From Candidatus Bathyarchaeota archaeon (GTDB taxonomy: Archaea; Thermoproteota; Bathyarchaeia; Bathyarchaeales; DTEX01): DNA of 64,000 bases. This document shows positions 1 through 64,000 of the stretch, piece after piece. The stretch spans positions 544,001 to 608,000 of the forward strand of contig CAVQNT010000002.1 of the NCBI GenBank assembly GCA_963714275.1, read 5' to 3'. Below the pieces are notes generated by a model. The model had not been told where the DNA came from. It did not search any database and worked only from the letters and a program-made list of their open reading frames with translations. Every line of letters begins with the position of its first letter. Positions within the stretch are counted from its first letter, which is position 1. Made by a program: the position numbers and the translations under genes.

Positions 1-203
1 AAAATGGAGAAGTCAGGTTTGTGGCTGTCGGAAGTGGCGAAATAGACTACGTTGGACAGTTTAAGGCTTTAGCTGATGATGGGTACGATGGCTGCGTGTC
101 GATTGAAACCCACTACCGCATTCAAGATAACGGAGAAAAAAGCACAAGAGAATTATGCGCTGGGCTTAAAAAAATCCTAGATAATCTTGGTTTTAGAAAA
201 TAA
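1..203 (+). CDS. C-terminal part of a sugar phosphate isomerase/epimerase (xylose isomerase-like TIM barrel), truncated by the window edge
   Basis: VGSGEIDY...L...GYDG.VSIETH is the typical C-terminus of this family. Confidence 0.75.
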   Translation, partial: NGEVRFVAVGSGEIDYVGQFKALADDGYDGCVSIETHYRIQDNGEKSTRELCAGLKKILDNLGFRK

Positions 204-314
204 TTTAATATTTGAATATTTTTGTTTCTGCTTAGGCTTTGTTTTTCGTTGTGTCGTAAAAAAAACATTTACTTTTAATTCTGTTTAACACATTTAGTTA
301 CGGGTCTGGTTGAA

Positions 315-1031
315 ATGTCGGATTCTGAGTCTCTGGTGCCTTACCTTAAGGAGGACAAGGGCGAAAAGCAGCCCACCATAATCGTTGACAGCCGAGAAGC
401 TTCTGGGGCTTCCAAAATCATGAACGGCTTAAAGGAAAGGGGCGCCGTTGTTCAGGTTGAGTTCCTCGAGAAAGGCGACTACATAATCTCCGACGAGTGC
501 GCGTTTGAACGGAAAACGGTTCAGGACTTTGTTTACACTTTGACTCGGCGCTACCTTTTCGACCAGCTCTTCCTTCTAAAAGAAGCTTATCCGAAGCCCT
601 TCATCCTCATCGAAGGCTATTTGCCCGTAATTTACAAATATAGCAAAATTAATCCGTCTGCTGTGTGGGGAGCAATGTTCGCTTTGGCAAAGCAGGGCAT
701 AAACATGATTCAAACGACCAGCCACAAGGAAACAGTAGACTTCCTCTACACATCGGCGAAGCAGGAACAAATCGTGGAAAAAAGGGTGCCAGCAGTCCAT
801 GCAGTAAAAAAGATTGAGACCCTTGCTGATGCGCAAGTGTTTTTCCTAGCCAGCTTACCAAACATTGGCAGAGAAAAAGCCGTAAGCCTCCTCGAATCCT
901 ACGACACACCCTTCAACGTACTGGTGAATCTTGATCGTTGGGCGAAGGACGCTTATGGGCTGGGACCGAAAATAACTCAGAAGGTCGAAGAGGTTCTTCA
1001 CACGTCGTATTCTGAAGCCAAAAATAAGTAA
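315..1031 (+). CDS. xpf: ERCC4/XPF-family structure-specific endonuclease (short form with HhH2 domain)
   Basis: VDSRE, GDY and ERKT motifs; C-terminal LPNIG helix-hairpin-helix. Confidence 0.9.
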   Translation: MSDSESLVPYLKEDKGEKQPTIIVDSREASGASKIMNGLKERGAVVQVEFLEKGDYIISDECAFERKTVQDFVYTLTRRYLFDQLFLLKEAYPKPFILIEGYLPVIYKYSKINPSAVWGAMFALAKQGINMIQTTSHKETVDFLYTSAKQEQIVEKRVPAVHAVKKIETLADAQVFFLASLPNIGREKAVSLLESYDTPFNVLVNLDRWAKDAYGLGPKITQKVEEVLHTSYSEAKNK

Positions 1032-1059
1032 ACCATATTTTTTCCTAAATGTTCATGGC

Positions 1060-2511
1060 TTAACCTTTTATGACTGCCATTGGAACCAACCTTGCTACTC
1101 TGGTTGCGATTCCAACTGCGTCGCTGACTTCTGCGACCCTGTCCACGTTCTTGTACGCGAGGTCTGCTTCCTCAGCTAGCACCGATGCGCTGGCTGACCT
1201 GACGATGATTCCACGGTCCTCAAGAGCTTTCCGTACGTCGTTGCCCCAGAACCGTCTTTTCGCGGCTTCGCGGCTCATCATCCTTCCTGCGCCATGAGCG
1301 GTTGAACCGAACGAGACTTCCATGGATTTGGGCATTCCTACGAGAACGTATGAGCTTGTGCCCATCGAGCCAGGGATTAGAACGGGTTGTCCGACTTTCC
1401 TGTAGTCCGCTGGAACATCAGGGTGTTCAGGCGGGAAGGCTCTTGTTGCTCCTTTCCTGTGAACCCAGACTTTCGTTTGTTTGTTGCCGATGGTGTGTTC
1501 CTCGATTTTGGCAATGTTGTGGGCGACATCGTAAACGAGGTTCAAGCCAATTTTTTCAGCCGACGTTTTAAAGACCGTTTCGAAGCTTTGGCGAACCCAA
1601 TGCGTAATCATCTGGCGGTTCACGAAAGCATAATTCACCGCGCATGACATGGCCCTGAAGTAGTCCTGCCCCTCATTGCTTAGTCCAGGCGCACACGCCA
1701 GCTCACGGTCAGGCAGAGAAATCTTGTATTTGTTAACTGCCCTCTCCGTGACCTGCAGATAATCAGAGCAGATTTGGTGACCGAATCCCCTTGAGCCACA
1801 GTGAATCATAGCCGTAACTTGGTCTTCGTGGGTTAAACCGAATGCTTCTGCAACTTGCGGGTTATAGATTTTGTCGACTTTCTGGACCTCAAGGAAATGG
1901 TTTCCTGAGCCAAGCGTACCGATTTGTCCTAACCCGCGGCTTTTCGCGGTGTTGGAAACCTTGTCTGGGTCTGCTTGCTTCATGTGTCCATTTTCTTCGC
2001 AGTGTTTGACATCGTCTGGCCATCCGAACCCTTGGTCGACCATGTGGGGGACTCCTTCGGTTACGATGCGGTCGACCTCGGTACGGGACATTTTTATGTC
2101 TTTTCTGCTGCTTCCGAGCCCCGATGGAACGTTGTTGAAAATTAAGCTTGCAAGGTCCCGGAGTTTAGGCTCAACATCTTTCTCTGAAAAATTGGTTGTA
2201 AGCAGTCTTACGCCGCAGTTTATGTCGTAACCCACTCCACCGGGGCTGATGACGCCTTCTTCATAGTCTGTGGCTGCGACTCCCCCAATCGGGAACCCGT
2301 ATCCCTCGTGTCCATCAGGCAACGTTATAGAATACTTGTAAATGCCGGGCAGGTGAGCAACGTTCGCGCATTGAGACAGTGTTCTGTCGGTTTTTATCTT
2401 CGATAAAAGGTCTTCATCAGCTAACACTAGCCCTGGGACACGCATGCCAGGCTTGTAAGTTTGTGGAATACGCCATGAATACTTGTCGATTCTTTCGAGT
2501 GGAACGCTCAT
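1060..2511 (-). CDS. rtcB: RNA-splicing ligase RtcB
   Basis: PDGHEGYGFPIGG, GYDINCGVR, GSGNHF, HRKGATRA, STAHGAGR; start moved to MSVPLE at 2511. Confidence 0.97.
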   Translation of the reverse strand: MSVPLERIDKYSWRIPQTYKPGMRVPGLVLADEDLLSKIKTDRTLSQCANVAHLPGIYKYSITLPDGHEGYGFPIGGVAATDYEEGVISPGGVGYDINCGVRLLTTNFSEKDVEPKLRDLASLIFNNVPSGLGSSRKDIKMSRTEVDRIVTEGVPHMVDQGFGWPDDVKHCEENGHMKQADPDKVSNTAKSRGLGQIGTLGSGNHFLEVQKVDKIYNPQVAEAFGLTHEDQVTAMIHCGSRGFGHQICSDYLQVTERAVNKYKISLPDRELACAPGLSNEGQDYFRAMSCAVNYAFVNRQMITHWVRQSFETVFKTSAEKIGLNLVYDVAHNIAKIEEHTIGNKQTKVWVHRKGATRAFPPEHPDVPADYRKVGQPVLIPGSMGTSSYVLVGMPKSMEVSFGSTAHGAGRMMSREAAKRRFWGNDVRKALEDRGIIVRSASASVLAEEADLAYKNVDRVAEVSDAVGIATRVARLVPMAVIKG

Positions 2512-2602
2512 CGTTTTCACCTTCGAGGTAATAATGGAAAAGGGCTTGATATAAACCCTTTTTAACAATAATATTGTGAATCGCCTAAGACTCAGCATTC
2601 AG

Positions 2603-2707
2603 TCTGATTTGTTCATCATCTGATTTTGCTGTTTGAACAACAAATCGCATTGCCTAAGACCTGTCTGATTTGTGGCGCACCTGTTCTGTTGTTTTTGGGC
2701 GCAATTG
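2603..2707 (+). repeat. Dispersed intergenic repeat, locus A (two units, 61-bp period)
   Basis: TCTGATTTGT at 2603 and 2664; homologous to the reverse complements of 37260-37426 and 44836-44981. Confidence 0.85.
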
Positions 2708-2745
2708 AGCAATAATTGATTTAAGCCCTAAACTCGAACATATGT

Positions 2746-4041
2746 GTGGTGGTTTCTTTGGCTAAGGTTGCGTTCATCGGTGCTGGAAGCGTCGTTTTCG
2801 CCAGCCGACTGCTCTGCGACATCATCAGCCATCCTGAACTCCGCGAATCCACGATTTCTTTGATGGACATCAACGCTGAAAGGCTTGGGCTCATCGACAA
2901 ACTGACTCGGTTGATGGTCACGAAATACGCGCCGAAAGCAAAAGTCGAGTCTACCCTTGACCGTCGAGAGGTGTTGAGGGATGCAGACTATGTCGTCATC
3001 ATGATACAAGTTGGCGGTTTGGAAGCCTTCGAAAAAGATATCCGCATCCCGCTGAAATATGGCGTAAACCAAGAAGTCGGCGACACGCTTGGTCCCGGTG
3101 GAGTTTTCCGTGGGTTGCGGACAGTCCCAGTTCTTTTGGACATTTGCTGCGACATGGAGGACTTGTGCCCAAATGCGCTTTTGATTAATTATGCGAATCC
3201 TATGGCGATTAATTGTTGGGCGATGAACAGTGCGACAAAAATTAGAAATGTTGGATTGTGCCATAGCGTGCAGGGGACAGCGATGATACTTGCCAGCTAC
3301 ATAGATGTGCCTTTCGAGGATGTTTCTTACTGGGTTGCGGGAATCAACCATCAAGCCTTCTTCCTCGAATACAAGTACATGGGCGAAGACGCTTACCCGC
3401 TTCTTTGGGAAGATATGAAGAAAAAAGAAGTCTACGACAGAGACAAGGTCCGTTTCGAAATGATGAAGTACCTGGGCTACTTCATAACGGAGTCCAGCCA
3501 CCACCTAGGCGAGTACGTGCCGTACTTCCGAACAACGGACGAAAAACGGAAAACGTACTGCGAACCACGATGGTTCTACTTGGAAATTTGCCAGAACGCT
3601 TGGAAGTCGCATTATGAGCACATTGAAAAACAGATCAGGGGCGAGGAACCAATCGAGGTTAAACGGTCTCACGAGTACGGAGTGGATATAATCTATTCGA
3701 CGGAAACTGGAACGTCACGCCGAATAAACGGCAACGTCGAAAACACGGGCTTAATAACCAACCTTCCGAACGGAAGCTGCGTCGAAGTCCCGTGCCTTGT
3801 CGACAAGAACGGAGTCCACCCGTGCATAGTAGGCGACCTTCCGCCCCAATGTGCAGCTCTCAACAGAACAAACATTAACGTCCAAGAATTAGCCGTCAAA
3901 GCAGCCTTAGAAAAAGACCGAGCAGCAGCGTTACAGGCGGTCATGTTTGACCCGCTTACCTCAGCCCTTTTGGCTCCGAGAGAAATCGAAAAAATGGTTA
4001 ACGAGATGTTCAAAGCGGAAGCTCAATGGCTGCCTTTCTAA
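2746..4041 (+). CDS. melA: Glycoside hydrolase family 4 (NAD-dependent alpha-galactosidase/glucosidase)
   Basis: FIGAGS Rossmann motif, GDTLGPGG, NYANPM, GLCHS, AGINH. Confidence 0.9.
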   Translation: MVVSLAKVAFIGAGSVVFASRLLCDIISHPELRESTISLMDINAERLGLIDKLTRLMVTKYAPKAKVESTLDRREVLRDADYVVIMIQVGGLEAFEKDIRIPLKYGVNQEVGDTLGPGGVFRGLRTVPVLLDICCDMEDLCPNALLINYANPMAINCWAMNSATKIRNVGLCHSVQGTAMILASYIDVPFEDVSYWVAGINHQAFFLEYKYMGEDAYPLLWEDMKKKEVYDRDKVRFEMMKYLGYFITESSHHLGEYVPYFRTTDEKRKTYCEPRWFYLEICQNAWKSHYEHIEKQIRGEEPIEVKRSHEYGVDIIYSTETGTSRRINGNVENTGLITNLPNGSCVEVPCLVDKNGVHPCIVGDLPPQCAALNRTNINVQELAVKAALEKDRAAALQAVMFDPLTSALLAPREIEKMVNEMFKAEAQWLPF

Positions 4042-4159
4042 GAAACTTCCATAACTGAGCATTAAAGAGGGAAAGCGTCAATCAGGTGCTGCACTAGGTT
4101 TATACGTGGTTAGCAACTAGAATAATCACGGGTCAAACTTCATTATAGGTGATATTTAC

Positions 4160-4663
4160 ATGTGGGATAAAGTCGCAAGATGTCTTGAAGGATACCCTGA
4201 ACGCCTCGCTGTCGCAAAGATACTCATCAAAAACGGGCTGTGCGTCAAAAACGGAAACGTCTACTGCGACGAAATCATGGTTCCCACGCTGAGAATAAGC
4301 CAAGCAGCAAACGTTGATCGAAGAACCGTGACGCAAACAGTAAAGATGATACAAAAAGACGCCGAGCTAAGCGAAGTGTTCAGGAACATTAAGCCTGCCG
4401 GGACGTCGCTGCGGGAAATCGCGAGAACCCTAGGTCTAGGCGTCGTAGAGATTACGCCAGTGGACGCAAAAACGCCTGGAATCCTCGCGCAGTCCGCCTT
4501 GATTCTCGCGGAGGCAAACATAAGCATCCGCCAAGCCATAGTCGACGACCCCGAGCTCACGCCGGAGCCGAAACTCACCTTGATCGCTGAGAAGAAGATT
4601 CCAGGAGAGCTGATTCCGCGGCTTCTGAAAGTGAAGGGCGTCTCCAAAGTCTCGATTTACTGA
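4160..4663 (+). CDS. Archaeal HTH plus ACT-domain regulator of amino acid metabolism (COG2150-like)
   Basis: ISQAANVDRRTV HTH; C-terminal ACT fold PGILA...ISIRQAI.DDPEL. Confidence 0.85.
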   Translation: MWDKVARCLEGYPERLAVAKILIKNGLCVKNGNVYCDEIMVPTLRISQAANVDRRTVTQTVKMIQKDAELSEVFRNIKPAGTSLREIARTLGLGVVEITPVDAKTPGILAQSALILAEANISIRQAIVDDPELTPEPKLTLIAEKKIPGELIPRLLKVKGVSKVSIY

Positions 4664-4692
4664 AAACCCAAAGCCAAAGAGAATGAACGTTA

Positions 4693-5331
4693 TTGTTTGA
4701 TCTGGCAGCTTTGACCGCACTATCTTTTTTCGCTGCGCTTTCAGGAGCCGTTGTCCCAGGACCAGTCTTCGTGATGGTTGTCTCAGAATCGTTGAAGAAG
4801 GGCGCCAAGGCTGGACCCCTAATAGTCGTTGGGCACCTCATCATCGAAGCCCTCATAATCGTTACCATCCTTCTGGGACTGGATGCCTTGCTGAGCTCAA
4901 CCCAAGCAACCGCAATCATCAGCTACGTAGGCGGAGTAGTGTTCCTCCTGATGGGAGCATTACTTATAAACGCAGCCAGAAACGTTAAAAGTAATGTTAC
5001 CTCGGAAAGCAACACGAAGCTCGCGTCACATGGCTTGATTGTTGCTGGTTTCCTAAGCAGCGGCTCAAACCCACAATTCTTCTTCTGGTGGCTCGCAACA
5101 GGCATACCCACAATAGCAGTTGCCCTGTCTTCCGCTGGAACAGCAGGTTTCATTGCTTTCTTGGTTGGGCACGCTGCAGCTGATCTTTTGTGGTTCAGCT
5201 TCATCAGCTGGTCGGTTGAAAAAGGACGAAACTACCTCAACCAAAAAGCCATTAAGGCAATACTAGTAGGAAGCGCAGCTTTTCTTCTAATCTTTGGCTT
5301 CTATTTACTTTTTTCAGCAAGTATATTATAG
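4693..5331 (+). CDS. LysE family amino acid exporter
   Basis: PGP motif near the N-terminus, SNP...WW, about six hydrophobic segments. Confidence 0.88.
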   Translation: MFDLAALTALSFFAALSGAVVPGPVFVMVVSESLKKGAKAGPLIVVGHLIIEALIIVTILLGLDALLSSTQATAIISYVGGVVFLLMGALLINAARNVKSNVTSESNTKLASHGLIVAGFLSSGSNPQFFFWWLATGIPTIAVALSSAGTAGFIAFLVGHAAADLLWFSFISWSVEKGRNYLNQKAIKAILVGSAAFLLIFGFYLLFSASIL

Positions 5332-5439
5332 ACTATTTAACAGTTACACAACACTTTTTGCAGAAAGTTGCTTATCTTCCCAAATCTCTACATAATCACC
5401 ATTCTAGTTATCGGATTCTCTACTATTTTAAAATCAAGA

Positions 5440-5555
5440 TTATCTCTTTATGAGAACTGCTTCTTCGAGTTCTCTGAAATGTTCGTCGCCTGTGACAACC
5501 TTTCCTTTTCTTTCTCATCTCTGAGTCAATCTCGCCAGCTTTAGCTGCGATTAGC
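5440..5555 (-). pseudogene. Remnant of a PIN-domain (VapC-like) toxin gene with an internal deletion
   Basis: Manual translation: IAAKAGEIDSEMRKKRKG then, in another frame, KVVTGDEHFRELEEAVLIKR*; the intervening ADA-containing helix is missing. Confidence 0.5.
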
Positions 5556-5632
5556 TAGCTGAGCTTCACGTTCTACAAAACACTTTTAGCGGAGAGTCGC
5601 CTTATCTTTTCCGTTTTGAGGTTACGTAGTCC

Positions 5633-8523
5633 TTGTCAAACGAGCAATCTGGGCGAGAAAACGTTTTCGACATGCTTGTTCGTCCCGTACGCAAGTTGCT
5701 TGAAGAAAAAGAATTCCAGACTCCAACTGAGCCTCAACAGAAAGTGATCCCGAAGATTCTTGAAGGAAAGAACGTCCTTCTTATTTCGCCCACCGCTACC
5801 GGAAAAACGGAGGCTGCGATGCTTCCGATTCTTAGCCAGCTCGTCCAGACTCCTCGAACTGAACTGGGAATCAAGGTTCTCTACATCACGCCCTTACGTG
5901 CTTTGAACCGCGACATGCTGGAAAGGCTGGAATGGTGGTGCAACAAACTGGACCTGAAACTGGCGGTTAGGCACGGAGACACCGACACAAGGGAAAGGAT
6001 GCGGCAGTCCCGAAGCCCACCAGACATTCTGATCACCACGCCTGAGACGCTGCAGGCGCTTCTTTTCGGATGGGTCATAAGCCGTCACCTCCAGTCGATC
6101 AGGTGGGTCGTGATTGACGAAGTCCACGAGATGGCTGACAACAAACGCGGAAGCCAGCTTGCCCTAGCGCTTGAAAGACTACGCGAAGCGACGCTGCACG
6201 AGTTCCAGATGATCGGGTTGTCCGCAACAATCGGAACTCCTGAGAAGGTTGCCCAGTTCCTCGTCGGCACCAACAGGCCAGTTGAAATCGTGAGGGTTCC
6301 AGTGGCCCGTTTAATGAAGCTGCAGATTGTTTACCCAGAGCCTCAAACTGAAGACTTTGCTTTGGCTTCGACGCTTTACACGCATCCAGAGGTCGCAGCA
6401 AGGCTTCGGGTCATACGCAAATTCATCGAGGCGCACAATTCGGTTCTGCTTTTCACGAACACGAGGACAATTTCGGAGGTTTTAACCAGCAGGTTCAAAG
6501 TGTGGGACATGAACTTTCCCGTTTCCATCCACCACGGGTCCCTGGCTAAGCCTTCACGCGTCGCTGCTGAACGGGGCTTGAAACAGGGTGACCTTAAGGG
6601 ACTAATCTGCACGAGTTCCTTGGAGTGAGGGATCGACGTGGGCAGAATCGACCTCGTCATTCAGTACATGAGCCCGCGGCAGGTCACGCGGCTGATACAG
6701 CGTGTTGGAAGAAGCGGGCACAGGGTCGGGCGAATGGCGAACGGAATCATCATCACCATGGACTCGGATGACACGTTAGAAGCGATGGTTATCGGCAGAA
6801 GAACATACTCTGAGGAGCTGGAACCCGTGGACATCCCCGAAAAACCGTACGATGCGCTGGCAAACCAGATCGCGGGACGATTGATGAAAAGCAGACGAAT
6901 CTACTTCCAAGAACTGTACGAAATGTTCAGGAAAGCCTACCCCTACCGCGACCTAACAATCGACGACATCCAACACGTCGCGGAATACATGCACAACAGG
7001 TTCCCAAGGTTCGCATGGGTCGTTCCTGAGGATAAGCTGATCATCAAACCGCGACAGTCGAAACCGCTTTACGAGTATTTTTTCGAGAACCTTTCAATGA
7101 TTCCCGACGAGAAACATTACCTCGTCATCGACCAGCAGACAGACTCAGCCATCGGAATGCTGGACGAAGCCTTCGTAGCGGAATACGGAAAACCTGGGAC
7201 CAAGTTCATAATTCGCGGAAGCCCATGGAAAATCCTGAATGTTCTATCTGACAAAATCTACGTTAACGCTGTCGACGACCCAACGGGCTCAATCCCAAGC
7301 TGGGTCGGCGAAGAAATCCCCGTGCCCTACGAGGTTGCGCAGGAAGTTGGTTCCATCCGTGGATTCGTGGAAGAAAAAATCCAAAGCGGAAAGGCTCTTC
7401 CAGAAGTCGCGGCTGAATTAGCCAAAAAGTACCCGGCTGACGAGCGAACGGTCCTTGCCGCACTTAAGGAAACAGTTGAAAGCGTCCAGAAAGGGTTCAA
7501 GGTTCCAACGGACAAGCGGGTAACCTTTGAAGATTGGGAAGACTTCATCATTCTCCAGGCGAACTTCGGCTCTTTAGCGAACCGGGCTTTTGCTCTGCTT
7601 TTGGGCGATATCCTTTCGGAGCGGACTGGGGTTTCGGTGGTTGTTCAGCATGACCCTTACAGGATTTTTATTCAAACGATGGGCGAGGTGGAGCTCTTCG
7701 ACGATCATGAGGACAATTGATGAGATGAAAAACGCTTCGCCAGAGTTTATTAAAGACACGCTTACAAGAGGATGCGTGAAGACGGGAATTTTTAAGAGAC
7801 GCATGATTCATGTGGCTAGACGTTTCGGTGCCCTGAAAAAGTATGTTGACTTCAGTAACGTGAGCTTGCGGAGCCTCAGTCAAGAGCTTCGAAAGTACAA
7901 TCATCTATGAAGAAGCCCTCAAAGAAGTCTTCGCCAAAGACTTGGACCCTGACAGACTAGTTGAGGTGTTCCGAAGAATAAAAACAGGCGAAATCGAGCT
8001 GGTAAAAATAGAAGCAAAAAACGAGCCTTCGCCTGTTGCCCGCGTAGGAATCGAAAGGGTCAGCATGAAAACCGACCTTATACCGCCGGAGAAGATGAGG
8101 CGCATTCTCTTGGAAGCAGCGAAAGCGAGGCTTCTGGACGAGGTGCGAACCTTCGTCTGCACAAACTGCTGGAACTACGCAGAAATGCTGACGATGAAGG
8201 ATTTACCTGAAAAGCCAGCCTGCCCTAAATGCGACTCTGTGAACCTAGGTTTGCTGTCGGTTCCAGAGGAAGAGGCTTTCAGCTTGATCGACAAGAAGGG
8301 CGAAAATCTCACACAACGTGAACACAAGCTCAAGAACCGCGCTTTAGCGACGGCTAAGTTGGTTATGAACTACGGGAAACCTGCGGCTGTCGCGTTTTCG
8401 GCGAGAAGGCTGAATGTGGACGACGTGCAGGAGATTCTGAAGAAACAGAAAACGCTTTCGGACGAGTTTTTTGATCTCGTCATCGATGCGGAAAGGAACG
8501 CGTTGAAAAGAAAATTCCTCTAG
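5633..8523 (+). CDS. lhr: Lhr-family DEAH-box helicase with C-terminal Zn finger; split by an in-frame TGA (6626) and two frameshifts (about 7692 and 7880), probably sequencing errors
   Basis: PTATGKT, DEVHE, SAT, TSSLE*GIDVG, QRVGRSGH, PSWVGE, CTNC...CPKC across four consecutive ORFs. Confidence 0.92.
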
Positions 8524-8792
8524 GAAAACAGTAATACCGTAATGGCTGAATATTATCTTCTTTTTTTGTCTTCTCTCGGTTTTAGGATGCTGTCGAACCA
8601 TTCAAGGTCCTGTTGAAGGTCGTCTTAAGCAGCTTTGCCCTTTTCCTCTATCCCTAGCTGAGCTGCTAGTTAGATTGTGGCAACAATGTTTTTATGGTAT
8701 TAAAATTCCTGAATATTTATACGAAAGTACAGAAAAAGCATAAAACAAAAATAACGGTTTGTTTATGATAGACCGAACGCAGGGAAGTCTGA

Positions 8793-9266
8793 ATGTACAT
8801 ATCTCCGTTTGTCGCTTCGCCGCCTCTGGTCATTCGGAGGTTGTTGATGCTTGCTGAGTGAAAGTCAGGCGAAACCTTTTTCGACCTTGGCGCAGGCGAC
8901 GGACGCCCCGTTATCATGGCTGCACAGGAGTTCGGCGCAATGGCTGTGGGCATTGAATTAAGGCAGGACTTGGCGAAGCAGGCTTTGCAGAGGATTCATG
9001 AGCTTGGCCTTCAGGACAAGGTGACGATAATGAACAGCGACGTTTTTGGCGTTGACCTTAGGCGGGCTGACGTTGTCTATCTCTATCTGACGACAAGCGC
9101 AAACGAAAAGGTTAGACCGAAGCTGGAAACCGAGCTGAAAAGTGGCGCAAGAGTGGTCTCGCACGACTACGAGATTGTAAGTTGGATGGCGACCAAGGTT
9201 GAACGCTTTTGCGAAAACCTAAGCCTAGGTTTCCCAACCCACACGCTGTATCTTTACAAAAGATAA
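8793..9266 (+). CDS. Class I SAM-dependent methyltransferase, with an in-frame TGA at 8859
   Basis: MYISPFVASP...LAE*KSGETFFDLGAGDGR continues in frame into ORF 8916-9266 (VYLYL, ARVVSHDY). Confidence 0.85.
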
Positions 9267-9366
9267 ACTTGTGAAATCTCCCACCTCCTATAATTGTGAG
9301 AAACCTTTGAACTTCTATCATTTAAAAAATAGTTTTATACAGCAGTCATCAATTTCATTGGGTTTG

Positions 9367-9455
9367 TCTGGACTGATTTGTGTGACATCAGGATTTTCCG
9401 TTTGTGTGACAATACTGGAGCTTATGAAAACTGAACCATTTCAAAGCACGTTTAT
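9367..9455 (+). repeat. Dispersed intergenic repeat, locus B
   Basis: TTTGTGTGACA twice, 24 bp apart, then ATACTGGAGCTTATGAAAACTGAACCATTTCAAAG, nearly identical to 55862-55950. Confidence 0.85.
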
Positions 9456-9645
9456 CCTGTTTTTTCAGAGCATTTTTATGTTGGTTTGTGTTGGTTTCTG
9501 GGCTTTACGGAATCTATTTCATGTAGAATATAATACAGCGAAATTTTGTGGCTTAACTGTCTATGACTTTTAGCATTCAAGTCAAAGTTTATTAGGCGTT
9601 GTTTGAAGATTTTTTACCCAATTGATGCTGAAGACAGATGGTTGA

Positions 9646-10173
9646 ATGCCGATGATGCCTGTTCCTTGGACAAACGTTAATTCTTGGCGATGCACAGGCT
9701 GCGGAATCTGCTGCAATAGATTCGAGGTTGTCCTAAAATTCAACGAGTGGCTCAAGCTGGTTCAAACCTACGGAGCGGGCGTCACGAACGCGGGGCTAAG
9801 CAAGTTCTACCTAGGCAAACGGGCTGATGGTTCATGCGTCTTTCTCACAGCGTCAACCAACGCGTGCCTCTGCGGCTTACAGAACATGAAGCCCTTAGCC
9901 TGCAAGCTCTGGCCATTCAAGATTTCGGACACCCCAAGATACGGCGAAGCTCGCGAGGCGGCTTTCGACTATCAAGGACGCAGGTTATACGTCTACATCG
10001 ACCCGTTCTGCCCCGAGATTCTGTACGGAAAACCCTCAGCCACAATGATGCATAGAGTCATCCCCGAATTCATAGAAATAGCCCTAGGCCTAAGGGAAAA
10101 ACAGTTCTACTCAACAGCGACTCCACTATACGACCTGTACCCAAAAACGAGATGGAATCACAGGCTAATATGA
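9646..10173 (+). CDS. YkgJ/CxxCxxCC cysteine-cluster protein
   Basis: CTGCGICC, CVFL, C...KPLACKLWPF. Confidence 0.85.
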   Translation: MPMMPVPWTNVNSWRCTGCGICCNRFEVVLKFNEWLKLVQTYGAGVTNAGLSKFYLGKRADGSCVFLTASTNACLCGLQNMKPLACKLWPFKISDTPRYGEAREAAFDYQGRRLYVYIDPFCPEILYGKPSATMMHRVIPEFIEIALGLREKQFYSTATPLYDLYPKTRWNHRLI

Positions 10174-10299
10174 AAATAAAAACTATCAACAAACCATCCG
10201 TTACATATATATTTTCTCAGTTTCCCAAAGATTTTATATGAGGAACTGCTAAAACTACGTGAACAGGTTAAAGCCCCAAAAAACGACTTTACCAACAAA

Positions 10300-10377
10300 G
10301 GGCCGGTCGTCTAGCCTGGTTAGGACGCCTGCCTGACACGCAGGAGGTCGCCAGTTCAAGTCTGGCCCGGCCCACCA
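10300..10377 (+). tRNA. tRNA-Val (GAC)
   Basis: Acceptor stem GGGCCGG/CCGGCCC-A-CCA; anticodon arm CCTGC-CTGACAC-GCAGG; T-loop TTCAAGT. Confidence 0.97.
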
Positions 10378-10440
10378 TCATGAAAAAATATTTTTTTGAA
10401 AAAAGGTAAAATGTTTTATATATTGTAGGTTGGGAGGTTT

Positions 10441-11628
10441 CTATGTTGCGTAGGTTTCTATTGCTGCTGCGATGCTTGAGCCCATGTTGACCGGGTATCC
10501 TTCCTTCTTTAGGGCGCGTTCAAGCGCCTCCAACACGAGGATGACGCTTCTTTCGTTGGCGTTCATGCCCATGAGTCCGATACGCCAGACCTGGCCTGCC
10601 AGTTCACCGAGTCCTCCGCCCACGGTGATGTTGAACTGTTCTCGCAGCGTTCCTCTGACGTTTTTGTCTTTGACGCCTTCGGGAACTCTGACAGAAGTTA
10701 AGGCAGGACACCTGTATTTGGCATCTTTAACCTGCATTTTTAGGCCTATGGCTTCTAGACCGCTTATCAGGGCTGCAGCATTTTGTGTGTGTCTTTGCCA
10801 CCTATTTTCGAGTCCTTCCTCATAAAGTAGCTTCAACGCTTCTCTCAGGGCGTAGACCAGAAGAATGGGCGCGGTGTGGTGGTACACGCGGTTGTTTTCG
10901 AGCCAGTACTTCTCGATTGTCGAGAGGTCGAGGTACCAGCTTTGAACCTGCGTCTTCCGGTTCCTTATGTGTTCCATGGCTTTTTCGTTGGCTGTTATCG
11001 GGGCAAGCCCCGGAGCGCAGCTTAGGCACTTCTGTGAGGCACTGTAGCATAAGTCTATGCCTAGCTCATCAACATTTAACTCGCATCCTCCCAAAGACGT
11101 GACAGCGTCGACGATGAGGAGGGCGTCGTGTTCATGCGTGACCTTCAAGATTTCTTTTAAAGGTTGAAGGACGCCTGTGGAGGTTTCGGCGTGAACAATC
11201 GTAACGACTTCTGCGTCAGATTCTGATAAAGCCTCGGCGACGGCTTCTTTGCTTATTGGTTTGCCCCAGTTGGCTTCGACCGTTATTGGGGTTCCTCCGC
11301 ACCTTTGAACCATCTCTTTCATTCGTCCGCCGAAGAACCCGTTTACGCAGACGACGGCTGAGTCTCCTTTCTCTACGAGGTTGCAGATGGCTGACTCCAT
11401 GCCTGCGCTGCCTGTGCCAGAAATCGGCATTGTGATGTGGTTTTTCGTTTTGAAAGCGTATTTGAGCAGATCCACAGTTTCGTCCATAACTCCCATGAAG
11501 TAAGGGTCCAAATGTTCTACAATAGGTGAAATCAAAGCCTTCAACACGCGCGGGTCAACGTTACTTGGTCCTGCGCCTAGAAGCAGTCTTTCAGGAGGAC
11601 GGAGTTCCTCATAATTTTTTTTTGACAT
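10441..11628 (-). CDS. Alanine-glyoxylate/serine-pyruvate aminotransferase (class V PLP enzyme)
   Basis: LLLGAGPS, HAETSTG, DAVTSLGG, SASQK PLP lysine, RIGLMG. Confidence 0.93.
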   Translation of the reverse strand: MSKKNYEELRPPERLLLGAGPSNVDPRVLKALISPIVEHLDPYFMGVMDETVDLLKYAFKTKNHITMPISGTGSAGMESAICNLVEKGDSAVVCVNGFFGGRMKEMVQRCGGTPITVEANWGKPISKEAVAEALSESDAEVVTIVHAETSTGVLQPLKEILKVTHEHDALLIVDAVTSLGGCELNVDELGIDLCYSASQKCLSCAPGLAPITANEKAMEHIRNRKTQVQSWYLDLSTIEKYWLENNRVYHHTAPILLVYALREALKLLYEEGLENRWQRHTQNAAALISGLEAIGLKMQVKDAKYRCPALTSVRVPEGVKDKNVRGTLREQFNITVGGGLGELAGQVWRIGLMGMNANERSVILVLEALERALKKEGYPVNMGSSIAAAIETYAT

Positions 11629-11753
11629 CTCTAACCTCAAGGTTAAAAATTTTGACCTTTATAGCATAGGTGTTTCCATATAAAGGGTTTACGCTTAGGA
11701 CTAGTTTTTAATCAAAAAAATAGTAAATGGTGTTGAAACCCAAAAAAATAAGT

Positions 11754-12731
11754 TTATTTCAGGAAGTCGTCAAATTTCCAGTAGTGTTCTTCTTCTTGCT
11801 GGATTATTTCCTCAAATATGTGCCTGGTTTTTGTGTCTCCACTTTTAAGGGCTTCTGAGATAATTTTTCGGTACAGCATTATGGCATAGTTTTCAGCCTC
11901 ATGATCAAACTTCAGAAAGTCATCAGCGGTTTTGCCGATTAGTGGAAGAGGATCTGGATTAGTGGTGGTTTCCCCTTCAACTAAATAAATTCGTTCAGAG
12001 ATTTTTTCGAGATGTTCCATTTCTTGCATGAAAATCCCCTTCAACAGTTCGCTGACAACTTTGGCTTTATTGGCTTCGGTGATTACCTCGAGTGGCATTT
12101 CTTTTTTTCGCAAGACCAATAAACTGGCTTTCTCATGTTGGTTTGTATATTGAATTATGGCTGAGATTTCAGCTGCAGCTGCCTTGTTAAGCAAAGCGTA
12201 GTAATCATCAGTAAAGATTCTTCGCCATTCTGATATAGGTAATTCAGGTCCTTCAGATTCGTCCTTCACATTTACGTATTCTTGGAATTTGAATAAATGT
12301 GCCTCTTCTTCTGCATAGATTTTTTCAAATAATTCACGGGTTTCCCAATCACCAATTTTTCCTGCAGCCTCGATAATTCTACGGTATAATACTAATGCTT
12401 CTTCTTCTGCCATCACTCCGTTTACTGCAAATTCGCTTAAGGTGTTGCCTACAACTAGTTTATCTGATTTTGTTGTTGCCTCTCCGCCTAGATAGTAAAT
12501 CCGCTCCATGATAGCGCCAGCATGCTTCATTTCTTGAATGGCAATTTCTTTTAGAAATTTTCCCATCGCCTCATAGGTTGTTTTTTCCATAAGAATGTTC
12601 TCGGGAATGACCCTGCGAATTAGTTTTTCCATCTTTGTATGTTGAAGCATGTATTGAACCGAAACCTTCAACTCCCGCGAAATAGCTTGGTTCAATAAAC
12701 CGATATAATCAGGTGTAGCTTGGACAGACAT
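11754..12731 (-). CDS. Tandem two-domain bacterioferritin/ferritin-like protein
   Basis: Both halves: LN.A...E.....QY, QEM.H...I.ERIY...GE.TT, A..LYR.II..A...GD..TR..FE.I...EE.H..KF. Confidence 0.85.
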   Translation of the reverse strand: MSVQATPDYIGLLNQAISRELKVSVQYMLQHTKMEKLIRRVIPENILMEKTTYEAMGKFLKEIAIQEMKHAGAIMERIYYLGGEATTKSDKLVVGNTLSEFAVNGVMAEEEALVLYRRIIEAAGKIGDWETRELFEKIYAEEEAHLFKFQEYVNVKDESEGPELPISEWRRIFTDDYYALLNKAAAAEISAIIQYTNQHEKASLLVLRKKEMPLEVITEANKAKVVSELLKGIFMQEMEHLEKISERIYLVEGETTTNPDPLPLIGKTADDFLKFDHEAENYAIMLYRKIISEALKSGDTKTRHIFEEIIQQEEEHYWKFDDFLK

Positions 12732-12878
12732 GACTATTCACTCTCCTATTAACAAAATAGAAATGTGTCTGATGATATTTAAAAGATTCGGATATAGTGT
12801 TGTTAAGTAATTTTTGAACAAAAAAACCACATTTAAATTTAACATACGCTTCATATTTTTTATTGAAGGAATTTTACT

Positions 12879-13556
12879 ATGAAACTGCCTTATCTGGAAA
12901 AGATTGGTCAGCGTGGAGATATCACAGTTTGGTCAGTTGATGGGATCTATGTCCGAAGGAATTTAGATGAAGAATTCACGAATTTCGGGCAGCAATATCG
13001 GTTCGAGTGCATTCCTGAAAACGAGTTTTGGATTGATAGAGAAGCTAGTCCAGATGAACAGCAATTTTACATCGACCACCTTTTAATGGAGTATCATCTC
13101 ATGAAAAAGGGTGTTCCTTATGTTAAGGCGCTTGAGTTTGCTGATCGCAAAGAGAGATCTGAGCGAAAGAAAGTCGATGGAATTCCGCCCGACCGGTCAA
13201 AAGGAGAAGTCAGCCCAACAATTGTGCACCTCCAGGTTTTAACAAAAACGGATGATGTGACAATATGGCTCATTAACGGTCGATTAGTGCGAGACTGGTT
13301 CGATATCGACTTTACAGAAGGCGGACATGACTTGGTTTACAAATTTGTGCCTAAAGAAGAAGTGTGGATTGACAACGATGTTGAACCTGAAGAAAGATCC
13401 TATATTCTCCTTCATGAACTGCACGAACGTAATCTCATGAAAAAAGGATTGTCGTACAGTGAGGCCCATGCGGATTCAAGTCAGCTTGAGTACCACGTAA
13501 GGCATCATCCAGAGGAACTCTCTATAACCTTAGAGAAAGAAATCAAAGAGAAATAA
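12879..13556 (+). CDS. Hypothetical protein with an internally duplicated zincin-like domain
   Basis: Two copies of W...G..VR...D..FT..G.......P..E.WID....P.E......H...E..LMKKG..Y..A; second copy has HELHE. Confidence 0.7.
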   Translation: MKLPYLEKIGQRGDITVWSVDGIYVRRNLDEEFTNFGQQYRFECIPENEFWIDREASPDEQQFYIDHLLMEYHLMKKGVPYVKALEFADRKERSERKKVDGIPPDRSKGEVSPTIVHLQVLTKTDDVTIWLINGRLVRDWFDIDFTEGGHDLVYKFVPKEEVWIDNDVEPEERSYILLHELHERNLMKKGLSYSEAHADSSQLEYHVRHHPEELSITLEKEIKEK

Positions 13557-13650
13557 AAAAAACTTTTTCCATAATAATATTATCAATATAGGACATCTGC
13601 CTGATGAAAGATAAGGCTTAAGTTAGACTTGAATGTTGAAAGGGTATTTG

Positions 13651-13773
13651 GCGGGGGTACCCGAGCCAGGTCTAAATAGAGGGAAACAGACACACAACCC
13701 CCTAAGACAAGGGGGAGGACTTAAGATCCTCTGGCGAAGGCCTCCGTGGGTTCAAGTCCCACCCCCCGCACCA
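13651..13773 (+). tRNA. tRNA-Leu (TAA) with a 35-nt non-canonical intron in the D-arm (13676-13710, position 22/23)
   Basis: Removing 13676-13710 restores a full class II cloverleaf (D-stem CCCG/AGGG, anticodon arm GAGGA-CTTAAGA-TCCTC, encoded CCA); junctions form a 4-bp helix GTCT/AGAC with 3-nt bulges. Confidence 0.93.
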
Positions 13774-13838
13774 TTTATATATAAAGTATAGGGGGGTTTG
13801 TCCAGAGGGCATTAACGTCGCTGTGGGCTTCAATATTT

Positions 13839-15078
13839 TCACTTCCTAAGGATTTTGACTCCGTTAAAGTCGCATACGAATTCGAAGCCTGCATCCACGA
13901 AGGCGCAGACATCTACTTCAGTTTTGGCTACTCGTGAAACGTATTCTTGCTGGTCTTTAAAGAGCTCCTCTGCAAGTTGCACGTAGATCAAGGTGTTCTT
14001 AATGTTTTTGTGGCCAAGGGTCTGCATGACGTGCAGGATGTCTTTGGTTTTATGGTATTCCCATGTGCCCTTCCAGTGCCGAAATGTATGGAACGTTATT
14101 TGCTTCAGTCTTGGGTTTTTTAGTTTGTTAGCCATGCGTTTTCGCTGCTGGTTGAAATTGTCTCGGTGATGATCCAAGGGTTGATTGGGGGCGGAGAACA
14201 CTTTTTCTCCGTAGGTTTTTGGCAGATTCTCAAGCATTAATGCGAGTTTTTGGCTTATGTGGCAGATTCTTGGGTTGGAACGTTTTTCCGCCGTAATTCT
14301 GACTACTTTTGAGACTATGTCTATGTCAGTACATTTGGCTGACCACGCTTCACCTGATCGTGCTCCGGTTTCCTTGAGGAATTGGAGGAATGTTCCCATT
14401 CGTTTGCTGCAACCGGCGATTAATTGGTCGATTTCGCTTTCAGTTGGGATAAAAGGAATTTTGTGTATGCCCTCATATCGTGGTGGTTCCCATTTTCCTC
14501 CAACCATTTTGAGAAATGATGAATAGGCATCGACAGCATTCGCCTTTCTTCCTTCACTCCACGGCTGTTTAGCTATGACTGCCTTAACTGATTCTGGGTC
14601 ATATAGGTCGACTCCTCGTTTCACAAGTACTTTTAGGAGTTTTGATCTTCCCACGATTGTTGTTTCACTGTAGCCTTCTTTTTTAAGCCACCAGACATAA
14701 TCGATAATTTTGCCTTTGATGTCAGCTGCTGTTGTTGTGGCCTCCCGCTGGCCTGTTTCCTGTCGGGTTTCTACTTTTTCCAAGTTTTTCGTCACTCCGT
14801 CAGCAACGCATACTTGGTACCTTAAAGTATGCTGGTTCTCCTTTTTTATCGCTTTGAAAAGGATCAGAAAACCGGAAGCCACAGTCACGGCAGAGCCACC
14901 TCTGAATTTTCTCGTCAAGATAATTTCGGAATCCGTCTTTCCAAACTCTGGATCCGCCACATTCTGGGCATGTGGGGGGCTGGTGCAGGCCGACGCTATG
15001 CATGTCGGACTTCCCGTCTGGGGTTTGAACCTGCTTTGGTGAAAAGGAGACGCCAACGGAGTTGTGGAAGCCAGCCAC
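13839..15078 (-). CDS. Tyrosine recombinase/integrase with an N-terminal Zn ribbon (frameshift near 14845)
   Basis: TGARSGE, HTFRH, LGHKNI, T.IY catalytic motifs; CPEC...QRWLCRDCGFRF in overlapping ORF 14800-15078. Confidence 0.9.
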
Positions 15079-15104
15079 TCCCCTGCCTATCTTCTACTTT
15101 AAGG

Positions 15105-15368
15105 CTTAGGCTTCTCTACTTGGCGAAAAGAACAGTTCATCCGGCACGTTGCCCAGGACTTTTATGAAGCCTTCAGATTTGCAGAACTCTAAGACATGGC
15201 TGAACAACGGATCCTGCGAATTGCTGAAACATTTTATAAAGCCGAACCTACCAGTGAAGACTCGAAGTCTCGATGCCTTCAACGGTTTCCCTCATTTGGT
15301 AGGCGCCGGTTCTGCACCACTTCGCGTACTCTTCAAGGTCTTCCCAAGACTCCACTAAACTAACCAAT
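15105..15368 (-). CDS. Small hypothetical protein upstream of the integrase (one frameshift near 15268)
   Basis: Manual translation LVSLVESWEDLEEYAKWC...GIE / LRVFTGRFGFIKCF...GNVPDELFFSPSREA*. Confidence 0.55.
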
Positions 15369-15420
15369 TATGTCACCTTGAACATTTGTTGAAACAAAAC
15401 TATAAGACATTTCTGTCCCC

Positions 15421-15494
15421 CACAAAGTATACTATACTTTGTGAGCCTCTTCAAAGTATACTGTACTTTGGAGACCCTCGCAAAGTACACTATC
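15421..15494. promoter_or_regulatory. Array of three palindromic sites with a 29-bp period
   Basis: CAAAGTA(T/C)ACT at 15423, 15452 and 15481; first copy is the perfect 23-bp palindrome CACAAAGTATA-C-TATACTTTGTG. Confidence 0.65.
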
Positions 15495-15629
15495 AAGTTA
15501 TAACTATACTATTAAGAAGCGCAATCAAAGTTCAGCATGGCGAATATTAGAAAACCTAACATTCCTTGTTTCTTTCTTTTGTCGGGTTTGAGGATTATGT
15601 TGAAGACCTCAGCAAAGTACACTATCGGA

Positions 15630-15722
15630 ATAAGCGGAGCCATTAGCCCAACTCTTGCAGCAATGATACACGAAGGAAACGCACTCTTGGTTGTACTCAA
15701 CTCAGCAAGACTGATCAGATAG
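15630..15722 (+). pseudogene. C-terminal remnant of a heavy-metal P1B-type ATPase
   Basis: GAISPTLAAMIHEGNALLVVLNSARL matches the last TM helix (HEG...VVLN..RL) of P1B ATPases. Confidence 0.7.
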
Positions 15723-15921
15723 GTTCTCTGAGAGTTCTGTTTTCAAACATGTCAAATTTTTGCTTCTGTTAACCTAGCTGACTAAGTTAATTAGGCAGTA
15801 TTCTTGATTGGTTCAGTCCCAGTGGTGCATGGACATGATAGAGGTAAACAATCGTGCGCTTGCGTGTGCGCAGCGTCCTTTCAGTTTTGTTATCTATTCT
15901 GGATAACAAAGTGCACCAGTC

Positions 15922-18693
15922 TTGTCTTATGATAAAGCAGCCCTAGCCACTATTGAAGACCTCTATCATGAGCTTGGAACTGGGCCTGATGGTCTCTCAG
16001 ACCAAGAGGCTGGGCTTCGTTTACAAAAGTTTGGTCATAACGTTCTACCGACGGGTAAGAAAATCAGTCTACCTAGAAGGTTTCTCATTCAATTCAAGAA
16101 CATTTTCAACATCCTGCTATTGATTGCTTCATTCCTCTCATTTGTAAGTGGTCTGTTCTTCAATGATGCAGGCTCAATTCAAATGGGTCTCGCGATTCTC
16201 GTCGTGGTTTTTCTCAACGCTATTTTCAGTCTTTTCCAAGAGTACAGGGCTGAGAGGGCTGCGCAGGTCATACGGAGCTTCATCCCTAAAAAGACGAAGG
16301 TCATTAGAGATGGTCAAATGAAGGAAGTTGACGTGACTGACATAGTTCCCGGGGACATATTGGCTCTGGAAGAAGGTGACAGGGTGCCCGCTGACCTTAG
16401 GTTGACAAGCGCATTTGAGGTTTCCGTGGACAATTCGGTGCTGACTGGCGAGTCTGAGGCTCAGAGACGATTTGCCACAATGTCCTCGGGGATGTCGACA
16501 ACCACCAATGGGTTACATAACATACTGTTCGCAGGAACAACCTTGACCTCAGGTGTCGCCAGAGGTGTCATTCTGTCAACAGCAATGAATACTGAGTTCG
16601 GCAGGATTGTTTCGTTATCCAGCGAAGCCCATGAACCCCTGAGTGAACTTGAGAAAGACATTAACTACACTGCAAAGGTTGATCTTCTCGCGGCACTTCT
16701 TGTGAGCCTAATCTTTTTTTCTGCAGCTTTACTGATTGTTAGATTGAACCTCATACATAGTATCCTATTTGCAATCGGCGTCATGATATGTTTGGTGCCA
16801 GAAGGATTCCAGCTGACTGTTTCACTTTCCCTTGCCCTGACTGCACAAATAATGGCCAAAAGAAACGTGGTCGTGAAACGACTTTCCTCAGTTGAAACCG
16901 CTGGTTCAATGACTGTATTATGTGTGGACAAGACAGGCACAATCACAAGTGGAGAGATGATGGTGAAAAGAATCTGGGCAGCAGGAGAAGACTTTTGAAG
17001 TCACAGGTGACGGATATAGCCCAGATGGCTACATCAACTTCAATGGCAAGAAAATAAGTCGTCGCGAGTACCCGTCAATCTATAATCTCCTAGAGGTAAG
17101 CGCCTTCTGCAACAATGCTAAGCTAAACGCGCCCTCAGACAGAATTGGCAGATACACGGTTTTAGGAGACCCAACTGATGGAGACTTTCTCGTCTTCGCT
17201 GGAAAGGGTGACTTCAACGTTAGCAAAGCCTTGGCTGAAAACCAGAGAATTGGCTTAATCCCATTTAGTTCTCAGAGGAGGATGATGACAAGCATTCAAA
17301 AAGGTTCTGATGGAAAGATTACTGCTTTTACAAAGGGAGCTGGCCTTGAAGTGCTCAAACGATGCACCTATGTCTTCTACGATAATGATAGCGTGCCTTT
17401 AACAGATGAATTCAGAAGGGCAATAATGAAGCAGATGGATGATTTCGCCTTAGACGGCTTTCGGGTTCTTGCAATGGCGACGAAAATCCTTCCAAACGAA
17501 CCCGCAGAACTATCTCAAGGCATCGAAGAAGATATGACCTTTCTAGGTTTGGCCGCGCTACTTGATCCACCTAGACCTAAAGTAGAGGCTGCTGTCAAAG
17601 AAGCCAGAAGCGCAGGTATAAAGGTCATTATGCTGACGGGAGATCATGAGCTCACTGCGTATTCCATTTCAAAGAAAGTGGGAATCATAACTTCAGAGAT
17701 CAAGAGGTGGTCACCGGACAAGATCTCAACCAGATGAATGACAATGACTTGGCTGCTATGTTCGTTAAAGGCAACTGCGTATTTGCGAGGATAGCGCCCG
17801 AGCAGAAGGTTAGGATAGTGCATGTCTTGAAATCCATGGGAGAGGTGGTGGCAGTAACAGGGGATGGAGTGAATGACTCCCCAGCACTTATTGAAGCAAA
17901 TGTAGGCATATCTATGGGAGCCGGGGGAACGGATGTGGCAAGAGAGTCTGCGGACATAGTTCTACTGGATAACGATTTCACGTCTATAATAGAAGGGGTT
18001 AGGCTGGGAAGGTCAATGTTTGACAACCTGAGGAAGTTTGTCTACTACGTCTTTACGCACAACTGGGCTGAGCTTCTCGCCTTCATTGTTTTCGTCTTAA
18101 TTCAGTCTCCACTGCCTTTGCTAGTTGTCCAAGTGCTAGCAATAGACTTAGCGTTGGATGTGTTTCCTTCCCTTTCCTTAATAATGGAGCCTCCTGAGCC
18201 GGATGTTATGAAGAAGCCGCCCAGGAAAAGTGGGACGAGACTAATCAATTTTTCGACACTGCTGAGAAGTTGCTATGTCGGCGTGATTGTATCGGCTTGT
18301 GCAATCTTCTGGGCCTTTAACGTCTGGGGGAGTGGAGGATGGACTATGGGTAATAACGCAACGCTCGATCCTATATTATATGCCAGAGGAACGACAATCG
18401 TCATGGCAGGAATAATGATTGGTCAACTAGGAAATCTCTTCGCCTCCCGAACAGATCTAAAATCAGCACTCACGCTCAATCCGCTTAGAAATAGATGGCT
18501 CTTCCCCGCGATATTTGCTGAGTTTTGTATTATGATAGCAGTTATCTATCTGCCCCTCCTTCAGCCCCTATTCGGGACGGCTCCCCTTCTTCTATCGGAT
18601 TGGTTGTTCCTGTCAATATTAGCTCCCTTGGCTTTACTCTTAGAGGAACTAAGAAAGCTGTTAATGCATAGAATAGATCTTAAAATTGATTGA
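15922..18693 (+). CDS. P-type II cation-transporting ATPase (frameshifts near 16995 and 17697)
   Basis: TGES, VPEG, DKTGT, GDPTD, TGDH, GDGVND across three ORFs. Confidence 0.9.
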
Positions 18694-18750
18694 AATCAAT
18701 TAATAGAATATAGATTTTGGTAATCCTATTATTAAGAGCTGAATCAACTA

Positions 18751-19146
18751 TTACTTGTTTGGTTCAAATTTATTTGATATGAAGGCTGCCAAAGCGCTTA
18801 TAATGTCTTCTTCGTTTGCTTTCTCAATGAACTTGTCAAGGTCGACTTCATTCAATATGATGGCTAGATAGGCTCTTGGGGCTAGTCGGTATAGTTGAGA
18901 TTCGAAGCCAGCTTGAGTTTTGCGGGCACCGATTCTTTCAATGTAGCCTTTTTCTACTAGGCTTCTGACTCGACGGTTTATCACTGAATACTTGGTATAT
19001 CTCAATGCTCTTCGGATTCTTACTTTTTTACAGACGTCATAGATGGTTAAGGGTCCTTCTTCAGCGAGAACCCAGAATATTGCCTTGTTCAGTCTTGCTT
19101 CTCTGCCTTTGAAGATCGAAAGTCTCGGGTTCCCATTTTCTATCAT
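18751..19146 (-). CDS. Winged helix-turn-helix protein
   Basis: IFWVLAEEGPLTIYD...YSVINRRVRSLVEKGYI...LYRL. Confidence 0.7.
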   Translation of the reverse strand: MIENGNPRLSIFKGREARLNKAIFWVLAEEGPLTIYDVCKKVRIRRALRYTKYSVINRRVRSLVEKGYIERIGARKTQAGFESQLYRLAPRAYLAIILNEVDLDKFIEKANEEDIISALAAFISNKFEPNK

Positions 19147-19615
19147 GTCCCCACATGCCCTTAAACAACTGGGACGCTGTCAAGTCTGCCAGAAAGGGAG
19201 ACTTTGTAGGGTCGGGTTTTTAGGCTTTTTACACAAATTTATGCAACACAATGTCCTATAGGTGGAAACGTTTCTGTATGCAGAAATGCCCTATAGGGAA
19301 ATTGTGCTGGTGAAGCTGATTTAAGCTTGTTACACATTTTCATGTTGATTTCGTCAATTAGGCATGTACAGAAGTGGGGATTTGGTTGGGGTCTTTTTCG
19401 GGGTGCAGAAACGATTTTCCTGAGGGTCTAAGATTTGTTTTTATATCCTTTTATGTGCTTAGATGCTTTGTAGGGGGAAACAATGATTATTAAAACTTTT
19501 TGAATTAGTATATTCAGGGTTCACCTAGTGCTGATGATTAGCTAGCTAACTTCCAACATGTATCTTCTGAAATCAATATATCTTAAAAAGTAAAATAAAT
19601 ACAAGGTCATAAATC

Positions 19616-20698
19616 ATGAAAAAACATACTTCTAAATTTTTAAAAAATAAGCAGGACGTAATAAGGACAGTAGATGGAAAACAAATTGCTGTAAAAAAAC
19701 TGGATGAATTCATATTGACAATGATGGATTCTGTGAAAATACCGGGTCTGTCAATTGCTATCATAAACAATGCAAAAGTAGTTTATCATCGAGCCTTTGG
19801 TGTAAAAAAAATCAATACTTTAGAAAAGGTTAATGAACAAACCATTTTTGAGGCTGGATCTATGTCCAAACCTCTCTTTGCATATTTTATTATGAAGCAG
19901 GTAGAGAAAGGGATACTAGATTTAGATAAACCTCTTTATGAATACTTGCCTTATCAGGATATTGCATACGATGACAGATACAAGCTAATTACTGCCAGAA
20001 TGGTACTTTGTCATACCTCAGGGTTTCCTAATTGGCGTAATGATAAATTAGATATTAAGTTCACCCCAGGAACAGCGTTTCAGTATTCAGGTGAAGGATA
20101 TCAATATCTGGCAAAGGTTGTAGCATACTTAAGAGGGACTGATTTTAAAGGATTGGATAGTATATTTCAAAAAGAGGTAGCTGAACCCTTAGGTGCTCAA
20201 CAATTGCACTACATTTGGAATGATTACATTGCACAACACAAAGCCACAGGTCACAGAGATGGGAAAGCAACCGATAATGGACCAATAGAAAAGAAACCTT
20301 GGATTTGCCATTTAGTTCCATTCCAAGGAGACCCAAATATATTTGGAGCAGCTTACAGTTTACATACTGAAGCGACCAATTATGCTAAATTTTTAATTGC
20401 GATGATGCAAGAAAAGGGGATTACCAAAGAAACATGGGATGAGATGTTGAAGGAACAGGTGAGTTTACCCATCGACAACGAATATAGGAAAAATGGTATA
20501 ACGGGTTGGAGTCTTGGATTTGCCATTGAGCCTACTTCGAATGGTGTTAGGTATATACACGATGGGAGCAACGGTGATTTCCAATCATATTGTCATTTTT
20601 ACAAAGAGAAAGACTATGGAATTGTTTTTTTCAGTAATTCAGATAAAATCATTTCAACTCAGTTTATTCAGAGATTAAGTGCGTTTCTTGAAGAGTAA
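19616..20698 (+). CDS. Serine hydrolase, beta-lactamase class C/AmpC-like family
   Basis: IPGLSIAII, FEAGSMSK (SxxK), LCHTSG, F.PG..FQYSG, HDGSNG. Confidence 0.88.
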   Translation: MKKHTSKFLKNKQDVIRTVDGKQIAVKKLDEFILTMMDSVKIPGLSIAIINNAKVVYHRAFGVKKINTLEKVNEQTIFEAGSMSKPLFAYFIMKQVEKGILDLDKPLYEYLPYQDIAYDDRYKLITARMVLCHTSGFPNWRNDKLDIKFTPGTAFQYSGEGYQYLAKVVAYLRGTDFKGLDSIFQKEVAEPLGAQQLHYIWNDYIAQHKATGHRDGKATDNGPIEKKPWICHLVPFQGDPNIFGAAYSLHTEATNYAKFLIAMMQEKGITKETWDEMLKEQVSLPIDNEYRKNGITGWSLGFAIEPTSNGVRYIHDGSNGDFQSYCHFYKEKDYGIVFFSNSDKIISTQFIQRLSAFLEE

Positions 20699-20806
20699 AT
20701 TAAATTCTGACTATAATACGCTAGTCAGCTGACTAAATTTTACTTAACCTTTTTAACTGAATCCAATAATAGTTGATATGGATTCTTGATACCGGAGGAT
20801 AAATGC

Positions 20807-21142
20807 ATGGATGAGAAGCTTTTAGCGCCTTGTGGCACATACTGCGGAACATGTCACGCTCTGAATAGTGAGTAGAAGCCAAGTTGCTTAGGATGCGGAA
20901 ATCAGAATGGACAACTTTTCTGGGGTAAATGCAAACTATATGCTTGTGCAACGGGCAGAGTTGAACATTGCGGAATGTGTGAGGAATTTCCGTGTGACCT
21001 TTTTGTCGATCAATATGATCCTGCTGAGGGACCAAAAAGCGCCTTTACGAGAGCTGGACTTTTAGCATATCGCAAGAAAGTGGGGTCATTAAAGTTCATT
21101 GAAATGTCCAAGAAACTTCATGAAGAAGAACAGAAAAAATAA
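20807..21142 (+). CDS. DUF3795-like cysteine-rich protein with an in-frame TAG at 20873 (absent from the ORF track)
   Basis: MDEKLLAPCGTYCGTC...E*KPSCLGC...C..YAC...EHCGMCEEFPC; upstream GGAGG RBS. Confidence 0.8.
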
Positions 21143-21202
21143 CAAATACACGTTTAGAAAGGAACCATAACTGGAAACTAATAACCAGTCTGATCTATAT
21201 TC

Positions 21203-21630
21203 AGTTTAGCCGGTGTTGACGATTAACCAATTTTCCCCTTACGTTGAAGCCTTCTTGATTTTGCTCAACCTCGACCTTAAGGTTTTTGCCGATGAACATT
21301 TTTAGTAAATATGCATACCTCTTCGGAATCGGAATATAAAGTCGTTCGTACTCGTAGACTCTTTTTCCTTGCAAGTACTTCTTTTTTGAGACGCGACGGT
21401 AGATCTTCAGCTGTTCTTCCCTTTCCTCAAGAGTTGGGTTGCGCTAGGTTTTGGTGGTTTTAAGTTCTAATAAGAGGTCATGTATGAGTTTGACGGTTTC
21501 GTTTTTAAGGTTGATCTGGTAAGTTGCTGGAGAGGAGTTGTGTTTCTTTACCCATAGACTCTTTTGTTGTGTAGGTACTTCTTTTTTGAGGTACATTTGC
21601 AGATTTTCAACTGTTTTTCCTTGACTTGAA
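21203..21630 (-). pseudogene. Two tandem copies (one decayed) of a small basic hypothetical gene
   Basis: KIYRRVSKKKYLQGKRVYEYERLYIPIPK (about 21203-21410) and KICKCTSKKKYLHNKRVYG* (about 21550-21610). Confidence 0.5.
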
Positions 21631-22262
21631 CTTTTGGCAGAAGTCTAAGATGTGGTCTTTTCCCAGATGGAGGTTGCAGAAGTCAGCTGTAAAAGAACCG
21701 GCAGTCTCGGCAGTCAGTGTTAGTCTTTGTCTTCTGCAAGAAAGGTTTGCCTCCAACGTTTTGTGTTTTTTGAGGCTTTAACCCAAGAAGTTGTGTTTCC
21801 AACTTGCTGGAACCCCTTGTCCCGTAAGACGTTAGTTAAGTGTTTTCTTGTTGAGTAATCAGCATTGGAGTTGTATCTGACCCTTATTCTGAATGGTTCG
21901 CCTTCGCTTGGCTGCGAGGAGAAATTTTAATTTTTGTTTAGAAGTTCTCTGATGTTGAAGACCTGGACAGCCATTTCCGCAACCTCCATTTCGGAGCTGC
22001 TACAACACTGCTTTTAAGCAGTCTGTGAACTAAAGGGGGAGGGGAGCAATAAAGAAGGAACCATCTAGTCCAACAAGATTCCGCCTCTTTGAAGTACGTG
22101 AACTATCTGTTAAGTCTCTCCTCTGCACGCCTGCGTCTGAACTATCGTTTTCTCTGAGGTTGAGCTCTCATTTGGCCATCAGCAAAATGGACAGCACTTT
22201 AAAGGCTCTTGGGTGCGTTTTAGTGGCAACTATATATTCTTGAGAACGCGAATATATCTGAG

Positions 22263-23042
22263 GTGTCATGTTTGCCAATCCCCGTGGTGGAGCGCTCGGA
22301 AAAAGAGATTGCGCAAATTATCAGGAGGAAAGTTGAAGAGATAAAAGGCGTCAAAGGTTACCATCAACTGAATGTGCGCATGACTGGAAAAAGGTTCTAT
22401 GTTGAGATGCATGTCCAACTTGAAAACAATCTCGGGCCTGAGGACGCCCATAAGATCGCCTTAAATATTGAGAGAGAAGTCAAGAGCGTAGTTCCAAATG
22501 CCAGGGTCTCAATTCACACTGAGCCTTTTGAAAGTGATCAAGAAAGCATATGGAGGCTTGTGAAGGATATAGCTGAAGGGGTTCCTGGCTCCAGGGGAAT
22601 TCATAATATACATGTTCTTAGGAGCAGTGGAAATTTGAGCGTGGACCTGCACTTGGAAGTGAGCGCAAACATGACTGTGAAAGAGGCTCATGATGTCATT
22701 GATCAAGTGGAGAGGAAGATCAAAGCTGCTTATCCGAATATTTCGGAGATTACCGTACACGTGGAATCTGCCTCAGATCGCATATCTAGGGAATTGACAG
22801 GGGTCGAGACTGAGCTAAAGTCATACATCGAAGATGTTGCAGGCCACTATCCTGAGATTAAACGTGTACACAGAATCAGAATCCGAAAAGTTGGCGACGG
22901 CCTGAACATATTTCTGCACTGTCATTTCGATTCGAGCCTTAACATGGAGAATGCTCATGAGGTGTCCAGCAGGCTGGAGACTGAAATCAGAAAAACATAT
23001 CCCAACATTGTCAGGATAATTGTCCACGAAGAACCTGACTGA
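22263..23042 (+). CDS. Stand-alone protein made of three cation diffusion facilitator C-terminal (ZT_dimer) domains
   Basis: Three repeats of H.(I/L)..R..G....V..H.........AH......E..(I/V)...P......H.E; no TM segments. Confidence 0.85.
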   Translation: MSCLPIPVVERSEKEIAQIIRRKVEEIKGVKGYHQLNVRMTGKRFYVEMHVQLENNLGPEDAHKIALNIEREVKSVVPNARVSIHTEPFESDQESIWRLVKDIAEGVPGSRGIHNIHVLRSSGNLSVDLHLEVSANMTVKEAHDVIDQVERKIKAAYPNISEITVHVESASDRISRELTGVETELKSYIEDVAGHYPEIKRVHRIRIRKVGDGLNIFLHCHFDSSLNMENAHEVSSRLETEIRKTYPNIVRIIVHEEPD

Positions 23043-23100
23043 AGCCCTTTTCATGTCCAGGCCCATGGGCGCTTGGACAAGACAAAATACCTATATCTGA

Positions 23101-25739
23101 GTGGTAAATAACTCTTCAAGCTCAGTTTTATCACTCTCTCGAGGCGGATTCAAAACAACGGTAAAAGAAAAAACAATTATTGCACAGAAAGACTACTGGT
23201 CTATCCACCCAACACGCATATATCAAGCCCTTGAAACTAGTGAACGAGGCCTGTCAGATGAGGAAGCCCAACAACGCCTAAGGATACACGGTTTCAACGA
23301 ATTGCCTAGAAAGGGCTTCAGCGGGGTTCAAGTGCTTATTAGGCAATTTAGGAATCCGATGTTTGCCATTCTGTTCACATGCGCAACCGTAGCAGCTTTC
23401 TTCGCTGAGATTGAGCAGTCAATTGTCATAATAGTCATGATTGCTCTCAGTGCTATCCTAGGGTTTTTTAACGAGTATAAAGCAGAAAAAATTGTTGAGG
23501 ATCTGCGTCAAAACGTATCCATTAAGGCAGTTGTAACAAGAGATGGGAAACCTTCCGAAATCAACGCTAGACTCCTAGTTCCAGGAGACCTCGTCTCTGT
23601 TTATGTTGGAGATATCGTTCCTGCTGACATGAGGATAGTGGAATCCAAGGATCTTCAAATTAACGAAGCCGTGCTCACTGGAGAATCTTTTCCAACGGAG
23701 AAGACCTCTGAACGCCTCGACCTTCAGCAACCAACACCTCAGCAATTGACGAATTACTTGTTTATGAGCACTATAGTTGTGCATGGTGCCGGTCGGGGGG
23801 TCATAGTCTCGACAGGAAAAAACACGGAGTTCGGAGCCATATCAAAAAGTCTGGCTCGCCCACATCCTGAAACCGAGTTTCAAAAGGGCGTCAGGAACTA
23901 CGGAACGATGCTCATGGTTCTTGCTATCGCTCTTACGGTTGGAATTTTCGCGTTGAACGCCTTAATCGGACATCCAATAATCGATTCTCTCTTGTTCTCT
24001 CTCGCGGTAGCAATCGGATTAGTCCCCGAACTCATGCCTGCAATTGTGACTATCAGCCTTTCGCAAGGAGCTCAGAGGATGTCGAAGGTAAGAGTCGTTG
24101 TTAAACGCCTAGTTTCGATTGAGGATTTCGGAAATATGGATATCCTCTGCACTGACAAAACTGGCACGCTCACAGAAGGAAAGATTGTTCTCAAGGATTA
24201 CTATTCACTTGACGAAAAAAAAGACCCTAGGATACTATCTTACTCGTTACTCTGCAACTCAGCTTTTGTGGGTGAAACCATTGCAGGCAACCCGATGGAT
24301 GTAGCCATTTGGCAGTACGCCACTGAGAACGGTGCAAGAGAAGAACTGAAAAACTACACACGAATTGACGAGATACCGTTCGACTATCAACGGCGTATGA
24401 TGTCCGTGGCAGTAAAAAAGGAGAAAGAGATGATTTTCATCAGCAAGGGTGCTCCAGAATCGGTTATCTCTAGATGCAAGTATGCTGAAATGATGGGAAA
24501 GAACAAACCCATGAGCTCTGTTCTAAAGTCAACTAATAACAAATTCCTCAATCTCTCACAACTTGGATATCGGATCCTAGTGATTGCCTACCGAATAGTA
24601 GATGTCAAGTCTTCATACTCAACTGAAGATGAAAAAGATCTGACTCTTTTAGGCTTCCTAATATTTACTGATCCTCCGAAGAAGGACGCTCATAAAGCTG
24701 TCACTGAGCTGAAAGGGATGGGTGTTGACGTGAAGATACTGACCGGAGACAATGAACTCGTGGCAAGAAAGATATGCGACGACCTCAAAATTTCAGTTAA
24801 AAGATTAATTACTGGCTCAGAACTCACTCAGATGAGTTTAAATGAAATTAAGGTCGTAGTTGAAGAGGCTGTGGTCTTTGCGCGGATCACCCCTGAACAG
24901 AAGCTGGACATCATCAAAGCCTTAAAGAGAAATGGTCATGTGGTAGGCTTTATGGGGGATGGAGTGAATGATGCCCCAGCCCTTTACGAGGCGGATGTAG
25001 GCATATCAGTCGACACGGCTGTAGATGTTTCAAAGGACGCGGCAGACATCGTACTTCTTGAGAAGGATCTGTTCGTGCTGGCTAACGGTATTGAAGAGGG
25101 TCGCAGAATCTTCGGCAATACCACAAAATACATCTCAATGGGAACAAGCTCAAATTTTGGAAACATGTTTAGTGCAGCTGCTGCATCGGTTTTTCTGCCG
25201 TTCCTCCCTATGTTGCCTATGCAGATACTCTTCATGAACCTCTTATATGACATTGCCAACTTCACGTTACCCGCAGATAATGTTGACGAGGAATATACTA
25301 AATGGCCAAGGCGGTGGGACATAAGTTTTGTAAGAAAGTTCACACTTTTCTTCGGTCCTTTCAGTTCGTTGTACGATTTTCTCACCTACGGCATCATGCT
25401 TTTCATATTTGGGACTTTTGTAGCAACACCGCAAGCCGCAGCTGCTCTTCCAAAGTGGCTGGTTCGTAGAATCATTCTGGACTGAAGTCTTAGTGATATT
25501 CGTAATCAGGACCAGACGGATACCCTTCATCACAAGTCGCCCCGGAAAATGGCTCACCGTGCTCACTCTTTCCTGTGTTGCCTTCGGGACCATAGTCCCA
25601 TTCACTCCACTCGGTAAGCTTCCTCGGATTCGCCGCCTTGCCAGTTGAATACTGGGTACTCTTAATTCTAATGGTTGCTACCTATTTACTTCTGGTAGAT
25701 GCCGGTAAAGTATTCTTCTATAAAATTTGCAGGTTCTAA
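23101..25739 (+). CDS. mgtA: Magnesium-translocating P-type ATPase (frameshifts near 25443 and 25617)
   Basis: VPELMP, DKTGT, GDGVND, SSNFGNMFS, PFLPMLP.Q, FQSGWFVES in the shifted frame. Confidence 0.9.
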
Positions 25740-25751
25740 TGGAGGAAACAT

Positions 25752-26084
25752 GTGTTGCAGATTGATCTGTTTAGCTGGTGGGTCATTAGCATTAGCTGGA
25801 GTATTGTGTTCCTAGTATTAGTGAGCATATATCTTTACGCAAACAGCAAGACCAAGCGCAATATGGACAAGGGAGAAACTGAAAACAGAATAAAAAGGTT
25901 GGGGAAGGACTTTGTATTTGTCTGGGTCTTGATAAGTCTTCTTGTCTTTTACATAGTCTCAGTTAATATAGGTTCTTCCGCCCTCTTTGCAGCAGGGAAT
26001 ATAATTATTGAAATAATTTTGATTGCTTATCTTGCGAAGAGCAAATACAGGTCGGAGCAAACACAACATTCAAGATCACAGTAA
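25752..26084 (+). CDS. Small three-TM membrane protein, probably co-transcribed with mgtA
   Basis: Three hydrophobic segments; GGAGG RBS immediately after the mgtA stop. Confidence 0.65.
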   Translation: MLQIDLFSWWVISISWSIVFLVLVSIYLYANSKTKRNMDKGETENRIKRLGKDFVFVWVLISLLVFYIVSVNIGSSALFAAGNIIIEIILIAYLAKSKYRSEQTQHSRSQ

Positions 26085-26345
26085 ACGCCTAAGCATCTTT
26101 ACAGTTAAATTTCTCGGGATTTTCTTTTGGAAAACCGCTTCAGGGTTTTTTGATCATTCATAGTTTCATAGATCCTCCTCTTGAACCTATCATACAGTGA
26201 GGCTCTTGACTGCTAGTTGTAGCGTTTTTGCCATGAATTTTATTGGTTCTGAGTTCAAATGACTAAAAACGAGAAATTTGGACCGCTAGCCAAACCCAAT
26301 GTTCTGTTATGTTTTAGTAGAAAAAAGGGTGTGGGCCAGCAGACT

Positions 26346-27531
26346 TTATAATGCCGTTGCTGTAACGTTGAAAGTCTGGCAGCCTTCTCCCATCAATCTT
26401 ATGGTGTAGGTTTCGTCAGGTATTGGAGTTATGATAGTTTGTGGTGTACGTCTTTCCTTTTCTTCGTCATGTTCTGGTTTAAGCTGGATGACGCCGCTGA
26501 AGCTCAGCGTGACCGATTGTCCAGGTTGTAGGGTGAGTCCTCTTCGATTTCCTTCATTTTCATCATGTTCACCATGCCAATCCTCTTCGGAGCCAAGGAC
26601 TGGGACTAGAGATGTGCCGTTTATTTTGAACGGGATTGTGTCTGGATGTTCGATCTCCATATTATCATTATTCTTATGGTTGTTATGCCCTTCATCATTT
26701 TGATTGTTTTGCATGCTCGTGGATGATACGTTGAACAGTCCATGTAGTGTCAGTCCGGATATGGTTGCGTTCGTATTCCCATCATTTTTGAAAGTGACCG
26801 AGAAACTTGTGACGTTGCCATTTACAGAGAGAGAGGCACTGGTTATAACTATCTTCTTAGAGGTTTCTTGCACTACTCTAATCGGCTTCACCTTGTCATT
26901 ATCCTCCAGTCTAACTATGGTTCCGACCTTTATGTGGTCTGCTTTTACATTGGTTACGATTGTTGCTGTGGCGCTTGGAACAAGGACGAAGTAATTGACG
27001 GTGCCTCCTGTTGAGTTTATTGCCTGTATCTGAACAAGTGTCGGTCGGAAGTCAAAGAGCACACCTAGCGTCTGGTTCACTTTCTGGCTGTTCGCTATGG
27101 AAATTATGAGTTGGTTGGATAGAGCTGTTACGTTATAAACTGTCCCGTCTACCTTAGCCTTTACCGATGAAATTGTGAACTGGATCATGTCTACTGTTGA
27201 GTTTTGGGGTAGTGTTGTGGAAGCGATCGTCTGACTCATGTTTATCAATGTGAAGAGGTTTACGGTTCCTGATGCCTCGACGGGAAGCCACACCTTGGTT
27301 CCATTCTGATAGGTTATGTGCAGTGAAACATTAGAATATGTTAGATTCAGCACAGTTGTCCCAGCTGGCACGGTTGGAGGGTCAGTCAGCATCACCAGGA
27401 AAGTAAATGATGGCGTCGGGGTTTCTGTGGGGAAAAGTATGGGATTGGTGAATGTCACAGTCAGCTATTATGACCATTGCTACGAGAACTGCAGCTCCAC
27501 CATATTTCAATGTCCATTTTCTTGTTGACAT
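26346..27531 (-). CDS. Membrane-anchored DUF4382-like beta-rich surface protein (frameshift near 27463)
   Basis: N-terminal anchor MSTRKWTLKYGGAAVLVAMVII; VMLTDPP motif; many N-x-S/T sequons; His/acidic loops. Confidence 0.7.
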
Positions 27532-27727
27532 CTATAATTCCTCTTCAGGACAATGGGAGTGCAGGTAGATAATGCTATATTTTTGAAACATTTTCAAAAA
27601 TAGTTGAACGCCTCTTTCAAGGGTTTTAAAAGCCAACAAAATCAGCCGCCAGATTGAACTGCAGCGGAATATGCTGTGGGTAGAAATTTCTAATTAGGCT
27701 ACGACTGGACTTATGTCTTCACTCAGG

Positions 27728-28147
27728 TCAAACGACCAGCCTGCGCCACAGCCTAATTGTTTCGTACCAGAATGTAAGGACCATAGCAAAAGAGGCTACT
27801 ATTAGGTAGACTGTAAAGCCCGGTGCCTGCAGGGCCTCATACGATAGGTAGAGCGTAAGGATAGTGAAGAGGAGTGTAAAGAAGAAGAGTTGCGGCACAA
27901 TTGCGGGTCCTATCTTTGAGTAACCATCAAGAATCTTTATGGATGCTTCCTCTACTGCACAGTATCTTCCATGTTCATCCTGCCTTACATAGCCAGCTTC
28001 GGAAAGCTTGCCGAGGTGGTAGGAGGCAAGAGAAGCTGTTGATAAGCCAACTCCATGCTGGATGTCCCTGAGTTCACAGGCTCCATGTCTTAGTATGTAC
28101 AGGTAAACTTTGAGCGTGTTGCCTCTAACTTCTTGGTTGACTGTCAT
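27728..28147 (-). CDS. ArsR-like wHTH protein with two C-terminal TM helices
   Basis: TLKVYLYIL...RDIQ..VGLS..SLASYHL.KL...GYV followed by two hydrophobic helices. Confidence 0.78.
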   Translation of the reverse strand: MTVNQEVRGNTLKVYLYILRHGACELRDIQHGVGLSTASLASYHLGKLSEAGYVRQDEHGRYCAVEEASIKILDGYSKIGPAIVPQLFFFTLLFTILTLYLSYEALQAPGFTVYLIVASFAMVLTFWYETIRLWRRLVV

Positions 28148-28552
28148 TTCAGAAATAGATGAATAAAACCTGATAATTTAATGCTTACGGATTATTAGTC
28201 TATTTCTAGATATCTATTTTTGCAGAGGTTGATCCTGTAAAATAGCTGACTAAATGCCTCTTCCGGCTTCAAGACTAAATGCAACAATACCCTAAATTGG
28301 GCTCCACATCCCAACCCAGCCTCAAGATCATCCCAGATAATGCATGATCGTCTGTTATTAGCAGTCAACATAACAGACTCGAGCTAATGGCTAAACTCAT
28401 TTAAGCAGTCTGTGAAAAGACGGGGAGAGGGGTATTCAAATGCCCATTCTTAGATGATGTGCCAAGTAGTCGGCTGTGACATCATTTCAACTCGGTGTAT
28501 TCACCATTTGCCAGTCTGTATTCTAGTGCACCTTTTAGAATTCTTTTTTTAT

Positions 28553-28783
28553 TCACTCATTCACTATCATCGTCAAGGTTGAGCTAACGCCGTCCAGCCT
28601 TCTTATTTGGTAAGTTATTAAATCTTTGATCTTGTCCATAGACGGTGCTTCAACCTTAACAACTACGTCGTATACTCCAAATACGCTGTAAGCTTCTTTT
28701 ACGCTTTCGACGTTCTCTAAGGCTTTCAAGACTTTTTCCATAGCGTCAATCTTTGCGTTTATCAGGACAAAAGCGACAGGCAC
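28553..28783 (-). CDS. Lrp/AsnC ligand-binding domain protein
   Basis: AFVLIN...V.EAYSVFGVYDVVVKVE...IR.LDGV.STLTMI. Confidence 0.9.
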   Translation of the reverse strand: MPVAFVLINAKIDAMEKVLKALENVESVKEAYSVFGVYDVVVKVEAPSMDKIKDLITYQIRRLDGVSSTLTMIVNE

Positions 28784-28937
28784 AGAATCAACTCCTCAAA
28801 TTTACAGTTGTTCTCCTCGGTTTAAAGGTTTATCTTAGAATTGTGCACAAAAAAAGAGGCAACGTTTTTGTCCTATGGCAAGAAATATTACTTTCTTAAG
28901 CCAATTGTCATGTTGATTCGTTGGATGGTGAGCTTCT

Positions 28938-29195
28938 GTGTCTGTTCGTTCCCAACCTAAAGCGAGCTTTAGAGCTAGATTGCCTAACGGGGACTTCTTG
29001 ACCTTGACTGTCTGGGGAGGGAAGTCTGACCCCATGGCTGAGGTAATTACGGTGCAGATCCGCCATCTTTCAGGTGACCTTTGGGAGACTATCGGAAGGT
29101 TGGCTGCCTACAGAACCGCTGATGGAAGCTACTCACAATTGCCAGAACGTAGAGAGCAGAAACAGGACAGTGGGAACTCGACATTAGAAATTTGA
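28938..29195 (+). CDS. Hypothetical protein
   Basis: 85-aa ORF with a GGTGA RBS and globular composition. Confidence 0.6.
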   Translation: MSVRSQPKASFRARLPNGDFLTLTVWGGKSDPMAEVITVQIRHLSGDLWETIGRLAAYRTADGSYSQLPERREQKQDSGNSTLEI

Positions 29196-29442
29196 GGCTT
29201 CAACTCAATGTAATGCGTGGGCTTCTGAAAGACGCGATCTCTGTTGTTCTGGTAATCGGCGTTATCGGAACAAGGTATTAGACGGTCTGACTGTTATCCC
29301 GATACTCACTGATTCTGACTTAATGACCCGCCATCAAGTTGGTTGCAAAACCCGTTTCTGCCTTCGCCACCTTTTAAGTAAATGGTTTATTGCGGGTTAG
29401 CGCGATTTTATACTTCAAATGCTCCCAATTTTTCTTTGCAGA

Positions 29443-30792
29443 TTACAATTTGTAATGCTTTCCTTTTACTGCAATCAATGTGTTCTTACTTATTTCCATA
29501 AAAAGTAAGGGATTCTCTGTGTGTATGGGGAATATCTTCTCTGGGTTGATTCGTTCAACCATTTCTACTAATTCCTTCCTACTGAGGTGGCCAGAGGCGT
29601 GCAGCTGATGAAACTCTATGTTAAAGTGGTCTAGCCAGTTGTGCATCACCTGGTCTTCTAGGTCTTCTTCGCTGAAAGGCTCACTCATGCTGTGAATGAA
29701 GTGGCTGCCTAGTTCTGGCTTAATGTCTATTAGCTCGCCGAACTGGTAGAAATCCAAGTCCATTATTAGACGACCTTGATTCTCGTGGACATATTCGGCT
29801 GTAACCATCCTATCCATGAACGGTCTTTCCCAGAGGTAGTAATCTTTTTCCGCGAAAGTTCCAGACTTCTTCCTCTTGTAATAGACGAGAATGTTATCGT
29901 CCTTAAGCGGGTTGGGAAGGTTCAAATGCTCATCCTCAATCAGCTTATTCAAGAGGTATGCTGTTCTTGGAAGGATGACTATTTTCCTGTCGTTCTCCTT
30001 CGCAACCTCATACATGGTTCTAAACCTGTCAGTATCACGCCCATAATGCGCAACGAAAACTATCTTACCAGTGCCAGACACGATCCTGTTGCTTTTCTCC
30101 TTCACCTCGGTCTCAGAATGGTTCACCCGATGTTCCTGTTCCACCATCCTAGTCCCTTCAGTTACCAAGGCAACCGGCTCACAATCGCTTGCCTTTTCGA
30201 TGAACTGTTCTGTCATCTCCTTTTTTGGACCGTGAGCTCTCATATCACCGGTGTAGACAACTTCCCCTTGCGACGTGTGTATGATGAAGCCGTAGGCTCC
30301 GGGTATAGAGTGGTCGACGTGGATCGGCTCTACCTCAAGAGAATCTACTTGTGCAGTATCTCCGGTTCTGAAAGTTTGGTAGGGGTGTTCTCCCAAGGGG
30401 ATTGAGGAGGTCTCTTCCGCTGATTCTATGAAGAATTTGGTGCATGAGCCGCAGAATACGGGGATCTTCTCGTCAATGAAGCATATGTGGGCCATGTGGT
30501 CGAAGTGGGCATGAGACACAAACACCGCGTCAACCTTTGGTTTAGAGTAGGGAAGGTCGGTGTACTGCAGTTGCCTTTCACTGTATAATCCCTTGATCCT
30601 CGGCATCAAATCGAACTCAAAATAGTCCTTCAAACCGTAGAGTGCTCTTGGAGCAAGCCAGCCAGTAAAATAGTCAGTTCCTAACATGAAAGGTTGCCCA
30701 AAATCAAGAAATACCTTCACATTTTTGTCTTTTAAAAGAACCTTGTTTCCACCAATTTCTCCTACTCCACCATAAAAAGTTAATCCAGTCAT
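29443..30792 (-). CDS. MBL-fold beta-CASP hydrolase, RNase J-like
   Basis: GGVGEIGGN, SHAHFDH, DHSIPG, YTGD, HASGH, PIHT. Confidence 0.88.
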   Translation of the reverse strand: MTGLTFYGGVGEIGGNKVLLKDKNVKVFLDFGQPFMLGTDYFTGWLAPRALYGLKDYFEFDLMPRIKGLYSERQLQYTDLPYSKPKVDAVFVSHAHFDHMAHICFIDEKIPVFCGSCTKFFIESAEETSSIPLGEHPYQTFRTGDTAQVDSLEVEPIHVDHSIPGAYGFIIHTSQGEVVYTGDMRAHGPKKEMTEQFIEKASDCEPVALVTEGTRMVEQEHRVNHSETEVKEKSNRIVSGTGKIVFVAHYGRDTDRFRTMYEVAKENDRKIVILPRTAYLLNKLIEDEHLNLPNPLKDDNILVYYKRKKSGTFAEKDYYLWERPFMDRMVTAEYVHENQGRLIMDLDFYQFGELIDIKPELGSHFIHSMSEPFSEEDLEDQVMHNWLDHFNIEFHQLHASGHLSRKELVEMVERINPEKIFPIHTENPLLFMEISKNTLIAVKGKHYKL

Positions 30793-31040
30793 ATTTCTTC
30801 ATGGTAAAATAAGTTATAATCATTAAATATGTTATGAAGATAAAACACTGCGAGGATTTAAAGACCCTTCAGCAGGAAGGATTAAGTGATATCCAATCGC
30901 ATAATACAACACTTAACTGAAACAAAAACTCCTGTAGCTGCAGCTAGATACTTTCAGAAGCTGACTTTCAGTTGCATCTTTTTTTTATATCCTCCTAAAT
31001 TAAAGGAATTGACTGCCATTATTTATGTAGTATGCAGTAT

Positions 31041-32066
31041 CTAAGGAACCCTCAAAACTAGGATTTCGAGGATGGTTAACAGGCTAATTAAGTAAAGGGT
31101 AAGTAGGACGAAGCCCTCTCGGCCCCCAAGTTTGCCATTGTCTAAGAAGTACCATAACAAGAGGTTTGAAACAACGCTGAATAGAATGAGGTCTGAGAGA
31201 ACAAGAAGGTTCACTCTAAACGGCGTAAAAGTTAACAGTAGACCCATGATAAGTGTCGAATTTAAGAAACAGCTTCCAACGATGTCGCCCATTGCAATTT
31301 CAAAGTGTCCCCTATAGGCAGCTCTAACATCTACGATAAATTCAGGCAAGCTGGTTCCAAAAGCCACCAGTGTAGCACCAATAATTGAAGATGCGATTCC
31401 CAAGTAGGATGCAATGTCTATCGCTGAATCAATTGTTAGCCTCGCACCAATTATGATGCCTGCTATCCCAGCTGTGAGGAGCACTAGGTCCTTTTTTATT
31501 CTTCCATCACTAGTGTTACTAGATGCAGTGTCTTCTTTTTCTTTGCTCTTACGAATCAATATGTAGGAGTACCCAAAAAATACGCACAACAGAAGCACGC
31601 CTATGAGTCTGCTGATATATTGCAGATAGAGAAGTGTCAGAAGCACTATTGAAATAACCATCAATCCGGTTGTATATTCTTTCTTGTCTTCTTCCTTGAT
31701 GATAATTTGCCTTTTATGAGAAACTAGGGTGGCAACAATAAGGCTTGCACCAATAACAAGAGCAATGTTAGTTATGTTGGATCCGAGAATGTCTCCAAGC
31801 GAAACAGACATGTTTCCAACGACTATCGAGTTGACAGCAACGGATAACTCGGGCAACGATGTTGCGAAGGCTATTAAAAGAAAACTCAAAACAGATTTTC
31901 TCAATCTTCGCTTCTCAGATATGGCAATTATGCTAGATATGACTATGCCACTTGCACCACCAAGCAATGCCAGCCCAATCGCCAGCAATAGGGGAGATAA
32001 CCAAAACATTTGAAACCTCTCGTTCTGATTAACAGCAAAGGATTTGGATTTTACATTTATATTCAT
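31041..32066 (-). CDS. Sodium:calcium antiporter (CaCA/YrbG family)
   Basis: Alpha repeats ATSLPE...GDILGSN and GTSLPE...GDIVGS. Confidence 0.9.
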   Translation of the reverse strand: MNINVKSKSFAVNQNERFQMFWLSPLLLAIGLALLGGASGIVISSIIAISEKRRLRKSVLSFLLIAFATSLPELSVAVNSIVVGNMSVSLGDILGSNITNIALVIGASLIVATLVSHKRQIIIKEEDKKEYTTGLMVISIVLLTLLYLQYISRLIGVLLLCVFFGYSYILIRKSKEKEDTASSNTSDGRIKKDLVLLTAGIAGIIIGARLTIDSAIDIASYLGIASSIIGATLVAFGTSLPEFIVDVRAAYRGHFEIAMGDIVGSCFLNSTLIMGLLLTFTPFRVNLLVLSDLILFSVVSNLLLWYFLDNGKLGGREGFVLLTLYLISLLTILEILVLRVP

Positions 32067-32077
32067 TATGGACTAAC

Positions 32078-32278
32078 TCATTTAGATTTGTGATTCATGT
32101 AGCTAGCTGTCGAATGTTCTGTTTTCTTTCTTTTGTTTTGTTCTAATGCTCGCCAGCCAAGAAACAGTGACGAGAAGATTAGGAAGGCTACATCGCAGAC
32201 ATTAGGCCATCCTGGAAACTGTACCCAAATGTTGAAGAAAGTCGTGAATTTCAAGGCTATGCCTACTGTTCCTGACAC
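32078..32278 (-). CDS. Small membrane protein
   Basis: 66-aa ORF with a hydrophobic core; may extend upstream. Confidence 0.35.
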   Translation of the reverse strand: MSGTVGIALKFTTFFNIWVQFPGWPNVCDVAFLIFSSLFLGWRALEQNKRKKTEHSTASYMNHKSK

Positions 32279-32334
32279 GCAAGAAATTATTATGCAGTCT
32301 TCCAGTAATTCTCACAGAGACTTATGAGTTATCA

Positions 32335-32547
32335 TCATTTCTTTTTAGTTTCCCTTTTTGCCTTCGTGACTGTAACTAGGATTTCGTCTCCAGGCTTCAA
32401 CTCATAAAACTTGATGAAAGAGGGATCTAGGCGTATGTAATAGCTGTTTCCTCGGGCAATGATTGGAGAGGGGAAGCAGCCTTGAACCTCCTCAATTTGA
32501 ACCTCTATCCTGCTAATCTCCGTGATTTGCCCTTTTTTCCGCATCAA
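32335..32547 (-). CDS. AbrB/MazE-like swapped-hairpin DNA-binding protein
   Basis: IIARGNSYYIRLD...YELKPGDEILV. Confidence 0.7.
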   Translation of the reverse strand: MMRKKGQITEISRIEVQIEEVQGCFPSPIIARGNSYYIRLDPSFIKFYELKPGDEILVTVTKAKRETKKK

Positions 32548-32755
32548 TAGTTTTCACTTCTACGATTTCCAGATTTACTCGATCTGAAGCCCTTGGATAC
32601 GATTCCATAACAAGAAGACACCTTTCTGTGAACAGTTCAAACGACCATTTTCAAATCCTTTTTTCAAGCTATTTTTGACGACAGAAAAGTTCAATTTCGT
32701 ACCCTCCCAAAACATGACCTCAGACACCTACCCTCTTCGAGACAAAATATGCCGG

Positions 32756-32896
32756 TCACCATTGATGTCTGCTCCTGCTGATTCTTTCCCAACATTTTCG
32801 ACAGATAGGAAGCCTTTTCCCCTTATGTTCAATGTCGACAGCGATGTCAGTGTTGCTGCAGCCTGGCTTCCAAGGGTTACTGCATTTCTGAGACAT
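32756..32896 (-). CDS. 46-aa Zn-finger microprotein (below the ORF-track cutoff)
   Basis: MSQKCSNPWKPGC...LPICRKCWERI; GAGG RBS; directly follows the upstream gene. Confidence 0.6.
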   Translation of the reverse strand: MSQKCSNPWKPGCSNTDIAVDIEHKGKRLPICRKCWERISRSRHQW

Positions 32897-32908
32897 TATA
32901 GACCCTCA

Positions 32909-33312
32909 TTAAAGGAATTCTATAACGTTGGGGGTTACCCATTTGATCACCTTGTATTTTTCGAAAAGTTTCATCCATTTCTTGACTGTTCGCTCGTCCC
33001 CCGAATGGAATTTAGAGCTATAATTATTTGGGTTTTTGGAACTTTGTAAATTTGCTCGTAGCCGAAGGTCTCCTGAAGATACTTTTTTACCTCCTCTTTC
33101 ACAACAAAAACATTTGGGACCGGATTTGGTGGTTTATGCATAAGCTCGGTTTGTGTGCTCTTGTGTGTGCTGATCCAAGCCTGAAGCGCCTGAGACACCT
33201 CAAAACTTAGCAACCCCTTACTTACTTTACCATATTGTTGAGCAACAAACTCCCTGAATTTATTGTCCAAAGGGGGGTCAAGCCATATTCCAAGCCTAAC
33301 TTTTTTAGTCAA
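32909..33312 (-). CDS. Ribbon-helix-helix-like protein with a C-terminal wHTH-like part (frameshift near 32998)
   Basis: KVRLGIWLDPPLDNKFREFV...LSFEVSQALQAW; continues as ERTVKKWMKLFEKYKVIK. Confidence 0.55.
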
Positions 33313-33794
33313 AAGAAAGATCTCCGAGAATGTTTTACCGTATCAGAAATGCAAGGAATGGACACTTGTATCCAATACTGGATACTTATCACCAATCTTT
33401 GCATAGTATGTATAGTATACAGCGCACAAGGAACAGTTCCAAACCGAAAGAAGACTAAAACAGGCTTCTTTTCCCCTTTTTTCCCAACCTTAATAACATC
33501 TGCACACACACGCATGCACAAGGAACGGTTCCATGCCTTGTGCCGCCAAAGAAGACAAATCATCTTATATGAAGCCTTCGTTACTTTAATGAAAGACATT
33601 TTGATGAAGACTAAAACAAAAAAAGAGGGGGATTTTGCGGGAGACGTCTCCATGTTGACTGAGGTCCAAATCCCAGCAGCCCCACATATAGAACTCAGCT
33701 GTTTCTTAAAGTGTGGTGAGACTTTTGTCGAAGTCTGTGTCTATCGTTTTCCACAAATATTAAAGGAATGCTGAACAATCTATGGCGAAGTTAA

Positions 33795-34346
33795 ATGGTC
33801 ATTATTCGTAAAGCAACTAAACACGGTATTCAAGCCTTAAGCAGAAAGCTCCTGAGTTCACTTGAGGATAAAACTAGCCAGGTGTATCAGGATAATGTTG
33901 CCAAGTTTGGCATTCCCTATGAATATGTGAGAGAATCTTTTTCCAAAAAAGCATTATTGGAAGCAGCTGCTTCTGACAAATCATGTTTTTATCTTGCTTT
34001 AGAAAATGAAATTAAAATCGTCGGTTTTGCTCAAACATTGCAACATGGTGCAGACACGGTGGAGCTGGACCGTATTGTCGTATTTCCAGATTATACGAGA
34101 ATAGGTATCGGCACTCAAATTCTGAACAGAGTCATCAAGGACGCGAGACTGAAGAAGGCTGACGCTATAATTGCCAATGCTGGAATAGATGAAGATCATG
34201 CCAGACGGTTCTATGAAAAGAACGGTTTCAACGTTGTAAAAGAGGAGACGATTGAGTATCCTTGGGGTGGCAGATTAACGCTTGTCACTTACAGACTTCA
34301 AATCGAACACAAACGGAAGCCAAAAACCAGCAAGAAATCTGCATAA
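33795..34346 (+). CDS. GNAT family N-acetyltransferase
   Basis: IVGFA, V.PDY.R.GIG..IL, ARRFYEKNGF. Confidence 0.9.
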   Translation: MVIIRKATKHGIQALSRKLLSSLEDKTSQVYQDNVAKFGIPYEYVRESFSKKALLEAAASDKSCFYLALENEIKIVGFAQTLQHGADTVELDRIVVFPDYTRIGIGTQILNRVIKDARLKKADAIIANAGIDEDHARRFYEKNGFNVVKEETIEYPWGGRLTLVTYRLQIEHKRKPKTSKKSA

Positions 34347-34442
34347 ACAACTATATAGAAAAATAAGAGTTGCATAAGTGACAAAACATGCTGTCGGTAC
34401 TTGGGAAATGGAAAATGCTCAGAATACTATATGTTGTTCTCC

Positions 34443-34991
34443 TTAGTCAGAAATGCGTTTTGACAAGACAACGCAGCTGGGGAATTTTTCCGAGATTTCG
34501 GCTTTCCACTTCTTTATGAGTTGTTGTTGACTGGCCTTGTCTTTTTCTGTTTTAGCCGTCATGCCTACTTTAAGAGCGCCAGTGCGAACATTGTGCAGTG
34601 CTTCACGGTTTTCGCATTTCATAAATCCTACGCATTCAGTGCAGTCAGCCAGCTTTTTGCTTGTGGCGCAGGCTTTGATTTTGCAGTTTGTGGCGCCTCC
34701 GCCTTTTAGGCATCCCCTGCATATGGGTATGTTTTGTATTGCCTGAAGCGACTTCATGAATTCCTTGCCGTTGAAGCCTTGCTCGTCAGCGCCCCATTTG
34801 TCTATGCCGTAACCCTCGAGAATGAAGGCGTACTTTTTTGAAAGTTCTTTGAGGGTTCCGTTCCCCACGATGCAGCTTCCGCACCAGATTGCGCAATAAC
34901 CGATTTGGTTCTTTACGTTCTCAAAAGCTTCAGCTTCCACTTCAACCGACTCCAGACAATTGAACCACTTTGGTCTTCTTTTTATCTGCAA
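34443..34991 (-). CDS. DUF3795-like cysteine-rich protein
   Basis: GYCAIWCGSC, CRGC, C.IKAC, DCTEC..F..C; start codon uncertain. Confidence 0.75.
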   Translation of the reverse strand: MQIKRRPKWFNCLESVEVEAEAFENVKNQIGYCAIWCGSCIVGNGTLKELSKKYAFILEGYGIDKWGADEQGFNGKEFMKSLQAIQNIPICRGCLKGGGATNCKIKACATSKKLADCTECVGFMKCENREALHNVRTGALKVGMTAKTEKDKASQQQLIKKWKAEISEKFPSCVVLSKRISD

Positions 34992-35063
34992 GGGCTTTTT
35001 TTAAGTTTTTCGCGTTACTCGGTTTGTGGGAATGCTTAACTATAAAGGTGCACATAAAAACGT

Positions 35064-36125
35064 GTGGTGTTCAGGTTGGCGGATTTGATTAGGCTTTTGG
35101 AGTCTCTTTCTAACGCTTTTGGTCCACCAGGCAACGAAGAAGAAGTGCGCACGGTTCTGAAAAAGGAACTTGAGGAATACGCGGATGAGACGCGAGTGGA
35201 CAAACTCGGAAACATCTTCTTCATTCATCATGGCAAAGACAACTCGCCCAAGGTCATGCTCTCATCTCATATGGACGAGGTGGGCTTCATAGTTACATTC
35301 ATGGACAACAACGGGTTTCTCCGCTTCCACACTTTGGGGGGCATAACAAGCAACGTCATGCCTGGACAAACCATTCTTCTGCGAGGAACCAAAGGCGACA
35401 TTAAGGGCTTAGTTGGAACCAAGCCACCACATTTAATGAAGGAGGATGAACGCAACAAAGCTACAGTGATGGATGAATTATTCCTAGACATTGGAGCCTC
35501 AAACCTCGAAGAATCTGAACAAAAAGGAATCGAGATTGGGACCAACGGCATCTTCGACGTCAAGTTTACGGAGCTCGGAGGAGGATTCCTCAAAGGCAAA
35601 GCGCTCGATGACAGAGCAGGCTGCACAGTGCTAGTGGAGGTTTTTAAAGCCCTAAAGAACTCGCCATACAACATCGTCGCTGTAGGAACCGTGCAGGAAG
35701 AAATGGGAATGAGAGGCGCACGGACCGCAGCTTGGCAGGCAGACCCAGACTACGCTTTGGCTTTGGAAGGAACCTTCGCAGCGGACGTTCCCGGCTCCAG
35801 CCCTGAAACGGTGTCGTCCAAGCTCAAAAGCGGACCAGTTGTCACTATACTGGACCAGACAGTGATGACTCACCCGACTGTCCTCAAAACCCTCATCAAA
35901 ATTGGTAAAGAGAAGTCCATTCCGTTCCAGTTCAAGCAGGTGCCAATGGGCGGAACTGACTCAGGAGTCATCCACCTCACAAAAGCTGGAATCCCAAGCG
36001 GAACGGTCGCTGTTCCATGCAGGTACATTCACGGACCCGCCTCGGTGACCCATGTTGACGATGTAAAGAACACAGTTAAACTGGTCACGGAGTTCGTTAA
36101 AGCCATCTCAGAAAAGAGTCCCTAA
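35064..36125 (+). CDS. M42 family aminopeptidase (TET/FrvX)
   Basis: HMDEVG, KALDDRAG, QEEMG.RGA, GGTD, RYIH. Confidence 0.93.
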   Translation: MVFRLADLIRLLESLSNAFGPPGNEEEVRTVLKKELEEYADETRVDKLGNIFFIHHGKDNSPKVMLSSHMDEVGFIVTFMDNNGFLRFHTLGGITSNVMPGQTILLRGTKGDIKGLVGTKPPHLMKEDERNKATVMDELFLDIGASNLEESEQKGIEIGTNGIFDVKFTELGGGFLKGKALDDRAGCTVLVEVFKALKNSPYNIVAVGTVQEEMGMRGARTAAWQADPDYALALEGTFAADVPGSSPETVSSKLKSGPVVTILDQTVMTHPTVLKTLIKIGKEKSIPFQFKQVPMGGTDSGVIHLTKAGIPSGTVAVPCRYIHGPASVTHVDDVKNTVKLVTEFVKAISEKSP

Positions 36126-36186
36126 GCACAAAAAAGAAGGCAGGTTTAATAAGCAAAATTCGTGTTTTTTTCCTTGAGGGATACTT

Positions 36187-37230
36187 TTACCTTACTGTAA
36201 GAATTGCGGAGCCAAACTGGAAGAGACAGCGAAGTTTTGTCCTTCATGCGGAACCTCTGTTGCTGGGTACATAGCTGAAGGAAGAGTCATTGAAAAGAGG
36301 AGACCCATAAACTTTTTTGGCTTTTTCTTGATTGCAGTCATCTTGGCAGCTGTGTTGTACGGATTTCTTTCATTCCTGCCTATTCGCCCCGTTGATGTGC
36401 ACGAGAACCGTAATGTTCCGTTTCAGATTGGAGTCCAAGCGGTTGTGATCGACCTTACTGTTGATGTGGGCAGCGTAAACATCACCTTCAGTGACCTTGC
36501 CAATGACGCGGTGAGATTTAGTTTATCGGTGTCTGGGTATGGAAACCTCCTCTCGAATCAACCGTACACGTTAACGTTTGATCAGGCGACGAATGGCAAT
36601 GTTCTAACAGTCACCTCCGAAGTTGAAACCTCAATTTTTCATGGCTGGTGGAACCTAAACTTTCTTGAGACGGAGTGCGATCTTGTCATTGACCAGTCTT
36701 TGAATGCCAGCATCACTGTCAGGACGGGCACAGGCGGGATTAGTTTTGAGACCAGAAGTGGCGTAGTCCTGAATTCTGTTAGGCTTGAGACAGCAACAGG
36801 AGCGATAGGAGCAATATTCGCTGAAAACACAATCGTCACAAGAGACAGCATAATCAGGACAGCAACAGGAGCCCAAAGCCTATCTTGGCAGAACGTGATC
36901 GCGGAAAGAGACATTACGGTTGGCATCGGAAGCGTAACAGGTGCTGTCTCTATCGACATAAAGCAGGACGAAAGGCTTCGTAACAGAGTCGAACTGAGAG
37001 TCGAAGTAACAACGGGTGCCATTAACCTTGCTTTGGACCTAAGCGGAGACATAGCTAGCGAGGTAACCTCAAGCACAACCACAGGCTCAATAAACGTTCA
37101 AGGAAGCAATGGTTTCTCTGGTTCATCGACGCAGCTGCAGTCAAACAACTACCCATCGGATAGCCAATTCGACATAACACTTCAAACTACAACAGGCGGA
37201 ATCAACATAGACGCCAGTTTTTCTCCATGA
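36187..37230 (+). CDS. Zn ribbon plus TM plus DUF4097-like beta-repeat surface protein
   Basis: In-frame upstream PYCKNCG...FCPSCG without a canonical start; repeated T.TG.I motifs. Confidence 0.72.
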   Translation, partial: LPYCKNCGAKLEETAKFCPSCGTSVAGYIAEGRVIEKRRPINFFGFFLIAVILAAVLYGFLSFLPIRPVDVHENRNVPFQIGVQAVVIDLTVDVGSVNITFSDLANDAVRFSLSVSGYGNLLSNQPYTLTFDQATNGNVLTVTSEVETSIFHGWWNLNFLETECDLVIDQSLNASITVRTGTGGISFETRSGVVLNSVRLETATGAIGAIFAENTIVTRDSIIRTATGAQSLSWQNVIAERDITVGIGSVTGAVSIDIKQDERLRNRVELRVEVTTGAINLALDLSGDIASEVTSSTTTGSINVQGSNGFSGSSTQLQSNNYPSDSQFDITLQTTTGGINIDASFSP

Positions 37231-37259
37231 TTCCAACTCTACATGGTCATCAACCAGAA

Positions 37260-37426
37260 CAATTGCGCCCCAAAATAACAGAACAAATGCGCCGTAAAAC
37301 AGGATAGGTCTACGAAGGCATTATTTGTTATGCAAAATTGAAAATCGGATGTTACACAAATTAGACTGGTCTTAGGCAATGCTGTGTGTTGTTCAAAATG
37401 CCTTTTCAGTTGTTGAACAAATCAGA
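37260..37426 (-). repeat. Dispersed intergenic repeat, locus C (three units, 61-62 bp period)
   Basis: Reverse complement aligns with 2603-2707 (GCATTGCCTAAGACC; TGTTCTGTT...GGGCGCAATT). Confidence 0.85.
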
Positions 37427-37534
37427 TTAGCCAGAAGAGACATTAATTTATTTTAAAAAAAAATTTGGGCATCAAAAAAGGCTTACACCAGTTTTATATA
37501 GTTTTTTCGTAACAGTCGTTATGAGGCATCCACA

Positions 37535-38240
37535 TTGAACCCGCTGCCAGTTAACAGAGATATGGAGGACCACTTCTTCACGTTGTATAAGCTAGCCGAG
37601 ATGGGTGCCCGAGACAGAAAAATAAAAACCTCAACAAAGTTCCTAGCCGAAAAAATGGGACTTTCGCAGCAGACCGTTTCACGCAGAGCTCATCGAACTC
37701 GAAAGGAAAGGTTTGATACAACGAACAGCCACGCGAGACGGCAGCCTAATCAGCATATCAGAGCTCGGAGAAGCTCAGCTGAAAAAGGTGCGTTCAGGAC
37801 TCAACACGGTCTTCGAGGAAAAAAACCCCGTTTCAGTCACGGTTGAAGGCACAGTCTTTAGCGGAATAGGAGAAGGCGCATACTACGTGACCCGCCCGCA
37901 TTACAGAAAACAGTTTGTGCAGAAGCTCGGGTTCGACCCTTACCCAGGAACCCTCAACATAAAAATCACCAGCGAATACGATGCTAAGATGCGAAGCGAA
38001 CTCGATACATATCCCGGCATAGAAATTTCAGGATACACGAACGAGGACAGAACGTACGGTTCAGGAAAATGTTTCAAAGCCATTATAAACAACAGGGAAA
38101 AAGGCGCCGTGGTTCTTGTGCTGAGAACCCATTACGACAGCTCAGTCATCGAAATCATCGCCCCCACATGCTTACGTGACCGCTTGAAACTGAAAGACGG
38201 GCACAAGGTCAAACTGGAAGTCTTTATCGCTGAATCCTGA
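37535..38240 (+). CDS. ribK: CTP-dependent riboflavin kinase with N-terminal wHTH (RbkR type), frameshift near 37687
   Basis: SQQTVSR HTH; SGIGEG.YY, PYPGTLN, RTHY, EIIAP..LR. Confidence 0.92.
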
Positions 38241-38252
38241 ACAGTCAACAAT

Positions 38253-38486
38253 CTACTGTTTCTTTGTCAACTGTACAAGCCGTTTGTCCTTCGCCAACGA
38301 GGAGACAGAGATTAAACCCGTGACCTCCATCTGCATCAAGGTTTTATTGAGATCGTCAAGACCTATTTCCCTGTAAAAAGCCCTCAACACATCGAACAGC
38401 TCACCGTCTGTTATGGATCCTTTTTCCCGAAGAACCTCGATGACCGTCGCATAAATAGGCTGCAGCTTCCACGTGTTTCCAGACAT
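38253..38486 (-). CDS. Small wHTH-like conserved protein downstream of cdc48
   Basis: LREKGSITD.EL...LNKTLMQMEV.GLISV. Confidence 0.7.
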   Translation of the reverse strand: MSGNTWKLQPIYATVIEVLREKGSITDGELFDVLRAFYREIGLDDLNKTLMQMEVTGLISVSSLAKDKRLVQLTKKQ

Positions 38487-38508
38487 TACTTAAATATCCT
38501 CCATAAAT

Positions 38509-40693
38509 CTAAGCGACAAGAGGCACTGGCTTCTGAACCTTCCTGACCTGCTTCACGAAGCCCTTGTACCAATTTTCCATGTCAGACGAGATGCTTGGCC
38601 CAATCCTCTTGAGCGCCTCCTGAAAATCAGCATTCGCCACTTCCTTGGCATTCATGTCTTTGCGAAGAGCGTACAGAGCTGCCTCTCTGCATAACGATTG
38701 AATGTCAGCGCCCGAATAACCCTTAGTTAACTGAGCCAGTTCCTGAAGATTCACGTCCTTCACAAGAGGCATACTGTTCGTGTGAATCTTAAGAATCTTC
38801 AGCCTACCCTCCTCGCCGGGTTCAGGAACATAAATCAGCCGATCAAACCTGCCTGGTCTCAAAACTGCTGGATCAACCATGTCAGGTCGGTTAGTAGCAG
38901 TAATTACCACAACATCTTGTAAGGCTGTGATTCCGTCAATCTCCGTAAGAAGCTGACTAATTACACGGTCAGTCACACCACTATCGCCATATCCTGAGCC
39001 TCTTCTAGGCACCAAAGAATCAATTTCGTCGAAGAAGACTATGGACGGAGCTGACATCCTCGCCTTTCTGAAAACCTCTCGGATAGCCTTCTCGGATTCC
39101 CCAACCCACTTAGAGAAAACTTCTGGACCTTTAATCGCTATGAAGTTCGCCTCGCTTTCTGTCGCCACAGCCCTAGCAAGCAACGTCTTACCACAACCCG
39201 GAGGACCAAACAACAGTATCCCTTTAGGTGGCATAATCCCCATTCTTCCGAAAACTTCCGCGTTTTTTAAAGGCCACTCAACAGATTCCCTTCAGCTCTT
39301 GCTTGACTACGTCTAAGCCTCCGACCTCGTCCCAGTGAACCGTCGGAACCTCAATGGCAACTTCCCTCATCGCAGTAGGCGTAATCTCCCTGAAAGCATT
39401 CATGAAGTCGTCCATCGTGACCTCCATCCTTTCAAGAACGCTTGGCGGAATCCTTTCCTGCTCAAGATCGATTTCAGGCAGATACCTCCGCAGCGCCTTC
39501 ATTCCAGCTTCCCGGCTTAAAGCAGCAACATCTGCACCTGTGTACCCATGTGCCATATCAGCTAATTTCTTGAGGTCGACATCTTCAGCGAGATGCATGC
39601 CCCGCGTGTGAACCTGCGTAACCTCGTAGCGTCCATGTTTGTCAGGTATGCCGATCTCTATTTCACGGTCAAACCTACCGGGTCGTCTCAAGGCAGGATC
39701 AAGAGCGTTCGGACGGTTCGTTGCACCAATAACAATCACGTTTCCTCGGCTTGTCAAACCGTCAAGCAGAGCCAGAAGTTGGGCTACTACCCGCCTTTCA
39801 ACTTCACCAGTAACTTCCTCCCGCTTCGGAGCTAAGGAGTCCAACTCGTCAATAAAGATAATTGCTGGAGCGTTCTTCTCAGCTTGCTGGAAGATTTCGC
39901 GGAGCCTCGCTTCAGACTCTCCGTAGAATTTACTCATTATTTCTGGACCGTTGATCGAGAAAAAGTTCGCTTCAGACTCGTTCGCCACAGCCCTAGCGAG
40001 CAACGTCTTACCACAACCCGGAGGGCCATGCAGCAAAACGCCTTTCGGAGGTTCTATCCCGAGCCTTTGGAAAATCTCGGGGTGACGCATTGGCAGCTCA
40101 ACCATCTCTCTAAGCCTTTGAATTTCGTCTTTTAAACCGCCGATGTCCTCATATGTCGTCCGTGGGACTCCGAGTTTGGCTTCAGGGGCTGGTTCAGTAA
40201 GGATTTGGAGATTCGTATCATATGTCAGCCTGAGGATTCCGTGGGGTCTGGTCTTCATCACGGTGAACTGAACGGGGTGACCCAACATCATGACAAGGGT
40301 TGTGTCTCCTTCGATGAATGTTCTTTCCATAAGCCTGTTCTTAACGAAGTTAGTGAAGTCCTCGTCCACGTTAAGGCGCATGTCGATCGGGGCGAGAACA
40401 ATGCTTAAGGCGTCTTTAACCTCAGCTTTTGTAATCACCACAAACTCGTTGATTGAGATGCCAGCATTTTTCCTTGTGAAACCGTCTATCCTAATTATGT
40501 CTCGACCCTGATCTTCAGAGTACGCTGGCCAAGCAATTGCGGATGTCCTTCGTTTTCCGAGAATTTCGATAACATCGCCAGCTGAAACGTTCAGTTTTTC
40601 CATGGTTTTCTGGTCGATTCTGGCAATTCCTCTGGCAACATCTCTTTGTTTGGCATCTCCGACCCTTAGAGAAATTTCAGCCACGTAAGTCAC
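38509..40693 (-). CDS. cdc48: CDC48/VAT AAA+ ATPase (frameshift near 39290)
   Basis: N-domain plus two AAA modules with GPPGCGKT, Walker B and RPGRFDR. Confidence 0.96.
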
Positions 40694-40757
40694 CGTCTAA
40701 TAATATTTAAGCATTCTATACATCAAAGGCAAAAAACCTATATAAACGTAGTGAACA

Positions 40758-41030
40758 TCAGACTCTTCTCACCATCAAGGTTTGAAAGTCGCTTATTTTT
40801 TCCATTTTCTTTAAGCACGATTCAACCTCGTCAATACTTCCTTCCCTGTCTTCGGGCACTAGCACATGGGCTATTATTGCGACAAGCCCATATGCTATAG
40901 GTTCCTCTTCGAACTTGTAGACCGAAGCATATTCTGGAAGAGTTGTCTCAATCTCTTTCTTTATAACCTCGCGGTCGAGGTCGATGTCTGAAGGAAAAAT
41001 CTTAAGCGAAACCAAGACTTTCTTAGCCAA
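40758..41030 (-). CDS. ef1b: Translation elongation factor aEF-1beta
   Basis: KIFP.D, EEPIAYGL.A. Confidence 0.92.
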   Translation of the reverse strand: MAKKVLVSLKIFPSDIDLDREVIKKEIETTLPEYASVYKFEEEPIAYGLVAIIAHVLVPEDREGSIDEVESCLKKMEKISDFQTLMVRRV

Positions 41031-41140
41031 TGTTTATCCTCCTTTAATGGCTTTAAAGAAACCACACAGCTATTTTAAAATTATGTTCTGAAGCCCAAAT
41101 ACCATTACACGAAGAACACAAAGAGCGAAAGAAGTGTTAA

Positions 41141-42292
41141 TCACCTTTTTGGTTCCACGAACTGTGCACAATAGTTTTTCTGTACTGCTTCCTTCAGAAC
41201 AGTCATTGATTTTTTAGCCAATAACGTTCGAAGAACGCCCTTTTCTCCGTAGACTAGTAATGGTTTGCCACCTTTAAGAAGGGTTTCAAAATTACAGGCA
41301 TTAGGCTTAAAATCTTTTTTATGAGACACGTTCCAAACGGAAAGCTCCTGTTCAGGTGGGTTCTTAAGGTACGAAACAAGCATTGTTCGCGGTTCAAAGC
41401 CAAAGTTATCTGCTATATTCTGCCTTGCGAAAGTCAACGACAACAAGTCGCGAGAAGCAAGCACCAACTCTCTTGGTTTCAATAAATCCATGACCGCAAT
41501 GGCGACGTGACCTTGCCCTGGCTCCAACACAAAAACTGAGCCATAGCCGTTCATGCCTTTCAGAACAGAGAACAAACACTGTGTTCCATAACTTAAAGTA
41601 TCAAACTCTGGCAGGCTATAGGCTGTTTTGACCGTGTAAGTTGTTGTAAGATTAAGCTCCATTTCACGTCTCTCGTACTTGTCAACGGGTGGCAAAACCT
41701 TACCGTTAAAGGCAACGTGGCAGATGCAATATCCCTTCTTATCTTCTCTGTAAAGAACACGTACCATTCTATTGTCAAGAATACTGTCCAATTTTCCAGC
41801 AAGTTCGCGAACCACAACCACAGCGAGAACGCCATTATCAGACAAATGATTTGAAGCGCCATAAACGAATGCTGCCAGTCCTTTAGGAGCCATCTTCGCA
41901 GGAAAGTTAGTGGCAATCAAAGAAAAATTGCCCTCAACCTGTTCATAATCTAGATTTGGATAAACACTGACGTCAAGACGGTTCAGGGCTGCGTTGTGTA
42001 ATGCAAAATCCACAGCTAAAGTATCTCGGTCAACCATGTGCACCTCGCGAGAAGGGTCTTGTGCCTTAAGAAAGAGGCCTATTGGTCCGTAGCCGCAGCC
42101 TAGGTCGAGGGTTCTGGAGTAATTTATTGCCTTGTCTTTTCGGAGGCTATTGAGCAACGCCCTTGTGCCTAGGTCGACGGAGAATGAGCTGAACAACGAT
42201 TCGCATAAGTCGAGACGCAGCGAAACCTTACTGAAATTGAAACTCACTCGTTTCTTAATCAGCGTCTTGAAAGCATCATGCTCAGCCGACAA
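41141..42292 (-). CDS. Two-domain RsmC/MTS-like SAM methyltransferase
   Basis: LFSS..VDLGT..LL, LDLGCGYGPIG, NFP; degenerate second domain PGQGH. Confidence 0.8.
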   Translation of the reverse strand: MSAEHDAFKTLIKKRVSFNFSKVSLRLDLCESLFSSFSVDLGTRALLNSLRKDKAINYSRTLDLGCGYGPIGLFLKAQDPSREVHMVDRDTLAVDFALHNAALNRLDVSVYPNLDYEQVEGNFSLIATNFPAKMAPKGLAAFVYGASNHLSDNGVLAVVVVRELAGKLDSILDNRMVRVLYREDKKGYCICHVAFNGKVLPPVDKYERREMELNLTTTYTVKTAYSLPEFDTLSYGTQCLFSVLKGMNGYGSVFVLEPGQGHVAIAVMDLLKPRELVLASRDLLSLTFARQNIADNFGFEPRTMLVSYLKNPPEQELSVWNVSHKKDFKPNACNFETLLKGGKPLLVYGEKGVLRTLLAKKSMTVLKEAVQKNYCAQFVEPKR

Positions 42293-42407
42293 TTTAACTA
42301 CCTTACAATGAGTTACGGACTACTGAAATAAGCGTTTTTAACGCAACAGAATATTTTTCTTTTACAAACGGAATTGGGTTTGAACCATTTCGTTGGCTAG
42401 CTAGGCA

Positions 42408-43007
42408 TTATCGAATTACGATTTCAATGTCGTCAACATAGTAGGTCATTAAGGTTTCCCAGCGAACCGAGATTCCTAAGGCAACCCATACTTCGCCGCC
42501 TGACCCAGTGTTAACGGTGGTTTCAAAACTGTACAGCTTCCAGCCAGCAACTTGGTTAGCGGCACCAAGAACTTCAAGGTCTTCTTCCGTCTCTGGATTG
42601 TTAGCTCTTGAGTAGCCTACGACCGCAGTTATGGTGTTGAAGCTTTCCTCTTCGCTGTAGAGCCAGAATGACACCGTCACCTTAACCTGTACGTTCCTTG
42701 GCGTAACAAAATTTCTTTCTAGCCATAGGGTTCCGTCATCCTGTCTGCCGTCGATGATCAGTTTGATGGTGTATTGACCTGAATGCGTTGTGCCCGTTGT
42801 TCTTGTTATATACCATTCTACTGTTTGGTTGAGATTGTTGGGATCAGGGGGAACGTCAGCGTCGATAACCCAGTCTCCGAACCCGTCCTCAAAGTCTTCC
42901 TTCAACGTAAACGGGTTTAGATACAGCCAAACCTGCCAAGCGCTGAAACTCCCAGCTACAACGAGCACAAGCAAAATGATATAGATGATTTTGCGGTTCA
43001 TTCTCAC
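42408..43007 (-). CDS. Membrane-anchored secreted hypothetical protein (carbohydrate-binding-like beta sandwich)
   Basis: N-terminal TM helix, EDFE.G...W, C-terminal YYVDDI. Confidence 0.6.
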   Translation of the reverse strand: MRMNRKIIYIILLVLVVAGSFSAWQVWLYLNPFTLKEDFEDGFGDWVIDADVPPDPNNLNQTVEWYITRTTGTTHSGQYTIKLIIDGRQDDGTLWLERNFVTPRNVQVKVTVSFWLYSEEESFNTITAVVGYSRANNPETEEDLEVLGAANQVAGWKLYSFETTVNTGSGGEVWVALGISVRWETLMTYYVDDIEIVIR

Positions 43008-43181
43008 AGCTTCATAAACATCAAATAACGAATATTGATACTAGCATTGAGTAAGATAATACTAAATCTTAGAACAATCAACTCGAAGACCGTCCAGAAA
43101 CCAGAACAAAAACAAATTATAATACAGCTGAAAATTACATAAATTTTATTGGATTTCCATCTTGCCATTGAATACAGAAGC

Positions 43182-44384
43182 ATGCGTGAGACAATGAAGA
43201 CCGAAGAAAAAGACATACTGGTAATCGGCGCAGGACCAGCTGGGCTAATCGCTGCCTGTGAAGCTGCAACCAAACAAGCTGACGTCGCAGTCCTAGAGGA
43301 GCATGAGGAAATTGGGAAGCCATGCCACTGCGCAGGATTACTTAGCCTCAGAGGCTTGGAAAGATTAGGTGCGCCTACTGATGGAGCTTATGTTCAGAAC
43401 AAAGTCAAGGGTGCACGCTTCTTCTCGCCCTCAGGATTATCCTTCACTGTCGAAAAAAGCGATCCTGTAGCATGCGTCATAGACCGCAGCATTTTCGACA
43501 GGTTTCTGGCACAAAAAACAGCAGAAGCAGGCGTCCGAATAAGCCTAAATGAACAAGTAAAAGGCATAAAACGCAGCGAAAAAGAAACCGTTATACAATC
43601 AGAAAATAAAAAAATTTATGCAAAGATGGTCATTGACGCTGAAGGCGCGTCCTCGAGGATTATAAAAGACATGGGTTTCAAGCCTATAAACCGCGACTCA
43701 GTTGTTCCAGGGATACAACAGGACCTTGAAAATGTCAGCGTAGACCCCGAATATGTTGAAGTCTATTTTGGCAGCAAGATAGCGCCTAGGTTCTTTGCGT
43801 GGATCATCCCCCTAAGTGAAAACAAGGCAAGAGTCGGCTTAGGATGTAAAGGAGAAAATTCTAAGGAGCACCTTGACGAGTTTGTTAAAAGACATTTTGG
43901 AAACGGATATTATTTGAAGCGTGGTGACGTCCGTTCTGGCTTGATTATAACTGGTGGTCCTGTTGACAGAACTTTTGGCGATCGGTTTCTTGTTGTGGGC
44001 GACGCAGCGGGTCAGGTAAAGCCCACGACAGGCGGAGGAGTCATCCTTGGAGGAATATGCGCTTCAATTGCTGGAAAAATCGCATCTGAAGCTGTTGCCT
44101 GCGGAGATTGTTCTATCTCATTTCTTGGTCGATACGAAACTTTGTGGAAAGACGAGATTGGCAAGGATTTTAGGTCAATGCTGTTAGCTAGAAAGGTTAT
44201 GAATCGCCTTTCTGACCGAGCTATAGACAAGCTCTTCAACATCGTAATAAAAGAGGACCTACAGGGGCTTTCTTCCGCAGAAGGTGATATGGACTTCCAA
44301 AGCAGCGTCATCCTGAAGATGCTTAGGAAAAAAGAGATTCTTGGAGTCTTACCTTCCTTTCTAAGAGCTCTTGTTCCTTTCTAG
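43182..44384 (+). CDS. Geranylgeranyl reductase family FAD-dependent oxidoreductase
   Basis: GAGPAG, CAG, DAEG, FAWIIP, GDAAGQVKP.TGGG. Confidence 0.9.
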   Translation: MRETMKTEEKDILVIGAGPAGLIAACEAATKQADVAVLEEHEEIGKPCHCAGLLSLRGLERLGAPTDGAYVQNKVKGARFFSPSGLSFTVEKSDPVACVIDRSIFDRFLAQKTAEAGVRISLNEQVKGIKRSEKETVIQSENKKIYAKMVIDAEGASSRIIKDMGFKPINRDSVVPGIQQDLENVSVDPEYVEVYFGSKIAPRFFAWIIPLSENKARVGLGCKGENSKEHLDEFVKRHFGNGYYLKRGDVRSGLIITGGPVDRTFGDRFLVVGDAAGQVKPTTGGGVILGGICASIAGKIASEAVACGDCSISFLGRYETLWKDEIGKDFRSMLLARKVMNRLSDRAIDKLFNIVIKEDLQGLSSAEGDMDFQSSVILKMLRKKEILGVLPSFLRALVPF

Positions 44385-44495
44385 CCTCACATCATTTTTT
44401 AATGCCTTTGTTAACCTATTTTTTAAGGCTAGCAGAGAATAGCATATATATGGAAGAATTCTGTAATTATGCCGTTTCGTTTGAGGTGTAGACTG

Positions 44496-44683
44496 ATGAG
44501 TGAAGGCAAAACAGTCTCGATGCCCATGTGCACGTCATGCAACAGAATAATCGGTCCCGGAGCCGAAGCAACGAAGTTTCCATGCCCAAGCTGCGGAGAA
44601 ATCACAATCTGGCGATGCGCCAAATGCCGAGAGTTCAGACGGCTCTACAGATGCCCAAAATGCGGCTTTCAAGGACCTTCAGC
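44496..44683 (+). CDS. DUF1610 (HVO_2753-like) Zn-ribbon protein; stop codon probably lost through a 1-bp error
   Basis: CTSC...FPCPSCG...I.RC.KCR....YRCPKCGFQGP, the usual C-terminus of this family. Confidence 0.88.
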
Positions 44684-44835
44684 TAAGACTTTGCCATTTG
44701 AAATTTTTGGATTCATCCTTTTCTTTTCTTCTTTGCTTTAAAAACAAATTATATTATTAAAAAAGGAAGGAGCATAATGGACTTCTATTTTTAATAAAGA
44801 AGATCTTCACTCTTTACAGAACAAAGATTTACCAA

Positions 44836-44981
44836 TTTTTGCGCCTCAAAACAACAGAACAGGTGCGCCGGCAAAACAGAAAGGATCTTTTTAGGCTGTG
44901 ATTTGTTACACAAATCAGATAGCCGCGAAGACGATACAAAGCGTTGTTCAAAATTAAAACTTGGTTGTTGAACAAAAAAGA
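44836..44981 (-). repeat. Dispersed intergenic repeat, locus D
   Basis: Reverse complement contains TCTGATTTGTGTAACA and GGCGCACCTGTTCTGTTGTTTT, the latter identical to locus A. Confidence 0.85.
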
Positions 44982-45042
44982 CTAAGCAGAAACGCTTAAA
45001 CCCGTATAAATAAAGAAGGAAAGCTGGAAAGAAGGCTGGAAG

Positions 45043-46083
45043 ATGAAGGCAGTTGTAAAGTATGCTTCTGGACCCGGAAACGTTGAAAATAGGGATGTCC
45101 CTGAACCTTTCCCTGGACCTGACGAGGTTAAGATTGAGGTTAAAGCAGCAGGGATTTGCGGATCAGACCTTCACATTTACGACGGGGACATAAAGCTTCT
45201 GATGAGACTTCCAGTTGTCATTGGTCATGAATTCAGCGGAATCATAACGGAGGTAGGCTCATCCGTGTCCGAGTTCAAACCGGGCGAAAGAGTCAGCAGC
45301 GAAACCTCTGCCCAAGTCTGCGGTTCATGCATCTCTTGCCAAACTGGAAACTACAACGTTTGCGAACAGAAACGCTTAATCGGATACTGGTTCAACGGCG
45401 CATTCGCTAAATACTGCGTGGTTCCAAGCCGCCTAGTTCACCGCTTACCCGACAACGTGAGCTTCATTGGAGGCGCACTCTGCGAACCCCTAATGTGCTG
45501 CGTGAACGGGGTTCTCGAGAAAACAGCCATCTCGTCCGGAGACACCGTCGTCGTGGCAGGACCAGGCACAATTGGACTTTTAAGCCTGCAGTTGGTCAAG
45601 GCAGAGGGCGGATTCGTGATTCTGTGCGGCACATCAGCAGATAAAAGAAGGCTTGCTCTCGGAAAGAATCTAGGAGCAGACATAACAATAAACGTTGAAG
45701 AGCAGAATCCGCGGGAAACAGTTTCAGAAATGACCAAAGGCGAAGGCTGCGACGTTTTTCTTGAATGCTCAGGCTCTCCGAGCGCTGTCCGTATGGGGTT
45801 AAACCTTGTTCGGCGCGGTGGACAATACACTCAGCTCGGCTTAGCTGGACGCCCTTTTGAGCTTGATTTTGACCTTGTCGCATACAAAGAACTGACCGTG
45901 AAAGGAATGCTGGGGCAAAGGTGGACAGCGTGGAAACGTGGCATGGAACTGCTGGAAAAAGGATTAGTAAAAACTGAAGAACTAGTCTCAGACATCCTGC
46001 CTTTAACAAAGTGGCAAGAGGGCTTCGAAAAGATGAGACGCAGAGAAGGCATAAAAATAATCTTGAATCCACAGGAATGCTGA
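45043..46083 (+). CDS. Zn-dependent medium-chain alcohol dehydrogenase (sorbitol/threonine dehydrogenase-like)
   Basis: GICGSDLH, GHE, C..C..C.......C, GPG.IG. Confidence 0.92.
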   Translation: MKAVVKYASGPGNVENRDVPEPFPGPDEVKIEVKAAGICGSDLHIYDGDIKLLMRLPVVIGHEFSGIITEVGSSVSEFKPGERVSSETSAQVCGSCISCQTGNYNVCEQKRLIGYWFNGAFAKYCVVPSRLVHRLPDNVSFIGGALCEPLMCCVNGVLEKTAISSGDTVVVAGPGTIGLLSLQLVKAEGGFVILCGTSADKRRLALGKNLGADITINVEEQNPRETVSEMTKGEGCDVFLECSGSPSAVRMGLNLVRRGGQYTQLGLAGRPFELDFDLVAYKELTVKGMLGQRWTAWKRGMELLEKGLVKTEELVSDILPLTKWQEGFEKMRRREGIKIILNPQEC

Positions 46084-46131
46084 ATTATCTCTTGCTGCAC
46101 TAAGCCAAAGAAGGCTCCACTTTGACCGTAG

Positions 46132-46308
46132 CTATCCGGCAGCAAACTGCAAAAGCGTGCAAACTATTATTAATGCCACAGAAAAAATCACAATAACCTC
46201 TGGCCTGACCCGTATTCCAGGAGTGTCCTCCTCGAAAAACCTGAGCAAGCCCGCGCCAGCAGCTGGCATCGGAGCCATATCTTGCCTTTTTTTCCTTCTG
46301 AAACCCAT
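46132..46308 (-). CDS. secG: Preprotein translocase subunit Sec61beta (58 aa, below the ORF-track cutoff)
   Basis: MGFRRKKRQDMAPMPAAGAGLLRFFEEDTPGIRVRPEVIVIFSVALIIV. Confidence 0.9.
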   Translation of the reverse strand: MGFRRKKRQDMAPMPAAGAGLLRFFEEDTPGIRVRPEVIVIFSVALIIVCTLLQFAAG

Positions 46309-46472
46309 TGTACATCATTCCAGAGGTTAGTTTCTCGAATAAAATTGGAACAATAACTAATTAAGTTTATGTTTTTAGTGCCTAATGCGTCTCAGATTTC
46401 AGCCTGTTGCCTAGCCCTTTTCTTATAAAGGTTATCGAAAGTCTTTTTTAACCTTAGACAGAAATATAGAGT

Positions 46473-48095
46473 ATGCAGACAAGGTTTATTTTTATTACTG
46501 GCGGCGTCATTTCTGGCTTAGGAAAGGGTATTGTCACTTCCTCTATTGGCAAAATGCTTCAATTCCGAGGCTTTAAGGTAAGTGCCTGCAAGATTGACCC
46601 TTACATAAATTTTGATGCTGGCACACTTAGGCCCACCGAACACGGCGAGGTGTGGGTGACTGAAGATGGGGGAGAAATCGATCAAGACTTAGGACACTAC
46701 GAAAGGTTCCTTGATGTCAACATCCCGAAAGACCACAACATTACGACAGGCCAAGTTTACAACGAAGTCATAACGAAGGAAAGGGCAGGAAAATACTTAG
46801 GTCAAACAGTTCAGCCAATCCCGCATGTTACGGATGAAATAAAAAGGCGGCTCAGAGAAAATGCCAAAGGTTCAGGGGCAGAGTTTTTACTCGTGGAGAT
46901 AGGCGGAACCGTAGGTGACTACGAAAACATCCTTTTTCTAGAAGCAGCAAGACAGATGAGAAGGGAAAAAGATCCCGTGCTCTACGTTCATGTAGCCTAT
47001 TTGCCTATTCCTAAAAGCCTCGGGGAGATGAAGACAAAAGCAGTCCAGCATTCGGTTCGTGAACTAAGAGAAATTGGCATTCAACCTGACTTCATTATTG
47101 GCAGAGGAGACACCTACCTCGATGATGTAAGGAAGAGGAAGATTGCCCTCTTCTGCAATGTCAATGAAGAAGATGTCATATCAGACCCTGAAATCGAGAA
47201 CATCTACAAGCTCCCACTCATTTTCGAGCAGGAAAAGTTCGGAGACAAAATTCTCGTAAAATTAAACATGCAATTAATGAAACCTCAAAACAAAGAATGG
47301 AGCGAATTTATCGAAAAAGTAGATGAGCTCAAGAATGAAGTGAAAGTAGGCATTGTCGGAAAATACTTTGACATAGGAAAATTTCAGCTTCCAGACTCAT
47401 ACGTCTCCGTCATCGAAGCAATCAAGCACGCAGCATGGCACAACAACCGAAAACCCTCCATCTCTTGGATAGACTCCAAACTTTTCGAAGAAAAAGAAGA
47501 AAACCTCAAAACACTAGAGAAAGTTGACGGTATAATCGTTCCCGGAGGCTTCGGAAAAACAGGAGTCGAAGGCAAAATAGTAGCAATAAAATATGTCCGA
47601 GAAAATGGCATACCGTTTCTTGGGCTTTGCCTTGGACTGCAGCTAGCGGTTGTAGAGTTCGCGAGGAACGTTTGCAGGTTGGAAGGAGCCAACACGGCTG
47701 AAATTGTGCCTGATACGCCTTACCCCGTGATTGACCTGTTGCCTGAACAGAAAGAAATCCTGAAGAAGTCGAAGTACGGAGCCACAATGAGGCTGGGTGG
47801 ACAAATAGTCAAAATAAAGCCAAGCACCCTTGCCTATAGGTTGTATGGTTGCGAAGAAGTTGTTGAAAGGTTCCGACATAGGTACGAAATTAATCCAGAA
47901 TACGTTGAAGTCCTTGAAAAAAATGGCTTTGTATTTTCAGGAATGACGCCTGACAAACGAATAATGCAGATAGGCGAACTTCCTCAACACCCATTCTTTA
48001 TCGGGAGCCAATTTCACCCCGAGTTCACGTCAAGAGTCTTGAAGCCTAATCCGCTTTTTAATGGGTTCATTCAATCCTGCGTCTCGAAAGATTAA
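46473..48095 (+). CDS. pyrG: CTP synthase
   Basis: TGGVISGLGKG, DQDLGHYERF, GLCLG, RHRYE, QFHPEF. Confidence 0.98.
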   Translation: MQTRFIFITGGVISGLGKGIVTSSIGKMLQFRGFKVSACKIDPYINFDAGTLRPTEHGEVWVTEDGGEIDQDLGHYERFLDVNIPKDHNITTGQVYNEVITKERAGKYLGQTVQPIPHVTDEIKRRLRENAKGSGAEFLLVEIGGTVGDYENILFLEAARQMRREKDPVLYVHVAYLPIPKSLGEMKTKAVQHSVRELREIGIQPDFIIGRGDTYLDDVRKRKIALFCNVNEEDVISDPEIENIYKLPLIFEQEKFGDKILVKLNMQLMKPQNKEWSEFIEKVDELKNEVKVGIVGKYFDIGKFQLPDSYVSVIEAIKHAAWHNNRKPSISWIDSKLFEEKEENLKTLEKVDGIIVPGGFGKTGVEGKIVAIKYVRENGIPFLGLCLGLQLAVVEFARNVCRLEGANTAEIVPDTPYPVIDLLPEQKEILKKSKYGATMRLGGQIVKIKPSTLAYRLYGCEEVVERFRHRYEINPEYVEVLEKNGFVFSGMTPDKRIMQIGELPQHPFFIGSQFHPEFTSRVLKPNPLFNGFIQSCVSKD

Positions 48096-48195
48096 TAACA
48101 ATAAAAACATTCATGAATCTACTTGAAATCAAGACTTTATGCCTATATTTGTGGGCCTAAAGCGAAAGACTTTTCTCTGATTGTTTCGTATGTTT

Positions 48196-49260
48196 ATGAG
48201 AAAAATGAGTACAAAGGCGGAATCTTGCTTGAAAGTTGGAGTTTTAACAGGCGGAGGAGACGCTCCGGGACTGAACGCCACGATTAGGGCTGTGGTTAGG
48301 AAATGCGAAAAATATGGATATGAAGTCGTCGGAATACGGTATGGCTGGGGTGGCTTGCTGGAACTTGACACGATGAAACTGAAATACGAAGACATAAAAG
48401 ATATAATCCACAAAGGCGGAACAATAATCAAGACTTCCCGAACCAACCCCATAAAAATGCAGGATGGAATCAAGAAGGCAGCCAAAAACTTCAAGAAACT
48501 TGGTTTAGACGCACTTATAGCAATAGGCGGAGACGACACATTAAGCGTGGCTGCTGCACTAAGCGACGCCAAACTCAACGTTATCGGCATTCCGAAGACG
48601 ATTGATTACGACGTTCCTGAAACGGAGTTTACTATAGGCTTCGACTCAGCAATTAATTTGGCTATGCGTACAATCGAGAATCTTCAGGACACAGCTGAGT
48701 CCCATGACAGAGTCTTCGTAGTCGAAATAATGGGAAGGCACGCAGGCTGGATTGCCCTTTACTCCGGACTAACTGCTGGTGTTGACCTGATCCTGATTCC
48801 CGAGGAACCCTTCAGCATCAAGGACGTGGTGAACTTTGTGAAGAAAAAAACATCAAAAAAGGGAGGCCAATCAGTCATAATTGTTGTGGCTGAAGGAGCT
48901 GTAATCAAAGACTACGAAGGTCCCGTAACGAAGGATACAAGCGTTGACCAGTTCGGGCATGTACGCCTTGGTGGCATAGGAGAATTTCTTGCGAAAGAGA
49001 TAGAGAAAGCAACAGGCGCAGAAACCAGAGCTGTTGTCCCTGCGCACACAATTAGAGGAGGACCCCCAACGGCTATGGACCGCATTGTTCCAACAAGGTA
49101 TGGATTGGCAGCTGTTGACTTAGTAAAGCAGGGGAAGTTCGGCTACATGGTGGCGCTGAAAGCTGGAGAAATTGTGCCAGTTCCGCTTTCGAAGGCGACA
49201 GGAAAAACCAAGACCGTCAGCAAAGAGCTGTATGGAGAAGCGAAAGTCTTCTTTGAGTAA
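48196..49260 (+). CDS. pfkA: PfkA-family 6-phosphofructokinase, probably PPi-dependent
   Basis: TGGGDAPG, GGDDT, PKTID, EIMGR. Confidence 0.92.
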   Translation: MRKMSTKAESCLKVGVLTGGGDAPGLNATIRAVVRKCEKYGYEVVGIRYGWGGLLELDTMKLKYEDIKDIIHKGGTIIKTSRTNPIKMQDGIKKAAKNFKKLGLDALIAIGGDDTLSVAAALSDAKLNVIGIPKTIDYDVPETEFTIGFDSAINLAMRTIENLQDTAESHDRVFVVEIMGRHAGWIALYSGLTAGVDLILIPEEPFSIKDVVNFVKKKTSKKGGQSVIIVVAEGAVIKDYEGPVTKDTSVDQFGHVRLGGIGEFLAKEIEKATGAETRAVVPAHTIRGGPPTAMDRIVPTRYGLAAVDLVKQGKFGYMVALKAGEIVPVPLSKATGKTKTVSKELYGEAKVFFE

Positions 49261-49323
49261 AAAGCCTTCATTACGAACGAAAAACCAAGAAGAACCTTTT
49301 TCTATTTTTTTGGTTCATTTAGG

Positions 49324-52300
49324 CTACGTGTATTCGATTCCTAAGGGTCTCTTCAGGAAGTCGAAGATTTCTTCCATTTCCTGAATCTTGTTTCTTAACT
49401 CCGCAAGTCTTGCCTGTAGGGGTCCGCATGTTTTCACGTATTCTTCTTCCGTGATTTCGCCTAGGTTGTATGAGGTCGTGATTCTTTCTACCTCAACTTC
49501 GATTTTTCCGATGTCGTCATGAATCAGTTTGTGATGAGGCTCTAGGTTAATGGTCATTGTTCTCAGATTCTTGGATTTTTCTTCAATTATGCTTATGTAT
49601 TTCTCTCGGAACTCGTTGTAGATTTCATCCGAAAGCTTACCTTTCTGTCCATCCAATATCCTGATTTTCTTGCTGCAGTCTTTGACTTGGTTCACGATTT
49701 CCTTGATTTCGGACATAATTTCCTCTATGGTCTTAACCTTCCGTGGGGCTTCTCTGATAATCGTCATCTTCAACTGCATTTCTTTCCAAGAAGAGAACCC
49801 GATCATGTACTGTTCTAAGTCTCGGGTTATCTGCCTGATCCTTTCGTAGTTGCGGTAACTTACTGGGAACTGAATGACGGGTATGAGGATGTCGCCTTCT
49901 CTCACGCCTTTTATTTCGCATGGCACAGTGACTCGAGCCATTTCGCCCATCGCGACGAAGGACACGACGAATGTTCCGTCCCTATATAGCTCTCCTTTGA
50001 CCGAGTGAGGGTCCACGAGCGACGTTTTGAATTTCCCGATGGTTTCTCTAATGTAAGAAAAGAGCATCTCTCCGTTCTGAACGCTTTCTCTGATTGGTAG
50101 TGTTAATGTTGTGATGCCACCGGAGGTTATTAGTTCCCCGACCATTTCCCGTTTTTGTTCCCTGCCCAAGAGGCTTATTCCGCGTGCCCTCGCGGCAGGT
50201 ATGTATCCTCCCAGAAACACCATAACCACGCCAGTCAAGAGTGCAACAAGTATTGAGGGCATTGACCAATGAGCAAGCGGAAGTGACAGTGTTTCTAGAC
50301 CCGACGTAGATATGAAGCTGGACATGAAAGATAGTCCAGCTCCCAAAATGTAGCTACCAAAGAAACCGATGAACGTGCCCATTAAACCGAGTAGAAGAGC
50401 TTCAACGAGGAAAACCTGAAATGCGTTCTTGGGATCAAGCCCAAGCGTGGCTAATGTAGAAAATTCTCTTCTTCTTTCCTCATATACTGACACCATTGTG
50501 GTGTACATCATCAATCCCGCAATTACGAGCGGTGGTATGTAAGGAATAAGCCCAGTAACCGAAAACTCCGTTGACCACACAATTTTTTGGGATATTCCGT
50601 CCTTGTTGGCTATAGTTGGAACCGCTAAAGTGTATGCGAGTTCTTTAGCGACATCAACCGGATTGACGCCTTGGTTTACGAGAATCGTAACTTCAGAAAT
50701 GACAATTGCTGGATCTCTTAAAGACTTTAATGGAATTAGAACAACCAAGGAAGCATCCTCAAACAAGGGAGTGTTATCTAACTTTATTAGATCGCTGAAG
50801 GCTGTCTGTGGGTCGAATACGCCTACTACACGAAACTCGCCCACTGTTCTAGTGATAGGGAACATAACTGTCTCTGTTATGGTTAAACCGACAGTCTTGG
50901 TTTACCATGAAACCAAAGTCAGATGGAACAATGATTACAGGTTCTCCTTCCACAAATTGGTTCCAGAGCCCCGTGACACGTCTAGATATGTTATAATATT
51001 TTTCCATGTAAGCGGGATCTATGCATACTACATTGATGTTTGTGTAGCTACTTCCACCAACAGAGATGGACACTCTACGAGCCAAGACGGATCCCGATGA
51101 CAATTCCTCTTGTGGCTGTATCGTTTCAATGTAAGATAGTTCCTTGCACCATTGCTGCAGACGAGTCCAGTTTACATCGTACTCAGTTATTGAGGCTACG
51201 GAAGTGTCTGGCACCACTAATACACCCGAAACGTTGGTGCCTATCCATTGCTCCTCAAATTTAGTTTCTCGGCTCATAGAAATATTTACGAAGACTATGG
51301 CTGAAGAAACAATAATTACGATTGTTATTAAGGTCAGCAAGGTTCGGGATTTTCTGCGTTTCAGACTTCTTACACCTAATTGTAGAGCGAGATCTGTCAT
51401 TGTCTTCTGGCGTACTGACAGCAACTGCATAGCGAAATAGGTTAAGCATCCTATCACGAAGCAACCTATCAGAGACAAGGGTAGGCTAACGCTTCTACTC
51501 CCAATTAACATAGCGAAGGTTATTTTCAGGGAAGGGTGAGAAAGAGAAAACATTAACATGACGAGAAAGAAAATTAGCACTTTAGTTATTAGCCGAATCT
51601 TGTTTTGGGATGGTTCATCAAAAACAAAGCTCGAAAGTAAAGACCCTAACCCGTACGCGAACAGGCTTATACCAATAGCTGTCAATACAGCTGTAACCTT
51701 ATTGTCAGAGAGCCATTTCATGAGATCGAGGAATTTGCTGGCTGAAGTCTTTGCACCACCAAAGGCCGATGTGTATTCGCCTGCTCTGTAAAGACCTAGA
51801 ACTCGATTCCAGAGGCTTTTGATTGCATTATATTCCTCTAGTTCTTTATCAAGTGGATATCCTGTGGAGTTGAAGAATTCAACTTCCTTATACATACTGT
51901 ACGTCGCACGTTCCACGTATTCAACGGCCGCATGGTACATCCAGTTGATTGAGGTCGTGTTTTCGTCTACTTTAACTATCAACGGCGAAATAGGATCCTG
52001 ACCATACCTTAACTTTTCAGTTTCAATGTTTGCCCACTCTGTGGTTCTATGGTAGATAACAATTTCATAATTAAGCGGGAAGAAATATAGCCGCTCAAAC
52101 GTGCTTCCATTACTAGGTATGTCTGTTTGGATTGCTGGTGTTAATATGAGATTCTGAGGTTCTCCAGTTATTGGGTCACAGTCAAGAACTCTAACAAGTT
52201 TTCCCTTAAGAACCCATATTGTACCCTCTATGTACTGCTTGTTAGTTAAAACCCTGTTCGATAAACCAATTCCCAGTCCAGAATGTATTGTGTGGTTCGC

Positions 52301-52693
52301 GCTATATTGTTCTTGATAACGGAATGTTTGAAGCTCTTCTATGAACGTGTTTTGTACTTTAATCAATGTATAATTGTCTGACAGATCAACATCCATGAGT
52401 ACCATGGTGTCAGGAACATAAGTTGTATTCACGTTTCCAAGGGATATTTGTACAACTCCAATCTCACTTGTGTGATTAGAGATTCTCCTGTAGCCCCAAT
52501 CCGTGTAAACATCAATTGTCACGGATAGGTTTGCAACAGCAATGCCTGTGTTATATTCTCTAACCTGTATAGACAAGTAAATAGGCACCGTCTCTACTTC
52601 CTGAAGAACATTAGCAGCTTGGGCTGGCATGGAAGTAAATGACGTGCAAAACGCAAGTAGAAGCATAAGAATAACTATTCGTGAGACCTTCAT
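49324..52693 (-). CDS. Large FtsX/MacB-type permease with N-terminal extracellular region and C-terminal coiled-coil tail (frameshift near 50898; about 1120 aa)
   Basis: Signal peptide; RSLKRRKSRTLLTLITI; SVYEERRREFSTLATLGL...FLVEALLLG; GYIPAARA. Confidence 0.82.
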
Positions 52694-54715
52694 CGCATCT
52701 CTCTGCCTCCCAGTTCCATTATTCTTGCTTCATACTCTTCTCTGAGTTTCCTGTAAATTTTATACTCAACTTGACCGTTCTTATATATCATTTCCAACTT
52801 TGACAGCATATTCTTATATCTTCTGATTTCCAGCGGTGTTCTTAACTTTCTTCTTTCTAGAATGACGGTGAACGATGCGAAGGGAAGAATGAGAAGCATA
52901 AGCGAAATCCAAATGATAGATTTGATGCTACAATTAATAGTATAATTTTGGTCGCTATTAAGGTTTACAGCTTGTGAACCTGAAAAGATTCCATGTTCTA
53001 TAGTTATTCCGTAGGAGCCCTGAGGAAGCAACAACGTGAGGTTACCTGTCTCATCTGTGTCAGTATCCGCTCTGATACGTTCGCTTGTTGCTACTAACAC
53101 GACATCAGCCTTCGATAAAGCGTTGCCAAACTGGTCTACGCAACGGAGCGTAAGACTGAAGACCCCACACATTATTATCCTGCCATAATCAGTTCGGATG
53201 TTCACTGTTTGAGACGCAACCTGTGTCCCCATCCATTCAACATTAACAGTATAGACTGCCTAAACGTAAACTCTGACGTAAGATGTGACCAAACGAGTCA
53301 GTGTGTTCCCAAAACACCAAGTTTTCTGAGTCATCGTAGACTCTGACGAGTGCTCCAGAAAGGGGCTGACCTGTCCTCGTGACGAAACTAAGTGACATAT
53401 AGGTTTTTTCACCAATAATAATAAACGATTCCATTTTTTGCAGGTTGATGATCATTTCCTTAACAATTTCGCCACTTGAAACTGTTATCCAGTAGGTTCC
53501 GTTCCAAAGATCACTGAACCTGACCACCCCGTTTTCATCAGTCTTTGTCCAGTTGATTAACTGCATAGTTTGATTCGTAACTACTGTTACATTAGTGGGA
53601 GAATAGAAGATGACTTGGTCATACAATAATATAACATATCCAACCAAAGGCTCTCCGTCTAGGTCAATGCATGTAACAGTCAGGTTGTTCATCCAACATT
53701 TTATCGTGAAAACCTTGGTTTCTGTAACTTCAATCTCCTTGTAACCTATGGTTCTGTTTCCGTACCGTGCTGTTACAGCGAACTCTCCGTTGATGATGTA
53801 GACATTTTTGTGTTCAACATAGCCTGTTTCATTCGAGTTGTCTTCAAAGAAAAGGTGGCCATTCATGTCACGGGTGAAAACTTGGGCGTTTGTTACATTA
53901 AAATCGGAAGCTGCCACCAAATGTAACTGAAAATCGACCCTGAGACATGGCAATGTGATGTTTGTTGGATTCTGGAAGACCATGATCCCTTCGCCAACAG
54001 CTGGAGGAATCTTGGTTATTACTAACTCCCCGAGAACATATTCCCTAATTTCCGTTTCGACACCAATTATTTTCATTCGGTAAGTTCCATTCCACACTGC
54101 AAGAAAACTTAAGGTTCCGTTATTATCAGTCTTTGCCTGTCTGACCAAACTTCCGAGTTCTTCAGTGACCAAAGTGACGTTCTGACGCCTTACAACTGCG
54201 CCTGATTCATAGGCAAACTTGGGCGCATCATATTCCAGCTGGTCATAAAGCATTACAGTGTGGTTCGCTAAGCGGCTCCCCTGTTTGTCAACAAGCGTCA
54301 TGTTGAAATCGTAAGACCAAGTTTTTATGAGATGAGTCGCGTTCTGGTTGATGTTGATTTCCTGGTATCCAATGGTTCGGTTTGCTTTCTGGACCGAAAT
54401 GACGTATGAACCTGCCTCGATGAACCTAAGATTGATGTATCCTGTCTGGTTGGAAAGGTAGCTTGTCGATCTTTGTCCTTGAGGATCAAGAATCGTAACA
54501 TTGACGTCACCGTAGCTGGTCTTGTTCGCCCAGTCCCTCACCCATAATGTCACGTTGTATCTAGCTGGAACATCATCACCGATTGGACTCCGTAAAGCTT
54601 GGACCCCAATAATTGTAGATCCGTTGTTAGAGTATGTTGAATCATATAATGCTTGAGACAGTAATACGATTAAGATGAAGAACGTGCTGAAGACGATTTT
54701 TCTGTGCGTTTTCAT
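52690..54715 (-). CDS. Surface protein with repeated carboxypeptidase-regulatory-like/Ig beta sandwiches, C-terminal TM helix and short helical tail (frameshift near 53255; about 670 aa)
   Basis: MKTHRKIVF signal peptide; repeats of D..G..L....V...T(D/N)..G.......G.Y; ATGA overlaps on both sides. Confidence 0.75.
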
Positions 54716-55723
54716 TGATTTTCCCTCGACACACTCTGAACACCTGAATATCTTCATATCCATGTCGTCCATAGATGAACGTGACTCAGTCACTTCGTAT
54801 TCAACTTTTTTCAGGTTCGTCTGCAATGAGCTTATTTTCACTTCGTACAACTGTTGAAAAATTTCACCGACTGAATATCTTACTTCAAGCTCCTTGATTT
54901 CATCCTTTACACGCGATGCTTCAAGCTCAAGATTCATGATTTTTTCAATTTTACTTCGCCTTAATGCAGCCCAACGATCCGAAATTGAACCCAGTCTTTG
55001 CCGGCAGAGCGAAAATGCTTTATCCATTTCTGCTGTTTTAGGTCCGATTGTTATTTTTTCTTTTATCATCGAAAGGTACTGTTCGATTATTCCAGTTTCG
55101 TCTTCAATCGGTAAAGTCGATAAAGTTGAATCAATCTTCGAAATTAGGTACTCCCATCTCTGAAATCCTGCGGAATACATCTTCACTCGGGAGGTTTCGT
55201 CAGCAAAAAAATCGCTTTGAAGGACGTCCGAATACGCCCGTACATATTGGAGGTTCACGTTTTTTGGTGTCCGTGTAGATTCAATGATGGGCATTGTGGG
55301 TGCAGGCGTGCTAACCTTCTCTTTTGCCCATTCCAACTTGGCTTTGGCTTTTGTAGCTCAAGAGATTCCCGCAGTCTGAAAATATCTTCAACAGACACGG
55401 ACAACTGGTTGCCCAGTTCATCCATGATGAGCCTGTATGCGTTTTCTGGAATCTCGCCTGTTTTAGACAGACTTAGCAAGCTCTTCTAAACTTAGGGATA
55501 TTTCCTTTACTCTCTTAACATATGACTGAAATTCTTTAAGGTATTCGTCAACTTCGTTATCTAGCTCTTTAATCGAAACCTCTGAAATGGGAATAAGCTT
55601 ATCCTTATCTTGAGGAATGGACTTCGCCTCATCCAAACGTCTCTGAACAGGCGTAGGAATTCTTTGTTTTTTGGCTGACCCAGCCGACGATTTCCTTCCT
55701 ACTCGTTCAAAGAAGCTTGCCAA
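54712..55723 (-). CDS. Soluble coiled-coil protein with CdvA-like/SHOCT-like segments (three probable sequencing indels; about 335 aa)
   Basis: Joined from ORFs 55463-55723, 55255-55479 and the first 207 codons of 53243-55336; IKELEVRYSVGEI motif. Confidence 0.68.
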
Positions 55724-55861
55724 ATTTTTTGCCCTACTTGCATGCTTTATGATAGTGTACTTCCTAACGCGAAGTGTAATTTATTTCAAGTATTCTTGGA
55801 TATATATTCCTTTTTATAAAAAGGGAAACTTTCAATAGGTCGTCGGTTTTCTGTGAGGTTA

Positions 55862-55950
55862 TCTGGTCTGATTTGTGTAACAAGTGAGCTTTTGTTTTGT
55901 GCAACAATACTGGAGCTTATGAAAATTGAACCATTTCAAAGAACGTTTGT
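55862..55950 (+). repeat. Dispersed intergenic repeat, locus E
   Basis: Near-identical to 9367-9455; begins TCTGGTCTGATTTGTGTAACA. Confidence 0.85.
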
Positions 55951-56018
55951 TAAGTTGTTTCGGAATAATTTGACCTAATTTGTTATTGGTCTTTTGATCT
56001 CTGGATTACACAGAATCT

Positions 56019-56297
56019 TTGTTGAGTGATTTTTCAGAAGTTGACAATGGAATCTACGTTAGCAGGTTCAGCGGAAACGTAAATCCACAAAGCGGGGACT
56101 TTTCGGGACTCGTAAAGCAGGCAAGCTACGTCGAAAAAGGAGAAATCAAGTTTCCCTTAAAAGAGACCATTATTTCTGGTAACACTTTTGAGGCTTTACG
56201 GAACATTGTTCGGATTGGAAGCGAAACTAGACCAACCTTAATGGACGTCTATACTCCGCCCTTGTTTTTGAAGAATCTTAAAATTGTTTCAAAATAG
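56019..56297 (+). pseudogene. C-terminal fragment of a TldD/PmbA family protein
   Basis: GIYV.RFSG.VNP.SGDFS...VEKGEI..P.....ISGN; the N-terminal several hundred residues are absent. Confidence 0.8.
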
Positions 56298-56366
56298 ATT
56301 TACCATGCTTGTTTTTATCTTTCAAGTAATAATACAATAAAGAGTGTTAAAGGTTGGTTCATCCAC

Positions 56367-57913
56367 ATGGAACTAAAAGCCAAGATACTGGGTTTAGAAG
56401 CTGGCGGAAAATTTATTGTTGTCCTTAATCGTGAAGATGCTGAGGACCTGAGCGTTTCAAGCTTAGACAGGGTTAGGATCAAAGGTCGCAGCAACGAAGT
56501 CATCGCGATTGTGAACATCACGACCAAGCTTATCGAAGAAGGAACAGTCGGAATCTACGAGGAAGTCAAAAACAGCTTAGACCTGAAAGAAGGCGCTATA
56601 GTTGATGTCGAGATTGCTCCCTTGCCTACATCGGTCTATTTCATCCGAAACAAGCTGAACAGAAGAAAACTCACATACGAAGAAATCCATGAGGTAATCC
56701 AAGATGTTGTGAAGGGCAAGCTAAGCGAAATTGAGATCGCGTCCTTTGTCACGGCCCTTCATATTTTCGGACTTGATTTGGACGAGGCAACAAGTCTTTC
56801 AACAGCAATGGTCGAGACTGGTAACGTTCTGAAAATCAACAAGCCAGTGATTGTTGATAAACATTCAATCGGCGGAGTCCCTGGAGACAAAACAACATTA
56901 CTCGTTGTGCCAATAGTCGCTGCAGCTGGCTTAACCATACCTAAGTCTTCGTCCAGAGCCATAACCTCAGCTGCAGGTTCAGCGGACAGAATCGAAGTTC
57001 TCATGCCCGTGAACCTTGGGCTGGAAGAAATGCAGAAAGTGGTCGAAAAGACCAACGGTTGCATGGTTTGGGGAGGAAACTTAAACCTTGCGCCTGCGGA
57101 TGACATTTTCATTAGGGTTGAGCATCCGCTTTCGATTGACCCGCTTCTTTTGCCTTCGATAATGAGTAAGAAGAAGGCTGTTGGAGCAAATCTCATGGTT
57201 CTAGACATCCCCACGGGCAGAGGCACAAAAGTTAAAACCATAGGCGACGCTGACCTTTTGGCGAAGGATTTCATGGAAGCTAGGCCGACCGGCTAAACAT
57301 TAAGGTTCAATGCGCAGTGACCTATGGCGAACAGCCAGTTGGACACACGATCGGACCTGCATTGGAAGCCAGAGAAGCTTTAGGCGTCTTAATGGGAGAG
57401 GTGGAAGTGCCGGACCTTGTTGACAAAGCCACGAACATAGCAGGCATATTACTGGAAATGAGCGGAAAAAGCAACGGGAAAGAAACTGCCCTAGAAATCT
57501 TAAGGTCAGGCAAGGCAGAAAAGAATCTGCGTGAAATTATCGAAGCCCAAGGCGGAAACCCAGACGTTAAAATTGAGGATATATCTGTAGGCGAAAAGAC
57601 ATGCACAATGTGTTCAAGAAAAGAGGGCTATCTGCTCTGGATCAACAATGCGCCGCTTGCTGAGGTTGCTAGGCTTGCGGGAGCACCAAAGGACAAGGGA
57701 GCAGGCGTCTACCTCTACAAAAAAATTGGGGACAGAGTGAAAACGAACGAGCCACTGTTGGCAATCCATGCCGAAAGGAACCTTAAGCTGCAGAGGGCTC
57801 TGGATGAGCTTGAAAGGTCTGATGTTCTCGGCATAGGTGAACGGATGGACATGCTTATCCACGAAGTCAGGGAACTACCTGTGGCAAAGTCAACATTCAC
57901 GATTGAACGTTAA
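56367..57913 (+). CDS. AMP phosphorylase (frameshift near 57283)
   Basis: DKHSIGGVPG.K, PKSSSRAITS.AG.AD, SIMSKK, IGPALEA, GAPKDKGAG. Confidence 0.93.
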
Positions 57914-57932
57914 TTTTAGCTGCGTGTATTCT

Positions 57933-58646
57933 TTGATCCGAGCAGTTACGTTCGACCTTTGGAACACGTTGATCGAGAACCGTGACTACACTGATCAAAG
58001 GATCAATTACTTAATCTCTGCGTTGGGGAAAATGGGGCACCAATTTACGAGAGGTGAGGTTTCGGAAGCCGTTGCCTCGTCATTAACGTATGTGTACAAG
58101 GTTTGGGAAACCGAGAACTACCGTTTTGTTCCAACCAAAGAAAGACTGGACTATATTCTCGAAAAACTTTCTGTGCAGTTGCCTGAGGAATTACAACAGA
58201 ACGTCATCACATACTTCGAAGAAATTGCTCTGCCAGATCATCCCCGATTAATTAAGGATGTAAAAGATACCCTTGAGCACCTAAGCCCGAAATATAAAAT
58301 GGGAATTATCAGCGATAGCGGCTTCACGCCAGCAAGGATTCTTAGAAAAATCATAATCAAAAACGGGATTCTCGACCTTTTCGACACAACTTTATTTTCT
58401 GACGAGACTGGATACAACAAACCTCACAGAATTATGTTTGAAAAGGTTCTTTCAGCCCTATCAGTGAAGCCTTTTGAAGCCATACACGTTGGCGACTTAC
58501 TGCATACCGACATTAAAGGAGCAAAGGCATTCGGGATGAAAGCTGCATGGTTAGATTATGAAGGAAAAAAATCAGATGAAGCCTACAAGCCTGATTTCAT
58601 TGTTCATAGTATATGTGAGATTATTGATGTTTTGGACAAACTTTGA
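57933..58646 (+). CDS. HAD-superfamily hydrolase
   Basis: FDLWNTL, IISD, KP...F, HVGD...DI.GA. Confidence 0.9.
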   Translation: MIRAVTFDLWNTLIENRDYTDQRINYLISALGKMGHQFTRGEVSEAVASSLTYVYKVWETENYRFVPTKERLDYILEKLSVQLPEELQQNVITYFEEIALPDHPRLIKDVKDTLEHLSPKYKMGIISDSGFTPARILRKIIIKNGILDLFDTTLFSDETGYNKPHRIMFEKVLSALSVKPFEAIHVGDLLHTDIKGAKAFGMKAAWLDYEGKKSDEAYKPDFIVHSICEIIDVLDKL

Positions 58647-58663
58647 TAAGAGTGTAATTTTTT

Positions 58664-59222
58664 TTAAAGTATATGTTCTAACAATGTTTTTACGCCTGTG
58701 CCGATGAGGATAAAGCCTCCGACAATTTCGATTTTACTGCCAAAGTATTGTCCGAACCTGTCACCTAGGTAGACGCTAAAAAATGACATTACAAAAGGCA
58801 CTATCCCAATTACGACTGCTGGAAACAGAATGACAACTCGAAGAAAGGAGAACCCAACGCCTACAGCGAGGGCGTCGATGCTTGTGGCAACAGAAAGCGT
58901 TAATAAAACATATCCACTTGAAGGATCAGCTTTCTCTTCTCCGCTCTTTCTCTTAATTACTTCGAAAAGCATTTTCCCTCCGATCAGGCTTAGAAGGGCG
59001 AAGGCTATCCAATGATCGACGTCTGAAATAAAGTCAAGTAAGCTGGTTCCTCCCAGCCACCCAATGATTGGCATGGTGGACTGGAAAAATCCGAATGACG
59101 TTCCTACCTTTAGGGCGAAACTGGGTTTTTATCTCCTTCATTGTTAGACCGCTTGTGATTGCTACTGAGAAGCAGTCCATTGCCAGTCCGACTGCGATGA
59201 GCAGTATTTCTGTAATGTCCAA
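58664..59222 (-). CDS. mntP: Manganese efflux pump MntP (frameshift near 59128)
   Basis: GLAMDCFSVAI, DHWIAF.LL, ATSIDALAVG. Confidence 0.92.
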
Positions 59223-59334
59223 CGAACACCACTGGTTTACAGCAACTTTATTTCGCCTTACAACCTATAAGACGCATATAAGGATGCCCTGAAAAAGAAG
59301 CCCCATAAAAAATATAGGAGTATATTTAACAGCA

Positions 59335-60601
59335 ATGCCACTTCAGGAAAGACTCTTCAAGGTTACGAAGGCAGAAAGAAACCGCAACTTATGCACGTCT
59401 TGCTATGGACATCGAAAACTTTGTGGAAAGCCAGTTTGTCCCATTCTTGTTAAGGCTGAGACCTTGATGAAGCTCGAGAAGGGGCTTAACAAGGAAAACA
59501 TTTTTGGCTCTTCGCCTCCCGCGGTTTTCGTGGGTTCATGGAACTACCCCAAGGTTTTGAGCTGGACCTCTTGTTCCTCCGTTGCCTTCTGTTGACTCCT
59601 CGATTATGGACACGCCTGAAATGTGGCTCGACAAATCAATGGACGAGATTCTCAGGTACAGGTTTTCGTTAGTCAGGGGAAAACGGTTCGTGGACATAAA
59701 ATCCGCGAGGGCTCCAAGCGGTCTTCTCTCGACTTTTCAGGAAGTAGTCATGGCTTCTAAGCCCGTCGACACTGAATTGTGGTTCAACAAGCGACCTAGG
59801 CTGGAGGTGACTTTCACTTCGCGGGAGCCGCCTTCTGGACCGTCCGCATCCATCACGCGTGCAGTTTTGGCTGAGAACCCGAATGTTCCAAGACCCGTTG
59901 AAAAGGTGGTTTCTGACACGGACTTGAAGGCTGTTGAAGGAATAATGACGCTTTACAAATCGGAAATCAGTCAACGCCAGATCACCCGCATGCTATCTAT
60001 TGGTTTGCTGGGAACAAAAAGGCTCAAACGCCTCGTGCCTACGGAGTGGAGCATAACAGCCGTCGATGACATTTTGGGCAAAAAAATCCACAAGGAAATC
60101 CTCGGGTATCCGTGGATAAACGAGTTCATGGTCTTAGGTCACAAGGCACTTGGTAACAACGTGCAGATCCTGTTTTTTCCTTCTTCATGGATGTTCGAAG
60201 CTCAGGAAGCTTGGCTTTTCTCGGCTGATACGGTGCCCGGTGTAGACTACGAGCTTGTTTGGGGACGCAAAAACTACGCTACAGACCTTGCTGGAGCTTA
60301 CTACGCAGCTAGGCTACCGGTCTTAGAGTATCTTAAACGTATAAGGAGACAAGCTGGCGCTTTAGTCTTCATGGAGGTCTATCCTGATTGGATTCCCATG
60401 GGCGTTTGGAGGTTCAGAGAAATATGCCGAGAAGCCCTGAGGAAAGAGTCACTTAAATTTAATACGCTCGAAGAAAGCCTTGCTGAGCTTGGGAAAAGGC
60501 TTACGCTTCCTTTGGACAGGTGGTTGAAAAAGAGCCAAATACTAACATGGCATAAAATGCAGAAAAAACTAACCAACTTTTTAGATCAGAAAGCTTCATG
60601 A
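59335..60601 (+). CDS. nreA: Nre family DNA repair protein (frameshift near 59560)
   Basis: C..C.G...LCG...CP, GSSPP.VFVG..NYPKV, LVPT.WSITAVDD, C-terminal PIP-like QKKLTNF. Confidence 0.9.
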
Positions 60602-60664
60602 GATACAAATCGTTAAATCTAATCCCTACTTACATGGAGATAAACCAAAAATCCAGACAAAAAC

Positions 60665-60982
60665 GTGGAGTCTAGAAAATTGAAGCCAAACAGAAAAAAA
60701 CAAATTTCCCGTGAAGAAGTGGAGCATGTCGCCTGGTTGGCGCATGTAGAACTCACCGAAGAAGAGAAGGAGGTCTTCACGGAACAGTTTAACAAGATTT
60801 TAGGTTTTTTCAAAAAAATCGATGAGGCAGACACTGAACATGTGCCTCCAACTTACCATGTCTTAGATCTTGTCAACGTCCAACGGGCAGACGAGGTGGG
60901 AGAATCCTTACCGAAGGACGAACCGCTCAAGAACGCTCCGAAGAAGGAGGAAAGGTTCTTTAAATCACCGAGAATAGTCTAA
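60665..60982 (+). CDS. gatC: Asp/Glu-tRNA amidotransferase subunit C
   Basis: ISREEVEHVA.LA...L...E; NAP......F..P.I. Confidence 0.92.
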   Translation: MESRKLKPNRKKQISREEVEHVAWLAHVELTEEEKEVFTEQFNKILGFFKKIDEADTEHVPPTYHVLDLVNVQRADEVGESLPKDEPLKNAPKKEERFFKSPRIV

Positions 60983-60992
60983 AAAGTCAACA

Positions 60993-62472
60993 TTGAGGAG
61001 AAATTTTGTGCCTAAACCTTACGAACTGACCGCAACAGAAGCTGCGAGAAAAATTAAAAGTCAAGAATTAACGTCTGAGGAGTACCTGCTTTCAATATTT
61101 GACAGAATAAAAGAAACCGAAGGTAAGGTTCACGCCTTCATCACCATCACTAAAGATAAGGCGATAGAAAAAGCCAAGGAAACTGACAGACATATTCGTA
61201 AGCGAGGAAAGATCGGTGTTCTCGCAGGTGTTCCAATAGTCGTTAAAGACAACATCTGCACGCGCGGAGTGCGGACAACGTGTTCATCTCGCATGCTTAA
61301 GGATTATGTGCCCCCTTACGATGCGACGGTCATAGAAAAACTCAACAACGAAGGCGCAATCGTCTTTGGCAAAACGAACATGGATGAGTACGCAATGGGA
61401 ACAACCACTGAAACAAGCTTCTATGGCACAACGCTAAACCCATGGAACCCCAAAAAAGTGCCAGGCGGATCTTCAGGCGGAAGCGCAGCTGCAGTAACAG
61501 CGGAAGAAGCACCCTTAGCCTTGGGTTCAGACACTGGAGGCTCGATAAGGTGCCCCGCCAGCTACTGTTCAGTTGCGGGGCTGAAGCCTACTTATGGTCT
61601 TGTCAGTCGCTATGGGCTCATTTCGTATGCTAATAGCCTTGAACAGATCGGTCCTTTAGCTAGAAACGTTCGAGATTGCGCCCTTTTTCTTTCTATTATC
61701 AGTGGACATGACAGTAAGGATAGCACCTCCGTTGATTTACCTTCCAAAGACTATACAACTTTTCTTAAAGAAGATGTTAAAGGTCTAAGAATTGGCGTGC
61801 CACAGGAATTTTTTAGCGAAGGAGTCGAAGATGGCGTCAAAGAATCCGTCTGGGAAGCCATTGGCAAGCTTGAGAACCTCGACTGCACGTATGATGAAAT
61901 CTCTCTTCCAAGCATGAGTTATGCGTTGGCTGCATACTATATTGTGGCAATGTCAGAAGCCAGTTCAAACCTTGCACGTTACGATGGGTTACGTTACGGT
62001 TTCCGCGAGGAACGGGATGAAGGAGATTGGGCAACTGTCTACGCGATGGACCGGAAGGAAGGATTCGGGACCGAGGTGAGAAGGCGAATAATCCTCGGCA
62101 CCTACGCCTTGTCAGACTGGTTACTATGATCAATATTACCTCAAAGCATTGAGGGTTCGAACAATTTTACGCAGAGACTTCGAAAAAGCCTTCAGAAGTT
62201 TCGACGTTCTCGTTGGTCCAACGATGCCACTTTTGCCTTTCAACATCGGCGAGAAGATAGATGATCCATTAACTCTTTACATGTGCGACATTTTGACTGT
62301 GCCAGCAAATCTAACAGGCTACCCAGCTATTTCTGTTCCTTGCGGTTTCCAAAATGGTCTGCCGATTGGGCTGCAGATAATAGGGAAACCTTTTGATGAA
62401 GAAACCGTCCTTCGAGTAGCACATGCATATGAACAGAACACTGAACACCACCTTCACAAACCGAACCTTTAA
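60993..62472 (+). CDS. gatA: Asp/Glu-tRNA amidotransferase subunit A (frameshift near 62115)
   Basis: [45 protein letters not shown]. Confidence 0.96.
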
Positions 62473-62652
62473 TTTGCTAATGGGTCTGTGATGCGTTTCT
62501 CTAGTGGATTGCTGAACTATGGGACAGTAAATAAGGAATAATGATAGATTCCCGTTCCTACAGAAGACATGAAAAACGAAAAAAAAATTACTTAAGAGCG
62601 ACCATTTAAAAAGAAAGAGTATTTTGGGGATTGTTTTATTGCGATTGATGGG

Positions 62653-63438
62653 CTACTTTGCCCCAAGCTTCTTCAGGTTTTGGATGCTGACTTTGATGCT
62701 TTCCATGGGAGGCAGGTCACGTAGTTGGTCCTGCTCAACGCTTCCCCATTCCACCCCTGCCTTCTGGGCAGCTGAACAGGACGGATTTGAAGTCAACTAC
62801 TCCGGTTCCGACTTCGGTCCATATGCCTTTTAATCTCGGATCGTTGAGGACATTGGTCACGATGTCTTTACTGAAATCCTTCAGGTGGATGAGTGGGCAT
62901 CTGCCTTTGTATTTCTGTATGAATTTGGCTGGGTCCTCACCTCCGATCGTTACCCAAGCGACGTCAATTTGTGCCGCTAGATACCGTGGGTCAGTGTTTT
63001 CAAATAGAATGTCCAAGCCGTATTCTCGTCGAACTTTGCAAACTCTTGGCAGTGGTTGTGATAACATAACTGTATTCCTTCCGCATGAAGCTTCTTCCCG
63101 ATTTCGTTGTAAGTCTTGGCGTCCTGTAGAACCTGCTCCTTCGACTGGCATGGACTATAATAAATGACGACGTACTTGCAGTCCAATGCTTTTACTGTGT
63201 TAACAATTTCGTTGAACTTACTATTCAAAAGGTCCACGTTAGACCCATACGCCACAGTCTTCAGTCCTAACGAACCAAGTTTTTGCCTGTAATCCATGAC
63301 TGAACCTGCGGCTCCGGGCGGAAGACCGCTTTCGATTCCTTTGAAACCAAGCTCGGCTACCTTTTTTAGGGTGCCCCAATAATCTTTTTCGAGCTCGCTT
63401 CTGATTATGCCAATAAGACCAATTTGCAAGTTTTGCAC
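62653..63438 (-). CDS. Sugar phosphate isomerase/epimerase (IolE-like TIM barrel), two frameshifts
   Basis: GFKGIE, YHNH..EF, QIDVAW, HLKD, EVG.G.VDF, VEQD. Confidence 0.88.
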
Positions 63439-63683
63439 CCATCCGTCTTGTCAGTATATCTTTAATCGCATGTGCCCTAACCTATAAACGTTCGCAAAAA
63501 CGGTATCTTGTGCGTTCTGTTACATCAAAAAATCATAAATTAAAAGAAACCCAGAAAATATACAAATTTCTATTTAATTTCCTTAGTTGCAATGATATAT
63601 TAGTCAATATTTGACTTCTGAAAAAAGAATAAAATTCTTAAATGCATAAAGCAGTGAAATATTCAATTGGGGTTCGAACTGCG

Positions 63684-64000
63684 TTGAGCGTTGATGGTCA
63701 CAATTCTCCCAACAACTTCATCTTGAGAATAACGAGAGAAGAATGGTTCAAGCAGGTTTTCTCGATAAAAAAATATTTTCCAGGCATGAGTAGACGTTGG
63801 GAACCAAAAGGCACAATCCTTTTGGTACGAAAAACCGAGAACGGAGACTCCTTCGTTGGCTACGGCGTCCTCGACGAATTCGTGAAGAGGGAGATGCTGC
63901 CAGACGAAAAAAGAAAAGAGTGCGAGGCAATGGGCTGGAAAGGTGTCCTAATTTTCAAGGAATTGTATAGGTTTGAGCCTCCCCTAAAAATTAAGGACAC
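63684..64000 (+). CDS. Hypothetical protein, possibly EVE/PUA-like, truncated by the window edge
   Basis: Open frame NNFILRITREEW...KKYFPG...ILLVRK...DSFVGYGV...RFEPPL. Confidence 0.5.
   Translation, partial: MSVDGHNSPNNFILRITREEWFKQVFSIKKYFPGMSRRWEPKGTILLVRKTENGDSFVGYGVLDEFVKREMLPDEKRKECEAMGWKGVLIFKELYRFEPPLKIKD

Follow-up and report, generated by a model that had tools for sequence, protein, structure and literature searches.

The FtsEX, MacAB-TolC and LolCDE systems of bacteria are type VII ABC systems (PF02687 together with PF12704), and we take them to be the relatives of the membrane protein described here. EnvC and PcsB, which partner FtsEX systems as coiled coils, lie outside the membrane.

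A second point of comparison is CdvA, whose coiled-coil domain is represented by PF18822. According to the available text of a 2026 structure paper (PMC12818579), CdvA coiled coils contact one another head-to-tail through A90, L94, I100, I149, M153, and I156, mutants of which lose filaments; the filaments have no membrane-binding surface in that text, which postulates tethering partners. Additional CdvA-like proteins outside the cdv locus are reported for Bathyarchaeia in the available part of another paper (Makarova et al. 2024, PMC11188069). SHOCT-like units, in the part of a third paper at hand (Ravi et al. 2024, PMC11237479), are predicted to serve as anchors or assembly units for complexes beneath the membrane.

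We identified three co-directional genes, here called A, B, and C, on the minus strand of the window (the whole 64,000-nucleotide stretch of Bathyarchaeia DNA that was analysed). The features needed below are:

54712..55723, minus strand: gene A, a soluble coiled-coil protein of about 336 residues, with three single-base indels near 55471, 55354, and 54733
55435..55458, minus strand: GEIPENAY, motif 1 of A, where hairpin 1 turns
54761..54985, minus strand: hairpin 2 of A, which corresponds to the latter half of a CdvA-type coiled-coil domain and holds motif 2 (GEIFQQLY, 54845-54868)
52690..54715, minus strand: gene B, with predicted signal peptide, transthyretin-like repeats, one transmembrane (TM) helix, and a tail; one indel near 53255
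52693..52857, minus strand: cytoplasmic tail of B, 55 residues, with motif 3 (GQVEYKIY) at 52753-52776
49324..52693, minus strand: gene C, encoding a membrane protein of the FtsX/MacB type with about 1,120 residues; one indel near 50895
49738..50181, minus strand: first part of the C tail, a small alpha/beta domain (beta-alpha-beta4-alpha in the AF2 model)
49366..49671, minus strand: C-terminal coiled-coil domain of C, with all three helices of the CdvA type, its two turns carrying motifs 4 and 5
49618..49641, minus strand: motif 4, GKLSDEIY, first turn of the C-tail coiled-coil domain
49438..49461, minus strand: motif 5, GEITEEEY, second turn of the C-tail coiled-coil domain
55848..55995, no strand assigned: one copy of a roughly 130-nt dispersed repeat (blastn), immediately upstream of A

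Pfam searches and topology prediction agreed with the protein types first proposed for the locus, namely a soluble coiled coil (A), a protein of surface repeats with one TM helix (B), and an FtsX/MacB-type protein (C). A has coiled-coil-type Pfam matches only and no hydrophobic segment. B contains CarboxypepD_reg (transthyretin-like) beta-sandwich repeats (1.5e-19), a signal-like segment, a single C-terminal TM helix at 52858-52917, and 20 N-x-S/T sequons. On these sequence features, B is a surface protein of beta-sandwich repeats, predicted to be glycosylated and anchored by its one TM helix. Its last 55 residues are a very conserved helical hairpin on the cytoplasmic side, the best-conserved part of the protein (mean column identity 79% over 14 orthologs).

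The genes follow one another as A-B-C, each stop overlapping the next start, in 13 of the 14 loci around C orthologs, the exception (G012) having B-C without A, and in 22 of the 29 loci retrieved with A; the two sets have at least nine contigs in common. The B/C junction in relatives is a 4-nt overlap in 13 of 14 loci. All 29 related loci found with A are from Bathyarchaeia MAGs. The genes flanking the operon vary by lineage (SerRS/PfkB/PFK, Trp synthase, MoeA, AglB). A was found in 14 of the 301 genomes sampled from the class, in 12 of 16 in its own family, and in 56 representative clusters among 1.84 billion proteins; being rare, the module has a limited general reach. A-B-C is an operon conserved within, and restricted to, one group of Bathyarchaeia, and the synteny in relatives that the original prediction had put up for checking holds. 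We found no published description of an A-B-C operon, and the original prediction had matched the locus to no described system. Database annotations of C go no further than "FtsX-like permease" or "lipoprotein release permease", and a precomputed PF18822 assignment exists for one of 36 C clusters.

This genome also has a paralog of A (contig C7) and a paralog of C (contig C4). In a distant relative of A (P0071), the same hairpin scores 27.6 bits with SHOCT, 26.4 with CdvA, and 37.1 with GvpG. Domains like A are also fused to DUF362 proteins and to GT-C/PMT_2-like membrane proteins, which fits a docking module.

The repeat upstream of A has 19 further copies on contigs C2, C3, C4, and C6 (71-88% identity, blastn) and no Rfam match. 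One copy, C6:159856-159984, directly follows PfkB. The repeat marks where an ancestral SerRS-PfkB-A-B-C arrangement was broken and does not belong to the module. It had been proposed that the cluster might be a fragment of a standard ABC operon split from its ATPase at the repeat near 55862; the part separated there is SerRS-PfkB, with no ATPase gene, which excludes this scenario.

C is a MacB/FtsX-type membrane protein. The FtsX domain (PF02687) matches at 1.8e-14 (54.3 bits; cut-off 25.5) in the window piece and at 9.2e-13 (48.7 bits) in the intact C of the closest relative, G004. The MacB_PCD match is 18.1 bits in the broken window piece, under the cut-off of 27, and marginal in the intact G004 protein (27.2 bits against the cut-off of 27, over profile positions 1-204 of 207), so that the profile searches proposed for C gave FtsX clearly and MacB_PCD by the narrowest of scores. 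The N-terminal part of C consists, in order, of a signal or anchor segment, a 300-residue outer domain, and three extra TM helices. Next come MacB TM1, the periplasmic core domain, which runs downward from about 51343, FtsX TM2-4 (50173-50529), and a 290-residue tail. Topology prediction gives eight hydrophobic segments, which places the tail inside the cell. The N-x-S/T sequons fit this topology, with seven and three in the predicted outer parts and none in the tail.

No ABC ATPase gene adjoins A-B-C in the window, as originally noted, and an ABC_tran HMM had no match in any A-B-C locus among the 43 that were fetched (498 kb). Two ABC_tran matches were all that these loci gave, both about 7 kb from solitary A paralogs. 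As a positive control, the same HMM found 61 ORFs in this genome. A search of the genome for an orphan LolD/FtsE-type ATPase, as had been suggested, gave no clear orphan of the MacB type: the six ATPases of the MacB-type cluster are all within 3.1 kb of another FtsX gene. C might nevertheless be the permease of an ordinary MacB-type (type VII) ABC machine with its ATPase encoded elsewhere, in which case the coiled-coil tail would only dimerise or regulate C, A would be a regulator or adaptor, and B an outside accessory or substrate. Its FtsX and MacB_PCD domains are in the expected order and topology, and what we take to be the usual FtsX sequence features are kept around TM2-TM3 and after TM4, which would leave room for an unlinked ATPase. 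The genome has 62 ABC_tran matches, and five other FtsX genes (six with C) likewise have no neighbouring ATPase, so that missing linkage may be usual here. Against this stand the empty loci, the MacB-type ATPases that already have neighbours, and the tight operon, whose three genes stay together across families with no ATPase among them, which points to a self-contained unit. We regard the ABC-machine explanation as rather unlikely.

The cytoplasmic end of C is a complete CdvA-type three-helix coiled-coil domain with a small alpha/beta domain before it. Compared by hhalign with a profile of 28 Bathyarchaeia PF18822 domains, the C tail aligned at 94% (E 1.4e-7, 106 columns), hairpin 1 of A at 82.8% (E 9.4e-6), and hairpin 2 of A at 95.3% (E 2e-8, 61 columns). 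Hairpin 2 also aligned with the C tail (79.9%, E 1.4e-5). The coiled-coil hairpin of SerRS, used as a negative control, stayed at or below 0.6% in seven of seven comparisons. In a census of 29,573 ORFs of this genome with the CdvA HMM, the A paralog (1.1e-4), the C paralog (3.2e-4), the C tail (4e-4, profile positions 4-107), and A (4e-3) stood apart from the noise, which begins with the next unrelated ORF at 0.19. PF18822 itself matches ten of 14 C tails (best 1.7e-4) and ten of 11 A orthologs (best 8.9e-6), all below the 30-bit cut-off. The genome's own canonical CdvA, from the cdv locus, reaches only 24.6 bits on this profile, so sub-threshold scores for A and the C tail are to be expected.

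Modelled with AF2 (pLDDT 78), the C tail superposes on the S. islandicus CdvA filament 9s9g_A with Z 13.8, rmsd 2.9 A, and 128 aligned residues (VIA-align), a score just above the value of about 13 below which Z for helical bundles may reflect a common arrangement only, helical models often reaching high Z. The next structural match has Z 9.7. The small alpha/beta domain has a single weak match, the KA1 domain 5wi2_B (Z 8.6, rmsd 2.8, 92 aligned); Foldseek gave none at E<=0.001 and the Atlas no usable match.

A is a soluble protein of two long hairpins, of which hairpin 1 matches the first half of the CdvA domain and hairpin 2 the second. Its AF2 model (pLDDT 76) is all helical, and both motifs lie at hairpin turns, that of hairpin 1 comprising residues 88-92. 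G89, E90, I91, and Y96 of motif 1 are conserved across A orthologs, and the second motif of S. islandicus CdvA has the identical seven residues E-I-P-E-N-A-Y. The PF18822 three-helix domain is thus found whole in the C tail and as two halves in A. No PRC barrel, the N-terminal domain of CdvA, was found in A or C, the model of A being all helical and the beta-alpha-beta4-alpha domain of C having no PRC match.

The tail of B is a different case. It aligned with the CdvA-like domain at 11.6% (E 0.0026, hhalign), in the expected register at the first motif; none of 14 B tails had a Pfam match to SHOCT or CdvA, and the tail was absent from the census matches. The link of the B tail to the CdvA domain is not significant and at most suggestive. 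The CdvA-like label originally given to all three proteins stands for A and C, by profile comparison with its control, census, and structure match, whereas for B, at 11.6%, it is tentative.

We consider the chances about even that A-B-C encodes parts of one envelope-spanning assembly, in a lineage-restricted operon. CdvA coiled coils join head to tail via their motif-bearing tips, so the tips of A and the C tail would dock on each other under the membrane, perhaps together with the single hairpin of B. We infer from this analogy the co-assembly of the three proteins through their hairpins. The docked parts would form a scaffold connecting cytoplasm, membrane, and cell surface, in which C would be a mechanical or structural link and would export no solute. 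It would work much as bacterial FtsX does, coupling a cytoplasmic machine to outside events, with the coiled-coil scaffold replacing, or adding to, an ATPase. Candidate processes are envelope or S-layer assembly, division, and vesicle budding.

A more specific version would place A-B-C within the Cdv/ESCRT machinery of division or budding: the C tail, helped by A, would tether canonical CdvA filaments to the membrane and link the ring to the surface layer through B, in parallel to the linking of divisome to wall by FtsEX. C would then be a built-in membrane anchor for CdvA-type polymers, and the operon would couple a Cdv/ESCRT-type scaffold to remodelling of a glycoprotein surface layer, as an archaeal FtsEX counterpart with a coiled-coil scaffold in place of the ATPase as input. 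The CdvA-type domain in C and A speaks for such a role, as does the reported absence of membrane binding by CdvA filaments, which in the available text of the structure paper need unidentified tethering partners (PMC12818579). The genome search for cdv genes proposed earlier did find a canonical cdv locus with Vps4, Snf7-like, and CdvA genes (contig C6, about 132.4-135.9 kb). However, A-B-C lies outside it, its neighbours being housekeeping genes, and is never beside cdv genes in the loci examined. A occurs in 14 of 301 genomes of the class, whereas PF18822 proteins are present in 26 of 26 relatives, so most Cdv-bearing Bathyarchaeia do without the module. A and C also lack the PRC domain and show no recognisable E3B peptide, which is C-terminal in CdvA. 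I100 of CdvA aligns with the Ile of the first E-I-P-x3-Y motif and the second contact patch lies just before the second motif, but in a gapless mapping by eye the hydrophobic residues of that patch (I149, M153, I156) become E, T, and N in the C tail and K, V, and S in A. With patch 2 not kept, CdvA-style homopolymers are not implied. Membership of the division or budding apparatus is accordingly improbable in our estimate, and the role of C as anchor of CdvA-type polymers in a counterpart of FtsEX equally doubtful.

The broader proposal of one envelope-spanning assembly bears on how CdvA-type scaffolds come into contact with the membrane. Here a CdvA domain is joined covalently to a polytopic protein of the FtsX/MacB mechanotransmission family, and the same operon adds a soluble protein of the same domain and a predicted surface glycoprotein. 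If these parts bind each other, they would offer a testable case of a CdvA-type module as a sub-membrane connector and of an FtsX-type protein working without a linked ATPase.

The motif from which the shared-domain proposal started does occur five times in A, B, and C, each instance at the place given for it, and about 0.23 occurrences would be expected in the approximately 2,140 residues of A+B+C from the frequency of the strict motif in all six-frame ORFs of at least 150 aa in the genome (0.107 per 1000 aa). The strict pattern is missing in many orthologs, B often having G-L-V; the conserved core is G-x-[IV]-x4-Y. For motif 4 the G is not conserved in orthologs and K-L-[ST]-x-E-[IV]-Y is. 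The motif that the proteins share, G-x-[IV]-x4-Y, falls where the hairpins of the CdvA coiled-coil domain (PF18822) turn. The motif could in principle be a generic coiled-coil feature or chance, leaving the three genes linked by adjacency alone. All Pfam matches are indeed below the gathering score, many unrelated coiled-coil families appear at weak E-values, and the B tail has no significant match. Such an explanation is very improbable given the excess of motifs, their conserved positions in orthologs, the operon kept with 4-nt overlaps, the SerRS control, the separation of A and C from noise in the census, and a CdvA structure match above other helical matches; the last three largely rule out the generic coiled coil that the original prediction had named as its own refutation.

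Membership of A, B, and C in SHOCT (PF09851) found no support, the 28-residue bi-helical profile not being matched. None of 14 B tails matched at E<=10, SHOCT was not among the matches listed for A or for the C tails (25 families matched by most members), and in a scan of this genome the C tail gave E 0.95 over eight positions only.

As ORFs under table 11, the minus strand reads 55463-55723, 53243-55336, 52690-53232, 50849-52693, and 49324-50865, so that gene A is spread over three frames, its last piece fused in frame to B. We compared the window with Logan contigs from four runs of three studies (95-99% identity). The public contigs have one base fewer at 50895, 53255, 54733, and 55471 and one base more at 55354, each difference being present in two or three of the four runs. 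Run X2 has none of the five; it has other indels at 49989, 51191, 51784/51787, and 52970 and a 2-base indel at 50895. Applying the five differences in silico gave three stop-to-stop frames of 355, 697, and 1134 aa, as the proposal of single-base errors in three genes required. The repaired proteins align end to end with intact A, B, and C of G004 (336, 681, and 1121 aa), with 273/336, 521/681, and 923/1121 identical residues; the unrepaired pieces of A have 69, 62, and 85% identity to G004 A, and intact C frames in relatives are 1124-1177 aa long. Of the two ATGA overlaps proposed to couple the genes, that of B/C at 52690-52693 is directly visible and that of A/B at 54712-54715 holds once the 54733 indel is removed. 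Assembly errors or differences between strains account for the frame breaks. That A, B, and C are decaying pseudogenes, as five breaks inside 6.4 kb, a second and also broken C copy on C4, and an A copy on C7 might suggest, is scarcely credible, since contigs of three studies are without the five indels and full-length frames return on their removal, since the neighbouring AMP phosphorylase, amidase, SerRS, and PfkB genes are broken likewise, which points to assembly error, and since AGCT stands at three of the five repaired sites and beside a fourth.

Compared with SHOCT and SHOCT-like units, A, B, and C share the cytoplasmic side of membrane proteins and a helix turn of the type G-x-I-[ST]-x2-E-Y, as far as the available part of the description goes (Ravi et al. 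2024, PMC11237479), but their helices are far longer than that short, 28-residue helix-turn-helix. Compared with CdvA (PF18822; 9s9g, 9s9i; PMC12818579), the C tail has the whole three-helix domain and A its two halves, with E-I-P-x3-Y or G-x-I-x4-Y motifs at helix turns in both. The differences are the missing PRC domain, which makes the lateral contacts of CdvA filaments, the lack of a recognisable E3B peptide, which binds the CdvB winged helix, the placement of the domain on a membrane protein (C) or its splitting by an insert of about 90 residues (A), and a position outside the cdv locus in a genome with a separate canonical CdvA. The extra CdvA-like proteins of Bathyarchaeia have the same domain and come from the same class, and this genome encodes small CdvA-like proteins with a glutamate-rich tail (C5:26156-26701 and C2:913001-913395). 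Those described are small and soluble, and the available text mentions neither an FtsX-type fusion nor A-B-C (PMC11188069).

Like the FtsX/MacB/LolCE type VII permeases, C has an FtsX domain, a MacB-like core between TM1 and TM2, and both ends inside the cell. Unlike them, it has no ATPase gene fused or adjacent in any locus, and it carries an extra N-terminal outer domain, three more TM helices, and a cytoplasmic tail of 290 residues in which an alpha/beta domain precedes a CdvA-type coiled coil. In contrast to FtsEX systems, the coiled-coil partner A is cytoplasmic. What is new in A-B-C is a lineage-restricted, ATPase-less FtsX-type protein joined to CdvA-type coils.

The A-B-C gene set of the window is real and conserved. 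As assembled, it appears as five table-11 ORFs lying head to tail on the minus strand from 49324 to 55723. Three-frame translation showed that gene A, encoding the soluble coiled-coil protein, switches frame and back around 55200-55500, and its last piece continues in frame into gene B, which encodes the surface repeat protein. Gene C encodes the FtsX/MacB-type membrane protein; when its C-terminal half was searched against 41 related genomes, intact frames of 1124-1177 aa were found. Compared with the window, public contigs from four runs (three studies) have single-base differences at 50895, 53255, 54733, 55354, and 55471, the sites of the frame breaks in A, B, and C. Each difference is present in two or three of the four runs, with run X2 having other indels instead. 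Scripted removal of the five differences gave three open frames of 355, 697, and 1134 aa, which align end to end with A, B, and C of the closest relative with intact genes (G004) at 81, 77, and 82% identity. Because the public contigs restore frames matching those of this relative, the single-base repairs proposed in the original prediction were right. The breaks are assembly errors or strain differences, so gene decay is ruled out. Of the 20 runs listed as containing the region, none is an RNA run.

The genome assembly (G000) comprises 10 contigs totaling 2.64 Mb. Several neighboring genes in the window are also truncated or split, which is consistent with an error-rich assembly:

56019-56297: C-terminal fragment of TldD/PmbA, a truncated housekeeping neighbor
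56367-57913: AMP phosphorylase, split into two ORFs
60993-62129: amidase, truncated or split like A-B-C

With the extra base removed, three of the five indel sites read AGCT, and AGCT lies beside a fourth. The indels may stem from systematic basecalling error where an AGCT motif is methylated. In k-mer counts AGCT is only slightly rarer in this genome than in the loci of relatives (4.44 vs 4.84 per kb), and genome-wide counts showed no enrichment of AGACT or AGTCT.

The order A-B-C is kept in 13 of the 14 loci around C orthologs, where A has 296-341 aa, B 460-742 aa, and C 1113-1173 aa; the overlap between B and C is 4 nt in 13 of these loci. The 14th locus, in G012, has only B-C, with an A-like domain elsewhere, fused to a longer protein. 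When the A alignment was scanned against a single genome of each species, it yielded 29 loci, all from Bathyarchaeia MAGs: 22 with A-B-C, three with solitary A paralogs, two irregular (L037 and L039), and two at a contig edge. At least nine contigs are common to the 14-locus and 29-locus sets. The genes flanking A-B-C differ by lineage and include SerRS, PfkB, PFK, tryptophan synthase, MoeA, and AglB. When 301 genomes of the class were sampled, A was found in 14; by family, it occurs in 12 of 16 genomes of the window's family, in the one genome of a second family, and in none of the others searched. With C as the query, a third family also gave strong matches. The A profile had 56 matches at E ≤ 0.001 among 1.84 billion representative proteins.

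In near relatives, SerRS and PfkB lie directly upstream of A. The window instead has a dispersed intergenic repeat of ~130 nt (55848-55995) upstream of A, with no match in Rfam. Nineteen further copies (71-88% identity) are found on contigs C2, C3, C4, and C6, and a copy at C6:159856-159984 directly follows PfkB. Given the arrangement in near relatives, the ancestral SerRS-PfkB-A order was broken, or misassembled, at the repeat.

Pfam searches matched the last two ORFs to FtsX (1.8e-14) and, weakly, to the MacB periplasmic core domain, and assigned CarboxypepD_reg (transthyretin-like) repeats (1.5e-19) to the middle ORFs. The first pieces, belonging to A, had only coiled-coil-type matches, including PF18822 "CdvA-like coiled-coil" at 0.018. 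In ortholog alignments the motif G-x-[IV]-x4-Y is kept at two places in A, at one in the B tail, and at two in the cytoplasmic C-terminal 290 aa of C (the C tail). The same motif occurs twice in the PF18822 proteins of this genome, namely the canonical CdvA (contig C6) and small CdvA-like proteins whose tails are rich in glutamate; small proteins of this kind are mentioned by Makarova et al. (PMC11188069).

Homology to the CdvA-type domain is well supported for A and C. In profile-profile comparisons with 28 CdvA-like (PF18822) domains, the C tail scored 94% (E 1.4e-7, 106 columns) and the second and first hairpins of A scored 95.3% and 82.8%, while the B tail reached only 11.6%; A and the C tail matched each other at 79.9%. 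The negative control, a SerRS coiled-coil hairpin, gave at most 0.6% in every comparison. In a census of 29,573 ORFs of the genome with the domain HMM, the C tail (4e-4), a C paralog (3.2e-4), A (4e-3), and an A paralog (1.1e-4) ranked directly after the known CdvA-like proteins, with noise beginning at 0.19. In single-sequence Pfam searches, 10 of 11 orthologs of A and 10 of 14 C tails matched below the cut-off, and the 14 B tails gave no match; the genome's canonical CdvA, at 24.6 bits on PF18822, is also below the cut-off. When the C tail profile was searched against PDB sequences, only Rad50 coiled coils (E ≥ 0.15) came up, and not CdvA.

The motif had originally been labeled CdvA/SHOCT-like. 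The profile comparisons and the census bear out the CdvA half of this label for A and C; the SHOCT half is not supported, as SHOCT was not matched by the B tails nor, among the 25 most widely matched families listed, by A or the C tails. The double label does reflect a genuine profile overlap at the motif, since a single hairpin in one distant A relative scores on SHOCT, CdvA, and GvpG together.

AF2 models A (pLDDT 76) with helices at 51-87/93-138 and 231-284/290-332, placing the motifs at the hairpin turns and a disordered, partly helical insert between the hairpins. For the C tail (pLDDT 78), the model has three long helices after a beta-alpha-beta4-alpha domain. Among 48,161 PDB representatives, the best match to the C tail model is the S. 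islandicus CdvA filament (9s9g_A; Z 13.8, rmsd 2.9 Å over 128 residues), in which residues 153-280 of the model pair with 68-197 of the chain. The next entry has Z 9.7, and ESCRT-I core hairpins lie near 9.2. The alpha/beta domain resembles a KA1 domain weakly (Z 8.6) and had no usable match in the ESM Atlas. Foldseek gave no match at E ≤ 0.001 for either model, returning only designed helical repeats and 14-3-3 proteins for A against the PDB. For the C tail it ranked a CdvA mutant (9s9i_B) 46th (E 0.059, prob 0.99, 222 columns, rmsd 13.9), an alignment too loose for assigning the beta domain as a PRC barrel.

Related proteins occur elsewhere in the genome and in relatives. The genome has unlinked, frame-broken second copies of C (C4:107327-110712, L013; 72-85% identity) and of A (C7:162821-164265, L014; 37-51% identity), the latter continuing a DUF362 gene. 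Our protein library also has fusions of DUF362 with A, 531 and 784 aa long (P0047 and P0051). A polytopic GT-C-type (PMT_2/PIG-U-like) membrane protein of 757-786 aa (L050:6552-8909, P0055) likewise carries an A-like domain, fused at its C-terminus; in this second architecture the A-like module sits on an envelope-glycosylation-type protein. A 310-aa ORF at C2:217527-218456 contains several hairpin repeats of CdvA-like type (census E 1.7e-6), ends where a weak SHOCT match lies (C2:218431-218508, E 0.0025), and weakly matches the A and B-tail profiles. The small CdvA-like protein at C5:26156-26701 (L058:8189-8704) has a glutamate-rich tail; its gene is divergent from that of a PadR regulator and neighbors an ABC/FtsX transporter pair. 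This neighborhood resembles the PadR-linked helical signaling systems that Ravi et al. 2024 (PMC11237479) describe.

An ABC-ATPase HMM, which found 61 ORFs in the genome, found none in the A-B-C loci (43 loci searched, 498 kb), in agreement with the earlier observation that no such gene adjoins A-B-C. The 43 loci contain just two hits, both at a distance of ~7 kb from solitary A paralogs. The six MacB-type ATPases of this genome all adjoin other FtsX genes; for six FtsX genes, C and its paralog among them, there is no ATPase nearby. Partnership with an unlinked ATPase is possible for C, since it keeps the usual FtsX sequence features; a search by similarity and distance gave no clear candidate for an orphan MacB-type ATPase in the genome.

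As described in PMC12818579, CdvA consists of a PRC domain together with a coiled coil made of three helices. These coiled coils associate head to tail via A90, L94, I100, I149, M153, and I156, mutation of which abolishes the filaments. CdvA filaments show no membrane-binding surface, and unknown tethering partners were therefore postulated (PMC12818579). The CdvA of our genome belongs to a canonical cdv locus:

Contig C6, ~132.4-135.9 kb (L059): Vps4/CdvC (MIT, AAA, Vps4_C), a Snf7-like gene, and CdvA

A further 214-aa gene in this locus has no Pfam match and is possibly ESCRT-III-like. When this CdvA is aligned with 9s9g, the Ile in the first E-I-P-x3-Y motif corresponds to I100, and the second contact patch directly precedes the second motif, E-I-P-E-N-A-Y, all seven residues of which recur in A of the window. 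Thus, in CdvA, the sole solved family member, the tips bearing the motifs are the contact sites. The co-assembly mechanism and the function of A-B-C are what we infer. Because the CdvA contacts lie at these tips, A and the C tail, and possibly B's lone hairpin, would dock tip to tip. By eye, the B hairpin aligns without gaps with the first tip of CdvA. A three-chain complex prediction (C tail 150-285 and B tail, with A 48-336 as partner) scored 0.40, 0.41, and 0.40, and a control with chain 1 replaced scored 0.62.

We found neither the operon nor an FtsX-CdvA fusion in the literature; the supplementary tables of PMC11188069 and PMC11237479 are outside this scope and could list such proteins. 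By its domains C belongs to the FtsX/MacB family, but without a linked ATPase. In comparison with CdvA, both A and C lack the PRC domain and have not kept the second hydrophobic patch, which weighs against a simple copy of CdvA polymerization. What A and the C tail share with CdvA is its coiled-coil domain, here without the PRC barrel and encoded outside the cdv locus.
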